Assembly: GCA_964647725.1 (NCBI GenBank)
Contig: CAZYJI010000001.1
Coordinates: 74,264 to 138,263, forward strand
Origin: an uncultured Alphaproteobacteria bacterium
Lineage (GTDB): Bacteria; Pseudomonadota; Alphaproteobacteria; SHNJ01
Reading direction: 5' to 3'
Length of the DNA stretch: 64,000 bases
This document shows, piece by piece, positions 1 through 64,000 of this stretch. The translations under genes were made by a program, and so were the position numbers. Positions within the stretch are counted from its first letter, which is position 1. Each line of letters starts with the position of its first letter. The notes under the pieces were generated by a model. It saw only the letters and a program-made list of their open reading frames with translations. It searched no databases and was not told the DNA's origin.

Positions 1-1
1 G

Positions 2-1039
2 CAAGAAACGCGGTACAAAGATTTGCGCGAATCGCAGAAACAGGAATTTACCTCGACCGGCGGCTGGGTTGGGATTACCGATAAATATTGGCTGGCGGCA
101 TTGTCGCCATTGTCCGATCAAACGGTAAAAGCGCGCTTTGCGTACAGCAAAGTGAAATACGACGACCGGTACCAAGCCGATTACACTTTACCGGAACAAC
201 AAATTGCGCCTGGGCAAAGCGCCAGCGCGGTAAACCGGTTTTTCGCCGGCGCCAAAGAAGTCAAATTGCTGGATCAATATGAAAAAAATCTTGGTATTCC
301 AAGATTCGATATCGCGGTCGATTTTGGCTGGTTTTATTTCCTGACCAAGCCATTATTCCTATTATTGCATTTCCTTTATACGCTGCTGGGTAATTTTGGC
401 GTCGCGATTCTGGTTTTAACCGTCATCGTCAAGGGCGTGATGTTCCCGCTCGCGAACAAATCCTATCACACCATGAACAAGATGAAAGAATTGCAGCCGG
501 AATTGATTAAATTACGCGAACAATACCGCGAAGATCCGCTGCGCATGCAAAAAGAAATGGCGGCGTTTTATCAGAAGAATCAAATCAATCCGCTGGCCGG
601 ATGCTTGCCGATTTTCATTCAGATTCCGGTATTCTTTTCCTTATATAAGGTATTGTTCGTGTCGATTGAAATGCGGCATCAGCCGTTTTTCGGCTGGATT
701 CAAGATTTGTCCGCGCCGGATCCGACCACGATTTTCAATTTGTTCGGCCTGATCGATTGGGCACCGCCGGCTTATTTCCTGTTTATCCCACTGCATGTTG
801 GTGCGTGGCCGATCATCATGGGTTTTACCATGTGGTTGCAGCAAAAATTGAACCCAGCACCGATGGATAGCGCACAAAAGGTTATATTCGGCCTGTTCCC
901 GTATTTGTTTACCTTTATGTTGTCGAGCTTCCCGGCTGGTCTTGTGATTTACTGGTCATGGAGCAACTTGCTCGGAATTTTGCAACAATATGCCATCAAA
1001 CGGCACAAGATAGGCCCCGATGCCCACAAGCCCGTCTAA
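2..1039 (+). CDS. yidC: Membrane protein insertase YidC (5'-truncated at window edge)
   Basis: ORF 23..1039, open to the window start. Translation shows a multi-pass membrane C-terminal region typical of YidC/Oxa1 (FPLANKSYHTMNKMKELQPEL...QINPLAGCLPIFIQIPVFFSLY). EngB follows immediately, a conserved synteny. Confidence 0.9.
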   Translation, partial: QETRYKDLRESQKQEFTSTGGWVGITDKYWLAALSPLSDQTVKARFAYSKVKYDDRYQADYTLPEQQIAPGQSASAVNRFFAGAKEVKLLDQYEKNLGIPRFDIAVDFGWFYFLTKPLFLLLHFLYTLLGNFGVAILVLTVIVKGVMFPLANKSYHTMNKMKELQPELIKLREQYREDPLRMQKEMAAFYQKNQINPLAGCLPIFIQIPVFFSLYKVLFVSIEMRHQPFFGWIQDLSAPDPTTIFNLFGLIDWAPPAYFLFIPLHVGAWPIIMGFTMWLQQKLNPAPMDSAQKVIFGLFPYLFTFMLSSFPAGLVIYWSWSNLLGILQQYAIKRHKIGPDAHKPV

Positions 1040-1670
1040 ACCATTCACGGCGGCGGAATATAAAGGCGGCTTAACGCTTTTCTCCGCGCCGTGCAAATTT
1101 ATGCGCGGTGTTTCCAAAATCGAAGATTTACAGCAATTGCGCTGGCCGGAAATCGCTTTTGCTGGCCGGTCGAACGTCGGTAAATCGAGTTTGCTGAATG
1201 CGTTGGTGCGCAATAAAACCATGGCGCGGGTATCGAACACGCCGGGCCGCACCCAGGAATTGAATTTTTTCAGCCTGGGCGACCGGTTGATTTTGGTCGA
1301 TATGCCGGGATACGGATATGCCAAGGTGCCGGCGGATTCCCGCAAACACTGGGATAAATTTTTGCCGCAATATTTAACCGGCCGTGACCGGTTGCAATGC
1401 GTGTTCGTTTTAATAGATGCGCGTCACGGGATGAAAGAATCGGATGTCCAAATGATGCAATTGCTGGATCAAACCGAAACGCCGTTTCAATTGATTTTTA
1501 CCAAGCAAGACCAAGTAAAGCGCGAGGCTATTGCCCCATTGCAAGAATCAGCCGAAAGCGCGGCTGAGGATTTTTCGGCGATGATTTTGCCGCCAATGTT
1601 CGTCAGCAGCAAAGCCAAAACCGGAATCGACGATTTGCAAGCGCATATTTACCGGATGGTAAAGCCCTAA
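1020..1670 (+). CDS. engB: Ribosome biogenesis GTP-binding protein EngB/YihA
   Basis: G1 motif AFAGRSNVGKSSLLNAL with an N-terminal FSAPCKF region typical of alphaproteobacterial EngB. 20-nt overlap with the yidC end. Confidence 0.88.
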   Translation: MPTSPSKPFTAAEYKGGLTLFSAPCKFMRGVSKIEDLQQLRWPEIAFAGRSNVGKSSLLNALVRNKTMARVSNTPGRTQELNFFSLGDRLILVDMPGYGYAKVPADSRKHWDKFLPQYLTGRDRLQCVFVLIDARHGMKESDVQMMQLLDQTETPFQLIFTKQDQVKREAIAPLQESAESAAEDFSAMILPPMFVSSKAKTGIDDLQAHIYRMVKP

Positions 1671-2368
1671 TGCCTAAAAACAGGCCGATGCAGGCGATTC
1701 AAAACTGGATTTTCGATCTGGATGACACGCTGTATCCGCGCGAAAAAGGCCTGATGCAGCAGATCGATAAGCGTATGACGGCTTATGTATCCGAACATTT
1801 AAACCTCGATCCAGTTGCCGCGCGCAAATTGCAAAAAGATTTTTATCATCAGCATGGGACCACTTTGCGCGGCCTGATGATCGAATATAAAATTGATCCG
1901 CAGCATTTTTTGGATTATGTACACGATATCGATTACAGCGCGATTGGCCCGCACCCTGAATTGAAATCGGCGCTACAACGTCTACCAGGCCGGAAATTTG
2001 TGTACACGAATGGTTCGGTCCGTCATGGCCAAAAAGTGGCCATTGCCATGGGTATCGCCGATTCTTTCGAAGGATTTTTCGATATCGCCGCTGGCGGTTA
2101 TATCCCAAAACCGCAAACCGATTCTTATCAGGCGTTTTTGAAAAAACACGCCGTCGATCCGCAAACCGGACTGATTTTAGACGATTTGGTACGGAATTTG
2201 ATTCCCGCCGCCAAAATGGGCCTGACCACGGTGTTGGTTTCGCACGATCACAGCATTCCCGCCGGCGATCCGCATGTGGGCGACGATTATCGGGACTTTA
2301 TTCATCATCAAACCGATGATATGCTGCAATTCTTGCAAAATGCCGTTTTAACCTTGGACAAGAAATAA
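1670..2368 (+). CDS. HAD-superfamily hydrolase (pyrimidine 5'-nucleotidase-like)
   Basis: HAD motif I FDLDDTLY near the N-terminus and a late motif with a DD pair. ATGA overlap with engB and dapE. Confidence 0.75.
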   Translation: MPKNRPMQAIQNWIFDLDDTLYPREKGLMQQIDKRMTAYVSEHLNLDPVAARKLQKDFYHQHGTTLRGLMIEYKIDPQHFLDYVHDIDYSAIGPHPELKSALQRLPGRKFVYTNGSVRHGQKVAIAMGIADSFEGFFDIAAGGYIPKPQTDSYQAFLKKHAVDPQTGLILDDLVRNLIPAAKMGLTTVLVSHDHSIPAGDPHVGDDYRDFIHHQTDDMLQFLQNAVLTLDKK

Positions 2369-3555
2369 TGACCGATCCGATTCTTTTAACGCAAAAATTG
2401 GTACAACAAGCCAGCATCACCCCATCAAAGAATGATAATGCAGAAGAATTAAAGACGCGTACCGATGCGTTGAATGCGTGTTTGGATTTGCTGGAACAAC
2501 CGTTGAGAAAATTGGGATTTGAATGCCATCGTTTGGTTTTCGATCAATCCGGTTTCCCAACTATTCCAAATTTATATGCCGAGCGCGCCGGGAACGGTAA
2601 ACATTTGAATTTCACTGGCCATGTTGATGTGGTTCCACCCGGCGATGTATCGGCGTGGAAATTTAATCCATTCGGCGGTGAAATCGCGGATGGGTTTTTA
2701 TATGGCCGCGGCACATCGGATATGAAGGGCAATATCGCCTCGTTCATCGCCGCGCTTGAAAAATTTCTTCCCGCCAATCAGAATTCGGCGCGGATCAGTT
2801 TGATTATCACTGGCGACGAAGAATCTTATGCCGTCAATGGCGTTCCGAAAATCGTGCCTTGGCTGAAACAACGCGGCATTAAATTCGATTATTGTTTGGT
2901 TGGTGAGCCCAGCAGCCCGCACACGCTGGGCACCGAAATTAAAAATGGCCGGCGCGGTACCATGAATGCATCCTGCACCGTGCATGGCAAACAAGGCCAT
3001 ATCGCCTATCCCGAACGGTTCGACAATCCGGTCACGCGCATCGGCAGGTTTATCGCAGCGTGCAGCAGCCTGGATCTGGATAAAGGCAATGAATATTTTG
3101 CACCATCCAGGCTGGAGGTTAACATCCTCGATCTGCCCAACCGTACCACCAATGTCGTGCCGAACAAGGCCACATTCGGATTTAATGTGCGCTGGAATAG
3201 TGAATGGACCAAGGAAACTTTATCGGCGCATCTGCGCGGACTGTGCGATAAATATTTGGGCGCTGGCAAATACGATCTCGATATGGATTTTTCGGGCGGC
3301 GTTTATTTAACGCCCAAAGGCCCGTTTTTATCCGCGATCAGCGATGCAGTGCGCGAAGTTACCGGCAACACCCCCGATTGCACCACGGCAGGCGGCACGT
3401 CCGATGGGCGGTTTGTGGTTGATATCTGCCCTTATGTGGTCGAATGCGGCGTCACATCCGAAACCATTCATCAGGTGGATGAACGGGTGAAGGTTGAGGA
3501 TTTAAATAAATTGGCCAATATATACGAACTGATTTTGAAAAAAATCTTCGCTTAA
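2368..3555 (+). CDS. dapE: Succinyl-diaminopimelate desuccinylase (M20 peptidase)
   Basis: M20 family motifs: HVDVVPPGD, GRGTSDMKG, GDEE, and a C-terminal ETIHQVDERV. Confidence 0.88.
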   Translation: MTDPILLTQKLVQQASITPSKNDNAEELKTRTDALNACLDLLEQPLRKLGFECHRLVFDQSGFPTIPNLYAERAGNGKHLNFTGHVDVVPPGDVSAWKFNPFGGEIADGFLYGRGTSDMKGNIASFIAALEKFLPANQNSARISLIITGDEESYAVNGVPKIVPWLKQRGIKFDYCLVGEPSSPHTLGTEIKNGRRGTMNASCTVHGKQGHIAYPERFDNPVTRIGRFIAACSSLDLDKGNEYFAPSRLEVNILDLPNRTTNVVPNKATFGFNVRWNSEWTKETLSAHLRGLCDKYLGAGKYDLDMDFSGGVYLTPKGPFLSAISDAVREVTGNTPDCTTAGGTSDGRFVVDICPYVVECGVTSETIHQVDERVKVEDLNKLANIYELILKKIFA

Positions 3556-4289
3556 TACATCACTTTCAAAAAACATAATCCATCCGGCGGCGCGGTCGGG
3601 CCGCCTTTGGTGCGGTCTTTGGCGTCGCGGGCATTGATAAAATCGTCGATGCTCCATTTGCCGGTGCCGACCAACATTAAGGATCCTGTGATATTGCGTA
3701 CCATATGATGCAGAAACGATGGCGCGCGGATATACAGCATGATTTCATCGAAATTGCGCTGTAATTTGATTTCATGAATCGTTTTCACTGGCGATTTTGC
3801 CTGGCATTCCGAATCGCGGAAAGTTGTAAAATCGTATGTACCCACCAAGTTCTGCGCCGCTTGTTCCATGATGATATGATCTAGCGGCGATGCCACCAGC
3901 CAGCCACGGCCGCGATCGACAGTCAACGGCGCGCGGCGGTTGACGATACGGTAAATATAAGAACGTTCCTTGGCCGAAAAACGCGCATGAAAGCTCTCGT
4001 CCACTTTTTCCGCTGATAAAATGGCAATGGGATGGGGATGCAGATGAAAATTTAACGCTTCGGAAATTTTAAAAGAATCTAGATCGCGGGCACAATCGAA
4101 ATGCGCCACCTGGCCCAACGCATGTACGCCCGCATCGGTGCGTCCAGCGCCGGTAATGGTTACGCGCTCCTGGCAAAATTTGAAAATCGCTTCTTCGATG
4201 CAACCTTGAACCGATACGCCGTTATTCTGCCGTTGCCATCCGACAAACGGCGATCCGTCATATTCAATGGTCAATTTATAGCGGTTCAT
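3552..4289 (-). CDS. truA: tRNA pseudouridine(38-40) synthase TruA
   Basis: N-terminus MNRYKLTIEYDGSPFVGWQRQ and GAGRTDAGVHALGQVAHFD catalytic Asp motif. Confidence 0.9.
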   Translation of the reverse strand: MNRYKLTIEYDGSPFVGWQRQNNGVSVQGCIEEAIFKFCQERVTITGAGRTDAGVHALGQVAHFDCARDLDSFKISEALNFHLHPHPIAILSAEKVDESFHARFSAKERSYIYRIVNRRAPLTVDRGRGWLVASPLDHIIMEQAAQNLVGTYDFTTFRDSECQAKSPVKTIHEIKLQRNFDEIMLYIRAPSFLHHMVRNITGSLMLVGTGKWSIDDFINARDAKDRTKGGPTAPPDGLCFLKVMY

Positions 4290-5209
4290 TAGACTAACTC
4301 GGCCTTTGCCGGAATTTTAAATCCGCGCAAAAATTCTTGTCTGGTCATCGGTTGTTTGCCCGGGCGTTGCAGGATAAGGGGCAATAAAACGCCTTGTCCG
4401 GTTGCGATATTCAGATCATCATCCATCACCGCGCCAACCTTACCACTGCCCGTATTGACAATATCGGCGCTGAAGATTTTAATCCGCTCGCCGTTATATT
4501 CGAAATGCGCACCGGGAAATGGGGCCAATGCCCGAATTTGCCGTTCGATTTCTGCCGCGCTTTTGGTCCAATCGATTTTGGTGTCTTGTTTGGTTATTTT
4601 ATGCGCATAGGTCGCCAAAGATTCATTTTGCTTTTCGGCCTTCATCTGGCCGCCTGCAATTTTCGGCAAATATTCGACAATCATTTCCGCGCCCAATTTC
4701 GTCAATCTTTCGTGTAATTCGCCGAACACCATTTTATTGTCGATCGGAATGGATTTTTGAATGAATACCGGGCCGGTATCCAATCCTTTTTCCATTTGCA
4801 TTAAACCAATGCCTGTTTCGGTATCGCCTGCCCAAATCGCGCGTTGAATCGGCGCTGCGCCGCGCCAACGTGGCAATAACGATCCATGAATATTGATGCA
4901 GCCCATTTTGGGCGCATCCAAAACCGCTTGCGGCAATAATAATCCATAGGCCGCGACCACGGCGATATCCAAATTGAAATTCTTGAATTCGGCCTGTACA
5001 TCAGCTGATTTTAAATTTTCGGGATGCAGTACCGGAATATTTTTTGATTCGGCGTAAACATGCACTGGTGATTTTTGCAATTGCTGGCCGCGTCCTGCCG
5101 GGCGGGGCGGTTGGGTGTATACGATAACGGGCGTCATGCCCGCACCTATCAAAGCGGCCAAGGATTTTTGGGCAAATTCTGGCGTGCCCATGAAGGCGTA
5201 ACGGATCAT
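4289..5209 (-). CDS. fmt: Methionyl-tRNA formyltransferase
   Basis: N-terminus MIRYAFMGTPEFA and a formyltransferase core (NIHGSLLPRWRGAAPIQRAI). Adjacent to def, the conserved def-fmt arrangement. Confidence 0.9.
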   Translation of the reverse strand: MIRYAFMGTPEFAQKSLAALIGAGMTPVIVYTQPPRPAGRGQQLQKSPVHVYAESKNIPVLHPENLKSADVQAEFKNFNLDIAVVAAYGLLLPQAVLDAPKMGCINIHGSLLPRWRGAAPIQRAIWAGDTETGIGLMQMEKGLDTGPVFIQKSIPIDNKMVFGELHERLTKLGAEMIVEYLPKIAGGQMKAEKQNESLATYAHKITKQDTKIDWTKSAAEIERQIRALAPFPGAHFEYNGERIKIFSADIVNTGSGKVGAVMDDDLNIATGQGVLLPLILQRPGKQPMTRQEFLRGFKIPAKAELV

Positions 5210-5210
5210 G

Positions 5211-5780
5211 TTATAAATTATGCTTTGGATTAAATTCTGAATTTGGCGGGGATTCCGCCAGTTCGCGTTTCAGTTTGATCATTTTGCGCGTGATCATATC
5301 GCGTTTTAATTTCGATAAATAATCAACGAACAAAACACCGTTCAAATGGTCTAATTCATGTTGAATGCAAGTCGCGAGCAGCCCGCTCGCATCGATTTCC
5401 TGCGTTTTACCATTGATGCCGGTGTATCGCAATTTCACACTCGATGGCCTCTCGATTTCGGCGCTGATGCCGGGGATCGACAAACATCCTTCTTCGTAAA
5501 CACGCAGATCTTCGGACTTCCAGATAATTTCCGGATTGATCATTTTTAAGGGATCGGAAATCTTGCCGTCCTCAACGCCGCCGCGTTCACCCAGATCAAT
5601 GGTCACCAACCGTTCGCCCACGCCAATTTGTGGCGCGGCCAGGCCAATGCCCGGCGCGTGATGCATGGTTTCCAGCATGTTATCCAGTAACCGCTCGGTT
5701 TCCTTGGTGATTTTCCCGGCCGGTTTTGCAACCGCGCGCAAGATTGGATCGGGCATAATTAAGATTGGAAGTAAGGCCAT
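5211..5780 (-). CDS. def: Peptide deformylase
   Basis: PDF motifs GIGLAAPQIG, EGCLSIPG and QHELDHLNG. Confidence 0.9.
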   Translation of the reverse strand: MALLPILIMPDPILRAVAKPAGKITKETERLLDNMLETMHHAPGIGLAAPQIGVGERLVTIDLGERGGVEDGKISDPLKMINPEIIWKSEDLRVYEEGCLSIPGISAEIERPSSVKLRYTGINGKTQEIDASGLLATCIQHELDHLNGVLFVDYLSKLKRDMITRKMIKLKRELAESPPNSEFNPKHNL

Positions 5781-5842
5781 GGGTTATGATATAAGGGGAA
5801 ATCAAAACCCTGGCAACTGGATAGACAAAAGGCAGCGCACGG

Positions 5843-6859
5843 ATGATGACCAATCCCCTATTTTTGGCCCTTTTGGCGGCAATTGCTGCCCTGGTATTCG
5901 TGGCCTTACGCGGACGTAAGCCGGATACGGAAATCGCCGGAAAAATCAGTATTTTGGCCGAACAACAAGCCACCTTACAGCGCGTTTTATCCGAACAATT
6001 CCAAGGCCAAGAACGCAATATCAGTAAAAATCTGGATGACCGTTTAACGGATCTTAAAACCCGCATGGCGGTGTTCGACGCGGCGCAGGAGAAAATCACC
6101 CAATTATCGGCCCAGGTCGTCAGTTTACAAGATGTGTTATCGCATAATTATACGCGCGGCATGTTCGGTGAAGTGCAATTGCAAAATTTGCTGGAATCGG
6201 TGTTGCCATCCTCTGCCTTTACCATTCAACATATGATGCCGTCCGGCGCGCGAGTGGATTTTTTATTGCATATGCCATATCCGCCAGGGCCAATCGGGAT
6301 TGATGCCAAATTCCCGCTAGATGCATATCGCGCTATGAAAGATGCGGCGAATGACGATGAATTGAAACTCGCCCGCAAAAGTTTCACCCAAAGCATCAAA
6401 CGCAAAATCGACGATATTTCGCAAAAATATATTGTCACCGGGCACACCGCCGATTCCGCATTAATGTTCATCCCATCGGAATCGGTATTTGCGGAATTGC
6501 ACAGCAATTTCGAAGATCTCTTGGAATATTCCTATACGCAGCGCGTTTGGATCGTATCGCCCACCACCATGATGGCAACGCTCAATACATTGCGGGCCAT
6601 TATGCGCGATGTGAAAATGCGCGAACAAGCCGGATTGATCCAAAAAGAAGTCGCGGCGCTATTGGATGATGTCAGCCGCTTAAGCGACCGGATGACCAAA
6701 CTTTCCGGGCATTTCAGCCAAAGCGAAGAAGCTCTGCGCCAAATGGGCGTCAGCGTCGATAAAATTTCCCGGCGCGGCCATAAAATTGCGGATGTTGAAA
6801 CATCCGTGCCCGAAGGCGAAGAACCGCAATCCATCGCGGTTTTAAAAGTGGTTGAGTAA
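5843..6859 (+). CDS. rmuC: DNA recombination protein RmuC
   Basis: N-terminal TM segment followed by a long coiled-coil and a RmuC-like C-terminal nuclease-like domain. Size and architecture are typical. Confidence 0.75.
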   Translation: MMTNPLFLALLAAIAALVFVALRGRKPDTEIAGKISILAEQQATLQRVLSEQFQGQERNISKNLDDRLTDLKTRMAVFDAAQEKITQLSAQVVSLQDVLSHNYTRGMFGEVQLQNLLESVLPSSAFTIQHMMPSGARVDFLLHMPYPPGPIGIDAKFPLDAYRAMKDAANDDELKLARKSFTQSIKRKIDDISQKYIVTGHTADSALMFIPSESVFAELHSNFEDLLEYSYTQRVWIVSPTTMMATLNTLRAIMRDVKMREQAGLIQKEVAALLDDVSRLSDRMTKLSGHFSQSEEALRQMGVSVDKISRRGHKIADVETSVPEGEEPQSIAVLKVVE

Positions 6860-6925
6860 TAAACCCTTGGATTTGTACGGGTTTTGTGCTAATACGGAAA
6901 CGTTATTTAACGGGGGGATTGCGTT

Positions 6926-7888
6926 ATGGAAGCATTTATTTTTGTCCTAGTCTTTGTCGCGCTGATTATGGTTTTGGTTTATGCCAGCGTAAAACCGGTG
7001 CCGCAGGGCCGCCAATTCACCGTCGAACGATTCGGCCGGTATATCCGCACATTGGAACCAGGTTTAAATTTTATCGTGCCTTTCATTGATCGGATCGGCG
7101 CGCGCATCAGCATGATGGAAACCGTGCTCGATGTTCCCGAACAAGAAGTTATTACAAAGGACAACGCCATGGTCAAGGCCGACGGCGTGGTGTTTTTCCA
7201 AGTATTGGACGCCGCCAAGGCCGCATACGAAGTCAACGATCTGGCCAACGCGATTTTAAATTTGGTTATGACCAATATCCGCACCGTGATGGGTTCGATG
7301 GATTTGGACGAATTATTATCGCAACGCGACCGGATCAATGTGCAATTGATGCGCGTTGTGGACGAAGCGACCGCGCCATGGGGCGTGAAAATAACCCGCG
7401 TTGAAATTAAAGACATCTCGCCGCCGCGCGATTTGGTGGATGCGATGGCGCGGCAAATGAAAGCCGAACGCGATAAACGCGCTTCGATTTTGGATGCCGA
7501 AGGCCAACGCCAAGCCGATATTTTACGCGCCGAGGGCGAAAAACAATCTTCCATCCTTGCCGCAGAAGGCCGCAAAGAAGCGGCGTTTCGCGATGCCGAG
7601 GCGCGGGAACGCGCGGCCGATGCCGAAGCGCATGCGACCATGTCGGTGTCCGAGGCGATCAATCGCGGCTCGATCCATGCGGTCAATTATTTCGTCGCAC
7701 AAAAATATATCGAAGCGCTCGGCGTTATGGCCAGCGGCAACAACCAGAAAGTCATCTTCATGCCGCTCGAAGCTAGCGGCGTGATCGGTGCGCTGGGCGG
7801 TATTACCGAAATCGTCAAAAATTCCATGCAACAACAAGCCGCCAACCAAGACGGCAGCGTGAAAGAAAACTTGTTCAAGAGCGGATAA
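6926..7888 (+). CDS. SPFH/band-7 (stomatin-like, QmcA/paraslipin-type) membrane protein
   Basis: N-terminal TM, SPFH core ([15 protein letters not shown]...[23 protein letters not shown]) and an Ala/Glu-rich coiled-coil tail. Followed by an NfeD-like gene. Confidence 0.85.
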
Positions 7889-8320
7889 ATGATCGATCAA
7901 ATTCACTGGGGTTGGTTTACCCTTGGCGCTGTATTGATTATTACCGAGATTGTCTCGCCCACTTTCTTTTTCTTGTGGCCGGGCCTTGCCGCCATTTGTA
8001 TTGGTATTCTTACATTCTTTGCTCCCGATATGGGTTTTACCGCGCGCCTTGCCATTTTCGGCATTCTAACATTCGTGTTCGCGGTTTCTTGGAAAATGTA
8101 CGGCAAAAAAAATCCTACCAAAAGCGATGATCCAAATTTGAATGACCGCGCTGCGCAATTGATCGGTAAAACCGGCGTTGTGATCGAAGCGATCAAAAAC
8201 GGCAAGGGCAAGGTACGCGTCGGCGATGGCGCCTGGATCGCCGAAGGCCCGGACTGCCCGGAGCAGACAGTTGTCAAAATTGAAGGCGCCCAATCGACCA
8301 TTCTGCGCGTTCGTCCATAA
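7889..8320 (+). CDS. NfeD-like membrane protein (SPFH partner)
   Basis: Hydrophobic TM N-terminal half plus a C-terminal OB-like soluble domain. ATGA-coupled to the SPFH gene, the canonical stomatin/NfeD operon. Confidence 0.75.
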   Translation: MIDQIHWGWFTLGAVLIITEIVSPTFFFLWPGLAAICIGILTFFAPDMGFTARLAIFGILTFVFAVSWKMYGKKNPTKSDDPNLNDRAAQLIGKTGVVIEAIKNGKGKVRVGDGAWIAEGPDCPEQTVVKIEGAQSTILRVRP

Positions 8321-8449
8321 ATAATCATTTAAAATCAATAATTTGGTATATTTTGGACGCTGTACGATATCCCTTAAATTTCCTTATTTCCTTTTTAAAG
8401 AAACTTTGTATACTCTTTCGCATAAGCAATGAATAGGGGAGAGAGTAAC

Positions 8450-8983
8450 ATGTATGATGCATACGAAATGCGCAGCGTAGTTCTGCAAAGCGTCAAAGAG
8501 GCCGGAGGTTCTGGCATTATCGCAGACGATATAAATGTATTTTTTAAAAATCAGGGTGGCCAATGGATGGTTCAGCCCGTCTATATTCATCCTTATGGCA
8601 TTGAACCGGAGTCTGTGACTAATCCTGCGGTTATTGCGAACCTTAATTCCACATTACAAAAAAGAACCTTTATGCGGGTTGGTGTTGCCATGGCAGCGGT
8701 TCTGACAGTAGCGGCTTCGGTAGTCGCCTTTATGATGGAAGCAGAGTCGAGATCAACAACGTGGAACGACAGCACCTTCAAAGCGGGAGCGTTCCCTATG
8801 CCAAATTTCGATACTTTTAGAGTAGGTGGTTACGATCCTATGTCTGGACAATGGCAATCAGGGTCTATGTTTAGCGGCGGACTGAATTATCCTTGGCATA
8901 ATTCGGCTTCGTTCCCGGCTGTTCCAAACAGTACCGGCTTGCCCCCAGAATATCTTCTACCTGCTAGGGAAAACGCCCGTTAA
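8450..8983 (+). CDS. Hypothetical membrane protein with low-complexity aromatic/Gly/Ser-rich C-terminus (orphan)
   Basis: ORF 8429..8983. The internal ATG at 8450 is preceded by a GGGGAGAG RBS. One central TM helix (VGVAMAAVLTVAASVVAFMM). Codon usage is T/A-ending, unlike the neighbours. Confidence 0.5.
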   Translation: MYDAYEMRSVVLQSVKEAGGSGIIADDINVFFKNQGGQWMVQPVYIHPYGIEPESVTNPAVIANLNSTLQKRTFMRVGVAMAAVLTVAASVVAFMMEAESRSTTWNDSTFKAGAFPMPNFDTFRVGGYDPMSGQWQSGSMFSGGLNYPWHNSASFPAVPNSTGLPPEYLLPARENAR

Positions 8984-8994
8984 TTGGATTGGAT

Positions 8995-9588
8995 TTAAAA
9001 CGGCCGCCGGGCGGCAAGGGCGGTGGTTAACGTGCCTTCGTCCAGATAATCTAATTCTCCGCCCATCGGCACGCCGTAGGCCAGGCGCGAGATTTTGACA
9101 TCCAATCCTTGTAACCGGTCGGTTAAATAATGCGCGGTGGTTTGTCCGGCAACGGTGGCGTTGGTGGCTAAAATCACTTCGCGGATATTGCCGTGTTCCA
9201 CCCGCTCGACCAGTCGTTGAATATTCAAATCATCCGGGCCAATACCATCCAGCGCCGATAACACGCCGCCCAGAATATGATACAGGCCTTGGAACGCATG
9301 CGCGCGTTCGATTGCCCATAAATCCGCGACTTCTTCGACTACGCAAATCGCGCCTTGATCGCGGCGCTGATCCTGGCACAGGCTGCATGGATCGATCGTA
9401 TCGATATTGCCGCAAATCTTACATGATCCGATATGATCGTTGGCGTATTGCATCGCCTGCATCAAAGGCTGCAAAATAGTTTCGCGTTTTTTCAATAAAT
9501 GCAACGCCGCCCGCCTGGCCGAACGCGGGCCAAGCCCGGGCAGTTTGGCCATCAACGCGATCAATTTTTCAAGTTCGGCGGATTGCAT
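8995..9588 (-). CDS. recR: Recombination protein RecR
   Basis: N-terminal HhH ([17 protein letters not shown]), C4 zinc finger ([16 protein letters not shown]) and Toprim region ([13 protein letters not shown]). Confidence 0.92.
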
Positions 9589-9589
9589 A

Positions 9590-9910
9590 TTAGAACGGCA
9601 ATTTCATGCCTGGCGGCAGATTCAATCCGCCGGTGATTTTTCCCATTTCATCGGCCAGGTTTTTTTCAACCTTGGTTTTGGCGTCGGTATAGGCGGCGAC
9701 AACCAAATCCTCGATCATGCCGACATCGCCGGCGGTAACAAGGCTTGGATCGATTTTAATGCGGCGGCATTCCGCCTTGCCGTTCAAAGTTACTTGCACA
9801 ATGCCATTGCCGGATGCGCCTGTTGTTTCCACATCCGCCATCCGGGCTTGCAATTCCTGGATTTTATTTTGCACGGTCTGGGCTTGTTTAATCATTGCGG
9901 CGATGTTCAT
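9590..9910 (-). CDS. ybaB: Nucleoid-associated protein YbaB/EbfC
   Basis: The C-terminal 107 aa of ORF 9590..10150 ([21 protein letters not shown]...[12 protein letters not shown]) match the YbaB family. The ATG overlaps the dnaX stop (ATGA). Confidence 0.85.
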
Positions 9911-11649
9911 GACGATATGCTTTCTTCTTCGGCGGTTTCGGATTCCGGTGTAGCGGCAGTGTTTTGCGTTTCCGCGCGTTCGCGCACCGAAATTACTTTC
10001 GATCCTGGGAATTCCTTGATCACCGCTTGCACGGTTGGATGCTGTTCCACTTGCCGGACCAGATCTTGTTGTTTGGCTTGGTCTTGTTGCTGTAAACTTG
10101 GTGCGCCTTTGTCTTGCGATACCAGAATCATCCAGCGCTGGCCGGTCCATTCGGACAATAATTTGCCGACCTGTCCCACAAAATTCGGCTGGCGGACTTT
10201 TTCGCCGACGCGCAATTCGATCTTGCCCGGCGCGAAATTCACCAAATGGCTGTTATGATATAAATCGTGATACAAAATCATTTCGCGTTTTTCGGAAAAT
10301 AATTGCACCGCGTCGCGATACGAATGCAATTGTAAACTTGCTTCTGTGCCAATCGACGGAGCTAGGGCTAAATTCCGGTCGGTTGCAACGGCGCGTGTGG
10401 CAATTGGCGCCGATGTGATTGCGGCTGATGTATAAGATCCGCCACCGCCACTTGGATTCGATGGCGGGGTGTGTGTGGCTGGCGCGCTTGGCGCTGTTGC
10501 TGCGCCCGATTCCAGCAATTGCGAAACACTTGGAATATCGGCGGCATAACATAAACGGACCAATACCATTTCCAGCGCAATAGCCGGATTCGGCGCGGTT
10601 TGGATTTCGGAAATGCCCTTTAACAGCATTTGCCAGGCGCGGGTCAATGGCGCAATGCCGATTTGTTCGGCAATCGCGGCGCGTTTATTGCGCTCAGTAT
10701 CCGAAATCATCGCGCCATATTCGCCGGTCACTTTGGCGCGGGTAATGGCGTGGGTTGCGCGCAATAATTCTTGCGCGACCATCAACGCATCCGCGCCGGA
10801 ATTGTATAATTTTTGGCATAATGTCAATGCCTCGGCCGATTTCGCCGACAGTGCCAGATCGAGCAATTCATAAATCTCGCTATGATCGGCCAGCCCTAGC
10901 ATATCGCGCACTTGTTCGGCGGCGATTGCGCCCGATGCATGCGCCATCGCTTGATCCAGTAATGACAACCCATCGCGCACCGATCCATCGGCGGCCTGCG
11001 CCAATAACGCGGCTGCGCCATCATCCAATGTGCAGGATTCTTTTTGCGCGATATTTTGTAAATGTTTTGCCAAACCTTCGGCATCGAGGCGGCGCAGATC
11101 AAAACGCTGGCAACGCGATAAAACCGTAACGGGAACCTTGTTAATCTCGGTCGTTGCGAAAATGAATTTCACCGATTCCGGCGGTTCTTCCAATGTTTTT
11201 AACAACGCGTTGAACGCGTTTTTCGACAACATATGTACTTCGTCGATAATGTAAATTTTAAACCGGGCCGATGTGGGACGGTACCGTACACCATCGATAA
11301 TTTCGCGGATATCATCGACGCCGGTGCGCGATGCGGCGTCCATTTCCATCACATCCATATGCCGGTCATTGCCGATCGCAACGCAATTTTCGCAAACGCC
11401 GCAGGGCGAAATGCTTGGGCCTTTTTCGCAATTCAGCGCGCGGGCGATAATGCGGGCGGTGGTGGTTTTTCCGATCCCGCGCACACCGGTCAGGATAAAC
11501 GCATGCGCGATCCGGCCGGTTTGAATGGCGTTGGATAATGTTTTGACCAAAACATCCTGGCCGATCAGTTCATCGAAATTTTTCGGACGGTATTTGCGCG
11601 CCAGAACACGGTATTCTTTTTGATTTTCGATTTCTGGAAATAGACTCAT
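9907..11649 (-). CDS. dnaX: DNA polymerase III subunits gamma/tau
   Basis: N-terminus YRVLARKYRPKNFDELIGQD, Walker A GVRGIGKTTTARI, a Zn module CGVCENC and the conserved dnaX-ybaB-recR synteny. Confidence 0.92.
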   Translation of the reverse strand: MSLFPEIENQKEYRVLARKYRPKNFDELIGQDVLVKTLSNAIQTGRIAHAFILTGVRGIGKTTTARIIARALNCEKGPSISPCGVCENCVAIGNDRHMDVMEMDAASRTGVDDIREIIDGVRYRPTSARFKIYIIDEVHMLSKNAFNALLKTLEEPPESVKFIFATTEINKVPVTVLSRCQRFDLRRLDAEGLAKHLQNIAQKESCTLDDGAAALLAQAADGSVRDGLSLLDQAMAHASGAIAAEQVRDMLGLADHSEIYELLDLALSAKSAEALTLCQKLYNSGADALMVAQELLRATHAITRAKVTGEYGAMISDTERNKRAAIAEQIGIAPLTRAWQMLLKGISEIQTAPNPAIALEMVLVRLCYAADIPSVSQLLESGAATAPSAPATHTPPSNPSGGGGSYTSAAITSAPIATRAVATDRNLALAPSIGTEASLQLHSYRDAVQLFSEKREMILYHDLYHNSHLVNFAPGKIELRVGEKVRQPNFVGQVGKLLSEWTGQRWMILVSQDKGAPSLQQQDQAKQQDLVRQVEQHPTVQAVIKEFPGSKVISVRERAETQNTAATPESETAEEESISS

Positions 11650-11669
11650 TATACCCGGCCTTTAAGTGA

Positions 11670-11770
11670 AAGTGGAAAGCCGATCACGACAGGCTGAAAT
11701 TCGTTACGGTTGCTGCCTCTCGGCCCTGGCCGGGTTAGCGACACACGCCTCCGCAACCGACTTTCCGATT
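11670..11770 (-). ncRNA. ffs: Signal recognition particle RNA (4.5S/ffs), small bacterial type
   Basis: The minus strand reads ...CCGGCCAGGGCCGAGAGGCAGCAACCG..., matching the conserved SRP RNA domain IV motif (AGGnCCGnAAGGnAGCAnC). A terminal helix GGAAAG/CUUUCC lies at about 11762-11767 and 11674-11679. Position immediately upstream of dnaX is the usual bacterial location. Confidence 0.6.
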
Positions 11771-11879
11771 AAAGATATAGCATGATTTTTCGTCCTGTCA
11801 GCGCTTAATTTTACTTGAAAAACCGGGCTTTCCAGCAATTCAAGGGCTTAGGGAAATATAGAATCAAAATGGGGATAAA

Positions 11880-12617
11880 TTAGCGAATAATTTTCCGCGC
11901 CAGCTCTAAATCCTCCGGCGTGTCGATGGCGATGGGAACGCGGTTTACCAGCGCCACATCGATGCGCAATCCCAATTCCAGGGCGCGCAATTGTTCCAAT
12001 TTTTCGCGGATTTCCAGCGCGCTTGGCGGCGAGGCGATAAATTTTTCGAGTGCCTTGCGGCGATAGGCGTAAATGCCGATATGATGCCAATGATCTCCGT
12101 CCCCGTGCGGAATCAGGCTGCGCGAAAAATACAGCGCGCGGCCGCTGCGCGGCCCATATTGATGCATCGCGACTTTCACGACGTTCGGTTTTTCGGCCTC
12201 ATTCAAATTTGGAATTCGCGCGGCCGCCGTGGCGATATCAACCTTGGAATCTTGCATTAAATTTAAAATCGCCTGCAGGGTGCTTGGTTCGATATCCGGC
12301 AAATCGCCTTGTAGATTGATAATCACTTCATGCAAACCCTTGGGGTCTGTTTGTTGCAACGCCGCCCAAATCCGGTCCGATCCCGATGGCAAGCCAGGGT
12401 CGGTCAAAACCGCCTTGCCATTTGCCTTAGTAATTACGTCAACAATTGCCTGATCCCCGGCCGCCACCAAAACGGGGCCCAAATCGGCCGCCATGGCGCG
12501 TTCATATACATGCGTAATCATGGGCTTGCCGTTAATATCCGCCAATGGCTTGTTCGGCAAACGCGTGGCCGCCAGCCGGGTTGGAATAACGATAATCGGG
12601 TTTAAATTCGCAGTCAT
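11880..12617 (-). CDS. kdsB: 3-deoxy-manno-octulosonate cytidylyltransferase (CMP-KDO synthetase)
   Basis: IIVIPTRLAATRLPNKPLADINGKPMI N-terminal motif. The likely start is the internal Met (MTANLNP) of ORF 11880..12653. Confidence 0.85.
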   Translation of the reverse strand: MTANLNPIIVIPTRLAATRLPNKPLADINGKPMITHVYERAMAADLGPVLVAAGDQAIVDVITKANGKAVLTDPGLPSGSDRIWAALQQTDPKGLHEVIINLQGDLPDIEPSTLQAILNLMQDSKVDIATAAARIPNLNEAEKPNVVKVAMHQYGPRSGRALYFSRSLIPHGDGDHWHHIGIYAYRRKALEKFIASPPSALEIREKLEQLRALELGLRIDVALVNRVPIAIDTPEDLELARKIIR

Positions 12618-12779
12618 GAGGGGGAGTATAAGGAAATCCACGGCTCCGGTCAAAAAATCACAATTTTGTTCACAAAACCCTTTATTTATAATTCCTTTCT
12701 ACAGATCCATGGATTTCGCCGCGGAAATCCGCTATAAATCCCTTAAATTTTTTAAGGAAATAAGTCTAAAGAGTCTTTC

Positions 12780-13310
12780 ATGGAAAATAATAAAATCTTG
12801 GCCGCTATTTTATGCGCGGGCCTTCTATTTATGATCACCGGATTCGTTTCCGAAGGTTTGATGCATTCCGCCCCGTTAAAAGAAAATGCTTATAAAATTG
12901 AAGTCGCCGAAGAATCCAGCGGCAGCGGCGCCGAAGCGCCAAAAGAATTGCCGCCGATCGCGCCGTTATTGGCCGCTGCGACCGTTGCCGATGGCATCAA
13001 TGTTGCCAAAAAATGCGCCGCTTGCCACAGTTTTGAAAAAGGCGGCGCCAACAAAGTCGGCCCGAATTTGTGGGGCATTGTTAATGCAAAACACGCCCAT
13101 GCCGAAGGATTTGCCTATTCCGACGCGATCAAGAATCTGCCCGGCAATTGGGATTATGAAAGCCTGAATAAATTCCTGCATAAACCTATGAAATACGCGC
13201 CCGGAACAAAAATGAATTTTGCCGGACTGTCAGCGGAAAAGGACCGAGCCAATATGATTGCGTATTTGCGTTCATTGTCCGATAATCCGGCTCCGTTGCC
13301 TAAACCCTAA
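12780..13310 (+). CDS. Membrane-anchored class I cytochrome c (c2/CycM-like)
   Basis: N-terminal TM anchor, heme-binding CAACHSF, a distal Met region (MNFAGLSAEKDRANMIAYL) and a GPNLWGIV motif. Confidence 0.85.
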   Translation: MENNKILAAILCAGLLFMITGFVSEGLMHSAPLKENAYKIEVAEESSGSGAEAPKELPPIAPLLAAATVADGINVAKKCAACHSFEKGGANKVGPNLWGIVNAKHAHAEGFAYSDAIKNLPGNWDYESLNKFLHKPMKYAPGTKMNFAGLSAEKDRANMIAYLRSLSDNPAPLPKP

Positions 13311-13433
13311 CTAGGCCGTTGGCTTTTTGCAACTTTCTGCACATTCCGGTGCTCACGTACTTGAATGTACGTTGCGCTCCGGTTCTCGAAAATCACAAAA
13401 ATCCTTAGGCCTAGCGGGTTTAAGAAAGATTCT

Positions 13434-15374
13434 ATGAGGTATGCTATGCGTCGTTTACTTGCCATTATTATTACATTGTTAATCGCATATCCGTCGGTTG
13501 CCGCCGATTTTTATAAACCGGTTCATGCAATCGCCATGCAAGGCAAACCGAAATATCCGGCCGATTTTAAACAATTGGATTATGTCAATCCGGACGCGCC
13601 AAAAAACGGATTGGTGAAACTCGCCGCTGTCGGCACGTTCGATAATTTGAATCCGTTTATTTTAAAGGGCGTTGCGGCCACCGGCGCGGCGTTGTTGTTT
13701 GATTCATTATTGGAATCGTCTGCCGACGAAGCGTTTACCGAATATGGCTTGCTGGCCGAATCGATTGAAATGCCGGAAAACCGCGCCTGGGTAATTTTCA
13801 ATTTGCGGGTTGATGCAAAATTCAGCGACGGCACATCGGTAACCGCAGACGATGTGGCCTTTACATTCGAAACTTTGCGCACCAAGGGCAATCCGCTGTA
13901 CCGCGTTTATTACGCCAACGTCGCCAAGGCCGAAATTTTGGGTCCGCGCAAAATCAAATTCACCTTTGGCAAGGAAGTAAACCGCGAATTGCCGTTAATT
14001 TTGGGCCAGATGCAAATTATTTCCAAAGCCTATTATACCGCGCATAAATTCGAAGAAACCACGCTGACCGCGCCACTGGGCAGCGGCCCGTACAAGGTTG
14101 AATCGGTCGATCCCGGCCGGTCGATCACGTTTGCGCGCGATCCGAATTATTGGGGCAAGGATTTGCCGATCAATAAGGGCCGGTATAATTTTGAACGCAT
14201 CCGGTATGATTATTATCGCGATGGCCAAGTCGCGCTTGAGGCATTTAAAGCCGGCGAATATGATTTTCGCCAGGAAAACGTCGCCAAAGATTGGGCGACG
14301 GCTTATGATTTCCCGGCGCTGTCCTATGGCCTCGTAAAAAAAGAAGAAATCCGCCACGAAATCCCAACCGGGATGCAGGGTTTTGCGATGAATACGCGCC
14401 GCGCGATGTTTTCAAATCCCGAAGTGCGTCAGGCGCTGGCCTATGCATTCGATTTTGAATGGAGCAATAAGGCGCTGTTTTTCGGGTCTTATACGCGCAC
14501 CCGCAGTTATTTTTCAAATTCGGAATTGGCCTCGGTCGGATTGCCGTCGGCGGATGAACTGAAAGTTTTAGAAAAATACCGTGATGTATTGCCGGAAGAA
14601 GTTTTCACCAAAGAATACGTGCCACCCGTCAATGACGGCACCGGCAATATTCGGGGCAATTTGAAAATCGCACAAAAATTGCTGGCTGAGGCGGGATGGG
14701 AAATGAAAGACGGCATCTTGATGAAAGATGGCCAGAAATTCGAATTCGAAGTCATCAGCAACACGCCAATGTTCGAACGCATTTTATTACCGTTCAAAAA
14801 TAACCTGCAAAAACTGGGCATTACCGCGAATATTCGCACCATCGATTCCGCGCAATATCAAAAACGGATGGAAGATTTCGATTATGATATGACCGTGATC
14901 GTCATCGCCCAATCGTTGTCGCCGGGCAATGAGCAGCGCAATTATTGGTCATCCGCATCGGCCGATACGCGCGGCAGCGACAATTATATGGGCATTAAAA
15001 ATCCGGCTGTGGACGAACTCGTGGAAAAAATCATCGCCGCTACCACGCGCGAAGAATTGATCACTTATACCCGCGCGCTGGACCGGATTTTATTATGGGG
15101 CCATTATGTCATTCCAAACTGGCATATCCGCACCCACCGCGTGGCATATTGGGATCAATTTTCCGCGCCAACCGTGCGCGCCAAATACGCGCTTGGATTT
15201 TTGGATACATGGTGGATTGACGGGGAAAAACAAGCCAAGTTGCAGGCGCAAAAACAAAACCCCGGCAAAACATTGATGCCTGCCGAAGACGGTAAAAGCC
15301 GCAAAGGCGCCTGGCTTCTTTTGGCATTATTGGCACTGCTGGGATTGGCCTACTTATATAATAAACGGAAATAG
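13434..15374 (+). CDS. yejA: ABC transporter substrate-binding protein, family 5 (YejA-like, peptide/microcin C uptake)
   Basis: About 645 aa SBP_bac_5 protein with a signal peptide (MRYAMRRLLAIIITLLIAYPSVAA). First gene of a yejABEF-like four-gene operon. Start chosen at the internal ATG 13434 with an upstream purine-rich RBS. Confidence 0.8.
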   Translation: MRYAMRRLLAIIITLLIAYPSVAADFYKPVHAIAMQGKPKYPADFKQLDYVNPDAPKNGLVKLAAVGTFDNLNPFILKGVAATGAALLFDSLLESSADEAFTEYGLLAESIEMPENRAWVIFNLRVDAKFSDGTSVTADDVAFTFETLRTKGNPLYRVYYANVAKAEILGPRKIKFTFGKEVNRELPLILGQMQIISKAYYTAHKFEETTLTAPLGSGPYKVESVDPGRSITFARDPNYWGKDLPINKGRYNFERIRYDYYRDGQVALEAFKAGEYDFRQENVAKDWATAYDFPALSYGLVKKEEIRHEIPTGMQGFAMNTRRAMFSNPEVRQALAYAFDFEWSNKALFFGSYTRTRSYFSNSELASVGLPSADELKVLEKYRDVLPEEVFTKEYVPPVNDGTGNIRGNLKIAQKLLAEAGWEMKDGILMKDGQKFEFEVISNTPMFERILLPFKNNLQKLGITANIRTIDSAQYQKRMEDFDYDMTVIVIAQSLSPGNEQRNYWSSASADTRGSDNYMGIKNPAVDELVEKIIAATTREELITYTRALDRILLWGHYVIPNWHIRTHRVAYWDQFSAPTVRAKYALGFLDTWWIDGEKQAKLQAQKQNPGKTLMPAEDGKSRKGAWLLLALLALLGLAYLYNKRK

Positions 15375-15408
15375 TCGGCAAAGGATTGGCCGCATGGTAT
15401 AAAAGATC

Positions 15409-16512
15409 ATGCTGGCTTATATCATCCGCCGCCTGTTGCTGATCATCCCAACTTTGGTTGGGATTATGATCATCAATTTTGCCGTGATCCAGGCCGCGCC
15501 CGGCGGCCCGGTTGAACAATTGATCGCGCAATTGCAGGGCAAGAATATGGGCGCAACCGTCCGCATTTCCGGCGGGCAGGGCGAGACATTGAATCAACAT
15601 TCTGGCGGCGGGTCGACCAGCCAATCGGCTAAATATCGCGGCGCGCAGGGGCTCGATCCCGAATTGATCGCCGAAATTGAAAAAATGTACGGATTCGATA
15701 AACCGCCGTTGGAGCGGTTTTTGGATATGATGGCGAAATATGCCGTATTTGATTTCGGCGAAAGTTTTTTCCGCAATCAAAAAGTCACCGATCTGGTGAT
15801 CGATAAAATGCCAACCTCGATTACATTAGGTCTTTGGACCACATTATTAGTGTATTTAATATCCATTCCACTAGGTATTGCCAAGGCGACGCGCGCTGGC
15901 ACGCCGTTTGATACTTGGAGTAGTATCGTGGTGATTATCGGCTATGCGATTCCAAGTTTCTTATTCGCGATATTATTGGTGGTTTTATTTTCAGGGGGAA
16001 GTTTCTTTTCCCTCTTTCCGCTCCGAGGGCTAGTGTCCGAAAACTGGGCGGAAATGAATTGGTTCGATCAAATGTTGGACTACGCCTGGCATATTACCTT
16101 GCCGGTTGTGGCGATGGTGATTGGCGGTTTTGCCGGTCTTACCATGTTAACCAAAAATTCCTTTATCGAGGAAATCAATAAACAATATGTCATGACCGCG
16201 CGCGCCAAGGGATGCGGCGAGAACCGCGTGCTATACGGCCATGTGTTCCGTAATGCGATGTTAATTGTGGTTGCCGGTTTTCCAGCGGCGTTTATTTCGA
16301 TCCTATTTACCGGATCCTTGCTGATTGAAATTATTTTCTCTCTTGATGGACTCGGATTATTGGGATTCGAAGCTGCGATTAACCGCGATTATCCCGTCAT
16401 GTTCGGCACGCTGTATTTCTTTACGCTGCTTGGATTATTGATGAATATTCTGGGCGATGTATTATATACCGTCATCGATCCGCGTATCGATTTCGAGCGG
16501 AGGGCGATGTGA
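15409..16512 (+). CDS. yejB: ABC transporter permease (YejB-like)
   Basis: BPD_transp_1 permease with 6 TM segments and an EAA-like loop ([21 protein letters not shown]). Confidence 0.85.
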
Positions 16513-17543
16513 AACGCCTATCGCCCCTGACCAAACGCCGTTTGATCGGATTCCGCCGCAATAAATTAGGCTATTACAGTCTTTGGATATTCTTATTCTT
16601 GTTTGTTTTGTCGTTGTTTGCGGAATTTATTGCCAATGATAAGCCGTTGATTTTATCGTACAAAGATCAATTGCATTTTCCGGTCGTGCAAACCTATACC
16701 GATCAATATTTCGGCGGCGATTTTACGACAGAAGCCGATTACCGCGATCCCGCTTTGAAATCTTTGATCGAGGCCGATGGCGGATGGATGATCTGGCCGC
16801 CAATCCCGTTTCATTATGACACGGTGAATTACAATTTAACCGCGCCCGCGCCAACGCCGCCAAGTTTTGAAAACTGGCTTGGCACGGATGACCAAGCGCG
16901 CGATGTCATGGCGCGATTGATATATGGATTCCGCATTTCGGTGCTATTCGGCCTCACCTTGACGATCCTAAGCTCCATCGTCGGCGTTGCGGCCGGCGCG
17001 GTGCAAGGATATTTCGGCGGCAAAACCGATTTATTTTTCCAGCGCTTTATCGAAATTTGGGGCGGGTTGCCAGTGTTATATTTGCTGATTATTTTATCCA
17101 GCGTGGTGGTACCGAATTTCTGGTGGTTGCTGGGTTTAATGTTGTTATTTTCCTGGATGAATTTGGTCGGCGTGGTGCGCGCCGAATTTTATCGCACGCG
17201 CAATTTCGATTATGTCCGCGCGGCTAAGGCGCTGGGCGTATCGGATGGCACCATCATGCGGCGCCACATTTTACCAAACGCGATGGTTGCGACATTGACA
17301 TTCCTGCCATTCGTTTTGAATGCGTCAATTACCACCTTAACGTCGCTGGATTTTCTGGGTTTCGGTTTGCCGCCAGGATCGGCTTCGCTTGGCGAATTGC
17401 TGTCGCAAGGCAAAAACAATTTACAAGCGCCGTGGTTGGGTATGACCGGATTTTTGTCGCTGGCTGTTATCTTAACCTTGCTGATTTTTGTGGGCGAGGC
17501 CGTGCGTGATGCGTTTGACCCCCGTAAAATATGGGGTTCCTGA
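16509..17543 (+). CDS. yejE: ABC transporter permease (YejE-like)
   Basis: Permease with an N-terminal periplasmic extension and an EAA-like motif ([21 protein letters not shown]). Overlaps yejB by 4 nt. Confidence 0.85.
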
Positions 17544-19141
17544 TGGCAGAAAACCGGATCCTATCGATTGAAAATCTGCAATTGGAATTCACCCATGGCC
17601 GCAAATCCGTAAAGGTTTTAAAAGGCATCGATTTATACGTGAATCGCGGCGAAACCGTCGCCCTGGTTGGGGAAAGTGGATCGGGTAAATCGGTTTGCTC
17701 CTTGTCGGTTTTACAATTACTGCGCAGCGCGCAGTATCCGGCCGGAAAAATTATCTGGCAAGGGAATACGGATTTATTGCGCGCGCCGGAATCCGAGATG
17801 CAAAAAATTCGCGGCAACCGGATTTCGATGATTTTTCAGGAACCAATGACGGCCTTGAATCCGTTGCACACGGTCGGGCGGCAGATCGCGGAATCTATTT
17901 CCCTGCATCAATCTTTATCGCCGCAAAAACTCGTCGATCGTATAAAAGAGCTGCTGACTCTAACCGGTCTTACCGATACGGATCGTTTTATGGCGGCCTA
18001 TCCACATGAATTGTCCGGAGGGCAGCGGCAGCGGATTTTAATCGCCATGGCCCTGGCCAATAATCCTGATTTGTTGATTGCCGATGAACCCACCACCGCG
18101 CTGGATGTGACGGTGCAGGAACAGATTTTATCGTTGCTGCGCGAGTTACAGCAAAAACTGGGCATGGCGTTATTGCTGATCACCCATGATTTGAACATGG
18201 TCCGGCGCATGGCGTCGCGCGTGTATATTATGAAAAACGGCGAAGTGGCCGAAGGCGGCGAGGTCGATAAGATCTTTGCATCGCCACAACATCCTTACAC
18301 TAAATTATTGCTGAATTCGACGCCAAAGGGCGCGCCGATCCCGCGCGCGCAAAACGCGGATGAATTATTGCGCGCCGAAAATATGCGCGTTTGGTTTCCG
18401 ATTAAAAAAGGTGTATTTAAAGAGACGGTTGGCCATGTCAAAGCGGTCGATGGCATTAATTTTACGCTACGTTCTGGCCAAACGCTAGGCGTGGTTGGGG
18501 AAAGCGGATCGGGAAAAACCACGCTGGGACTTGCGATTTTACGGCTGATTAAATCGGATGGAAAAATCCTTTATATGGGTCAGGATTTACAGCAAAAAAA
18601 TTCCGCGCAATTGCGCCCGCTTCGTAAAAATATGCAAATCGTGTTTCAGGATCCTTTTGGCGCGTTAAGCCCGCGCATGACGGTCGGGCAAATTGTTGGC
18701 GAAGGTTTAACCGTGCATGGAACCGGTTTGAACGAGGCAGAGCGCGATCAAGTAATCGCCGATGCCCTGGTCCGGGTTGGAATTGCGCCAGAATCGGTCG
18801 ACCGGTATCCGCATGAATTTTCCGGCGGCCAGCGCCAGCGCATTTCGATTGCCCGCGCGCTGGTATTGAAACCGAAATTGGTAATTTTGGATGAACCCAC
18901 ATCGGCGCTGGATATGACCACGCAGGCGCAAATCGTCGATTTGCTGCGCGATCTGCAACGGGAAAACGCGCTGACCTATATATTGATCAGCCATGATTTG
19001 CGCGTGGTGAAGGCATTGTCGCACGATATTCTGGTCTTGCGCGGCGGCCTTGCCATAGAAGCAGGAACGGCCGATCAAGTTCTTGACCGGCCGCAAACAG
19101 AATATACCAAAGCGCTTATGAAAGCCGCGTTCGCAGCCTAG
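17543..19141 (+). CDS. yejF: ABC transporter ATP-binding protein with duplicated ATPase domains (YejF-like)
   Basis: Two Walker A sites ([16 protein letters not shown]) and two signature motifs ([16 protein letters not shown]). Start at ATG 17543, overlapping the yejE stop. Confidence 0.88.
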
Positions 19142-19515
19142 GCCGCTTCGCGAATGTGATAAGAATTTTTCGCAACTTGATCTTGCGCGGTTTTGATGAC
19201 TTCGGATAAACCGGTCAGATAATTCGTGCCTTCGGGCGTGCGTTGTACCAAAACGCTGCGTTTGTTGGTTTCATCGCGTTTGCGCCCGATTAAATCCAAT
19301 TCCGTCAACCGGTCCAACGCGCGGGTGATCGCAGGCTTGGTAATATTCAAATCAGCAGCAAGACCACGCACGGTATGCGGTGGCGGGGTGACATAAACAG
19401 TCAGCAAAACGGCCAATTGCCGCGCGGTTAAATCCGGGCTGTCTTTGCGGACGCCTTCGGATGTGATTAAACGCAATAAATCTAATGCTCCTGCATTATT
19501 CAAATTGGACTGCAT
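19138..19515 (-). CDS. MarR-family transcriptional regulator
   Basis: 125 aa with a winged HTH (LTARQLAVLLTVY...VRGLAADLNITKPAITRALDRLTELDLIGRKRDETNKRSVLVQRTPEG). Confidence 0.75.
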   Translation of the reverse strand: MQSNLNNAGALDLLRLITSEGVRKDSPDLTARQLAVLLTVYVTPPPHTVRGLAADLNITKPAITRALDRLTELDLIGRKRDETNKRSVLVQRTPEGTNYLTGLSEVIKTAQDQVAKNSYHIREAA

Positions 19516-19568
19516 AAATTTTTCCTTGGATTTTCTAAAAAGAGGTAAGTACTTGAAAAGTGGATCAA

Positions 19569-20984
19569 TTAACCATGTTTATAGCGCGCTTGCAATAAAG
19601 AAAACAATCCCCGGATTGTCATGGCTTCGCCGCCCTGTGGACGACCGGGCCGGTCATTTGCATTCCATGCATATAAATCCAAGTGAATCCACGATGTGCC
19701 GGGCAAAACGAACTCTTGCAAAAATAGCGCAGCGGTGATGCACCCCGCGAAAGATGAATTCGAAGAATTGTTAATGTCGGCGGTTTTGGAATCGAGCATA
19801 GTGCGATAATTTTTCCACAGCGGCATTGGCCACATCGGATCGTCATTATCGCGGCCAAACCGGATCGCATCGACCAATAACGCATCGTCATTACTGAATA
19901 GGGCCGGTAGTTCCGGGCCGAGCGCTACCCGCGCCGCGCCGGTTAGGGTTGAAAAATCAATCATCATATCGGGTTTTGCTTGCGATCCTTCCCACAAACA
20001 ATCCGCCATCACCAATCGTCCTTCGGCATCGGTATTGCCGATTTCAACGGTCATACCCTGGCGTGACTTGATGATATCGAGTGGGCGGAACGCGTTGCTG
20101 GCGATGCTGTTTTCAACCGCCGCGATCATCACGCGCAAATTCACCGGCAAATTCAATTGCATGATCATATGCGCGAGGCCCAGCGCATGGGCGGCCCCGC
20201 CCATATCTTTTTTCATGATCAGCATATTGGCGTCATTCTTAATATCCAATCCACCGGTATCGAAACAAACGCCCTTGCCGACCAGAACCAGTTTTTTATG
20301 CTTGGGATTTCCCCAAGTCAAATCGATCAGACGCGGTTCTTGCGGCGCGGCGCGGCCAACCGCGTGAATCAACGGATAATTTTGCGTTAGCAATTGATCG
20401 CCGACGGTGATTTTAATTTTCCCGCCATTTTGTCGCGCCATGTTGGTTGCAATCTGGCCCAAATTTTCCGGGCCCATATCCTCGGCCGGGGTGTTGACCA
20501 TATCGCGGATCAAATAAACCGCTTGTGATGTGGCGGATAGTTTATGCGCATCGATATTTTTCGGCGCGGCCAGGCTGGCGGGCGTTTTCCGCGCGCGTTT
20601 GTACCGCGTGAATTGATACGCGCCCATCGACCATCCTAGGCATAAATCGGATAATTGCGGACCGGTGAAATCATTTTGATTGGCGATGGCATAAGAACCT
20701 GGCGGCAGGCTTAATGGCAATCCCGCCATGGTCCAAACCGACAATTCGTCATACGTAACGATCGCGCCGGCAATATCACCGTTTGCGCCGGGCAATGTCG
20801 CGGCGGCAAGCCCGCCCGGCTGATAATTCAAATTCGCCAACCATTTTTGCGCGGTTTTATTTTGCCGTTTCAGCCAGGATTTATAATTGGCTTTGGATAC
20901 GACATGAATCGGTTTGGCCTTGGACGTTGCGGCAACGATCCCATTTGGTAAATGCGCGGCGGATTTTTTGGCTGGTTTTTGCAT
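19569..20984 (-). CDS. M17 leucyl aminopeptidase family protein
   Basis: M17 catalytic core (VGKGVCFDTGGLDIK, NTDAEGRLVMADCL) with an N-terminal extension. Confidence 0.85.
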   Translation of the reverse strand: MQKPAKKSAAHLPNGIVAATSKAKPIHVVSKANYKSWLKRQNKTAQKWLANLNYQPGGLAAATLPGANGDIAGAIVTYDELSVWTMAGLPLSLPPGSYAIANQNDFTGPQLSDLCLGWSMGAYQFTRYKRARKTPASLAAPKNIDAHKLSATSQAVYLIRDMVNTPAEDMGPENLGQIATNMARQNGGKIKITVGDQLLTQNYPLIHAVGRAAPQEPRLIDLTWGNPKHKKLVLVGKGVCFDTGGLDIKNDANMLIMKKDMGGAAHALGLAHMIMQLNLPVNLRVMIAAVENSIASNAFRPLDIIKSRQGMTVEIGNTDAEGRLVMADCLWEGSQAKPDMMIDFSTLTGAARVALGPELPALFSNDDALLVDAIRFGRDNDDPMWPMPLWKNYRTMLDSKTADINNSSNSSFAGCITAALFLQEFVLPGTSWIHLDLYAWNANDRPGRPQGGEAMTIRGLFSLLQARYKHG

Positions 20985-21190
20985 GAAAAATTCTTTTTCC
21001 GGTGGGGCGAGTAAAAACTATCTCTACTTTGCATAATTTTGGCAATCATTTCAAATGTTTGTGGCATATCCAAATTTTATATTCCGGAGGGATTGTTTTC
21101 GTCCCCATTCTTGCCTTGAAATTACCGAAATTTTCACCACATAATATATGTAATAAGTTATAAAATACTTACAAAACAAAGGAGCGGCAC

Positions 21191-21466
21191 ATGAGCAACC
21201 CTTTTGACGAATTAGAATTTTTAGACGACGATGACGATGTGGAATTGGAACCGCAGGAGCCCGTAACCCGCGTTACCGCGCCGCAAATCGATTTAGGGCG
21301 TTTGGGCGTTAATCGCATCGCTTATGTAAAACAAGCGGTTATTAACGGCGTGACCGGTTTTACCATCTATGCCGCCGACGGCACGCCCGTCGCCATGGCC
21401 GCCGACCGCATCATGGCCGATGCCGCCATTATGCAAAGTAACATGCATCAGGTTAGCGTGCATTAA
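21191..21466 (+). CDS. Small acidic conserved hypothetical protein (DUF1150-like)
   Basis: 91 aa with an acidic N-terminus (DELEFLDDDDDVELE) and a conserved C-terminal half (YVKQAVINGVTGFTIYAADGTPVAMAADR). Good RBS AAGGAG 8 nt upstream. Confidence 0.6.
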   Translation: MSNPFDELEFLDDDDDVELEPQEPVTRVTAPQIDLGRLGVNRIAYVKQAVINGVTGFTIYAADGTPVAMAADRIMADAAIMQSNMHQVSVH

Positions 21467-21484
21467 TTCAAAATTGGATGATTT

Positions 21485-21949
21485 CTAAGCGGCGGCGTTC
21501 ACGATTTTGGCGAATACCGATTGAATGCCCGCGCCGTTTTTTGCCTGGCGCAGTTCGGATTTCGCGGCTTCATCCTTGAACACTTTGGCGATTTGCGATA
21601 ACGCCTTTAAATGATCCGCGCCCGCCGATTCCGGCGCCAGCAAGGTGAAAATCAAATCGACCGGTTTTTCATCGACCGATTCGAAATCGACCGGCGTCGA
21701 TAAACGCACGAAAACGCCGTGAATTTTATTCAAGTTCGCAAAACGGCTGTGCGGGATCGCAACGCCGTCACCGGTGCCGGTTGTGCCCAAACGTTCGCGC
21801 TGTAACAAGGCGTCGAAAATTTCTTTTTCATGCAAACCGGATTTTTTCGCGCCATAAACGGCGATTTTTTCCAGCAACTCGCGTTTGGTGCTGGCTTCGA
21901 TATCGACCACAATCGAATCCGCCGATAAAATATTGGAAATATTCATCAC
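21485..21949 (-). CDS. ptsN: PTS IIA-like nitrogen regulatory protein PtsN (EIIA-Ntr)
   Basis: PTS_EIIA_2 fold with the phosphorylatable His motif GVAIPHSRF. Canonical position downstream of rpoN-hpf. Confidence 0.85.
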   Translation of the reverse strand: MMNISNILSADSIVVDIEASTKRELLEKIAVYGAKKSGLHEKEIFDALLQRERLGTTGTGDGVAIPHSRFANLNKIHGVFVRLSTPVDFESVDEKPVDLIFTLLAPESAGADHLKALSQIAKVFKDEAAKSELRQAKNGAGIQSVFAKIVNAAA

Positions 21950-21978
21950 TATACCTTTGTAAATTATGGGGCGCTTGT

Positions 21979-22590
21979 TTAGCTGGCCTTCGCAGCTGGT
22001 TTTTTGCTCGTCGCCGTATTGCTTGGGTCGATCCAGCCAATATTGCCGTCCGGACGACGGTAAATCACGTTCATGCCGCCGCCTAATTTGTTTTTAAACA
22101 CAATCGCTGGGTAACCCGATAAATCCATGCGCATCACCGCCTCGCTGACGGTCAAAGTTTCGATTTGTGTGGTCATTTCCGCGATCACCAGCGGCTGTTC
22201 CGGTGCTTCTTCGGACGATTTTTCGTGGCCAGCGCCCGCCAGAACGAATTTCTGCGCTTCGATCATTTCCGCCATTTCTTCGTGGGTCGGGGCGGAACGC
22301 GTGTCTTTCAATTTATTCTTATACCGGCGCAGGCGGCCATTGACGCGGCTTAATGCCATATCGAAGGCGATATAGGCATCATCCGCTTCGCCATGGCCCT
22401 GGACCATGATATTGCGGCCGACATGGACCTGAATGTCGGTTTGAAAACCGTGATTATGTTTGTCGAATACGATGTGTGATTCGATCGCGCGGCTGAAATA
22501 TTTTTCGGTCACTTCTTGCAATTTGGTGGTGGCATGATCGCGTAAGGATTCGCCCACATTCATATGGCGGCCGGTCACGGAAATTTTCAT
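21979..22590 (-). CDS. hpf: Ribosome hibernation promoting factor (long HPF)
   Basis: N-terminus MKISVTGRHMNVGESLRDH with a C-terminal dimerisation extension. Immediately downstream of rpoN. Confidence 0.88.
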   Translation of the reverse strand: MKISVTGRHMNVGESLRDHATTKLQEVTEKYFSRAIESHIVFDKHNHGFQTDIQVHVGRNIMVQGHGEADDAYIAFDMALSRVNGRLRRYKNKLKDTRSAPTHEEMAEMIEAQKFVLAGAGHEKSSEEAPEQPLVIAEMTTQIETLTVSEAVMRMDLSGYPAIVFKNKLGGGMNVIYRRPDGNIGWIDPSNTATSKKPAAKAS

Positions 22591-22733
22591 ATTTTAAAAA
22601 CCCTATATGGTTATCAGATTATTTTATTGCTCAGGGATTGTTGCCCCGGCGCTATGTTGCAGCGCTCTCTTGAAACCTAATGTCCCGGACCCCGTTCGTC
22701 AAGTCGAAACGCCCATATCTAAGTATTTGATTT

Positions 22734-24263
22734 TTATGCCTTTAATGCGGCGCGGCGTTTGCGGTCGGCACTGGATGGTATGTTCATTTGCTCGCGGTAT
22801 TTGGCGATGGTGCGTCTGGCCACATCGATGCCTTCGGCATGCAGTAATGCTACGATTTTATCGTCCGACAGAGGCTTTTGCGGCGGCTCCGCCTCGATCA
22901 GGGTTTTGATTTTATGCCGCACGCTTTCGGATGAATGGGCCATTTTGCCTTCGCCGCCGGAAACGCTGGCGCTGAAGAAATAACGCAATTCAAAAATGCC
23001 GCGCGGCGTTGCCATGTATTTGTTGGTCGTTACCCGGCTGATGGTCGATTCGTGCATACCGACCGTTTCGGCAATTTCGCGCCGGACCAGTGGGCGCAAA
23101 TATTCGACGCCGTAATTGAAAAATGCTTCCTGGTGGCGGACGATCTCGCTCGATACTTTTAAAATTGTTTGCGCGCGTTGGTGCATTGCCTTGACCAGCC
23201 AATTGGCGGCCTGGAATTTGTCGGACAGGTATTTTTTCTCTTCTTTGCTGCGTGCACCCTTTTTGACTTGCGTATAATAGCGGTTATTGATCAAAACGCG
23301 CGGCAAGGTTTCGGAATTCAATTCGACATGCCATCCGCCGCCTTTTTGCTGGCGCAAATAAATATCGGGGATCAGCGTGTGGGCTTCTTCACGTTTGAAA
23401 TTCTCGCCGGGTTTCGGATTCAATTCCTTGATTTCGGCGATCATGTCTTTTAAATCATCCCCCTCGCACCCGACCAATTTTTGCAGTTCGGCGATTTTGT
23501 GCGATCCCAATAAATCCAGATGCGCTAGGAATTTTTGCATCATCGGATCGAGGCGGTTTTTTTCCCGCAGTTGTAATGATAAACATTCCGCCAAATTGCG
23601 CGCAAACACGCCCGGCGGATCGAATTGTTGCAATCGTAACAGGGTGAATGTCACGCGTTCTACGGTGCATTCCAGTGTCTTTGCGACGCTGTCCAAGTCG
23701 CCACGGAAATATCCGGCATCGTCCAACATATCGACCAAATAGGCCGCAATAATCCTATCGCCTGCATCGTCCAGATCGACCGCGATTTGATCCAGCAAGT
23801 GATCGCGCAGACTGATTTCGTGCGCCAATTTATCTTGAAAACTATATTCATCGTCGGAAAAATTATGACTTCCCCCGCCGCCTTCCCAGGATGCAAGGTT
23901 GATGCCGCTAGTGTCATTGGCGGATTCGCCTTCCCAGTCATTTTCATAATTGCCACTGGATGCGGCTTCGGAATCGAAATTCTGATCGGCGCCGACTTCG
24001 GTTGTGGTGCCGGTTGGCGCGGGAATATCGCCGCCGCCGGACGACATCGGATTTTCGGCCAGCGCTTGTAAATTATTATCGTCGGTGATTTCGCCGCCAT
24101 CCGTGTCGGATTTTTCCAACAGCGGATTTTGTTCCAATTGCTGTTCGACAAATTCCATCAGTTCCAGATTATTCATCTGTAACATTTCGATCGCCTGCTG
24201 CAATTGCGGCGTGATCGTTTGGACTTGTTGTCCGCGGATGTCGAGACGTTGTTTTAATGTCAT
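22734..24263 (-). CDS. rpoN: RNA polymerase sigma-54 factor
   Basis: N-terminal Gln/Leu-rich region I, a core-binding domain, a C-terminal HTH and the RpoN box (ARRTIAKYRE). Confidence 0.92.
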   Translation of the reverse strand: MTLKQRLDIRGQQVQTITPQLQQAIEMLQMNNLELMEFVEQQLEQNPLLEKSDTDGGEITDDNNLQALAENPMSSGGGDIPAPTGTTTEVGADQNFDSEAASSGNYENDWEGESANDTSGINLASWEGGGGSHNFSDDEYSFQDKLAHEISLRDHLLDQIAVDLDDAGDRIIAAYLVDMLDDAGYFRGDLDSVAKTLECTVERVTFTLLRLQQFDPPGVFARNLAECLSLQLREKNRLDPMMQKFLAHLDLLGSHKIAELQKLVGCEGDDLKDMIAEIKELNPKPGENFKREEAHTLIPDIYLRQQKGGGWHVELNSETLPRVLINNRYYTQVKKGARSKEEKKYLSDKFQAANWLVKAMHQRAQTILKVSSEIVRHQEAFFNYGVEYLRPLVRREIAETVGMHESTISRVTTNKYMATPRGIFELRYFFSASVSGGEGKMAHSSESVRHKIKTLIEAEPPQKPLSDDKIVALLHAEGIDVARRTIAKYREQMNIPSSADRKRRAALKA

Positions 24264-24288
24264 TCTACAGTGGCCTTGTGGCCACTAA

Positions 24289-25077
24289 TTATAGGCTGAA
24301 CCGGTCGCCCAGGTAAACGCGGCGCACGTTCTGATCGTTGACAATTTCATCGGGCGTGCCTTCCATCAACACGCTGCCCGTGTGGATGATATAGGCCCGG
24401 TCCACAATATCCAGTGTTTCCCGCACATTGTGGTCGGTAATCAGCACGCCAAGGCCGCGTTTCTTCAAATGCAGGATCAATTCACGGATATCATGCACCG
24501 CGATTGGATCGATCCCGGCCAATGGTTCATCGAGCAAGATAAAGGATGGTTTGCTGGCTAGCGCGCGGGCGATTTCGGTGCGGCGGCGTTCCCCGCCCGA
24601 TAAGGCCATAGCCGGCGAGCGGCGAATATGTTGAATCGAAAATTCGGATAACAAGCTTTCCAGCATTTGTTCGCGCACTTCGACATCGGGCTCGGAAATT
24701 TCCAAGATCGAGCGGATATTATCTTCGACCGAAAGGCCGCGGAAAATCGATGATTCTTGCGGCAAATAACTGATGCCTTTGCGCGCGCGGCGGTACATCG
24801 GCAGGAATGTAATATCTTCGCCATTAAGGCGGATATGGCCGGAATCGGGTTTAATCAGGCCAGAGATAATATAAAAACAAGTGGTTTTACCCGCGCCGTT
24901 AGGGCCGAGCAAGCCGACAATCTCGCCATGCTTCAATTGAATTTTGATGTTGCGCAAAACCTGGCGGCCTTTATACGCTTTGGACAAATTGTCCATTTCC
25001 AGACCTTGGCTGCTGGAAACCAAACGCGGCGAAGCATCGTTTTTTTTCTGTGCTTTATGGTTTTTATTTTTGCTCAT
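24289..25077 (-). CDS. lptB: LPS export ABC transporter ATP-binding protein LptB
   Basis: Walker A GPNGAGKTT, signature LSGGERRR and Walker B ILLDEP. Sits in the lptC-lptA-lptB-rpoN synteny. The N-terminal extension is typical of alphaproteobacteria, so the start is uncertain. Confidence 0.88.
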   Translation of the reverse strand: MSKNKNHKAQKKNDASPRLVSSSQGLEMDNLSKAYKGRQVLRNIKIQLKHGEIVGLLGPNGAGKTTCFYIISGLIKPDSGHIRLNGEDITFLPMYRRARKGISYLPQESSIFRGLSVEDNIRSILEISEPDVEVREQMLESLLSEFSIQHIRRSPAMALSGGERRRTEIARALASKPSFILLDEPLAGIDPIAVHDIRELILHLKKRGLGVLITDHNVRETLDIVDRAYIIHTGSVLMEGTPDEIVNDQNVRRVYLGDRFSL

Positions 25078-25088
25078 GCTCGTATGGT

Positions 25089-25931
25089 TTAAAAAGTCCC
25101 GGCTTTTTTGGCGCGGTCCGGCATCACCAATGCCCGCACCCGTTTCATTCCTTGGCCGCCATCTTTGTTGCCTAATAACCGGCTGACCCCGGTTTTGGTA
25201 TTCATTTCCGCGTATTCGCCCTGCAATTGGTTCGGGCCTTGGGTTAATTTAACATTGCCTTTCAAGGTTGCAAGCCCTTGTTGCATGTCATAGGTCGCAT
25301 TGTCGGAACTGGCCAAATTGCCATCCGATTGCACTTTGACGTTACCGACCGCATCGATGCGGTGAATGCTTAGTTTATCGGCCGCGCCGCCAGCGTTGAA
25401 ATGCGCCGAAATCGCATCAGCGGCCAGGCGGTTTTTGCCTTGCTCCACAATCGCGCCGCCGCGCGCTACGGCCAGATTTTTATTTTGCCAGAATTCGATC
25501 CGTTCATGCGCGGTCAATTTCGCGGTTGGCGATAATAATTGCATCGATTTTCCGGTCATCACAAACGCGCCTTGGTCCAAATCGTAATAGGCTTCGTCGG
25601 CCAAAACTTTATTTTGTCCAACGGTGATGTGAACGCTGCCGGATGCTTCCAGTTTGTATAATTCAAAACCTTCGCTGCCTTCGCCGCCGCGATAATAACC
25701 GCGCAATTCATCGGCGGTTACATTCATATCGCCGCTGCTGGCGCGCGCATTACCGCGCGCGATATAGACGTTTTCTTTTTTGTGCCATTCCAGGCCATTA
25801 TCGGCTTCGATCTGAATCGGGCTTTTTTGACCTGGCGAAATAAACCCCAGCCCTTGCGCCGGTTGCGCGTGCGCCGCGCCAAAAGACAGCGTCATCAAGC
25901 CAGCGAGCAGAAAGAGAGCGAATTTATTCAT
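25089..25931 (-). CDS. lptA: LPS transport periplasmic protein LptA (OstA-like)
   Basis: Signal peptide plus an OstA-like beta-jellyroll with repeating motifs. Lies between lptC and lptB. Confidence 0.8.
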   Translation of the reverse strand: MNKFALFLLAGLMTLSFGAAHAQPAQGLGFISPGQKSPIQIEADNGLEWHKKENVYIARGNARASSGDMNVTADELRGYYRGGEGSEGFELYKLEASGSVHITVGQNKVLADEAYYDLDQGAFVMTGKSMQLLSPTAKLTAHERIEFWQNKNLAVARGGAIVEQGKNRLAADAISAHFNAGGAADKLSIHRIDAVGNVKVQSDGNLASSDNATYDMQQGLATLKGNVKLTQGPNQLQGEYAEMNTKTGVSRLLGNKDGGQGMKRVRALVMPDRAKKAGTF

Positions 25932-26656
25932 GAAGTCTTGGTGGTTGGTTTCTTCTTGCCCTTAGGTAGCAAATTTAACTTCACTTTGCCATGTAAAATG
26001 ACCTGATTGCCGTCATCTTTGGCTTCAAATCCGGCGGCCGTGAAAGATCCTTGCGGGCTTTTACCGGTAATCGCACGATCGCTCCACAAAATGCCTTGCG
26101 CAAAATCGGCATAGGCGGCATCGGTTTTAATTTCATATCCGCTAGTGGTGCGGATCATGATATCACCTTGCGTTGATAAACCATGCCGGTTGCGCCAATA
26201 GGTGGAACGGTTGGCGGAAACGAAAATCGTGGTGGCGTTTTCCGATTTAATATCGATTTGCAGATTTTTTAAATTGATCGCGTTGGCATTTTCCGGCGAT
26301 GGCGCGGCGGCGGCGGCGCGAATCGTATAGGATAATCCATTGTTGGTGGTGCCAGTGTAACGCGGGCCGACGATCAAGGATGCTTGCGGCGCTTCTTCCA
26401 TCACATTTTCCGCGCTAAGGCGAAACCGATTTTCATTTTCAATCAAATTCGGCCACACGGTGATCGCCAGTAAAATTGCAACCGCCAGCGCGGGCAAAAC
26501 GATTTTGAGCCAATACACGATTTCCGAATAATTATTGCCGCCCATCAAAACTTGCACGCGCGGCGTGTAATCGAACCGTTTTTTCTGGTTGGGTTGTTTG
26601 ACTGCGGTTTTTTGTTTGACGGGGCGGGCCATTACATCACCCCGGCACGCAGACAA
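25928..26656 (-). CDS. lptC: LPS export system protein LptC
   Basis: Single N-terminal TM anchor (LPALAVAILLAITVW) plus a periplasmic domain. Overlaps lptA by 4 nt and is downstream of kdsD. Confidence 0.7.
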   Translation of the reverse strand: MSACRGDVMARPVKQKTAVKQPNQKKRFDYTPRVQVLMGGNNYSEIVYWLKIVLPALAVAILLAITVWPNLIENENRFRLSAENVMEEAPQASLIVGPRYTGTTNNGLSYTIRAAAAAPSPENANAINLKNLQIDIKSENATTIFVSANRSTYWRNRHGLSTQGDIMIRTTSGYEIKTDAAYADFAQGILWSDRAITGKSPQGSFTAAGFEAKDDGNQVILHGKVKLNLLPKGKKKPTTKTS

Positions 26657-27642
26657 TCGTGAATATGGATAATGCCTTGCAATTCATCGTCATCGATCAC
26701 GAACAAGGTGGTAATCGATTTTTGATTCATAATGCCTAATGCTTCCGCTGCCAATGATTTGGATGAAATAGTGCGCGGATTTGGCGTCATTACTTCGGCG
26801 GCGGGCAGGTTTAGGAAATTATCGCTCATATGGCGACGCATATCGCCATCGGTAATTACACCCAGCAATTTACCGCGTTTATCGATAACGCCGGCACAGC
26901 CGAATTTTTTGGAACTGATGGTAATCAAAACGCTGCTCATCAAATCGTCCGGTTTCACCAATGGCAATTCGGCGCCGGTATGCATTAATTTTTCGACTTT
27001 CATCAAACGTTGGCCCAACTTGCCGCCAGGATGAATTTCGCGGAATTTTTCGGATGAAAATCCTTTTTGTTCCAGCAAACAAACGGCGAGCGCATCGCCT
27101 AATGCTAAACTCATCGTGGTCGATGTAGTTGGCGCGAGTCCCATCGGGCACGCTTCGGGCGCATCGGGCAATTGCAAAACGACATTGGCCGCGCTGCCTA
27201 AACTGCTGTCGGAATTTTTGGTAATGGCGATTACGGGAATCGCGAATCGTTTGGCATAGGCGATAATATCGCCCAGCTCCGGCGCTTCGCCGGAATTGGA
27301 AATGGCGATCACCGCATCGTCGGACGTAATCATGCCAAGATCGCCGTGACTCGCTTCGCCAGGATGCACATATTGCGACGGTGTTCCGGTCGATGCTAGG
27401 GTCGCGGCCAATTTGCGCGCCACATGGCCGGATTTGCCGATGCCGGTCACAATCACCCGGCCTTTGGTTTTCAGTAATAATTCGATCGCTTGGGTGAAAC
27501 TGCCGCTAAGATTGCCTTGCAAAGCCTGCAATCCCGCGATTTCGGTTTCCAGCACCGCATGCGCGCGCGATAAAACAGATCCGCTCGCGGCATCGTTCGC
27601 GACAATCAATTTCAAAGATTGGGTTGTTGATTTCTGGCCCAT
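26632..27642 (-). CDS. kdsD: Arabinose-5-phosphate isomerase (KpsF/KdsD; SIS + tandem CBS domains)
   Basis: SIS domain motifs (GRVIVTGIGKSGHVARKLAATLASTGT) and C-terminal CBS pairs. Heads the lptCAB operon. Confidence 0.88.
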   Translation of the reverse strand: MGQKSTTQSLKLIVANDAASGSVLSRAHAVLETEIAGLQALQGNLSGSFTQAIELLLKTKGRVIVTGIGKSGHVARKLAATLASTGTPSQYVHPGEASHGDLGMITSDDAVIAISNSGEAPELGDIIAYAKRFAIPVIAITKNSDSSLGSAANVVLQLPDAPEACPMGLAPTTSTTMSLALGDALAVCLLEQKGFSSEKFREIHPGGKLGQRLMKVEKLMHTGAELPLVKPDDLMSSVLITISSKKFGCAGVIDKRGKLLGVITDGDMRRHMSDNFLNLPAAEVMTPNPRTISSKSLAAEALGIMNQKSITTLFVIDDDELQGIIHIHDCLRAGVM

Positions 27643-28088
27643 AATTACCTGCGATATGTCTTATATAATATCTGCTGATTGCGGTTTAAATCCGGTTGTT
27701 CCCTAAGCTATTGAAATATATGTATATTATTAATAGCTTTGTCCTAAATTTCAGACAGGGGTGGATTATGCCTGAAACCAGCTAAAAGGTCAAGAAACTG
27801 CGCTTTTTTGGATAAACTGATAGATGAATTGTCTTTTATGTATATTATTTGTAGTAGTATATTGTTATGAAATTACATATAAATAAATGTTATTATTTAT
27901 AAATTACTATATATTGAATATTTAATATAAAATTTTATACAATTAGTGCGTAAAATTATATGATTTTGATAAAATCGTTTAATTTCTTATGATTATACTA
28001 AAACATATCCTAAGAGGTAACGTTTAATGATATACTTCAATAATATGTGAGAATCACTAATTCACAAAACAGGCCCAGGGGAAGAGAT

Positions 28089-29744
28089 ATGGCTAGTTCA
28101 ATTTCCAGCAGCAACCAAGTTCCGGTCAATGTTTTATCGGTCGATCTCAAGGCCGCGTTGGCGCAAGGTAAATTGGGCAATTTAAAATCCGCAACTACTA
28201 CTGGTCCAAAATTGGATACGCGTGCCTTGTTACGCCTTTCCAGTAAAATGCGGGAACCGTCCCCGGTATTGGTTCAATCTCAGAATGATAGCCCCGCACC
28301 GCTTATCCCTGATACATCATCTGCAACTGTCGATGCCTATATAGCTGCGCATCGTTATGGTTTTGGCATGGGTCCGCGGGATTTAGCAGCGATTCGTTCC
28401 GCTGGCGGCGCACGGCCATGGCTGCGCGCGCAATTCGAAGGCGCTCCTGATTTTGGACAAAATTACAATACGCATGGCGACAATATCCGTCTTTATTATA
28501 CCGCGCTATGGAACGGCTCGTTCCCAGAGCGCGAACGGTTGATGCGCGAATTATTAAATAATGTCTATATGGGACAGGCGGTGCGTTATTTCCGCGAAGC
28601 GGTAAACACCACAAAGCCGACCTTGTTCAGCTGGAACATGTTCTTGATGAATAATTTTAGCATTTCCTTTCGCACCGACCGCGAAGAAGATTTGTTGATC
28701 GGCGGCCAATTCGGCGCGTATTTCAAAACGATTTTGGATAATTCGCGCGGTAAAATGAAAGATTTATTGTACGCCATCACCTTAAGCCCCGCGATGATGG
28801 AATTTTTGAATACGCAGATTAATAGCGCTGGCGCGGTGAATCAAAATTATGCCAGGGAGATTTTGGAATTACATACCATGGGTGTGAATGGCGGTTATAC
28901 CCAAGAAGACATCAATGCTCTGGCGCGGCTATTCGCCGGATTTCGGTATATTGCGCGCTTATCGTCCGGTTACGATCATGCTGGTGAAGTTACCGTCAGC
29001 GGCGGCAATGTGGATTTGAATGAAATTTATATTCCGGTGTTGAATTTGCGCTTACCAGCGATTGGTGCCGCTTGGCAAGCCTATGACCGGATGCGTCGCG
29101 TGCTGGACGCTATCGCCATTCATCCCAGCACCGCGGATCACTTCTGCACGGCGATGGTGCGGTACTTCTTCATGGATGACATGAATCTACCAATGGCTGT
29201 GCAAATGAAGAACGATCTAAAAACCGTTTATTTAAATACCCAAGGCGATTTGAAACAAGTGGCCTTGGCCATGTTCAATCATCCTAATGCTTTAACGCGC
29301 TTGGTGCGCTCCCCAATGAAACGCCCCGATGAAATCATGATGGCTTTCTTGCGGGTCAGCGGCTTGATCGCTCCTGCCGCTGGTGCCGCAGGCGATTTGG
29401 GCGACAATTTTATCCGTGATATCGTGCGTTACGATTTGCCGGCGATGAATTGCCCGTTCTGGCAAGCTGCCGACGTGCAAGGTTTCCCGGTAACCACCGA
29501 TTTCTGGTTAGGCCGCTCGCCAGAGAATATGCTTAGCATCATTGACCGTATAGGCGGTAAAATTGCATTGATTATGGGACAAAGATCGGCTGCGGATTTA
29601 TTCCACCAGTCTATTGGTCCGATCGCCCGCACCAGCAGGATGACATTGACCAAAAATTTGATGAATAATCTTACATCCAACCCCACATTGGCGGTGATGG
29701 GCACGTTTTGCTCGGCGGAATTCATGACCAAGGGGATTGCCTAA
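28089..29744 (+). CDS. DUF1800-family protein
   Basis: About 550 aa protein upstream of and translationally coupled to a DUF1501/Tat-signal protein, the characteristic DUF1800-DUF1501 pair. Start chosen at ATG 28089 behind a GGGGAAGAG RBS. T/A-ending codon bias differs from the flanking genes. Confidence 0.6.
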   Translation: MASSISSSNQVPVNVLSVDLKAALAQGKLGNLKSATTTGPKLDTRALLRLSSKMREPSPVLVQSQNDSPAPLIPDTSSATVDAYIAAHRYGFGMGPRDLAAIRSAGGARPWLRAQFEGAPDFGQNYNTHGDNIRLYYTALWNGSFPERERLMRELLNNVYMGQAVRYFREAVNTTKPTLFSWNMFLMNNFSISFRTDREEDLLIGGQFGAYFKTILDNSRGKMKDLLYAITLSPAMMEFLNTQINSAGAVNQNYAREILELHTMGVNGGYTQEDINALARLFAGFRYIARLSSGYDHAGEVTVSGGNVDLNEIYIPVLNLRLPAIGAAWQAYDRMRRVLDAIAIHPSTADHFCTAMVRYFFMDDMNLPMAVQMKNDLKTVYLNTQGDLKQVALAMFNHPNALTRLVRSPMKRPDEIMMAFLRVSGLIAPAAGAAGDLGDNFIRDIVRYDLPAMNCPFWQAADVQGFPVTTDFWLGRSPENMLSIIDRIGGKIALIMGQRSAADLFHQSIGPIARTSRMTLTKNLMNNLTSNPTLAVMGTFCSAEFMTKGIA

Positions 29745-31033
29745 TGACAAACAACAACATGAATAGACGCTCTTTCGTGAAATTGGGTGGCGGTTGTCTT
29801 GGTATGGCGGCGGTGGCCGGAACGCCAGGATTGTCTTTTGCCACTGGCGATGCGGCTAGCGATAAGAAATTGATCGTGCTGTTTGCCGGCGGCGGATGGG
29901 ACGGATTGCATGTCGTTCCACCGGTCGGCCGCAATGAATATCACAGTTTGCGCGGCGCCTATGCGCTGGACCGTCCGCAAGCAAACACACCGCGTTCGGC
30001 GATCGCATTGGACAGCGTATATGGTTTGAATCCCGGACTTTCCAGTTTATTGCCATTATTCCAGTCTGGCGAAATGACCATTTTCCATGGTGTCGAACCG
30101 TTTGAACCATCACGTAACAATTTGTCGCACTTTGAAATGACTGCCGAAATTTTTACAGGTGGTATCGGCAGCCAACGTAATCTGCCTGGATTCTTAAACC
30201 GTCTCGAGGGTGAGTTGGGCGCTTTGCCGAATCCCGGCGGCGTTGCCGTAACCGGCAGCAATGCCGTGCCGCAAATTTTACAAGGATCAAACAGCAGCGC
30301 GGCCTGGGTTCCGCCCACCGCTACGCCGACTCAAAACGATATTTTAAATATGATCAGCGCGAATTTCAGCCGCGCCACTTGGTTCGGCGATGCGGTGCGC
30401 CGCGCCGTTCAAACCCGCAACGCGTTTAACCCGGTCGCGCATAGTTTGAACGATACATCGCAATTCAACAGTTTTTACGGCGGCTTGCCAACCCAGGCGC
30501 AATTACTGGCTCATATTATGAGCCTGGATGATAACGTGGCCCCGGCGGTCGGATATATTCAAGCCCCGTGGTTCGACACGCACGGTACCGGCAGCCCAGA
30601 AAATTATCATTCTTATATCTTGGGCCGTTTGCAACAAGTCGCTCTAAGCATTCAGGCAATCCGGCAAACTTTCATGGCCGCCAACAAATGGAACAAAGTG
30701 GTAATCGCGGTGATATCCGAATTCGGCCGCAGCCTTTCCCCGAACGGCAGCGGCGGCACGGATCATGGTCATGCCACCAATATGATGCTGATTACCGGCA
30801 ACCCGTTGCTGCAAAACTATGCCATCGCCAGCGCGATCGGCGGCGTTAATGTGCCCAGCGACAATCAACGGCGCGTTTTAACCAATGGCCAGTTGGATCT
30901 GGTCAATCCCGGCATTAACGGCAGTTTGCGTGGATCGTTAAAACTATTCAATATTTTGCGGCCCTATATCGGCGCGCATTATGGTTTGGATGCAGCGGCG
31001 ATGAACAGGGTTTTGCCGTCCCCGAACGCGTAA
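29744..31033 (+). CDS. DUF1501-family protein with twin-arginine (Tat) signal peptide (sulfatase/phosphatase-like fold)
   Basis: Tat motif NRRSFVKLGGGCLGMAAVAG near the N-terminus and a conserved GGTDHGHAT motif near the C-terminus. The start overlaps the DUF1800 stop (TAATG). Confidence 0.65.
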   Translation: MTNNNMNRRSFVKLGGGCLGMAAVAGTPGLSFATGDAASDKKLIVLFAGGGWDGLHVVPPVGRNEYHSLRGAYALDRPQANTPRSAIALDSVYGLNPGLSSLLPLFQSGEMTIFHGVEPFEPSRNNLSHFEMTAEIFTGGIGSQRNLPGFLNRLEGELGALPNPGGVAVTGSNAVPQILQGSNSSAAWVPPTATPTQNDILNMISANFSRATWFGDAVRRAVQTRNAFNPVAHSLNDTSQFNSFYGGLPTQAQLLAHIMSLDDNVAPAVGYIQAPWFDTHGTGSPENYHSYILGRLQQVALSIQAIRQTFMAANKWNKVVIAVISEFGRSLSPNGSGGTDHGHATNMMLITGNPLLQNYAIASAIGGVNVPSDNQRRVLTNGQLDLVNPGINGSLRGSLKLFNILRPYIGAHYGLDAAAMNRVLPSPNA

Positions 31034-31034
31034 A

Positions 31035-31667
31035 TTAAACCCGGTCGCTGGAATGATGGGCGAAAAGGGCGTTGGTGTTGATGCCTTGCGCCTCGATCAA
31101 GCCGTTATTGACAACCGTATCGAACGCGAGTTCCGCTGCATGGATTAATCCATCGCGTTTCAATAATTCGGTCAGGCGGTCCATCAAATCATGCAAATGC
31201 AACACGTCGGTGACGGCGTATTTCAATTGCGCCTCGGTCAGTTTTTTCGCGCCCCAATCGGATTTTTGTTTTTCTTTGTTCACTTCGATACCCAAAATAT
31301 CTTTGCAGATATCGTTCAATCCATGGCTGTCGGTAAAACGCCGCGCCAGTTTACTGGCGATTTTGGTATCGAAAATCGGGCCCGTTTCCGCGCCAACATA
31401 ATATTTTAAATAGGCGATGTCGGTTTGCCCGAAATGAAAAATTTTCAGCGTCTTTTTGTCTTGCAGCAATTTTTTCAAATTCGCCGCCGCGTATTTATCC
31501 GCCGTGAATTGCACCAAATGTGCCTTGCCCTTGCGGTCGCGCAATTGCACGAGGCACAACCGGTCGCGGCCGACTTTCAATCCCATCATTTCACAATCGA
31601 CGGCCACAGGGCCTTTGAATTTGACGGTGGATGGCAGGTCGTTTTGGTGCAGGGTGTAATTGGTCAT
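31035..31667 (-). CDS. Short RNase D-like 3'-5' exonuclease (DEDDy family)
   Basis: Exo motif I VAVDCEMMGL, LVQL, and motif III with a Tyr (YAVTDVLHLHDL). Internal start (MTNYTL) of ORF 31035..31703. Confidence 0.75.
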   Translation of the reverse strand: MTNYTLHQNDLPSTVKFKGPVAVDCEMMGLKVGRDRLCLVQLRDRKGKAHLVQFTADKYAAANLKKLLQDKKTLKIFHFGQTDIAYLKYYVGAETGPIFDTKIASKLARRFTDSHGLNDICKDILGIEVNKEKQKSDWGAKKLTEAQLKYAVTDVLHLHDLMDRLTELLKRDGLIHAAELAFDTVVNNGLIEAQGINTNALFAHHSSDRV

Positions 31668-31717
31668 GTGCGCAATGTACGCGATTTTATTGCTCCCACG
31701 CAAGCGGGAATCGGTAT

Positions 31718-31987
31718 TTAGCGCGCAGAACGAGCAGCTTTCCGCCGGGCCAATTCTTCGCGGATAATAGTACTGCCGCTTTCTATGTCGCCATATTCAC
31801 TTGCATCAATTTCCGGATCGGTCGGCGGCGCAACCCGCAAAGTCGCCATCCAAAATCCATTGACGGCCAAACGGCATATTAGGCCGAAACTGCTGCATGC
31901 TTGCACAGTTTCCCGCGCTTGACCCATTTTGTTAGGATCATGCACGACCAAGGATCGTAAAGGTCCAATTCCCATTTTATTCTCCAA
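31718..31987 (-). CDS. Hypothetical protein (89 aa)
   Basis: ORF only. Co-directional with and upstream of the RNase D-like gene. No recognisable motif. Confidence 0.3.
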   Translation of the reverse strand: MENKMGIGPLRSLVVHDPNKMGQARETVQACSSFGLICRLAVNGFWMATLRVAPPTDPEIDASEYGDIESGSTIIREELARRKAARSAR

Positions 31988-32030
31988 CAGTTTTTTTGCG
32001 CCACGCGCGGGCGGGCCTTGCCGTCTTATT

Positions 32031-32051
32031 TGGTGCCGGAAGAGGACTCGA
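32031..32051. repeat. attL-like direct repeat (copy of tRNA-Leu 3' end, 1 indel)
   Basis: Sequence tggtgccggaagaggactcga matches 46718-46740 apart from one missing C. Confidence 0.75.
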
Positions 32052-32324
32052 TTAAGGCGTCTAAACTATTGATATTTATCATGATAATAGTATGATAAAT
32101 ATATAGTACCCCCACCGATACCCCCAGTAACATTAGCTGCCAGTATGGCACCAAGTTCTGGCAAGGCAGTAAACATCATGGGGTTTTGAAAGTCAATTTG
32201 TATCGGCCTTTTTTATTTTATCACCCCACCCCCGTGGCAGGAGGGGGGCGGGCAAAATCACTTTCCTGCCACCGATCTACAAAGCATCCCGCGAGGATTT
32301 TTAAAATTTTAAAATTGGCCTGCG

Positions 32325-32750
32325 ATGGAACAGATGACCGACTTCCCCTACCGTAGATTCGTTCAAATACCGATGCAACTGGTCATGTGCCACGACATGC
32401 ACGGCTCGGCCATGAAAACTTACGGTGCTCTATGCCTATTCGCGAATAAGAAGAACATATGCTGGCCCTCCATCCACACCCTCGCCCGCATCACAGGACT
32501 TTCTAAACGGCAAATAGCACGGCATTTGAAGGCGCTGGAGAAGAAGGAACTCATCATTATAAAACGGCGAGGTAAAAGCAGAGGCAAGCGCGGCGCAACC
32601 AGTGTCTATAAACTGGCTTTTGATTTTCGTGGCTCTTCCTTCATTTGGCAGCAAATTATGGCGGGCAGGCGACATGTATGGCAGGGAGAACCAAAAACAA
32701 ATCGGAAGACATGCGAATCTGAAGAAGGTTTGGGGGTCGTACACCTCTAA
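32325..32750 (+). CDS. Winged-helix HTH_36-like protein (island replication/regulatory protein)
   Basis: Motif ICWPSIHTLARITGLSKRQIARHLKALEKKELIIIKRRGK, the HTH_36 pattern common in integrative elements. Confidence 0.6.
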   Translation: MEQMTDFPYRRFVQIPMQLVMCHDMHGSAMKTYGALCLFANKKNICWPSIHTLARITGLSKRQIARHLKALEKKELIIIKRRGKSRGKRGATSVYKLAFDFRGSSFIWQQIMAGRRHVWQGEPKTNRKTCESEEGLGVVHL

Positions 32751-32893
32751 ATCATTGATTTACCTTGCAACCGTCGCGCGGGGATGAGTGCGCAGATATA
32801 ACAGCCTGTATTTGCCATTTTGTTGCTGTGTCCGCTCTGTACTCTTCCCATGCTCCTCCCATTCTTTCTTAGAAGTTAAGGGGCACAAGTAAA

Positions 32894-33160
32894 TTATTTT
32901 TTCTCAGTCAACGCTAGCAGTTCTTCCAGTTTTTCGGGATAGTCCAGGCCGAGAAAGTGTAGATAATCTAGAAACTCGAGCGCATCCATTCTGCGCTCGA
33001 ATCGCTCTATCTTTGACAATTGCCATTGGCCCAGGCCGGTCTGTTCGGCGATATCATTTTGCTTGATTCCCTGTTTTTTGCGCTCTTCCACCAGCCAATT
33101 GAGCAGGCGGCGGTAGCGCTTATCGTAAATCGTTGCAATCCTTGATTTTGTCTTGGCCAT
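32894..33160 (-). CDS. XRE-family HTH transcriptional regulator (island repressor candidate)
   Basis: HTH region LVEERKKQGIKQNDIAEQTGLGQWQLSKIERFER. Start taken at the internal Met (MAKTKS). Divergent from the lipoprotein operon. Confidence 0.65.
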   Translation of the reverse strand: MAKTKSRIATIYDKRYRRLLNWLVEERKKQGIKQNDIAEQTGLGQWQLSKIERFERRMDALEFLDYLHFLGLDYPEKLEELLALTEKK

Positions 33161-33232
33161 ACCCCTAGGGTTGCATGCCATTATAGCATATGCCAAAATA
33201 GCCAATATTTCACATAAATACGGGGTTAAATT

Positions 33233-33844
33233 ATGATTAGAGCAATAACTTTGGCGGCTATCTTATTATTAAGCGGATGCGTAACCACGCAGCGTTACGC
33301 GCAAAACTACACAACTATTGGCGAAGATCAGCAGGTTTGTGAACAGATTAATAAAGGTTTTCCGGAAATGGTGGATTGCCTCAATGAAAAAGTGACCCTT
33401 AAAGCCACGCAGCGAGGGCCGGATGTTGACTTGCAGCTGGCATATGTCACTAGGGCGCGCGCACTAGCGCAGAAAGTGCGCGACGGAAAGATTAGTGATA
33501 GCACCGCGCGCAAAACATTGGCCAAAGAGAAAGTTATCTTAGACGATCGCCTGGCCGAACGGCAAAATCAATATTATGAATCGCAACGACAAAAAGCGGC
33601 TGCGCCGGTACCAACCAACACTGACAATTTAGCTATTTTAAACTGCATTCAGGCCGCCAATTTAATTCCAAGATCGGGCGTAGGAGGTCCGGCTGCCGCT
33701 ATTGCTTCGTGCCACGAGAATCCTTATCGAGCAGAAGATAGATTTCAGCGGGAAAAAGAAGATATGGATCGCCGAAATCGAAAAATGATATGCAAGCCAG
33801 ATTACGCCGGTAAAGCTTTAGAATGTAGTGAGGAACCATTTTAG
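33233..33844 (+). CDS. Hypothetical Cys-rich lipoprotein
   Basis: Lipobox LLLSGC at residues 12-17 and several paired cysteines in the mature part. First gene of a three-gene + strand module. Confidence 0.55.
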   Translation: MIRAITLAAILLLSGCVTTQRYAQNYTTIGEDQQVCEQINKGFPEMVDCLNEKVTLKATQRGPDVDLQLAYVTRARALAQKVRDGKISDSTARKTLAKEKVILDDRLAERQNQYYESQRQKAAAPVPTNTDNLAILNCIQAANLIPRSGVGGPAAAIASCHENPYRAEDRFQREKEDMDRRNRKMICKPDYAGKALECSEEPF

Positions 33845-33846
33845 CC

Positions 33847-34089
33847 ATGACACGGAATCTAGTTTATGTTCCCGCCTCTTGTTACGATAAGAAAATATCT
33901 GAAAATTTAAAGTTAGCCCTTCTAAATTTGGCAAACCTTAAGCCTGAAGACTTGAAGCGCTTTACTTTCGTGGAAAGAATGATTCTTATCGACGAAGCCT
34001 TCTATGCCCTTAAGAAAGGAGTCTATAATAGGCTCGATGTTCTATCAGATGAAACAAACCAAAAATATGGTGCTCACGCCATTAAATAA
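33847..34089 (+). CDS. Hypothetical protein (80 aa)
   Basis: ORF 3 nt downstream of the lipoprotein gene. No recognisable motif. Confidence 0.4.
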   Translation: MTRNLVYVPASCYDKKISENLKLALLNLANLKPEDLKRFTFVERMILIDEAFYALKKGVYNRLDVLSDETNQKYGAHAIK

Positions 34090-34188
34090 CGTCTTGGATC
34101 AAGCCAACCCTGAACTCCAGAAATGCAATAGTAATGGCGATCTAAAACCATTTCCCTTATACTATTTGAAAATGTGCTTAGGTGAGCA

Positions 34189-35520
34189 ATGGAAACAAAG
34201 AATTCTTCCGCGCATTCTCAATGCCCTTTAGCCGCTGTTGATAAGCGGCTTGAAGATGCCCATCGGCTTTGGCACCAAGCAGAACAATCTTATTTTGATC
34301 CTGAAGCTTTTCGGTTGGCAGCTCAGAACACCATACAGACTCTGCGCACCGTTTCTTTCGTTCTGCAAAATCATAAGCGGACAATACCAGACTTCGATCA
34401 ATGGTATGGCTCGCAACAAGAAAAGATGCGTGCCAATCCGTTACTGCGCTGGATAGTGGAAGCTCGCAATAAAATTGAGAAACAAGGCGATCTTGAATCG
34501 CATAGCTTAGTTCGAGTGGAAACCATCGCCTCATATCTCGATAATGGCCCAAGCATTGAAATTCCCTTTGATCTTTTTTCTCCTTCCACTCCAGCTCTCC
34601 TTCGGGAAAGCATCCCCAAAACTCCATTAGGCGATTACATAGTTAAATATGGGTCTTTGCGCATACAACGGCGGTGGGTTGAAAACAGCTTGCCCGATTA
34701 CGAACTCCTTGACGCATTGGCCATCGCTTATGGTCATATGTCCGAACTAGTTCATGACGCTCATCGTCAAATGAGCCTACCGCCGCCTAGCGTTATTAAC
34801 TGTGACGGCACTAAGGAGTTTACGTCACCCATGTTAAAGGGGAGGATGCCGTGCATGATAGGCCATCATGATCCGCGCTCTCTTATTATTTCACTAAAAG
34901 ACGGTAAAATTTTAGAATTTGAACGCAGAGGAATGATTTCTGATACGAAGATCGCGGAAATCGCTTCTGAACGTTATGAGATTGGTCCCGATAATTTCAA
35001 AAAGAATGTAGCTAACATAGAAGAACTAGCAGCAATGTATTTTCAAATTGCTCGTACGCTATTTCTAAAAGATGGTTATCACATAGATACGCTATTGTTT
35101 ATACGCGACATTAAAGTAATTAGTATGTGCGAAATTAGGATGGATAACTCACGACAGAACTATCATATTATGCGCAAAATGGCGGATGAAGCTACTCGTA
35201 TCGGAGCTGACGCCGCCATAAGAATAAATGAGATATGGGCGGCTCCCGCCAATGAATTGAGCCAGTATCAACGACCAGCTGAATATGTAGGTCGCAAGGA
35301 AGGACTCGCCTTATTTTTGGTAGGGAAAACAGGGCATCCTATTCATTTTTACGCTGACATAACAAGAAAAGAAGGTAAGGCAAGTCTCGGAGATACAGTT
35401 ATTCATCACGGTGGCGCCCCTTTCATTTTTGCACCTTTTTATCAAGCATGGGGACGTACAATACCTACAGAGTGGGAGACTCTTGAGGAAACGATGGAGG
35501 GGCTTAATAAGCAATCGTAA
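34189..35520 (+). CDS. Hypothetical protein (443 aa), uncharacterized island cargo
   Basis: Long ORF with no motif I can recognise. Cytoplasmic, with no TM or signal peptide. Confidence 0.55.
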   Translation: METKNSSAHSQCPLAAVDKRLEDAHRLWHQAEQSYFDPEAFRLAAQNTIQTLRTVSFVLQNHKRTIPDFDQWYGSQQEKMRANPLLRWIVEARNKIEKQGDLESHSLVRVETIASYLDNGPSIEIPFDLFSPSTPALLRESIPKTPLGDYIVKYGSLRIQRRWVENSLPDYELLDALAIAYGHMSELVHDAHRQMSLPPPSVINCDGTKEFTSPMLKGRMPCMIGHHDPRSLIISLKDGKILEFERRGMISDTKIAEIASERYEIGPDNFKKNVANIEELAAMYFQIARTLFLKDGYHIDTLLFIRDIKVISMCEIRMDNSRQNYHIMRKMADEATRIGADAAIRINEIWAAPANELSQYQRPAEYVGRKEGLALFLVGKTGHPIHFYADITRKEGKASLGDTVIHHGGAPFIFAPFYQAWGRTIPTEWETLEETMEGLNKQS

Positions 35521-35530
35521 TAAATTAATT

Positions 35531-35995
35531 TTAGGCCGCTTGCGCCGCTTCAATTTCAGCGAGATCCATTGCGAAATCAAAAACTATCTGGATTGGTTCC
35601 GCTTCCACATGCGCATCGTTGTAGCTGTCCACATCAGTTTTAAGTTGACGACAGTCTCCCACTATCGCTTGCCGTCTTTGCTGAAATGATATTTGCATAT
35701 GGTGTCTGGGAGCTGTGCGAATATCATCCCAAAGCACCATTTGTTCATCACCTTTGCGCGTAGAAGCAGGATGCAAGAGCCTTACACGACGCCCTTTTTT
35801 ATCCGTGATATATTCTTCACGCATAGCTGAAGCTACATCTTCCGCGCATTTGCTTATTGCGGCAGAAGCTGGAAGCTCCCAACGACCAGTGCGAATAGCC
35901 CAGGCCGCAATTGTTTTTGCAGCAGCAGGCCAAGGCTCACCCGAGCCTCTGTAGTCCTCAACAATTTTCTGCATTTGTTTAGTATATGTTGCCAT
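35531..35995 (-). CDS. Hypothetical protein (154 aa), downstream of higA-peptidase fusion
   Basis: ORF 10 nt after the HigA-like gene on the same strand. No motif recognised. Confidence 0.4.
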   Translation of the reverse strand: MATYTKQMQKIVEDYRGSGEPWPAAAKTIAAWAIRTGRWELPASAAISKCAEDVASAMREEYITDKKGRRVRLLHPASTRKGDEQMVLWDDIRTAPRHHMQISFQQRRQAIVGDCRQLKTDVDSYNDAHVEAEPIQIVFDFAMDLAEIEAAQAA

Positions 35996-36005
35996 AAGTG
36001 CTCTC

Positions 36006-37142
36006 CTATATGTTTATTGGTCCTGTGTGGCCATATCCGTCGGTAAGTGCGGACTGAATTATAATATGCCGTACTTTTAATTGATGCCTTCTGAATAAAT
36101 CCCATCGTTCCGTGCGCCTTTGTAACTGGCCAGCTACTATGCCTGGATGACGCTTAATTAGGCGCGCAAATCCAATCAAATTCTTTTCTGAATACATTGG
36201 ATCAAGACGAGCTATGAAATGCTTTATTTCTTTTTCCGGAACACAAAAATTACTAGCCGCTTGATTAGCTGCTTTTTCACAATCATTTGTATTGGAAGCA
36301 GGCTCATTTGCTTCAAACTCATCCACCATAATAGAATCTTTGCCATCCCCTCTAAGTACATGCTCAATCTCATGCCGAAGGGTAAACCAAAACCTATCTA
36401 TATAGTCTCCTTTAAGAGAGAGACCTATTACGGGAGAGTGTGCGTTCAGCCAGAAACACACCCCATCAATCTTTGATCCAGGAATAGGTTCTACTATTAC
36501 AAATCGTACCCCACATTCAGATAAAATCCCAGGAATGTGGCGCGCTTCTTCTGGCTCCGTCATTAGTAATTCAAGATTAACTAAAGCAGAACGCAATTTC
36601 TGTTCATTATATTTAGGAATTTGTAACGCAGTTGCCAAATGTTTTACACGAAAAATCCATGCGAGCTGTGCTGAGGAAAGATTCTCACTATAATTTCTCC
36701 GCGCGGCATGGGATAATTTCGGCATGTCATCTAAGGATGTAATACCAAAGAAATCAAGAACCCTAGTTTCTATTACTTCAAAGTTTTTTGAAGACTCAAT
36801 CCAGCCGCGCTTTATCATTTCTCGAACTGGAAATTTTTCACGAAGTTGGGCTTCTTTCCTAATTCTTTCAGGAACAGGATCGACGCGCGATAGTTGATAT
36901 GCAGATTCAAGATTGAGCCAAAATTCCGCACTAGTGCCAAATGCAGCAGCGATCGCTTGGGCTGTCTCCGGAGTGATGCCGCGCTTACCACTTATAATTT
37001 CGCTAATTAAGCGTGGCGGACGACCGATAATTTCGGCAAATTCTCCCTGATTCCAACCGCGCGCTTCTAGCTCGTCATGAAGATATTCTCCTGGTGGAAA
37101 TATCTCTGCTGGTTTTCTTTGTTTCATGGGTCTGTCTCTCAT
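36006..37142 (-). CDS. higA: HigA-like XRE HTH antitoxin fused to ImmA/IrrE-type (COG2856) zinc metallopeptidase domain
   Basis: N-terminus PGEYLHDELEARGWNQGEFAEIIGRPPRLISEIISGKRGITPETAQAIAAAFGTSAEFWLNLESAY matches the HigA family. The C-terminal domain carries an HEIEH zinc-binding motif. Confidence 0.7.
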   Translation of the reverse strand: MRDRPMKQRKPAEIFPPGEYLHDELEARGWNQGEFAEIIGRPPRLISEIISGKRGITPETAQAIAAAFGTSAEFWLNLESAYQLSRVDPVPERIRKEAQLREKFPVREMIKRGWIESSKNFEVIETRVLDFFGITSLDDMPKLSHAARRNYSENLSSAQLAWIFRVKHLATALQIPKYNEQKLRSALVNLELLMTEPEEARHIPGILSECGVRFVIVEPIPGSKIDGVCFWLNAHSPVIGLSLKGDYIDRFWFTLRHEIEHVLRGDGKDSIMVDEFEANEPASNTNDCEKAANQAASNFCVPEKEIKHFIARLDPMYSEKNLIGFARLIKRHPGIVAGQLQRRTERWDLFRRHQLKVRHIIIQSALTDGYGHTGPINI

Positions 37143-37147
37143 AATAA

Positions 37148-37477
37148 TCAGTGATAATCTGTAATTTCTATAACTCTAATCGTTTTCATCAGGGCGGTTT
37201 CATGCACTTCAATAATCAGCCGCCATTGATCATTTATCCTCAACGAATATTGATGCTTACGATCACCTTGCAATTTTTTAAAACGGAGGCCCCTTAATTG
37301 ATGCAAATCCTTTTCATCAGCAACGGCTCGAATAGCCTGCATGACTTTTCGGAACCCTTTGACTATCGGCTGGGAGAAGCCAGCCGTAAATTTCGGATCG
37401 GTTTCTAGTCGATCTAAATCAGCATCATCAAATTCAACTTCCATTTTCTTTATACCCTGTTTTTTTGGAATTGTCAA
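37148..37477 (-). CDS. higB: HigB-like RelE/ParE-superfamily toxin (plasmid maintenance system killer protein)
   Basis: C-terminal region GDRKHQYSLRINDQWRLIIEVHETALMKTIRVIEITDYH, typical of HigB. It sits upstream of its antitoxin with a 5-nt gap, the reversed TA order that is the HigBA hallmark. Confidence 0.7.
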   Translation of the reverse strand: MTIPKKQGIKKMEVEFDDADLDRLETDPKFTAGFSQPIVKGFRKVMQAIRAVADEKDLHQLRGLRFKKLQGDRKHQYSLRINDQWRLIIEVHETALMKTIRVIEITDYH

Positions 37478-37591
37478 GTACGAAATTACACATAATGTAA
37501 AAATGATATATTGTAAATAAAAATATAATCCATATATAACAATATGTTAATCATGTATTACTGCATAGAGGGGGCAAAAAAGTGGTGAGCT

Positions 37592-38701
37592 TTAAGCTTT
37601 TGGACTTGCCACAATGGTTTTATCGTAGCCAGGGAATTTCTGCTTTAATCTTTCGACTGTCGCCCGCCATTTAGGTTTTGTAGGCTTACACACAGTGTTT
37701 TGATTACCAAAAAAACCTATTTCCTTAATTGCTTTTTCCAAAGACACGGCTTGAATCCATTCGATAGGCACGAAATATTCGCAGCGCTCAGGATCGTCCA
37801 AATATTCACGATGATAGCTGGCTCGTTTTACAACATCTAGCACTGGCATTTTGCCCTGGGAGGTGTCTACTTGGAATGTTGCGGCGGGCTGGACTCGGCC
37901 AATAGCGCGACCGACCCCAACATATCCAGAGCCGGGTATATTCACCCAAACACGGTCGCCGGGGTTAAGCAGTTGTAGGGTTTTGCTATACCATCTACCG
38001 CCCCCGCCACAAATGAATCCATATTGTACAGCATCCGCCCAAGACCGCACCTCACTTTCACCGAACGATGAATAAAATTCACCGTTCCAAGGTTCGCTTT
38101 GGTTATCCGGTGCAGTGGCGGCGCTAATTTGAGTTTGGGCCGGGTCTAACAACCAGGCGCGGCTTAGCAATTGATCGTCACCATAATTAAAAACCTGAAA
38201 GCAAACTACATTGATTGGAATATCGCGCTCGCTAAGATAGGCAATTATGCGTTCACTGCTTTCATCTATAGCCGAAGCAACCACAATAATTTGGTGGCTT
38301 TCGTTTAAAGATTCTTCATCCAATTCCTGGTTAAAACGCTTGTGGAAATCTTCCGCAAGATTGCCGCCTTTAGTAAACCGACTATAAATAGCATTGATAT
38401 TCTCGGGTTTTAATTTAGAAACCCAGCTTGCATAGTCAATCGCCTGCGCAACAACTTCGCGCGGGGTGCGGTCTCTCTTTAATTCTATCAATATCAGCAC
38501 GCCATCCGGCGCAATTGCCAATAAATCGATTCGCCCACCATAACCGGTGTCTTCTTGCCGACCAATAAACATCCAATTTTCGTCTAATATCCTAGGATCA
38601 GCAAGAATCATGTCTTCCAGCAATCTTTCGCTGGGCAGAATCGCCTCGATCAATGGCTGGGGTTGTTGACCAACTTTCCAAATGGCATGACGAATGGGCA
38701 T
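37592..38701 (-). CDS. NucS-like PD-(D/E)xK nuclease domain fused to PUA/EVE-like domain (candidate modification-reading nuclease)
   Basis: N-terminal half GGRIDLLAIAPDGVLILIELKRD is the NucS/RecB-type D...ExK core. C-terminal half GDRVWVNIPGSGYVGVGRAIGRV...YFVPIEWIQAVSLEKAI resembles the EVE/PUA-like fold. Lies 5 nt downstream of the MmeI-like gene. Confidence 0.5.
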   Translation of the reverse strand: MPIRHAIWKVGQQPQPLIEAILPSERLLEDMILADPRILDENWMFIGRQEDTGYGGRIDLLAIAPDGVLILIELKRDRTPREVVAQAIDYASWVSKLKPENINAIYSRFTKGGNLAEDFHKRFNQELDEESLNESHQIIVVASAIDESSERIIAYLSERDIPINVVCFQVFNYGDDQLLSRAWLLDPAQTQISAATAPDNQSEPWNGEFYSSFGESEVRSWADAVQYGFICGGGGRWYSKTLQLLNPGDRVWVNIPGSGYVGVGRAIGRVQPAATFQVDTSQGKMPVLDVVKRASYHREYLDDPERCEYFVPIEWIQAVSLEKAIKEIGFFGNQNTVCKPTKPKWRATVERLKQKFPGYDKTIVASPKA

Positions 38702-38706
38702 GAGTT

Positions 38707-41700
38707 TTAGCCCGCTGCTTCTGGCAAGAAACTAATTTTATCTATTTCTTGCATAGTTTTTGCGGTTTCGGCTAGCGCCACAATTATGCGCTGCCAATGA
38801 CGAATGTCTTCAATAGTCAATTTTCGGTCTTTTCGGTCTTTCAGCCATTTTTGTGCAGGCTGATAACCGCCAATATAAAAATCCCAGGCTTCTTGTGGCA
38901 CATTGCCAAAGTATTGAGAGTCATTAATCCATACTTTGCCTTTTTCAAAACGTTGTTTTTTAACTTCATGCAGCCCATCAACCGGATATGTGGTAATTTG
39001 AGTATCCAATCTTGGACTTTCCATTAAATGCAACTCACGCAAATAAGCGCCTTTCTCTGCTAATCCATGAAAAATCTTAGTGTTCGTTGGGTAAGGAATA
39101 TAAGGAAAGTCTGACTTCAAAAACTCAGCATAGCGCTTACGATAGGTGGGGCTGTGGAGTACTGCATAGACATAATCAAACAAAGCCTCTGGCGTGGTGT
39201 CAGGAACTGTTTTCTTGATTTGGCCGAAGATTTTAGGATCGAGATTGGGTCTTCTTTGTTCTTTGCTTTGAAGCCCTTCCCCATAAAGCCAAAGGGGATA
39301 ATATAAACAAATACCTTTATTGCTGATGAAGGTACGGTTATCAATTAGTTCTCTACTAACAAAGCTATAACAATAATCCGGCACATTGTAGGCATAGTGT
39401 CTCATACTCAACAAACCGAGATTCTCTCCCGCACAAAAGTGGCGCATGACTTCTGGTCTAGGCATACATAGGAAACCACGAGATTGCCCCGTGTAATAAG
39501 TCCAGCGCGTATCGAAAGGTCGATAGCTAATAGCTCTGATATTATCAGGATTTAAGCCAGTATTCTTCAAATCATTCTGCGCCCACTCCACCCGCCAATC
39601 TCGCACATCCTTACCCAAATTGTATTCTTGGCGCGCATCTTCTATTGGCAGCATGCTAAAATTTTGAATGGTACGGATAAGATCATCGCGCTTTTCATGA
39701 ATAGTCAATTCATCCCGCGCCGTAACGATACCAACGGAATTGATGGGGAACAAAACATTCAAGGCAAAGCCTTTGTGATATTCAGCGCCTGATTTGTTAT
39801 CTTGGGGAATAAAAAAATAAAACGGCGCACGTAGAACCAGTTGTTTAAATGGCAGTTTGTTAATGCTGCCTATTTGTAGTGCATCATATTTGTTTTCGCG
39901 GCTGCCCCATAAATCGGCATGAAAAACCCTAGCTAGTTGCTTTTGTGTTTTTCCAGTTGGTTTGGCCTTAACCGCGATAATTATTGCTACTCCTTGTTGA
40001 ATATCAAACACATTCTTATCAGGCTTGCCATCAGGGGATGTTTCTTTTTGCTTTGCATTACCGTGTAAATCCAGAACATAGATATCATCAAAAGTGTTCA
40101 GTAAATGCCAGCGCATACCACGAAAAGTAGGATTATTTAGATATCCATGATTGGTTATATAAGCCAAAATTCCTTCCGCATTTTTTTGTATATAATGCTC
40201 TCCGAGACGTATGAATTTTACATAATCATCATTTAGCCATTTGGAGTTTCTTTCTTTAAGCTTGCCCCCGCTAGGCTCCTGTTTATATGCATTCATCAAG
40301 CCCATAATCCAATCACCCTTATTGGCACTTTCGCCACTATAGGGAGGGTTGCCGATAGCCACCATAATAGGCATATCTTTTTTGATGCGGCTGGCTTCGT
40401 TAGCTTCCCGGGATAGCCAGTTGGCAAACAAGGTATCAACATCAGGGTGGTACTCTTCAAGACTGTTCGTTAGATAAACACTTAAGCGCGGAGGATTATT
40501 GGCGTTAGATGGCTTGTAACCGGTTTCCTGTAGCAATAGATCTAGCTTCATATGACACATAGCATAAGAAGCCATTAACAATTCAAACCCGTGCATGCGC
40601 GGCAACAAATCGCGCTCAATATAGCTGCTCCATAAACCCTCTTGTCCTTGGAATTTTTTATAAATTTGTTTAATGATTTCGGCTAGGAAAGTGCCGGTGC
40701 CTGTGGCTACGTCCAGAAGCTGAACTTTATGTACTTCACGCACTTCCATTTTGCGACCAGTTTTAGTTCGTTGATCTTTTTCTTGTGATTCTATTTCAAT
40801 ACTAACTTTACTGGTATCAGCCAGCCCGTCTTTAAGATTAAAATGTTTTTTCAACACATCATCAACGGCACGAACAATAAAATTCACTACTGGTTCCGGC
40901 GTGTACCATACCCCCCGCGCCTTACGGAGGGACTTATCGTATTCCGCGAGAAAAGTTTCATAAAAATGAAGGATGGGGTCGTTCTGTCCCGTGGCTGTCC
41001 CGAAATCATGCAGGATAGATGGAAGATCGGTATAGCGATACACCTCGCACAGTGCGTCGATAATCCAAATAACGCGATCATCTAATTCAGGGCCGGCTAT
41101 ATAATGAAATAATTGTCTTAGAAATGGATTGCTTTTAGGGATTAAGGTCAAGGCCTCTGCGCGGGAAAAATCATGTAAGCTTTTATCATGTAAACGTGCA
41201 GTAAATAAACCATAAGTGATCGTTTGGGCATAGACATCTGCAAATTGTTTCGCATCCATGTCATGAACTAGTACTTTCTGAAATGCCGTTAATTGATCAT
41301 GTAGGGAGGTGTTCTCATTGCTTTCCAAAAGAGCTTTATGAAATACATCACGCATTAGGCGCGCTTTACGCGCCATCATCTCGGCCAATTTTTTAGCCGA
41401 TTTAATCGTTTGGCCTTGGAAAGCAGCAAAATCAATCAAGTGGTCTTTGAGACGATTATAATTTTCAGGTATCGAATTAATTTTCCCAGACGGGCCTATT
41501 TCGCCTATCCGGATCGTTTCAACTTTTTTGCCGTGCAAGAAAAATCGAAATTCAAGATAGTCCGTTAGAATCAAATTATCTAAGCTATCAAAATAACGCT
41601 TTAGTTGATCGTCTTTCTCGGCTTTATCTAGATTGATCCCTATATCTTTAGCCTCGATATAACCAACATCAATTTTACGTCGGGTCAAAATAAAATCAGG

Positions 41701-41856
41701 CGCGCCGCATTCGATACGTTTAGGATCATTTGTCGCCATAACATCCGGCATAATAGCTTCGACAAGGATTTGTAATGCTGGACGGTAAGCATGCTCCCCC
41801 GCTATGCCGGAAGCGTGGCGCTTTTTAAGATCGTCAACATATATATTGAAGGGCAT
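38707..41856 (-). CDS. MmeI-family type IIL (type IIG) restriction-modification enzyme, single-chain endonuclease + N6-adenine MTase + TRD
   Basis: 1049 aa. N-terminal PD-ExK motif (APDFILTRRKIDVGYIEAKDIGINLDKA...YF) parallels the MmeI D70/E80/K82 region. MTase motif I is LLDVATGTGTFL and motif IV is NPPYSG. The long C-terminal region is consistent with a TRD. Confidence 0.72.
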   Translation of the reverse strand: MPFNIYVDDLKKRHASGIAGEHAYRPALQILVEAIMPDVMATNDPKRIECGAPDFILTRRKIDVGYIEAKDIGINLDKAEKDDQLKRYFDSLDNLILTDYLEFRFFLHGKKVETIRIGEIGPSGKINSIPENYNRLKDHLIDFAAFQGQTIKSAKKLAEMMARKARLMRDVFHKALLESNENTSLHDQLTAFQKVLVHDMDAKQFADVYAQTITYGLFTARLHDKSLHDFSRAEALTLIPKSNPFLRQLFHYIAGPELDDRVIWIIDALCEVYRYTDLPSILHDFGTATGQNDPILHFYETFLAEYDKSLRKARGVWYTPEPVVNFIVRAVDDVLKKHFNLKDGLADTSKVSIEIESQEKDQRTKTGRKMEVREVHKVQLLDVATGTGTFLAEIIKQIYKKFQGQEGLWSSYIERDLLPRMHGFELLMASYAMCHMKLDLLLQETGYKPSNANNPPRLSVYLTNSLEEYHPDVDTLFANWLSREANEASRIKKDMPIMVAIGNPPYSGESANKGDWIMGLMNAYKQEPSGGKLKERNSKWLNDDYVKFIRLGEHYIQKNAEGILAYITNHGYLNNPTFRGMRWHLLNTFDDIYVLDLHGNAKQKETSPDGKPDKNVFDIQQGVAIIIAVKAKPTGKTQKQLARVFHADLWGSRENKYDALQIGSINKLPFKQLVLRAPFYFFIPQDNKSGAEYHKGFALNVLFPINSVGIVTARDELTIHEKRDDLIRTIQNFSMLPIEDARQEYNLGKDVRDWRVEWAQNDLKNTGLNPDNIRAISYRPFDTRWTYYTGQSRGFLCMPRPEVMRHFCAGENLGLLSMRHYAYNVPDYCYSFVSRELIDNRTFISNKGICLYYPLWLYGEGLQSKEQRRPNLDPKIFGQIKKTVPDTTPEALFDYVYAVLHSPTYRKRYAEFLKSDFPYIPYPTNTKIFHGLAEKGAYLRELHLMESPRLDTQITTYPVDGLHEVKKQRFEKGKVWINDSQYFGNVPQEAWDFYIGGYQPAQKWLKDRKDRKLTIEDIRHWQRIIVALAETAKTMQEIDKISFLPEAAG

Positions 41857-42022
41857 TATATCTGTGCCATGAGGTTATAATTTGTCAGAAACAATAATAC
41901 TCACGACAATTAATCGCAACAATAATTAACGTAATATTGGCTTCAATAATGTAATTAAGCTTCTGCCTGAAGATCATTACGTTCATTGCTCGGTGGGCAC
42001 AATTTCTATTGCCGATAGATAG

Positions 42023-44128
42023 TTAATTCTTTTCTTTCTGGGCTTCGCTTTCTGCAACTGAACGTTTTTGTTCCCCACAAAACTCACGAATGGCAGCGCG
42101 TTCTTCATATTCGTATAATGATCCATTGCTGGATTTAGCCGCCACAGCGCCACATGCAAGGTTCTCAAAGCTTTCTTGTGTTGCGGGGGCAGTCATTTGA
42201 GATTTATTGGGGACAGTTTCCGCCACGTCCCATTCGTCAGAAAGCGTAGGTTGTGGCGTTGTGGCGGCTGGAGCCTGCCCTCCCTCTAAATAACGCGCAA
42301 AAGCATCTGAGAATTGTGAAATCTCATATCCTTTAGGAGTGTTATAACTATCCAGTCTGACGGTCTTACTTTTAATCCCAAATGGCTTTAATATCATAGC
42401 TACATGGTTCGGGGTTATTGGCTTGTCACGCTTCCAACTCACCCATGGGCGTTCTTCATCTCTGCATAGAAAATCAATCAGAGAGACGGTTGAAATTTTA
42501 TCTCCCAGAACTTCAAAAGCAGCCTTGATGTCCCGAAGCATTTCTGTACCTACACTGGTGACATCTGGCCCTTCTTTTGACAAAGCAATAGCCGCATCAA
42601 AAGCTTTCTTTTGCCACCGGCTTCCTGCCAGAAACGCAATTGCAAGTAAAGGTTCCCAATTATCCGCACCACGGTCTGATAAACTATCTGGTAAAACCGG
42701 TTTGAGTGATGAAAGTGCCTGAATACTATCATCCGCCAGCCTTTTTAGTTGCGATCTAAACTTCTCAAATGAATCTTGGTTTACATCGCGTAATTTCTGC
42801 ACTTTTTCCGATTTTAATTTGCGGCGTAACTCAATGATAATTGACCGGTCACGTAGCGTATCATAAAGATCCCCGATTAAAGCAATAACCTTTGCTCCCC
42901 AAGTACTGAATTTTTTGGGTTCATGCTCATCCCCGACTGAACGAATGACAAAAGCAGTGGTGCGCGTATGCCCAGAATTAATAATGCCACGCAATTCATC
43001 TTTGCCTGCCAGAAAAGTATCAGCTTCGTCTATTAAAAGAGTAGGTTTACATAATTCAATTGTGCGAAACATTGCTGCGGGAGTTATATTAGCGGCAGGA
43101 AGCGGCTTGTTTACTAACCCATTAATTGCGGAAATTAAAGAAGTTTTTCCACACCTTTTTTCTGGGGAGCAGATAGCCAAAATTGGCGCAGTATGAAAAG
43201 CATCAATTACCCAAGTAAACAACACCCATAAAGTTACCGCAGTTTTGCTGTGTTTTGAAAGTATAACAAGAGAATCTATTATTGTAGCTATCTCATCAAA
43301 TAGCGCTGCGGCATCAACAGGTTCTGGCCATGGCTCTATTTCGGGAAAATCAAAGCCGCCTCTATTATGCTGACTTTGGGGAAATATGCGTTGCTCTTTG
43401 ACTTCTTGATCTAAGACAGATCTTCGTATTCCCAAACTAGCAGCATGTCGTGTTCTGACCCGGTCATATTCGATAGGTGATAAAGCGGCCAACTGACGTA
43501 CAATATTGGCTAGATTAATTTCTTCATTGTTAGCAAGTGTCGATATTAAGGGCGCATTTTCAACCCAATCCAAAAGATTTTTTTCCTGAAACTCAAATGG
43601 AAGTAAGTCAGCTAAGTCCCATTTCGGAGGCAAGCCTTCAGGCAACTGAACGATTCTAATTGATTTAGCCCCAATTGTGGCAAGTTGGTTGACTATAATT
43701 GAAGCATATTTTTTCCCTGCTTCATCGTTATCGGGCCAAACGACGGTGTCTCGCCCAGCTAAAGTTGACCAGTCAGTTTTATGCGCAGCTTGAGAGCCGA
43801 AGCTACTTGTTACAATAACACAGTGAGGAAAAAATCTTCTGGCTGCTTCTGCCGCTTTCTCACCTTCCACAATAATTACTAGCGCATCGTGTTTTTCAAT
43901 AATTTCAAGCAGATTATACAGCGGGCGCAATTCTGGAGCTTTAATTATCCAACGGCCATCTAGGAATGACCATGGCCTAAATTCTTTCTCTTCTTTGCCG
44001 CTAGTATTAACCTTGTTATAGCGCGTCACTACAAACGATAACTCGCCTCTTGCATCAAAATATTCCCATGCGCCAGCAAACTCTCCAATTTTAGGCTGCT
44101 GAAGCAGCTTTGAATAATCTTTTGTCAT
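42023..44128 (-). CDS. TOPRIM primase / P-loop NTPase (P4-alpha-like, DUF3987-type) replication protein
   Basis: TOPRIM acidic motifs (IIVEGEKAAEAA, VVWPDNDEAG) in the N-terminal 150 aa. Walker A (PEKRCGKTSLISAI) and Walker B-like LLIDEADTF in the central domain. Confidence 0.7.
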   Translation of the reverse strand: MTKDYSKLLQQPKIGEFAGAWEYFDARGELSFVVTRYNKVNTSGKEEKEFRPWSFLDGRWIIKAPELRPLYNLLEIIEKHDALVIIVEGEKAAEAARRFFPHCVIVTSSFGSQAAHKTDWSTLAGRDTVVWPDNDEAGKKYASIIVNQLATIGAKSIRIVQLPEGLPPKWDLADLLPFEFQEKNLLDWVENAPLISTLANNEEINLANIVRQLAALSPIEYDRVRTRHAASLGIRRSVLDQEVKEQRIFPQSQHNRGGFDFPEIEPWPEPVDAAALFDEIATIIDSLVILSKHSKTAVTLWVLFTWVIDAFHTAPILAICSPEKRCGKTSLISAINGLVNKPLPAANITPAAMFRTIELCKPTLLIDEADTFLAGKDELRGIINSGHTRTTAFVIRSVGDEHEPKKFSTWGAKVIALIGDLYDTLRDRSIIIELRRKLKSEKVQKLRDVNQDSFEKFRSQLKRLADDSIQALSSLKPVLPDSLSDRGADNWEPLLAIAFLAGSRWQKKAFDAAIALSKEGPDVTSVGTEMLRDIKAAFEVLGDKISTVSLIDFLCRDEERPWVSWKRDKPITPNHVAMILKPFGIKSKTVRLDSYNTPKGYEISQFSDAFARYLEGGQAPAATTPQPTLSDEWDVAETVPNKSQMTAPATQESFENLACGAVAAKSSNGSLYEYEERAAIREFCGEQKRSVAESEAQKEKN

Positions 44129-44355
44129 TTTCTTGCTCCCGGGTCGTTAATTAAGCCCAGTTTCTGTAAGGATATTTTTACTTCAACTTGCGAACAACCA
44201 GCAAAACAATGCCAAAGCAGTTTCCCATTTTTTTCCGCGATAGACAAAGAAGGGGATCTATCATTATGAGCGGGGCAACAAGCTTTGCCACGCTTGCCAT
44301 CCCATTGGCCTTTTAGTTTAAGAGTTACTTCTTCTGCGCTATATTTTTTACACAT
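44125..44355 (-). CDS. CHC2-type zinc-finger protein (primase zinc-binding domain, separate ORF)
   Basis: Motif CPAHNDRSPSLSI...WHCFAGC matches the DnaG-type CHC2 zinc ribbon. The stop overlaps the TOPRIM gene start (ATGA). Confidence 0.6.
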   Translation of the reverse strand: MCKKYSAEEVTLKLKGQWDGKRGKACCPAHNDRSPSLSIAEKNGKLLWHCFAGCSQVEVKISLQKLGLINDPGARK

Positions 44356-44401
44356 GATAATCCTTCATGTCGCTGTGCACTGCAACGCTATCGGCATTTC
44401 T

Positions 44402-44620
44402 TTATTGATTGCTGACAGCAACAGAATTTAGGAATTTCTGGATATCAGATACGCGCCACGCAGTAATGCGTTCGCTTAGCTTGACAGGTTTTGGGTATCG
44501 GCCGGTTTTTATGCCTTCCCAGAAGGTCGATTTGCTAACCGGTATAAGCTTTAAAACGTCCGGCAGCCTTAAATAGCCGTCATTATCAAGGGTATTATTG
44601 GTTTTCATAGGTTGCTCCAT
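44402..44620 (-). CDS. alpA: AlpA-family phage regulatory protein / excisionase-like DNA-binding protein
   Basis: Motif YLRLPDVLKLIPVSKSTFWEGIKTGRYPKPVKLSERITAWRVSDIQKFL matches the AlpA/prophage CP4-57 regulatory family. Confidence 0.75.
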   Translation of the reverse strand: MEQPMKTNNTLDNDGYLRLPDVLKLIPVSKSTFWEGIKTGRYPKPVKLSERITAWRVSDIQKFLNSVAVSNQ

Positions 44621-44703
44621 CCAGTTGAATCTGGTTGGATTCTATGAGAGCCGTGATAGGCCCTGGGCGAATTCGCCTAAATAAAAAGCGAATTCGCCTT
44701 TTA

Positions 44704-45345
44704 TTATTCTTTGGATTCTTCTGCTATATACTCCACTGACGCATCAGCATGTTTTCTTATAGTTCCATCATCCATGGAAAACCCACAGGCTTGAATACGG
44801 TTACTTATTTTCCCTACAGCCTCTCTGCTCGGATAACCATAATGGCTTTTCAAAATACAGCCCAAAATTTTCATAAGCGATTTATTTTCTTTAGCCAAAG
44901 AGGCTTGATTTACGATTTTTTGTAATTGCTCTTTAAGCTTTTCATTCTCTTCCATTAAAACATTGCATTGGGCTTTGTAATCTACAGCGGATAATTTCTT
45001 CTTTTCATATGCGGCCATCAATGCTTTCGGAGGCGCGATGCCCCTCTGTATTAGCCAGTCAACAAATTTTATGGCTGAAACAAGCCCTATTTGCTCCTTG
45101 AAAATATTATCTCCAGACCTTTCCATAACCCTCAAGAGTTTTTGTGAGTAACTAGGAAGCTGGCTAGGATAATTAATCACCTTAGTGCCATAAGGATTTA
45201 GATTTATATTATCTTCATCTGGATTATGCCCATATGCCAATAACGCTGCTTCGGAAAGACTCCAATAATCCGAGGCCATCCAATCTTCGTAATTTATGTT
45301 ATGATGAAAAGTATCCAATACTTTAGTTTCGTCAAATTTAGGCAT
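44704..45345 (-). CDS. Hypothetical coiled-coil protein (213 aa)
   Basis: ORF between alpA and int with a central coiled-coil (QCNVLMEENEKLKEQLQKIVNQ). Confidence 0.45.
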   Translation of the reverse strand: MPKFDETKVLDTFHHNINYEDWMASDYWSLSEAALLAYGHNPDEDNINLNPYGTKVINYPSQLPSYSQKLLRVMERSGDNIFKEQIGLVSAIKFVDWLIQRGIAPPKALMAAYEKKKLSAVDYKAQCNVLMEENEKLKEQLQKIVNQASLAKENKSLMKILGCILKSHYGYPSREAVGKISNRIQACGFSMDDGTIRKHADASVEYIAEESKE

Positions 45346-45346
45346 T

Positions 45347-46570
45347 TTATGAGACCCTTTTTCTATTCTTAAATGCTACTACGCGGCCAGTATCAGCAAT
45401 AACCGAATCAACATAATCCGCCCATTGCTGCATCATCTTCTTCCGCTCTGGCAAATATTCAGCGCGGTTATACGCGGCGCGGACACTATTGCGCTCTTTA
45501 TGCGCTAGCTGCCGCTCTATTACATCCGGTTTAAAGCCAAGTTCATTCAATGTGGTAGAAGCAAGCGCGCGGAATCCATGGCCCACCAGCTTTCCTTTAT
45601 AGCCCATCCTTTGCAGCACTTGATTAATTGCGTTTTCGCTTATCATTGGATTTTTTCGCCGTTGGTAAGATGGAAGCAGCAGCTCAGAGCGTCCCGTTAA
45701 TTTTCTCAATTGTTGCAAGAGTTTTATGACTTGTTTGGAAAGCGGTACGATGTGCTCTCTGCGCATTTTTGTGGCATGAGCTGGCATAATCCAGACATTG
45801 TCTTTGAAATCAAAATCCGTCCATTTAGCGTGGCGCAGTTCGCCCTGCCGAACAAATGTAAAAAGCAGAATTTTAATAGCCAGCCGGATTTCTTCTGCCG
45901 TGCCTACAGTTTCCAGCTTGTGCCAGAGTTGAGGGATTTCTTTCGCATTGATGGTTGGATAATGACTCGCCTTATGAGCTTTAAGCGCTCCCCGCAAGTC
46001 AGCCGCAGGATTATATTCGGTGCGACCGGTTGCGGTAGCATATCGAAAAATAACCGAACAGGTCTGCAACACACGATGCGATAACTCTGTTGCATCCCGT
46101 TTTTCTACCTTCCGTATAACGTCCAGTAATTCGACAGGTTTAATGTTTTTGACCGGCACATGGCCAAGAAAGGGAAATATATTGGCTTCTAAGCGCCTCA
46201 AAATCTTGGCGCTATGCGCTTTTGTCCATTGGACTTGATTGGCTGCATGCCACTCCAAGGCAATAGCTTTAAAGCTATTATTGGCGTCAAATTGCGCCAT
46301 ACGCTTATCTTCGCGCCGTTTTAGGCTTGGATCAATTCCATTAGCTAGCTGTTTCCGCACTTCCAGGCGCTTTTCCCGCGCTTCGGATAGGCTAACTTCG
46401 GGATAGGCCCCAAAGGTCAAAAGCTTCTCTTTACGATGGTAGCGGTACTTAAAGCGCCAGATTTTCGAGCCTTTAGGGGTCACATAGAGAAATAACCCTT
46501 CTCCATCCGCAATCTTTTGGGGTTTGGCTGTCGGCTTGACATTACGAATTTTGGTGTCGGTGAGGGCCAT
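45347..46570 (-). CDS. int: P4-type tyrosine integrase (DUF4102 N-terminal + phage_integrase catalytic domain)
   Basis: N-terminus LTDTKIRNVKPTAKPQKIADGEGLFLYVTPKGSKIWRFKYRYHRKEKLLTFGAYPEVSLSEAREKR is the DUF4102 arm-binding domain. The C-terminus has the R...HxxR...Y catalytic pattern (HGFRALASTT...RAAYNRAEY). Confidence 0.88.
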   Translation of the reverse strand: MALTDTKIRNVKPTAKPQKIADGEGLFLYVTPKGSKIWRFKYRYHRKEKLLTFGAYPEVSLSEAREKRLEVRKQLANGIDPSLKRREDKRMAQFDANNSFKAIALEWHAANQVQWTKAHSAKILRRLEANIFPFLGHVPVKNIKPVELLDVIRKVEKRDATELSHRVLQTCSVIFRYATATGRTEYNPAADLRGALKAHKASHYPTINAKEIPQLWHKLETVGTAEEIRLAIKILLFTFVRQGELRHAKWTDFDFKDNVWIMPAHATKMRREHIVPLSKQVIKLLQQLRKLTGRSELLLPSYQRRKNPMISENAINQVLQRMGYKGKLVGHGFRALASTTLNELGFKPDVIERQLAHKERNSVRAAYNRAEYLPERKKMMQQWADYVDSVIADTGRVVAFKNRKRVS

Positions 46571-46717
46571 AAGGATATCCGTTTATACCCCCAACGATAC
46601 CCCCAAATGTGCCGGATGTCAACCGACCCCCTCGGACATCAGCGGACGTAAAAACCTTATTTTATCTATGTTAAAATGATTCTGTCGGATGTCATCGGAC
46701 ATCCTCGGAGGGAGTAA

Positions 46718-46804
46718 TGGTGCCCGGAAGAGGACTCGAACCTCCAAGATGTTACTCACTGGTACCTGAAACCAGCGCGTCTACCAATTCCGCCATCCGG
46801 GCGC
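46718..46804 (-). tRNA. tRNA-Leu (anticodon CAG)
   Basis: Minus-strand read: GCGCCCGGAUGGCGGAAUUGGUAGACGCGCUGGUUUCAGGUACCAGUGAGUAACAUCUUGGAGGUUCGAGUCCUCUUCCGGGCACCA. It has a 7-bp acceptor stem, an anticodon loop UUCAGGU (CAG), a long variable arm, GGUUCGAGUCC in the T-loop and an encoded CCA. Confidence 0.85.
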
Positions 46805-46871
46805 GGCCTGGAAAGTCAGCGATTTTGGCCGATAAGTCAATAGGAATATGGATTATCACGGCGGACAGAAG

Positions 46872-47912
46872 TTAAAATTCCCGTCCCTCATTGCGCCGAT
46901 GCCGGGGGATTACTGGACGAATCGGTGCAGGCGGCCTGGATGCCGCTTCGTGCTGCACCGATCTTCCGGTGTTTTGATGCGCGGTTGATTTGGAAGGTTT
47001 CAGGGCGGGTTCCTTAAAACGGTCCAATGGCTCCATCGATGATCTTTGGCCAATCATCGCTTTTATTTGATCGGGAATCTCGGCCTTTTTCTCGCCTTTT
47101 TCCTCTCTTTTATAAATAGCATATATACCAGCCACAGCCAGGCTGGACCCTGCAACCACCGATCCAATTAACGTGACAGCCAAAGAAGATACCTTGATCA
47201 TCTCGGCCGATATCGCAAATATAGGTGAGGCTCCAATAATGGCGCCGATTCCCGCCACGCCCATCATCAGCAAGCCGGATAATAATTGCGATCGATTGGC
47301 TTTTGCTTGTCTCTTCAGTTCTTTAACAGTACCGATCTGCAATCTTAGCACTTGTTGCGCTTCGGATCTGTCGGCCGGTTTTATCGATGCAATCAATTTC
47401 GGCGAAACCGATTTGTTCAGGGCGCTGCACATATTGCTGGCTTGTTCATTCATATCGGCGCCGGTCGATATCGGAATACCTGTTCGGAAAAGCGCTTCTG
47501 CTAAAACACCATCCGGATTCATTGTATAATAATGGGCGTCGTGCCGTTCGTGAAAGGCGTTCAGGAACGCTGTTTCCGCACGGTTGGCCGCGCGCAATAA
47601 TTGCTTGGGATTTGCGGTCGATAATTGCTCGAGCGGAACGCCGGCGATTTTTTCCGGCACATAGCCACCATAGGCGGCTACCATTTTCAGCAAAGGGATC
47701 AATTTTTTCGGATGGGCCTTTCCCACCAAACCATAGCTTCCGTAATAATGCCTCGAAGCTTCTTCTTGCGCCTGCATGATTTGCTGTAATAAAAGAATTT
47801 CAGCCGGCAGGATTAAACTTAAATTCGGTTCATAGGGCTTATCTTCCTCTACTTTGGGTTTTGCCGCGGAAGAGCTAGCCGCCGCGCGTAAAGCGAAGAT
47901 CTGAATAACCAT
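46872..47912 (-). CDS. Hypothetical membrane protein (346 aa)
   Basis: ORF with a Gly/Ala-rich hydrophobic C-terminal region (GVAGIGAIIGASPIFAISAEMIKVSSLAVTLIGSVVAGSSLAVAGIYAIY). No recognisable catalytic motif. Confidence 0.45.
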   Translation of the reverse strand: MVIQIFALRAAASSSAAKPKVEEDKPYEPNLSLILPAEILLLQQIMQAQEEASRHYYGSYGLVGKAHPKKLIPLLKMVAAYGGYVPEKIAGVPLEQLSTANPKQLLRAANRAETAFLNAFHERHDAHYYTMNPDGVLAEALFRTGIPISTGADMNEQASNMCSALNKSVSPKLIASIKPADRSEAQQVLRLQIGTVKELKRQAKANRSQLLSGLLMMGVAGIGAIIGASPIFAISAEMIKVSSLAVTLIGSVVAGSSLAVAGIYAIYKREEKGEKKAEIPDQIKAMIGQRSSMEPLDRFKEPALKPSKSTAHQNTGRSVQHEAASRPPAPIRPVIPRHRRNEGREF

Positions 47913-48046
47913 CGTACCCTATCTTATTTTGTAATTTTATTCTAAAAGGATACAGTATTATAATGGTTTTGTCAATGATTTAGCGCTTGCTTTTATGGTT
48001 TATACGAAATAAAGCATATTATATTCAATGATTTAAGGAAATACCC

Positions 48047-49006
48047 ATGTCTTTGTCTCATTCGCGCGTGCTTGTTTTTGGCGGCTCCGGTTTTATCGGC
48101 CGTTATGTGGTGAAACGTTTGGCGGCGCTGGGCGCAACGGTGGGCGTGCCGACCCGCAATATCGAAAAGGCGAAATTTTTGCGGCCCTTTGGCGATGTCG
48201 GGCAAATCACGCCGATTCCTTGTCAGATGAGCAGCGATGCATCGCTGCGCGCGGTGATGCAAAATGCCGATGCTGTTATCAATCTGACCGGCATTTTATT
48301 TGAAAGCGGAAAAAACAAATTCGATTTGGTGCATCATAAAACCCCGGCGCGCATTGCCGCGATTGCGCGCGAATGCGGCGTGAAATCTTTGGTGCATATA
48401 TCGGCAATCGGCGCCGATGCAAATTCCAATTCCGCATACGCGCGCAGCAAGGCCAAGGGCGAGACCGCGATTTTACGCGAATTTCCAAACGCGGTGATTT
48501 TGCGCCCCAGCATCGTGTTCGGTCCTGAAGATAATTTTTTCAATATGTTTGCAGGCATCGCGCAGATATTCCATATCCTGCCATTGATCGGCGGCGGGCA
48601 AACCAAATTTCAACCCGTCTATGTCGCCGATGTGGCGGATGCAGTGATTGCGGCCTTATCCAACGATCAGGCGCGCGGGAAAATTTATGAATTGGGCGGC
48701 CCGAAAATTTACAGCTTCACGGAATTAATGCGCATTATGTTGCAACAGACCGGACAAAAAGCCTGTTTGATTTCCGTGCCGTTCTGGTGGGCCAAGGTCA
48801 AGGCGGCGTTTTTGCAATTAATGCCGAAACCGTTGTTGACGATCGATCAGGTGCGCATGCTGGAAAAAGACAATATCGTTGGCGCTTCGGTTTTGAAATT
48901 GAAGGATCTGGGTGTTACGCCGACGGCGCTTGACGTCATTTTGCCGTCTTACCTGGATCGGTATAAAATCGGCGGACGGATGGGTAATACCGATCAAGCC
49001 GCCTAA
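48047..49006 (+). CDS. NAD(P)-binding SDR-family protein (complex I NDUFA9-like / NmrA-like epimerase-dehydratase family)
   Basis: N-terminal Rossmann motif VLVFGGSGFIGRYVVKRL, about 320 aa. Confidence 0.75.
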   Translation: MSLSHSRVLVFGGSGFIGRYVVKRLAALGATVGVPTRNIEKAKFLRPFGDVGQITPIPCQMSSDASLRAVMQNADAVINLTGILFESGKNKFDLVHHKTPARIAAIARECGVKSLVHISAIGADANSNSAYARSKAKGETAILREFPNAVILRPSIVFGPEDNFFNMFAGIAQIFHILPLIGGGQTKFQPVYVADVADAVIAALSNDQARGKIYELGGPKIYSFTELMRIMLQQTGQKACLISVPFWWAKVKAAFLQLMPKPLLTIDQVRMLEKDNIVGASVLKLKDLGVTPTALDVILPSYLDRYKIGGRMGNTDQAA

Positions 49007-49010
49007 AAAA

Positions 49011-49808
49011 TTAAACAAACCAGATTAAAATCGCTGCACCCAGCGCGATGCGGTAAATCACGAATATTTTTAACGACGCGTGCTGTAGCAGCCGCATCAT
49101 AAACGCGATCGCAGCAAAGCCGAACAAGAACGACAATCCGATACCCATCGCGAGTTCATTCACCGGAACCGGTGCGGTCGATTCCATAAAATCTTTTCCC
49201 GCAAGCAATGCAGCGCCGCCGATGGTCGGGATTGCCAGCAACATCGAAAACCGCGCTGCTTCGGGCCGGTTGATGCCCAAGAATCTGGCGGTGGTAATGG
49301 TGATGCCGGAACGGCTGACGCCTGGAATGATTGCAATTGCTTGCGCTAAACCGATTAACAAAACATTGCGCCAATTTAAATGTTCCAATTGCTTGACCAT
49401 CGAACTGTACCGGTCGGCAATCCACATCAATACGGCGAATACAATTAAATTGATCGCGATAAAATGCGGCGAACGCAAACCGTCCGGATAGAAATGCTTG
49501 TAAATAAGGCCGAATATAATTGCCGGAATGGTTGCGATGATCAAATAAACCGCCAGGCGAATGCCCAGATTGGTTTGGCGCGTCATGAACCAATCGATGC
49601 TGTCGCCGATAATCATCGCGACATCTTTGCGGAAATAGCACAATACCGCCAGCAGCGTGCCAAAATGCACGGCGATGTCGAAATGCAGGCCTTGGTCCGT
49701 CCAGCCGGTAAAAAACGGCACCAGAATCAAATGCCCCGAACTGCTGACGGGTAAAAATTCGGTCAGGCCTTGCACGGCGGCAAGAATAAGGATCTGTAAA
49801 AAAGTCAT
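49011..49808 (-). CDS. uppP: Undecaprenyl-diphosphatase UppP/BacA
   Basis: N-terminus MTFLQILILAAVQGLTEFLPVSSSGHLIL and eight TM segments. Confidence 0.9.
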   Translation of the reverse strand: MTFLQILILAAVQGLTEFLPVSSSGHLILVPFFTGWTDQGLHFDIAVHFGTLLAVLCYFRKDVAMIIGDSIDWFMTRQTNLGIRLAVYLIIATIPAIIFGLIYKHFYPDGLRSPHFIAINLIVFAVLMWIADRYSSMVKQLEHLNWRNVLLIGLAQAIAIIPGVSRSGITITTARFLGINRPEAARFSMLLAIPTIGGAALLAGKDFMESTAPVPVNELAMGIGLSFLFGFAAIAFMMRLLQHASLKIFVIYRIALGAAILIWFV

Positions 49809-49944
49809 GCGGCAAACCTATCGCGGAAAATATTGGGCGTAAAGCGGTAATCTCAGTTTCGTATAATCATCAACAATAAACAATATTGTGGCGGAAATAT
49901 TTTTCTCTCTATACGATCGTACGTTTCCTCTATACCCTAGGCAA

Positions 49945-50613
49945 ATGCGCACTTTATACCATATTTGGTTGTCCCCGTTTTGCCGTAAGGTCCGTTTTTA
50001 CATGGCGGAAAAATCCTTGCCGTTCGAATTGAAGGTCGAGAAAATTTGGGAACGCCGCGCCGAATTTTTTACCCTCAATCCCGCTGGCGAAGTTCCGGTG
50101 CTGGTCGATCAAGACGGCAAGGCGATTGTCGACGCCAATGCGATTTGCGAATATCTTGAGGAAACTTATACCAGCCCGAATTTGATGGGCCACGATGCGC
50201 ATGCGCGCGCGGAAACCCGCCGTTTGATTGCGTGGTTCGATGGAAAATTCAACCGCGAGGTCAGCGCGTATCTGGTCGATGAAAAAATGATGAAGCGTTT
50301 TGTGGGATTGGGCGAGCCGAACTCGCACGCAATCCGCGCCGGCAAGGCGAATATCGGGCATCATCTCGACTATATTTCTTATCTGATCGAGCGGCGCAAC
50401 TGGCTTTCGGGCGATCAATTTTCGCTGGCCGATATCGCGGCGGCAGCGCATTTATCCTGCATCGATTATCTGGGCGATGTGCCGTGGGACAATCATCCCG
50501 TCGCCAAGCAATGGTATATGCGGATCAAATCGCGCCCGGCGTTTCGCGGGCTTTTAGCCGATCATATTCCTGGCGTGCCGCCGCCTAAACACTACGCGCA
50601 GTTGGATTTTTAA
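49945..50613 (+). CDS. Glutathione S-transferase family protein
   Basis: Thioredoxin-like N-terminal domain (LYHIWLSPFCRKVRFYMAEKSLPFEL...GEVPVL) plus a helical C-terminal domain. Internal Met start of ORF 49888..50613. Confidence 0.75.
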   Translation: MRTLYHIWLSPFCRKVRFYMAEKSLPFELKVEKIWERRAEFFTLNPAGEVPVLVDQDGKAIVDANAICEYLEETYTSPNLMGHDAHARAETRRLIAWFDGKFNREVSAYLVDEKMMKRFVGLGEPNSHAIRAGKANIGHHLDYISYLIERRNWLSGDQFSLADIAAAAHLSCIDYLGDVPWDNHPVAKQWYMRIKSRPAFRGLLADHIPGVPPPKHYAQLDF

Positions 50614-50643
50614 AAATGTTCCATGCGGAACATTTGGGTACGC

Positions 50644-51495
50644 TTACTTTGTTATTAGCTCTTCCACAGCGCCAATAATCATTTGAATATCCTGCGGCCG
50701 GCTTAAACGGTGATCGCCGTCTTTGACCAAATGCAATTGCACATTTTTGCTTTCGACTTTTTCCAAAATCCGGCGCGAGAGTTCACACGGCACATCCACA
50801 TCATTCATGCCGTGAATCAAACGGATCGGGCAGATGATCGGCAATGTTTCTCGCGTCAGCAACAAATGCTTGCGGCCATCCTCGATCAATTGCTTAGTAA
50901 ACGGCGTCGGTTGGTCGTCATATTGCGGCGGCTCGTAAAACACGCCGTCTTTCAATAATTTTTCACGGGCGCCCTCGCTGATACAATTCCAAATCAATTC
51001 TTCGGTGAAATCAGGCGCGCTGGCGATGCCAACCAATCCGGCCACGCGTTCCGGGCGCAGCAAGGCGAGATGCAAAATAATCCATCCTCCCATGCTGGAT
51101 CCAACCAGAATTTGCGGCCCCGTGGTGTGGTGATCCAAAATATATAAAGCGTCTTTGACCCACTGGCCGATCGTGCCGTCAATAAATTTTCCATCCGATC
51201 GCCCATGGCCGCTGTAATCGAATCGCGTCAATCCATGCCCGGTTCTGTGCGCCCATTCGGCCAGCGCAGTCGCCTTGCTGCCATTCATGTCGGACCGGAA
51301 ACCGGTTAAAAATAAAACGCCTGGCGATGCTTGTTTATCGGTCGCCGCCGCCGTGGTTTGATAGGCCAGCCGATGCGGCTTGGCCGGGGCGTAAAGAACG
51401 TTTTGATTCAAGGGCGTTTTCAGCTGAAAATTGGGGTTATTCATCACTATTTCCAAGGTTTTCGGGGCGCATTGGTCGATATGCTTATACCGCAA
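50644..51495 (-). CDS. Alpha/beta-fold hydrolase
   Basis: Nucleophile elbow GSSMGG and a HG-containing N-terminal motif (VLFLTGFRSD). Confidence 0.7.
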   Translation of the reverse strand: MRYKHIDQCAPKTLEIVMNNPNFQLKTPLNQNVLYAPAKPHRLAYQTTAAATDKQASPGVLFLTGFRSDMNGSKATALAEWAHRTGHGLTRFDYSGHGRSDGKFIDGTIGQWVKDALYILDHHTTGPQILVGSSMGGWIILHLALLRPERVAGLVGIASAPDFTEELIWNCISEGAREKLLKDGVFYEPPQYDDQPTPFTKQLIEDGRKHLLLTRETLPIICPIRLIHGMNDVDVPCELSRRILEKVESKNVQLHLVKDGDHRLSRPQDIQMIIGAVEELITK

Positions 51496-51525
51496 AATTA
51501 CGTTTTATGCTATGAATTGGCAATT

Positions 51526-52698
51526 ATGAATTTAGTCGTTTCGCAAAAATCGCCCACTATTTTGCAAATCCTGCCCGCGCTGATCAGCGGTGGGGTGGAA
51601 CGTGGCACGGTCGATATGACCGCGTATCTGGTGCAACAGGGATGGAATGCAATCGTAGTATCTTCCGGCGGGCCGATGGCGCGCGAAGTCGAAAGCAAGG
51701 GCGGCACGCACATTACCTTGTCGGCGGATTCCAAAAATCCTTTGCAAATTTTATGGAACGCGCGGGTGTTATCGAAAATCATCCGCGATCATAATGTCGA
51801 TATTATTCATGCCCGTTCGCGTGCCCCGGCGTGGAGTGCGTTTCGGGCCGCGCGCAAAACCGGTATTCCATTCGTAACGTCTTTTCACGGCACCTATAAT
51901 TTTACCGGAAAAATCAAACGCTGGTATAACGGTATTATGACGCGCGGCGCGCGCATTATCGCGGTGTCGCATTTTATCGAATCGCATATCGTTGCAAATT
52001 ACGGCATCGATCCTGCGAAAATCGATGTGGTTCCGCGCGGCATCGATTTGGTGCGGTTTGATCCCGTCCGCGTGCATCGCGACCGGGTGATTAAACTCGC
52101 CAGCGAATGGAATATTCCCGATGACAAGCCTATTATTATGCTCCCCGGCCGTATCAGCCGCTGGAAAGGTCAGCGCGAATTGTTATTGGCGTTATCGAAA
52201 TTGCCGCATAAAAATTTCTACTGCGTGATGATCGGATCGGATCACGGCCATGAATCATACCGCCAGGAAATTGAACGTCTGGTCGGCGAATTGGGCCTTG
52301 AAGGTTCGGTCAAATGGGCCGGCGAATGCAAGGACATGCCAGCCGCGTATTTGTTGGCCGATGTGGTTGTGTCCGCCAGCCAGGAACCGGAAGCATTTGG
52401 CCGCGTTGTGGTCGAGGCGCAAGCGATGGGCCGCCCGGTAATCGCAACCAACCATGGCGGATCGGCTGAAACCATTATCGATGGCGAAACCGGATTATTA
52501 TATCCAGTCGACGATATCGATGCGTTATCGCAAATGATCGGCAAAGTATTGACGTTGAATGCCCAGGCGCGCGAAAGACTCGCGGAAATGCAAATCGCGC
52601 ATGCGCGCGCGCATTACAGCCGTGAGCAAATGTGCGAAGGCGAATTCGCCGTATACCAAAAAGTTTTAAATCAGAAATCCGTTTCACAAGCAGCATAG
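51526..52698 (+). CDS. Glycosyltransferase family 4/GT-B (group 1) protein
   Basis: GT-B fold with a C-terminal EX7E-like region (EAFGRVVVEAQAMGRPVIATNHGGSAETI). Start taken at the internal ATG 51526 (MNLVVSQKSPTILQIL). Confidence 0.8.
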   Translation: MNLVVSQKSPTILQILPALISGGVERGTVDMTAYLVQQGWNAIVVSSGGPMAREVESKGGTHITLSADSKNPLQILWNARVLSKIIRDHNVDIIHARSRAPAWSAFRAARKTGIPFVTSFHGTYNFTGKIKRWYNGIMTRGARIIAVSHFIESHIVANYGIDPAKIDVVPRGIDLVRFDPVRVHRDRVIKLASEWNIPDDKPIIMLPGRISRWKGQRELLLALSKLPHKNFYCVMIGSDHGHESYRQEIERLVGELGLEGSVKWAGECKDMPAAYLLADVVVSASQEPEAFGRVVVEAQAMGRPVIATNHGGSAETIIDGETGLLYPVDDIDALSQMIGKVLTLNAQARERLAEMQIAHARAHYSREQMCEGEFAVYQKVLNQKSVSQAA

Positions 52699-52707
52699 AG
52701 GTTTATC

Positions 52708-53589
52708 ATGCGCAATCATCTTCTTACCCTCGCAATTGCCGTTGTTATGTGTTGGTTGTTGGTCCAAGCAACCTTGCCCAAGATCAATGAAATTCTGCCC
52801 GCGCATGTGGTGAAAGAAACCGCGTTTGACCGCGTTATGCGTACGAAAACATTGCGATGTGCCTATATCGTTTATCCACCCGAAACAATCATGGATCCCA
52901 ATACCAAGAAATTATCCGGAACCGTAGTAGATAATACCGAAGAGGTTGGTCGCCAACTGGGTTGGAAAATTGAGTGGGTCCAAGAAGTCGGTTTTACCGA
53001 CATGTTTACCGGAGTGCATTCGGGATTATATGATGCTCTTTGCGCAGGATTGTATGAAAATCCAGCGCGAGCAAAAGAAGCCTTATTCAGTATACCGGTC
53101 AATTATGGCGTTACCTATGCCTATACGCGCGCCGGTGAAGTGCGTTTTGATTCTGACAGAAAAGCAATCAATAATGAGGCGGTAAAAATCGCGGTGGTAG
53201 ACGGAGAAATCAGTCAATTTCTTGCCGCTGAACTTTTTCCCAAGGCGCAGGTTTTTTCGTTACCTAATTTAAGCGATATATCGCAGGTAATGGAATCTGT
53301 TGCAACCGGCAAGGCTGATGTAGCTTTTTTGCAGAAGAAACCGGCTGATTTTTATATTCGCAATAATTCTGATAAAATAAAAATCATTGGCGGCGGACCG
53401 GTGAGGGCCTTTCCGGCGCCGCTGTTAGCGGTTAATAAAAATGAAACCCAATTAAAGGAAACTATCGATGCCGCATTACGCACCATGCATCTAAATGGTT
53501 TCGTGGAAACGACATTAAGAAAATACGATGCAGATTTGGAATCTTATTTCTTGGTCGCCAAACCTTATCAAGCGCCAGAAACAAAATAG
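52708..53589 (+). CDS. SBP_bac_3-type solute-binding domain protein with N-terminal membrane anchor (orphan, paralog 1)
   Basis: SBP_bac_3 motifs (TLRCAY..PP, DPNT..LSG, tandem lobes). N-terminal TM/signal MRNHLLTLAIAVVMCWLLV. No cognate permease or ATPase nearby. Confidence 0.65.
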   Translation: MRNHLLTLAIAVVMCWLLVQATLPKINEILPAHVVKETAFDRVMRTKTLRCAYIVYPPETIMDPNTKKLSGTVVDNTEEVGRQLGWKIEWVQEVGFTDMFTGVHSGLYDALCAGLYENPARAKEALFSIPVNYGVTYAYTRAGEVRFDSDRKAINNEAVKIAVVDGEISQFLAAELFPKAQVFSLPNLSDISQVMESVATGKADVAFLQKKPADFYIRNNSDKIKIIGGGPVRAFPAPLLAVNKNETQLKETIDAALRTMHLNGFVETTLRKYDADLESYFLVAKPYQAPETK

Positions 53590-53600
53590 GAAAAAATAAC

Positions 53601-54485
53601 ATGATGAAACCGCATTTATTGACGCTCGCCTTGGCGGTGATTATCGCCTGGCTGATGATGCAATCTTATCAAAGCGTTACCAAACGCCACACTGGCGCGG
53701 AAATTGGCGGCGCGTATGAACGGGTGATCAAAACCGGCACGTTGCGTTGCGCCTATAGTTTGTGGGAACCGGCGGTGATGCGCGACCCCAATACTGGCGA
53801 GATGTCCGGCGTGATTTACGATTTCATGCAAGAAGTCGGTAAGGCGTTGAATGTAAAGGTGGAATATAGTTTGGAAGTGCCATGGGATTCCGTTCCGACC
53901 GCGCTGAAAACCGGCAAGGCCGATGCGCATTGCGCCGGTATTTGGGCCACCGCCGTGCGCGGCCGGGTGATGACGTTCAGTAATCCTTTGTTTTTCTCGC
54001 CCGTTGTGGCGTTTGCCCGCGCCGATGATGGGCGGTTCAATTTCAATTCCGAACGCATCAATCAAGCCGATGTAACGGTTGCGATTTCGGATGACGATAT
54101 TACCACCGAAATTTATACGCGCGATTTCCCGAACGCGAAAAAATTCGAATTGCCGTTATTCTCCCCGCCCGAAGAATTATTTTTGGCGCTGGCCACCAAA
54201 AAGGCCGATGTAACGATCAACAATCCGGCCCGCTTGCAAACTTTTAATAAAAATAATCCGGATCAAGTCAAAGTAATTCCCGATTACGCGCCATTGCGGA
54301 TTTTTCCAAACGTGATCGCGGTCGATATTCGCGAGGCGCAATTGCAGTCGATGTTGAACACCGCGATTGACCAAACATTGAACAGCAACGTGATGCAAAA
54401 AATCGCCGCCAAATATAAGGCCAAAGGATTCGATATGAGTTTTATGGTCGCCGCCAACCCTGCCTATTCATGGGAGGGGCATTGA
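53601..54485 (+). CDS. SBP_bac_3-type solute-binding domain protein with N-terminal membrane anchor (orphan, paralog 2)
   Basis: Paralog of the upstream gene (MMKPHLLTLALAVIIAWLMM; TLRCAYSLWEP; DPNTGEMSG). Tandem duplication. Confidence 0.65.
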   Translation: MMKPHLLTLALAVIIAWLMMQSYQSVTKRHTGAEIGGAYERVIKTGTLRCAYSLWEPAVMRDPNTGEMSGVIYDFMQEVGKALNVKVEYSLEVPWDSVPTALKTGKADAHCAGIWATAVRGRVMTFSNPLFFSPVVAFARADDGRFNFNSERINQADVTVAISDDDITTEIYTRDFPNAKKFELPLFSPPEELFLALATKKADVTINNPARLQTFNKNNPDQVKVIPDYAPLRIFPNVIAVDIREAQLQSMLNTAIDQTLNSNVMQKIAAKYKAKGFDMSFMVAANPAYSWEGH

Positions 54486-55474
54486 GCAATATCCTAGTTA
54501 TCAAACATTCCGCCCTTGGCGATTTTGTCCTCGCCACTGGGCCGATGAAGGCGATCCGCGCACATTATCCGGACGCGCATATCACCTTGCTGACCACCAA
54601 AACATTTGCGGGGTGGGGGCGGGATTGCGGCTGGTTTAACGATGTAATCGTCGATTCGCGCGCACCGATTTCCAAATTCAATCAATGGCTGGATTTACGC
54701 GCCGATGTACGCGGACGCAAATTCGATATGGTTTATGATTTACAAACTTCCAACCGCACCAATTTATATTTTTATTTCTGGCAACCGCATAAAATGAAAT
54801 GGAATGGCGCGGCGAAATTGGCATCGCATCCGCACACCAATCCCAATCGTGCCGAAATGCACACCACCGACCGTCACCGCGAACAATTGGCATTATCGGG
54901 CATTACCGATGTGCCTGCGCCCAATTTGGATTGGATGCGCGCCGATATTTCGAAATTCAATTTGAACAAACATTATGTGTTGTTGGTTCCAGGTGGTTCG
55001 GCACACCGTCCGCAAAAACGCTGGCCGGTCGAACATTATATAAAGACGGCGGAATTTATTAACGCCGGTGGGGCCATACCGGTATTACTGGGCGCTACCG
55101 CCGATTTGGATGTAGTAGAACCGATTGCCGCCGCTTGTCCATATGCCGTGAACCTTTTGAATAAAACCAATTTTGCTGAAATCGTCGAATTGGGCCGGCA
55201 TGCGGCGGCGGCGATTGGCAACGATACCGGACCTATGCATATGGTTGCCCCGACCGGTTGCCCATCGATTGTGCTGTTTTCCCATGATTCCGATCCGGCA
55301 CGCTGCGCCCCAAAAGGGCCGGGAACAGGCCAAAATGTTACAATTTTGCGCGAATATCACTTGAAAGACTTGCATCCAGGCGCAGTTCTTGCCATTCTAG
55401 GCCCCTTATTAACAAATAATCTGAGGCACAATGGCGCCCCTAGCGCAATCGCAAGCAGCGCAGCAAACGCGTAG
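54470..55474 (+). CDS. Glycosyltransferase family 9 (LPS heptosyltransferase-like)
   Basis: N-terminus [35 protein letters not shown] and a C-terminal [11 protein letters not shown] motif are typical of RfaC/RfaF-family heptosyltransferases. Confidence 0.8.
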
Positions 55475-55475
55475 T

Positions 55476-57407
55476 ATGATCAAAATTACTTTACCCGACG
55501 GCAATGTTCGGGAATATCCTGCGGCAACCACCGGTTTCGATATCGCCAGTTCTATATCCAAATCGCTCGCGAAAAACGCGGTGACGATCAAGGTAAATGG
55601 CGAAATGTGGGATTTGTCCCGCGCCATTGAACAAGACGCAAAAATCAATATCATCACCCGCGATTCCGAAGAAGCATTGGGCGTGATCCGCCACGATTGC
55701 GCGCACATCATGGCCGAAGCGGTGCAAGAATTATTCCCGGAAACCCAGGTCACGATCGGCCCGAATATTGAAAATGGTTTCTTTTACGATTTCTTCCGCG
55801 AAAAACCGTTTACCACCGAAGATTTGGCGGTAATCGAAAAACGCATGAAAGAAATCGTCGCGCGTGATGAACAAATCGCCCGCGAAGTTTGGGACCGCAA
55901 CGAAGCGATTAAATTTTTTGAATCCAAGGGCGAGAAATTCAAGGCGGAAATTATCCGCGATTTGCCGGAAACCGAAACCATTACCTGTTATCGCCAGGGC
56001 AAGTTTATCGATCTTTGCCGCGGACCGCATATGTCGTCGACATCCAAAACCGGCACCGCGTTTAAATTGATGAAGGTCGCGGGCGCATATTGGCGCGGCG
56101 ATCACCGCAACGCGCAATTACAGCGTATTTACGCAACCGCGTGGGCGGATCAGAAACAACTGGATGCGTATTTGCACCAATTGGCCGAAGCCGAACGCCG
56201 TGATCACCGCCGCATCGGCAAGGAAATGCAATTATTCCATCTGCAAGAAGAAGCGGTGGGGAGCATTTTCTGGCATCCAAAGGGCTGGACCTTTTACCGT
56301 ATTCTGGAAAATTATATCCGCGACCGGATCACACCGGCCGGTTATGTCGAAGTCAACACGCCGACCCTTGTCGATCGTTCGTTATGGGAAGCATCCGGCC
56401 ACTGGGAAAAATTCCGCGAAAATATGTTCACGATCAATGTCGAAGATGAAAAAGTTCTCGCGTTGAAACCGATGAACTGCCCATGCCATGTGCAAATTTT
56501 CAAACAAGGCATTAAATCTTATCGCGATCTGCCGTTACGCATGGCGGAATTCGGATCTTGTCACCGCAACGAATCGTCTGGTTCGATGCACGGCATTATG
56601 CGCATCCGCGCCTTTAAACAGGATGACGCGCATATTTTCTGTACGCCCGATCAAATTATTTCTGAATCTCAGGCATTTTGTTCGTTATTGCTCGATGTTT
56701 ACAAAGATTTCGGTTTCAACGATGTGCGCGTAAAATTTTCGGATCGCCCGGAAAAACGCGCGGGATCCGATGCGATTTGGGACCGCGCCGAAGCCGCGCT
56801 TAAATCCGCGGTCGAAGCAGCCGGATTGCCTTATACATTGAACCCCGGCGAAGGCGCGTTTTACGGCCCGAAACTGGAATTCGTATTGCGCGACGCGATT
56901 GGCCGCGATTGGCAATGCGGTACATTGCAGGTGGATTTCGTTCTTCCCGAACGCCTCGATGCCGAATATGTCGGCGAAGACGGGCAAAAACACCGCCCCG
57001 TAATGTTGCACCGCGCGATTTTGGGATCGCTAGAACGATTTATCGGTATTTTGATCGAACAATATGCGGGACGCTTGCCATTATGGCTGGCGCCCACGCA
57101 AATCGTGATTGCAACCATCGTATCCGATGCCGATCATTTTGCCGAAGAAATCGAAAGCAAATTGTTCAAAATGGGTCTGCGCGCGGAATCGGATTTACGC
57201 AACGAATCGATCAATTACAAAGTGCGCGAACATTCCTTGGCCAAAGTGCCGATGATGATGGTTTTGGGCAAACGCGAAGCGGCGGAACGCAAAGTGACGC
57301 TGCGCTATTTGGGCAGCGACGGCCAGGATAAGCAAGAAACGCTGGATCTGGATCAGGCGCTGGATAAATTGAAATTGCTTGCAACCCCGCCGCATTTAAA
57401 ATCATGA
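55476..57407 (+). CDS. thrS: Threonyl-tRNA synthetase
   Basis: TGS N-terminal domain ([24 protein letters not shown]), a class II core (motif 2 [27 protein letters not shown], motif 3 [16 protein letters not shown]) and an anticodon-binding C-terminus. Confidence 0.92.
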
Positions 57408-57658
57408 TTACTTTTGGACACGGTATTATTTCCGCTGTTCGCGCTGGCGAAAGCGTTTTTATTAACCACTAATGGAGACTGACGATCAATAAACCACCTT
57501 TTCAAAACCGCCCTTATCGCCCCGCCGGAACCGGCGGCGGCCCGCGCCCACCTGGATCCGGATTTTCCGGTCCGCGCCCATCCGGCCCACGTCCACAACG
57601 ACCAAACCGCGATGAAGAAGGCAGCCGCGAACGCGAAGGCAAGGATGACGGTTATCGT

Positions 57659-58156
57659 ATCAATGGCCGCATTCGCGCCGCTGAAGTGCGCTTGATTGGC
57701 CCGGATGCCGAGATGCTGGGCGTTGTGCCAACGCGCGATGCGCTGGTCAAAGCGCAGGAATTTGGTTTGGATCTGGTTGAAATTTCGCCGAACGCCGCAC
57801 CGCCCGTGTGCAAAATCATGGATTTCGGCAAATTCAAATACGAAGAACAGAAAAAGAAAAAAGAAGCCAAGAAAAAACAAAAAGTGATCGAGATCAAGGA
57901 AATGAAACTGCGTCCGCAGATTTCACAGCATGATCTGGAAATCAAAATCAAGCACATGCGCGAATTTTTAGAAGAAGGCGATAAAGTAAAGGTTTCGATG
58001 CGCCTTCGCGGACGTGAAGCGGCGGCGAATGCAAAATTGGCCCAAGCCGTATTCGCGCAAATTCAAACCGATCTCGCCGGCGTCGGCAAGGCCGAATCCG
58101 AACCAAGATCGGAAATGGGCGGCATGATCGTGATGATGGTCGTTCCGGAAAAATAA
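57659..58156 (+). CDS. infC: Translation initiation factor IF-3 (non-AUG start; exact start uncertain)
   Basis: ORF track 57686(GTG)..58156. The conserved IF-3 N-terminal residues GYRINGRIRAAEV are encoded in-frame upstream of the GTG, with no in-frame ATG back to the stop at 57491. The GTG at 57686 (the ORF-track start) remains a candidate, and ATC 57659 / ATT 57671 are alternative upstream candidates. The IF3 core is VRLIGPDAEMLGVVPTRDALVKAQEFGLDLVEISPNAAPPVCKIMDFGKFKYE. Confidence 0.75.
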   Translation: MNGRIRAAEVRLIGPDAEMLGVVPTRDALVKAQEFGLDLVEISPNAAPPVCKIMDFGKFKYEEQKKKKEAKKKQKVIEIKEMKLRPQISQHDLEIKIKHMREFLEEGDKVKVSMRLRGREAAANAKLAQAVFAQIQTDLAGVGKAESEPRSEMGGMIVMMVVPEK

Positions 58157-58175
58157 GACTTATCGCGTATAAAAT

Positions 58176-58904
58176 TTAGGCGCGGCGATCCGGTTCGTCG
58201 CGACCACGGCTGATGATTGCTCGTTGCACCATATGATCCGATATTCTTAATGATGGGCGCATTTGATGGTGCCCAGGTCTTGATGGTGCCGGTGGCGGGC
58301 TTTGCCGTTTTTCATAAGAATCGGTTATGGTCAGTCTTTTTCCATTGGTTTCCGCGGAAGTCAAATCGGAACGAACCCGCTTAACGCGGCTATGAGTGAC
58401 TTGCGCGGCCTTGGCTGACGATAAACGCACCAATTCCGATAATTCGGCGGCGTTGGCATCCAGAATATTTTGCGAATCCAATAACGTTTGCAAATCCGCG
58501 CGAAGGCCCTGGAATTTTGGCTCGCTTAAATGTTCGCGAAACTCCGCTTTTGTCCTAATCTCCATGATACTATCTGCAGACGTGGGCGCGGCATGTGCGA
58601 TTTGTAAAGAATCATCCGGGTCGTACGATTCATCGGCGTAATAACCTTGCGAGGAATGGTCTTTGGTAAAATAATCCCTGGCGACTTCCCAGGCTTTTTG
58701 ATTGAAATCCAGCCGCTCTTTTTCAATAAGGCCAAATTGAATCTTACCGTTATGGTCGATGAAAATGATTTGGGCATCCGGGTCCTCGGCATGCTCATGG
58801 GCCAGCAACCAGCCGCAAATATTTTTGGAACGGTTCCACCGTATAACCGGCTTGAACCCCAAATCGTCCAATGTCGTTGCTTGCTGTATGGCTTCTTGCG
58901 CCAT
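58176..58904 (-). CDS. Hypothetical protein (242 aa)
   Basis: ORF on the opposite strand between infC and rpmI. No recognisable motif. Confidence 0.45.
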   Translation of the reverse strand: MAQEAIQQATTLDDLGFKPVIRWNRSKNICGWLLAHEHAEDPDAQIIFIDHNGKIQFGLIEKERLDFNQKAWEVARDYFTKDHSSQGYYADESYDPDDSLQIAHAAPTSADSIMEIRTKAEFREHLSEPKFQGLRADLQTLLDSQNILDANAAELSELVRLSSAKAAQVTHSRVKRVRSDLTSAETNGKRLTITDSYEKRQSPPPAPSRPGHHQMRPSLRISDHMVQRAIISRGRDEPDRRA

Positions 58905-59121
58905 TAATCGTACCCTTCTTTTTCTAATACCCTATTGATATGTAATGATATTTTCCCCATTAATATTATATATTTTTCTTTATTAGATATATAAATTAAT
59001 CATAAAGATATATCAAGTGATTTTAAGCAGAGAATCACAGCATACCGGGGTCAAAAACCGAAATGGGGTAAAATGAGATTTAGAAGACTAAATCTTTTTT
59101 ATAATATTGATATGTAAGGAT

Positions 59122-60057
59122 TTAATTGGATCGCGCGACTTGTTGAGAGCGCGATATTTGATCAAAAACTTTGCGGCTATGACCGGTAACCAGCTTGCCT
59201 GGCGTTTTGATGGGTTCGATATCGGCGGAAAGCAGCATGGCATTAACGGCGGTATTGCAATCCTGTAATCCAACTTGATAGGGAATTTGCTGCGCCGTAA
59301 TAACCCCTGCAGTTTTTTCCATACTGATCCATTTTACCAGGGCATCGCGCCCCTGGGCCAACACGATGCAATGTGATTTATGCATCCAGTCTTGCATTTG
59401 ATATGGCACCCAAGTCCCGTTCTGAAAATATCCGGCCGTCGGGCCGGGCGTTAATTGTTTTTTGGCAACCCGGATAGAGCCGAAATCATAAGCGGTATAA
59501 TCGATGTTTACGCTGCTGGCCAACAAGCTGCCGATGAAATGCAGCGTATCTGCCCCATCCGGGGAATTGTCGGAAATCGGATTCAGCATTTCATAATAAA
59601 AAGCCCGTGGCGCCGCGTCATTCAATGGCTTGCAATCATAACGCATGACCAAAAACGAATGCTGATAATTCAAGGCATAACTGCCTAAACTATCCATCCA
59701 CCAGGATATTTTTGGATTATTTTTGCGAAATTCGGCATCAAAAACATCGCTGATATTGATCGATCTTAATTCCAGCCGGCATCCGCTGACATCGATATCA
59801 TATTCTTTGGCGCGCACAATGGGATCGCCTGCGGGCGGAATGGCATAACCGGAATTGGGCAGGGCCAGTTTTTGCAATCCCGCCGCCTTATTTTCAAAAT
59901 AATTTCGGGTCCAAAATCCGGCGATCACCAAGCCCAATAACCCGGCCCATCTTGTATACCGCACTGAACGCCGCAACCACCCATTCCGGCGCAATAGGTG
60001 TTTGGTTCGGGGCCAAGCCCACTTTACAGCTTCTGTAAGCCTGTTTTTAAGCCGCAT
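59122..60057 (-). CDS. Hypothetical protein with N-terminal membrane anchor (311 aa)
   Basis: Arg-rich N-terminus then a TM segment (WAGLLGLVIAGFW) and a soluble domain. No motif recognised. Confidence 0.45.
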   Translation of the reverse strand: MRLKNRLTEAVKWAWPRTKHLLRRNGWLRRSVRYTRWAGLLGLVIAGFWTRNYFENKAAGLQKLALPNSGYAIPPAGDPIVRAKEYDIDVSGCRLELRSINISDVFDAEFRKNNPKISWWMDSLGSYALNYQHSFLVMRYDCKPLNDAAPRAFYYEMLNPISDNSPDGADTLHFIGSLLASSVNIDYTAYDFGSIRVAKKQLTPGPTAGYFQNGTWVPYQMQDWMHKSHCIVLAQGRDALVKWISMEKTAGVITAQQIPYQVGLQDCNTAVNAMLLSADIEPIKTPGKLVTGHSRKVFDQISRSQQVARSN

Positions 60058-60102
60058 AAGTGAAAATTAGCATAATTTTCCTTTTAGGCGAATAGATCAT
60101 TC

Positions 60103-60131
60103 TTGTCATTTTGGCACTTATCCTGTATAAA
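60103..60131 (+). promoter_or_regulatory. Putative sigma-70-type promoter for rpmI-rplT
   Basis: TTGTCA (60103-60108), a 17-bp spacer, then TATAAA (60126-60131), about 100 bp upstream of rpmI. A hairpin CGGTGC-cccgt-GCACCG lies just before the RBS (about 60196-60212). Confidence 0.3.
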
Positions 60132-60232
60132 ACCCGCTTTCCGCGCCGCAGAGCAGATGGGCTGCCCGGCCGGAAAATGAGTTAATTAAGGCAGGTCGGT
60201 GCCCCGTGCACCGCTAAAACAAGGAGATAGAA

Positions 60233-60442
60233 ATGCCCAAATTAAAGACCAAGAGTGGTCTGAAGCGCCGTTTTCGCGTATCAGCCAATGGAAAAGTCAA
60301 AACCGCCCAAGCAGGCAAACGTCACGGCATGCGCAAACGTTCGCGCCGGATGAAACGCAATGCACGCGGTACGGAAGTATTGAAAACTCCAGGCGTAAAG
60401 GTGTTCTTGCGTATGGCGCCTTACATCAAACATTTGCAATAG
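60233..60442 (+). CDS. rpmI: 50S ribosomal protein L35
   Basis: Start [32 protein letters not shown], and RBS AAGGAG upstream. Confidence 0.9.
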
Positions 60443-60467
60443 CAATCGGAATTAAAGGAGATTTCAT

Positions 60468-60824
60468 ATGACACGTTCTTTGCCAAAAGTCGCATCGCGT
60501 ATGCGCCGCAAAAAAGTTTTAAAACGCGCCAAAGGTTATTATGGCCGTAAGAAAAATACTATCAAAGCCGCACGCCAACAGGTCGAAAAATCCGGCCAGT
60601 ACGCGTATAACGACCGCCGTTTGAAAAAACGCGATTTCCGCGCCGTGTGGATCGCTCGTATCAATGCCGGTTGCCGCGAATTGGGTTTCACCTATGGCCG
60701 TTTGATCGATGGATTGAAAAAATCCGGCGTCGAGGTTAACCGCAAAATGCTGGCCGAAATGGCCGTGCATAATCCGGCGGCGTTTAAATCGGTTGTGGAA
60801 CAGGCTAAAACCGCTTCTAAATAA
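60468..60824 (+). CDS. rplT: 50S ribosomal protein L20
   Basis: Start [30 protein letters not shown], and RBS AAAGGAG upstream. Confidence 0.92.
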
Positions 60825-60846
60825 ATTCGTCCGGTAACGGAAATTA

Positions 60847-60889
60847 GGGCGGGGATAGGCAAAAACCTAACCCCGCCCTTGTTCATTTT
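60847..60889 (+). terminator. Rho-independent terminator after rplT
   Basis: Stem GGGCGGGG (60847-60854) and CCCCGCCC (60871-60878) with a 16-nt loop, followed by the T-rich tract TTGTTCATTTT. Confidence 0.7.
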
Positions 60890-60911
60890 AATGTCCTCGG
60901 TATAATGCTTT

Positions 60912-61991
60912 ATGTCTAATTATTCTTCTCTGAAAAACGAATTGGTTGCCGCGATCAACAATGCCGCTGATTTGGCGCAATTGGAATCTATCCGCGTTGC
61001 CGAGCTTGGCAAAAAAGGCCGATTGGCCGAAGCCATGTCCGGGCTTGGCAAAATGTCGCCCGATGAACGTAAGACTGTTGGTGCCGAATTAAACGTCATT
61101 AAGCAAGAAATCAATGAGACTTTTGCCGCGCGTAAATCAACTTTGGAACAAGGCGCATTGGCGCAAAAACTAGCATCCGAAAAAATCGATATTACCTTGC
61201 CGCCGCCGCCAGAACAATCCGGGCGCATTCATCCGATCAGCCAAGTAATAGAAGAAATCACTGCAATTTTCGCGGCGCAAGGTTTTACCGTCGCGCAAGG
61301 CCCGGATATTGAAACCGATTTCAATAATTTCACCGGGCTGAATATTCCGGAATCCCATCCCGCACGGCAAATGCAAGACACGTTTTATTTGAACGCCAAG
61401 GACGAGACAGGCAAGCCGCTATTGCTGCGCACCCATACCTCGACCTTGCAGATTCGTACTATGACCACGCAAAAACCGCCCTTGCGCATTATCTCGCCGG
61501 GTCGGACATTTCGCTGTGATTCGGATTTGACCCATACGCCGATGTTTCATCAAACCGACGGATTTGTGGTGGATGAGAAAACCAATTTCGGCCATTTAAA
61601 AGGCTGTTTGACCGATTTCGTGCGCGCGTTTTTTGAAATGCCGGATGTGCCGGTACGGTTCCGTCCATCTTTCTTTCCGTTCGTCGAACCGGGCGCGGAA
61701 ATGGATATTGGCTGCTCGCGCAAAGATGGCGGATTAAAAATTGGTGCCGGCGAAGGTTGGCTAGAGATTCTGGGATGCGGCATGATTCACCCGAACGTCT
61801 TGCGCAATTGCGGCATCGATCCGGATAAATATCAAGGTTTTGCGTTTGGTATGGGCGTGGATCGCCTCGCGATGTTGAAATATGGCATTCCGGATTTACG
61901 CACTTTCTTCGAAGGCGATGCGCGCTGGTTGAAACATTATGGATTCTCGGCCAATGATGTGCCGACCCAGGCTGGGGGAGTAAGCCGATGA
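60912..61991 (+). CDS. pheS: Phenylalanyl-tRNA synthetase alpha subunit
   Basis: Class II motifs (FRCDSDLTHTPMFHQTDGF; GMGVDRLAMLKYGIPDLR). Confidence 0.92.
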   Translation: MSNYSSLKNELVAAINNAADLAQLESIRVAELGKKGRLAEAMSGLGKMSPDERKTVGAELNVIKQEINETFAARKSTLEQGALAQKLASEKIDITLPPPPEQSGRIHPISQVIEEITAIFAAQGFTVAQGPDIETDFNNFTGLNIPESHPARQMQDTFYLNAKDETGKPLLLRTHTSTLQIRTMTTQKPPLRIISPGRTFRCDSDLTHTPMFHQTDGFVVDEKTNFGHLKGCLTDFVRAFFEMPDVPVRFRPSFFPFVEPGAEMDIGCSRKDGGLKIGAGEGWLEILGCGMIHPNVLRNCGIDPDKYQGFAFGMGVDRLAMLKYGIPDLRTFFEGDARWLKHYGFSANDVPTQAGGVSR

Positions 61992-64000
61992 AAATCACTC
62001 TGTCCTGGCTAAAGGAATATTTGGATACCACCGCCGATTTAAAAGCCATTACCGACAAATTGACGTCAATCGGTCTTGAGGTTGAAAGCGTGATCGATCA
62101 TGGTGCCGCCTTGGCGCCGTTTGTGATTGCGTATGTAGAGTCCGCGCAGCCCCATCCCAATGCCGACCGGTTGAAAGTTTGCAAGGTCAATGATAACAAC
62201 CAAACTTATCAAATCGTTTGCGGCGCGCCGAACGCGCGCGCTGGCATCAAAGCGGTATTGTCGCTGCCCGGCATGGTGATTCCATCCACGGGAGAGCCTT
62301 TGAAAAAAGGCAATATTCGCGGCGTTGAATCGCAAGGCATGTTGTGTGCGGTGGATGAATTGGGTCTTGGGCCGGAGACGACTGGAATTATCGAGCTTCC
62401 CGAAGACGCGCCGGTTGGAAAACCATATGCTAAAACCTATGGCCTAGATGATGCGGTCATTGAAATCAAATTGACGCCGAACCGCGCCGATTGCGCCGGC
62501 ATTTACGGTATCGCCCGTGATCTGGCGGCGGCGGGACTTGGCACATTAAAGCCGTTTAATGTTCCAAAAATCGCCGGCAAAGGCAAATCGCCAATCAATG
62601 TGAAATTGGATACGCCAGATTGTCCGATGTTTGTGTACCGTTATATCAAGGGCGTTAAAAACGGACCTTCGCCCAAATGGTTGCAGAAAAAATTGACCGA
62701 TATTGGCTTGCGGCCGATTTCCGCGCTGGTCGATGTCACCAATTATTTCACCATGGCCTATGGCCGCCCGATGCACGTATTCGATGCTGACCGGATCAAA
62801 GGCGATATGCATGTTTACAGTTCCAAGGGCGGCGAAAAATTCGAAGCCTTGAATCACAAAGAATACACGCTGCCCGCCGATTTGATCGCAATCAAGGATG
62901 ATGCCGGCATGATTGCGCTTGCCGGCGTGATGGGCGGAACATCTTCAGGTTCGGATGAAAATACCAAAAACGTATTGCTCGAAGTCGCACTGTGGAATCC
63001 AATCAAAATCGCTATGGCCGGACGCGCGTTGGATATCCAAAGCGATGCGCGTTATCGCCTGGAACGCGGCGTTGATCCGACATTTGCGATTCCCGCAACC
63101 GACATGGCCAGTCAAATGATTTTGGATTTGTGCGGCGGCGAGCCTGGCGAATTGATGGTATCGGGCAAAGAACCGCAAGCACAAAAAACGGTGGATTTCC
63201 GCTTGGCGCGCGCCAAAACTTTGGGCGGATTCGATATTGCCGAAGGTCAGGCCAAAAATATTTTAACGCGGCTTGGATTTACGGTTTCCGGAAGCGGCGA
63301 GTCCTGGAAAGTAACGCCGCCGCCATGGCGCGTCGATATTGACGGCGAAGCCGATTTGGTCGAAGAATTATTGCGTTTCACCGGCCTTGATGCCGTGCCG
63401 GCCGTGTCCTTGCCAATCGCCAACTTGGCGCTGGGTCAAGCGATGACGCCGATGCAAAAACGGGCCAGCGCAGCAAAACGTTTGCTGGCCTCGCGCGGGC
63501 TTTTGGAATTGGTGTCGTTTTCTTTCGTCTCGCGCGCGCAGGCGGAATTGTTCGGCGGCGGGCAAGCGGAATTGCAATTGCTGAATCCGATTTCGGCCGA
63601 TCTCGATCAAATGCGGCCCAGCGTTTTGCCTTGCTTGATGCAGGCGGTGAAATTGAACGCCGACCGTTCGATGCCGGATTTGGCTTTATTCGAAGTCGGT
63701 CCTTGTTACAAAGGCGTCAAAGAAGATCAGCAATCGATTATGGCCGGATTGGTACGTAGCGGTTCGATCGGTCGCCATTGGCAAGATAAAGACCGCGCCG
63801 TCAATGCGTTCGATGTGAAGGCCGATGTTATAGCCTTATTATCGGATTTGGGCGTCGATGCGGCAAAGGCGCAAATTACCGAGGGTGAGCCCGTCTGGTA
63901 TCATCCGGGTCAATCTGGCACCATCAAATTTGGGCCAAACGTCCTGGCGCAGTTCGGCGTACTACATCCAAAAATTTTGGCGCATTACGATATCAAGGTT
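61988..64000 (+). CDS. pheT: Phenylalanyl-tRNA synthetase beta subunit (3'-truncated at window edge)
   Basis: N-terminus MKITLSWLKEYLDTTADLKAITDKLTSIGLEVESV. The ATG overlaps the pheS stop (ATGA). The ORF runs to the window end. Confidence 0.9.
   Translation, partial: MKITLSWLKEYLDTTADLKAITDKLTSIGLEVESVIDHGAALAPFVIAYVESAQPHPNADRLKVCKVNDNNQTYQIVCGAPNARAGIKAVLSLPGMVIPSTGEPLKKGNIRGVESQGMLCAVDELGLGPETTGIIELPEDAPVGKPYAKTYGLDDAVIEIKLTPNRADCAGIYGIARDLAAAGLGTLKPFNVPKIAGKGKSPINVKLDTPDCPMFVYRYIKGVKNGPSPKWLQKKLTDIGLRPISALVDVTNYFTMAYGRPMHVFDADRIKGDMHVYSSKGGEKFEALNHKEYTLPADLIAIKDDAGMIALAGVMGGTSSGSDENTKNVLLEVALWNPIKIAMAGRALDIQSDARYRLERGVDPTFAIPATDMASQMILDLCGGEPGELMVSGKEPQAQKTVDFRLARAKTLGGFDIAEGQAKNILTRLGFTVSGSGESWKVTPPPWRVDIDGEADLVEELLRFTGLDAVPAVSLPIANLALGQAMTPMQKRASAAKRLLASRGLLELVSFSFVSRAQAELFGGGQAELQLLNPISADLDQMRPSVLPCLMQAVKLNADRSMPDLALFEVGPCYKGVKEDQQSIMAGLVRSGSIGRHWQDKDRAVNAFDVKADVIALLSDLGVDAAKAQITEGEPVWYHPGQSGTIKFGPNVLAQFGVLHPKILAHYDIKV

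Follow-up and report, generated by a model that had tools for sequence, protein, structure and literature searches.

A probable DrdV-like type IIG/IIL restriction-modification enzyme carried by a tRNA-Leu(CAG)-integrated element of an uncultured alphaproteobacterium

Our analysis of a 64,000-nucleotide stretch of DNA (hereafter the window) indicated that its 1049-aa restriction-modification (RM) enzyme very probably belongs to the DrdV-like lineage and is a stand-alone type IIG/IIL enzyme made of a single chain, with an MTase-TRD module that is common to type ISP enzymes. Its gene is carried on an integrase-encoding element of ~14.7 kb, inserted in tRNA-Leu(CAG) (Table 1); the host, judged by its ThrRS, is an uncultured alphaproteobacterium. 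This kind of enzyme is known, and the window gene is a further member of it.

Results and discussion

Gene, domains and motifs

The open reading frame described in an earlier sequence-only reading of this DNA was present and intact on the minus strand. The encoded protein matched Pfam Type_ISP_C (PF18135; E=5.8e-86, residues 702-1036), and also N6_Mtase and Eco57I, while the PADLOC profile REase_MTase_IIG (PDLC03610) scored 1088 bits; matches of this strength to Type_ISP_C and PDLC03610 mean that the ORF is not a chance one. Another PADLOC type IIG profile, PDLC03631, reached 339 bits vs. 1088 bits for PDLC03610, so that the profile matched best is not the one expected for a DrdV-type protein. 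Since the PDLC03610 match starts at residue 6, the N-terminal nuclease region is covered as well. A megablast of the RM gene against the E. coli genome gave no match, and in a scan for sigma-70 promoters and terminators the region around it showed no excess of sites over shuffled sequence.

Taken together, sequence, profiles and predicted structure give the domain order as nuclease, helical connector, gamma-class m6A MTase and TRD, the last being of the Type_ISP_C type overall (residues ~636-1049). The AF2 models on which the predicted fold rests had a pLDDT of 84 for the full-length protein and 87.5 for residues 1-155 alone. The MTase motifs quoted in the sequence-only reading were recovered at residues 380-391 (LLDVATGTGTFL) and 502-508 (GNPPYSG), and so was its N-terminal PD-ExK motif, as GAPDF with D54 and GYIEAKD with E68 and K70. 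Its functional class likewise stood, namely a PD-(D/E)xK nuclease, a gamma N6-adenine MTase and a C-terminal TRD in one polypeptide. The PD-(D/E)xK motif is intact and features of an ATP-dependent motor are absent (no ATPase or helicase Pfam family matched the protein at E<=10). No other MTase gene was found in the island, and the lack of a partner MTase fits a type IIG/IIL enzyme.

Table 1 Positions, within the window, of the RM gene, its predicted domains and motifs, and the landmarks of the island
Feature	Position	Strand	Basis
RM enzyme ORF, 1049 aa plus stop	38707..41856	-	ATG start, uninterrupted; Pfam and PADLOC matches
PD-(D/E)xK endonuclease domain, ~residues 1-145 (boundary approximate)	41422..41856	-	AF2 model of residues 1-155
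Catalytic motif G51-A-P-D54 ... G65-Y-I-E68-A-K70	41647..41706	-	Aligned to DrdV P63-D64 ... E79-S-K81
All-helical connector, ~residues 146-290	40987..41421	-	Seven helices in AF2 model
Gamma-class N6-adenine MTase domain, ~residues 291-635	39952..40986	-	Pfam N6_Mtase, Eco57I; aligned to DrdV, LlaBIII and LlaGI MTases
MTase motif I, AdoMet binding, D382-VATGTGT-F390	40687..40713	-	Conserved residues
MTase motif IV, catalytic, N503-P-P-Y506	40339..40350	-	Kept in 80/80 relatives
TRD variable core, ~residues 636-880	39217..39951	-	Low identity; within/adjoining Type_ISP_C match 702-1036
Conserved C-terminal part of Type_ISP_C module, ~residues 881-1049	38710..39216	-	KSDFPYIPYP and GGYQPAQKWLKDR; aligned to DrdV, LlaBIII and LlaGI C-termini
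P4-type tyrosine integrase	45347..46570	-	Pfam Arm-DNA-bind_3, Phage_int_M, Phage_integrase; NCBIfam PRK09692 7e-88
tRNA-Leu(CAG), island integration target	46718..46802	-	
att repeat in tRNA 3' part, CCGGAAGAGGACTCGA	46724..46739		Exact 16-nt direct repeat
Distal att repeat, same 16-mer, far island end	32036..32051		Exact repeat; GC drops from here to ~46000

Homology to DrdV

DrdV (RM.DrdV; PDB 7lo5/7lvv) is a type IIL/IIG enzyme of 1029 aa from Deinococcus wulumuqiensis that recognizes CATGNAC. It was the solved structure closest in sequence to the window protein (7lo5; phmmer 6.4e-35, family profile 7.2e-64 over MTase-TRD), and, like the window protein, it is a single chain of nearly the same length with the same four modules, its "helical connector" corresponding to residues ~146-290. 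The homology extended over the full length when structures were compared, with Foldseek searches of the full-length model returning DrdV at 6e-42 over ~1150 columns, followed by LlaBIII (1e-38), MmeI (1.5e-11) and PglX (3e-11). With the nuclease domain alone, the DrdV nuclease was retrieved at E 4.7e-6 (TM 0.70, rmsd 2.8 Å) and BpuSI came next at 3.7e-3, although BpuSI did not match in sequence even at E<=10. The active-site residues of DrdV are E25, D64, E79 and K81 (10.1101/2021.01.06.425610), and these align in register with E21, D54, E68 and K70 of the window protein. Homology of the nuclease domains rests on predicted fold and motif register, since their sequence alignment (2.5 bits) is not significant alone.

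The two enzymes also differ. Identity over the structural alignment is only ~20%, and the window protein, unlike DrdV, contains an additional beta-hairpin of ~30 residues that lies between motifs X and I (in the AF2 model, a hairpin lies at ~343-376 inside the MTase). The TRD core is divergent from that of DrdV, so that neither the CATGNAC specificity nor the exact 10/8 cleavage distance can be transferred.

Conservation among relatives

We compared the protein with 80 genomic relatives of 46-66% identity, the best match in the scan of species-representative genomes, a set that does not include the host, being 66% identical. E21, D54, E68 and K70 were invariant across 38 homologues, and the nuclease active-site residues were kept in 79-80 of the 80 genomic relatives, all of which also conserved the motif I residues D382, A384, G386 and F390. 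Mean identity to 37 homologues was 0.39 in the TRD core vs. 0.60-0.72 in the other domains; judged by these sequences, residues ~636-880 are the fast-evolving part of the enzyme. With regard to genomic context, no ORF family occurred beside the gene at more than 6 of the 80 related loci, and there was no conserved neighbor. The family is very large, and its members carry inconsistent names in public records ("predicted helicase", "type ISP restriction/modification enzyme", "N-6 DNA methylase").

Length relative to MmeI

The sequence-only reading had noted that the protein exceeds MmeI (919 aa) by ~130 residues, and had placed extra sequence between the nuclease and the MTase. A length of 1030-1070 aa is normal in the protein's own family, and the placement was not borne out. 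Specifically, the nuclease (~1-145) and connector (~146-290) have the same size as the corresponding parts of MmeI (1-155 and 156-300). Motif I and NPPY lie at 360-370 and 481-484 in MmeI (PMC4833311) vs. 382-390 and 503-506 in the window protein; only 22 extra residues therefore precede motif IV, inside the MTase at the hairpin of ~343-376, and ~108 of the 130 fall after NPPY.

The island and its defense genes

The proposal that the gene is island cargo was upheld by the tRNA-Leu(CAG), the integrase, the exact 16-nt repeats and a lower GC content (0.41-0.45 inside the island vs. 0.49-0.52 outside). The RM enzyme, an adjoining PDC-S11 nuclease gene and a HigB/HigA-M78 toxin-antitoxin (TA) pair make up a small defense island. 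The PDC-S11 gene encodes a nuclease-like protein of 369 aa with a NucS-like PD-(D/E)xK domain, starts 5 nt past the RM stop on the same strand, and is a PADLOC defense candidate classed as single-gene. The TA toxin and neighboring ORFs had no PADLOC match even at E<=1. An assignment of the TA pair to PD-Lambda-2 was rejected, given that only the B component (HTH/M78) matches.

Alternative assignments

The sequence-only reading had called the protein an MmeI-like type IIL/IIG enzyme. The single-chain type IIG/IIL class holds, and MmeI family membership does not. A true MmeI-family enzyme would be expected to recognize a site of 6-8 bp, to cleave 20/18 from it and to follow the MmeI specificity code. 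In favor of this, MmeI (type IIL, PDB 5hr4) and the window protein belong to the same functional class, are both stand-alone enzymes without a second MTase, and have the same domain order, the nuclease and spacer sizes noted above and an "FP.IP"-type motif after the TRD; a few homologues also carry a precomputed match to PF20473 (MmeI_Mtase). Yet the match to 5hr4 is one of remote fold only, the TRD is of a different family, and MmeI is outscored by DrdV and type ISP enzymes by 30 orders of magnitude in Foldseek. None of the MmeI_N, _hel, _Mtase, _TRD and _C Pfam domains was detected in the window protein at E<=10, and 5hr4 was absent from PDB sequence searches with phmmer (E<=1) and with the family profile (E<=10). 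Membership of the MmeI family has been defined by BLAST E<1e-20 to MmeI over the whole length (PMC2731913), and the window protein shows no significant whole-length similarity of this kind. We regard MmeI membership as already refuted at the family level and give it very little probability. The 20/18 cleavage suggested earlier is a trait of the MmeI family (20/18, +/-1), while DrdV, the nearest characterized relative, cuts 10/8 (10.1101/2021.01.06.425610). Similarly, re-engineering by the MmeI TRD rules, which had been put forward as a point of interest, is not directly transferable, as the window TRD differs (Type_ISP_C).

The least probable of the alternatives is a type ISP enzyme, i.e., a nuclease-methylase that translocates, driven by ATP, and cleaves upon head-on collision. 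Type_ISP_C is indeed the strongest Pfam match, several homologues are named as type ISP enzymes by NCBI, and LlaBIII (4xqk) and LlaGI (5ffj) are close solved relatives of the MTase-TRD half, their MTase and Type_ISP_C modules being homologous to those of the window protein (E 1e-32 to 1e-61). However, they align only from their residues ~733/844 on. The window protein, at 1049 aa vs. 1570-1580, is ~500 residues shorter, lacks their RecA-like ATPase/translocase and coupler domains, and has a DrdV/BpuSI-type nuclease unlike theirs; its nuclease and MTase are joined by a helical bundle of ~145 residues, and no helicase or ATPase family matched at E<=10. It is also highly improbable that the protein is a non-cleaving MTase or specificity subunit of a multi-gene system (BREX PglX, DISARM DrmMI, MADS MAD2, YeeA-like). 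PglX has no active PD-ExK nuclease of its own and requires BrxA, B, C, L and PglZ. The window protein has a gamma-MTase plus TRD fold remotely in common with PglX/BrxX (3e-11), and weak MAD2 matches were obtained (PADLOC mad2 1.9e-14; NCBIfam 25 bits, which against a cut-off of 720 led us to reject a MADS MAD2 identity). Against this reading, there was no PADLOC PglX or DrmMI match, and PglX did not match in sequence even at E<=10. BREX, DISARM and MADS partner genes are absent from the island, where the neighbors are a primase-like gene, PDC-S11, the TA pair and the integrase, and the 80 related loci had no conserved neighbor. YeeA-type homologues are without the PD-ExK catalytic residues (PMC2731913), whereas these are intact and strongly conserved here. 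The sequence-only reading had allowed that PglX or other non-cleaving MTases might head the searches, with no alignable PD-ExK residues; instead, such proteins matched only remotely, and the PD-ExK residues could be aligned with the active site that has been defined by experiment in DrdV. Finally, the RM gene and PDC-S11 could form a two-gene unit in which the second nuclease is an auxiliary or back-up effector. The 5-nt spacing on the same strand suggests co-transcription, and the NucS-like domain and PADLOC candidacy of S11 also speak for such a unit. We consider it very unlikely, however, and rejected S11 as an obligate partner on co-occurrence: S11 homologues were beside 0 of the 80 RM relatives, they stand alone in unrelated TA and mobile contexts, and PADLOC classes S11 as a single-gene candidate.

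Proposed mechanism

For the DrdV-like single-chain enzyme that we favor, we infer methylation, cleavage, cut distance, one-strand modification and the need for multiple sites from DrdV, and all of these are analogies. The TRD/MTase clamp would bind a short asymmetric site and place one flipped-out adenine in the NPPY pocket. In the host's own chromosome, slow methylation of one strand would protect the site. Where incoming DNA carries several unmodified sites, monomers bound to them may come together by way of the connectors and nuclease domains, and the nuclease domains, acting in trans, would then cut both strands a short, fixed distance downstream. A cut at ~10/8, as in DrdV, is likelier than one at 20/18 as in MmeI. 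Neither an ATPase motor nor a partner gene would be involved; given the absence of ATPase and coupler domains and a nuclease of the DrdV/BpuSI type, a static multi-site assembly is expected rather than ATP-driven translocation and collision. The protein sequence does not by itself reveal the recognition site. The gene is apparently intact and ordinary; inactivity in the host is known for certain members of such families, e.g., DraRI of the MmeI family (PMC2731913).

A more speculative idea, to which we attach very little likelihood, is that the RM enzyme and S11 are co-transcribed and functionally coupled, for example with S11 stepping in as second effector once phages evade an m6A-sensitive enzyme; in a weaker version, the TRD might recognize a site new to REBASE. 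If true, the coupling would be a new two-gene arrangement, and in the weaker version the divergent TRD would provide a second scaffold for engineering, this one of the DrdV type.

Implications

Beyond annotation, the significance of our finding is small. The inconsistently named family members are best called DrdV-like type IIL/IIG RM enzymes, and they should not be expected to follow MmeI in 20/18 cutting or in the MmeI TRD code. With a new specificity, a scaffold of this DrdV type could make a useful reagent, although equivalent candidates number in the thousands. The element itself neatly illustrates a mini defense island integrated at a tRNA gene, with an RM enzyme, PDC-S11 and a TA pair on board.

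Relatives and active site of the RM enzyme

The restriction-modification (RM) ORF is plainly a real gene, because its product was matched by Pfam Type_ISP_C (5.8e-86, residues 702-1036), N6_Mtase and Eco57I, and by the PADLOC profile PDLC03610 'REase_MTase_IIG' (1088 bits, beginning at residue 6). All motif strings quoted in the sequence-only reading, which regarded the protein as MmeI-like, were recovered in its translation. Sequence searches of all PDB chains showed that its only true relatives were DrdV (7lo5/7lvv, 1029 aa; phmmer 6.4e-35, family profile 7.2e-64) and the type ISP enzymes LlaBIII (4xqk) and LlaGI (5ffj), with the alignment to the latter two limited to the methyltransferase (MTase) and target recognition domain (TRD) halves. 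MmeI, BpuSI and PglX were absent from the family-profile search of these chains even at E<=10, and no MmeI_* Pfam domain matched the protein at E<=10. Structural comparison was consistent in ranking: an AlphaFold2 model built from 38 homologues (mean pLDDT 84) retrieved DrdV as the top Foldseek match in the PDB (6e-42, about 1150 aligned columns) and LlaBIII as the second (1e-38), with MmeI (1.5e-11) and PglX/BrxX (3e-11) trailing by some 30 orders of magnitude.

Sequence alone aligned the N-terminal domain with DrdV at a non-significant 2.5 bits; nonetheless, the register was exactly that of the active site. In DrdV, D64 and E79 are the metal ligands, E25 completes the site, and K81 is the PD-ExK lysine, mutation of which abolishes catalysis (10.1101/2021.01.06.425610). 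When residues 1-155 were folded separately (pLDDT 87.5), the best PDB match was the DrdV nuclease domain (E 4.7e-6, TM 0.70, rmsd 2.8 Å, 150 columns), followed by the nuclease of type IIG BpuSI (3.7e-3). The active-site residues were invariant across the 38 homologues and kept in 79-80 of 80 genomic relatives (46-66% identity), all of which kept motif I and NPPY. Top matches to PglX or other non-cleaving methyltransferases, with unalignable PD-ExK residues, had been named as evidence against a restriction enzyme; since DrdV ranks first and these residues align, that objection falls away.

Domain layout

MmeI comprises a nuclease (1-155), spacer (156-300), MTase (301-620), TRD (621-825) and C-terminal bundle (826-919), and its motifs I and IV occupy 360-370 and 481-484, respectively (PMC4833311). 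With motif I at 382-390 and NPPY at 503-506, our protein therefore has only 22 extra residues before motif IV, and these form a beta-hairpin (about 343-376) within the MTase; the other ~108 follow NPPY, in a larger Type_ISP_C-type recognition module. The extra sequence earlier placed between nuclease and MTase is thus not a longer linker. Homologues span 1030-1070 aa among the best 120 listed and DrdV has 1029 aa, so that, judging from these sequences, 1049 aa is a normal length for the DrdV-like lineage. Identity to homologues was 0.60 in the nuclease, 0.71 in the connector, 0.72 in the MTase, 0.66 at the C-terminus and 0.39 in residues 636-880, a pattern expected from a diversifying, specificity-determining TRD.

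Genomic island

Features of the island and of the RM protein
Feature	Position	Strand	Remarks
Integrative element	32036-46739		~14.7 kb, in tRNA-Leu(CAG)
att repeat copy	32036-32051		
Winged-helix replication-initiator-like gene	32325-32750		
HTH regulator	32894-33205		
ORF, 443 aa	34189-35520	plus	unassigned; sole match phrog_19262 (unknown function), 3e-43
ORF, 154 aa	35531-35995	minus	
HigB-like toxin (109 aa), then HigA-like antitoxin (378 aa)	36006-37477	minus	
PDC-S11 gene, 369 aa	37592-38701	minus	PADLOC 6.6e-157; begins 5 nt past RM stop
RM ORF	38707-41856	minus	uninterrupted; ATG, 1049 codons, TAA
Toprim/DUF3631 primase-like gene	42023-44128		
P4-type tyrosine integrase	45347-46570	minus	Arm-DNA-bind_3, Phage_int_M, Phage_integrase; PRK09692 7e-88
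tRNA-Leu(CAG)	46718-46802	minus	
att repeat copy in tRNA 3' part	46724-46739		
RM nuclease	to near residue 145		AlphaFold2 model
RM nuclease motif	GAPDF (D54) ... GYIEAKD (E68, K70)		translation
RM/DrdV active-site pairs	E21/E25, P53-D54/P63-D64, E68/E79, K70/K81		
RM helical connector	to about residue 290		AlphaFold2 model
RM MTase motif I	residues 380-391		LLDVATGTGTFL; translation
RM MTase motif IV	residues 502-508		GNPPYSG; translation

That the gene is island cargo was confirmed by the tRNA, the directly adjoining integrase gene, an exact 16-nt repeat (CCGGAAGAGGACTCGA; about 21 nt if one indel is allowed) and a GC content of 0.41-0.45 between the repeats vs. 0.49-0.52 outside. Neither capsid nor conjugation genes were seen in the element, and its gene content suggests that it is replicative or mobilisable, of satellite or IME type, and carries a defence cluster. 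The flanks are chromosomal (RpoN, UppP, ThrRS). By its ThrRS (94% to a MAG and about 71% to Skermanella), the host belongs to the uncultured Alphaproteobacteria.

PADLOC lists PDC-S11 as a candidate single-gene defence family; it is very large, and its conservation is unusual, with members from different phyla sharing about 70% identity. The protein has an N-terminal NucS_C/DUF91-like PD-(D/E)xK nuclease domain; its C-terminal ~170 residues had no family match in domain searches. Because its homologues are solitary, in toxin-antitoxin (TA)-rich or mobile contexts, its adjacency to the RM gene suggests that defence genes have clustered in the island, not that the two form a functional pair. The antitoxin (HTH_3 and Peptidase_M78, ImmA/IrrE-type) matches PADLOC PD-Lambda-2_B (1.7e-46), and the remaining PD-Lambda-2 components were undetectable in the toxin and neighbouring ORFs even at E<=1. 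Between this pair and the island's far end, the 443-aa and 154-aa ORFs were assigned to no family by Pfam, NCBIfam or PADLOC; the same searches found no second methyltransferase in the island.

Classification and proposed mechanism

The single chain of nuclease, MTase and TRD supports the type IIL/IIG class proposed earlier. Membership of the MmeI family was not borne out, as the protein falls outside that family by its sequence test; the suggested 20/18 cleavage is an MmeI-family trait (PMC2731913), and a distance of about 10/8 is more likely here. A type ISP enzyme, as homologues are named in public records, was also considered: the MTase-TRD halves are common to LlaBIII, LlaGI and our protein, but the latter has no ATPase and this assignment was therefore rejected. 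With DrdV the top match by sequence, profile and fold, and active-site residues in register, the protein is most appropriately classified as a DrdV-like type IIL/IIG RM enzyme sharing the Type_ISP_C recognition module.

We infer its mechanism from DrdV, which cuts at 10/8 (10.1101/2021.01.06.425610). By this analogy, the monomer would bind an asymmetric site, with one adenine flipped into the pocket of the MTase. It could then either slowly methylate the flipped-adenine strand or, where several unmodified sites are present, assemble into dimers to tetramers; in such assemblies, nuclease domains acting in trans would cleave the two strands downstream, at a short and fixed distance.

Distribution of the family

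Homologue searches scored at least 8000 candidate clusters (all E<=1e-10), the best 120 of which were full length with 54-73% identity. Species-representative genomes from many phyla contain at least 589 loci. Among the 80 best of these loci, the most frequent flanking ORF family was present in no more than 6, a similar integrase lay nearby in 3, a Toprim homologue in 1, and an S11 homologue beside none. Family names in public records are inconsistent ('predicted helicase' (JGI), 'type ISP restriction/modification enzyme', 'N-6 DNA methylase', 'DNA methyltransferase'), and none conveys the DrdV-like single-chain nuclease-methylase architecture. The cluster is already modelled as type IIG by REBASE-derived PADLOC profiles.
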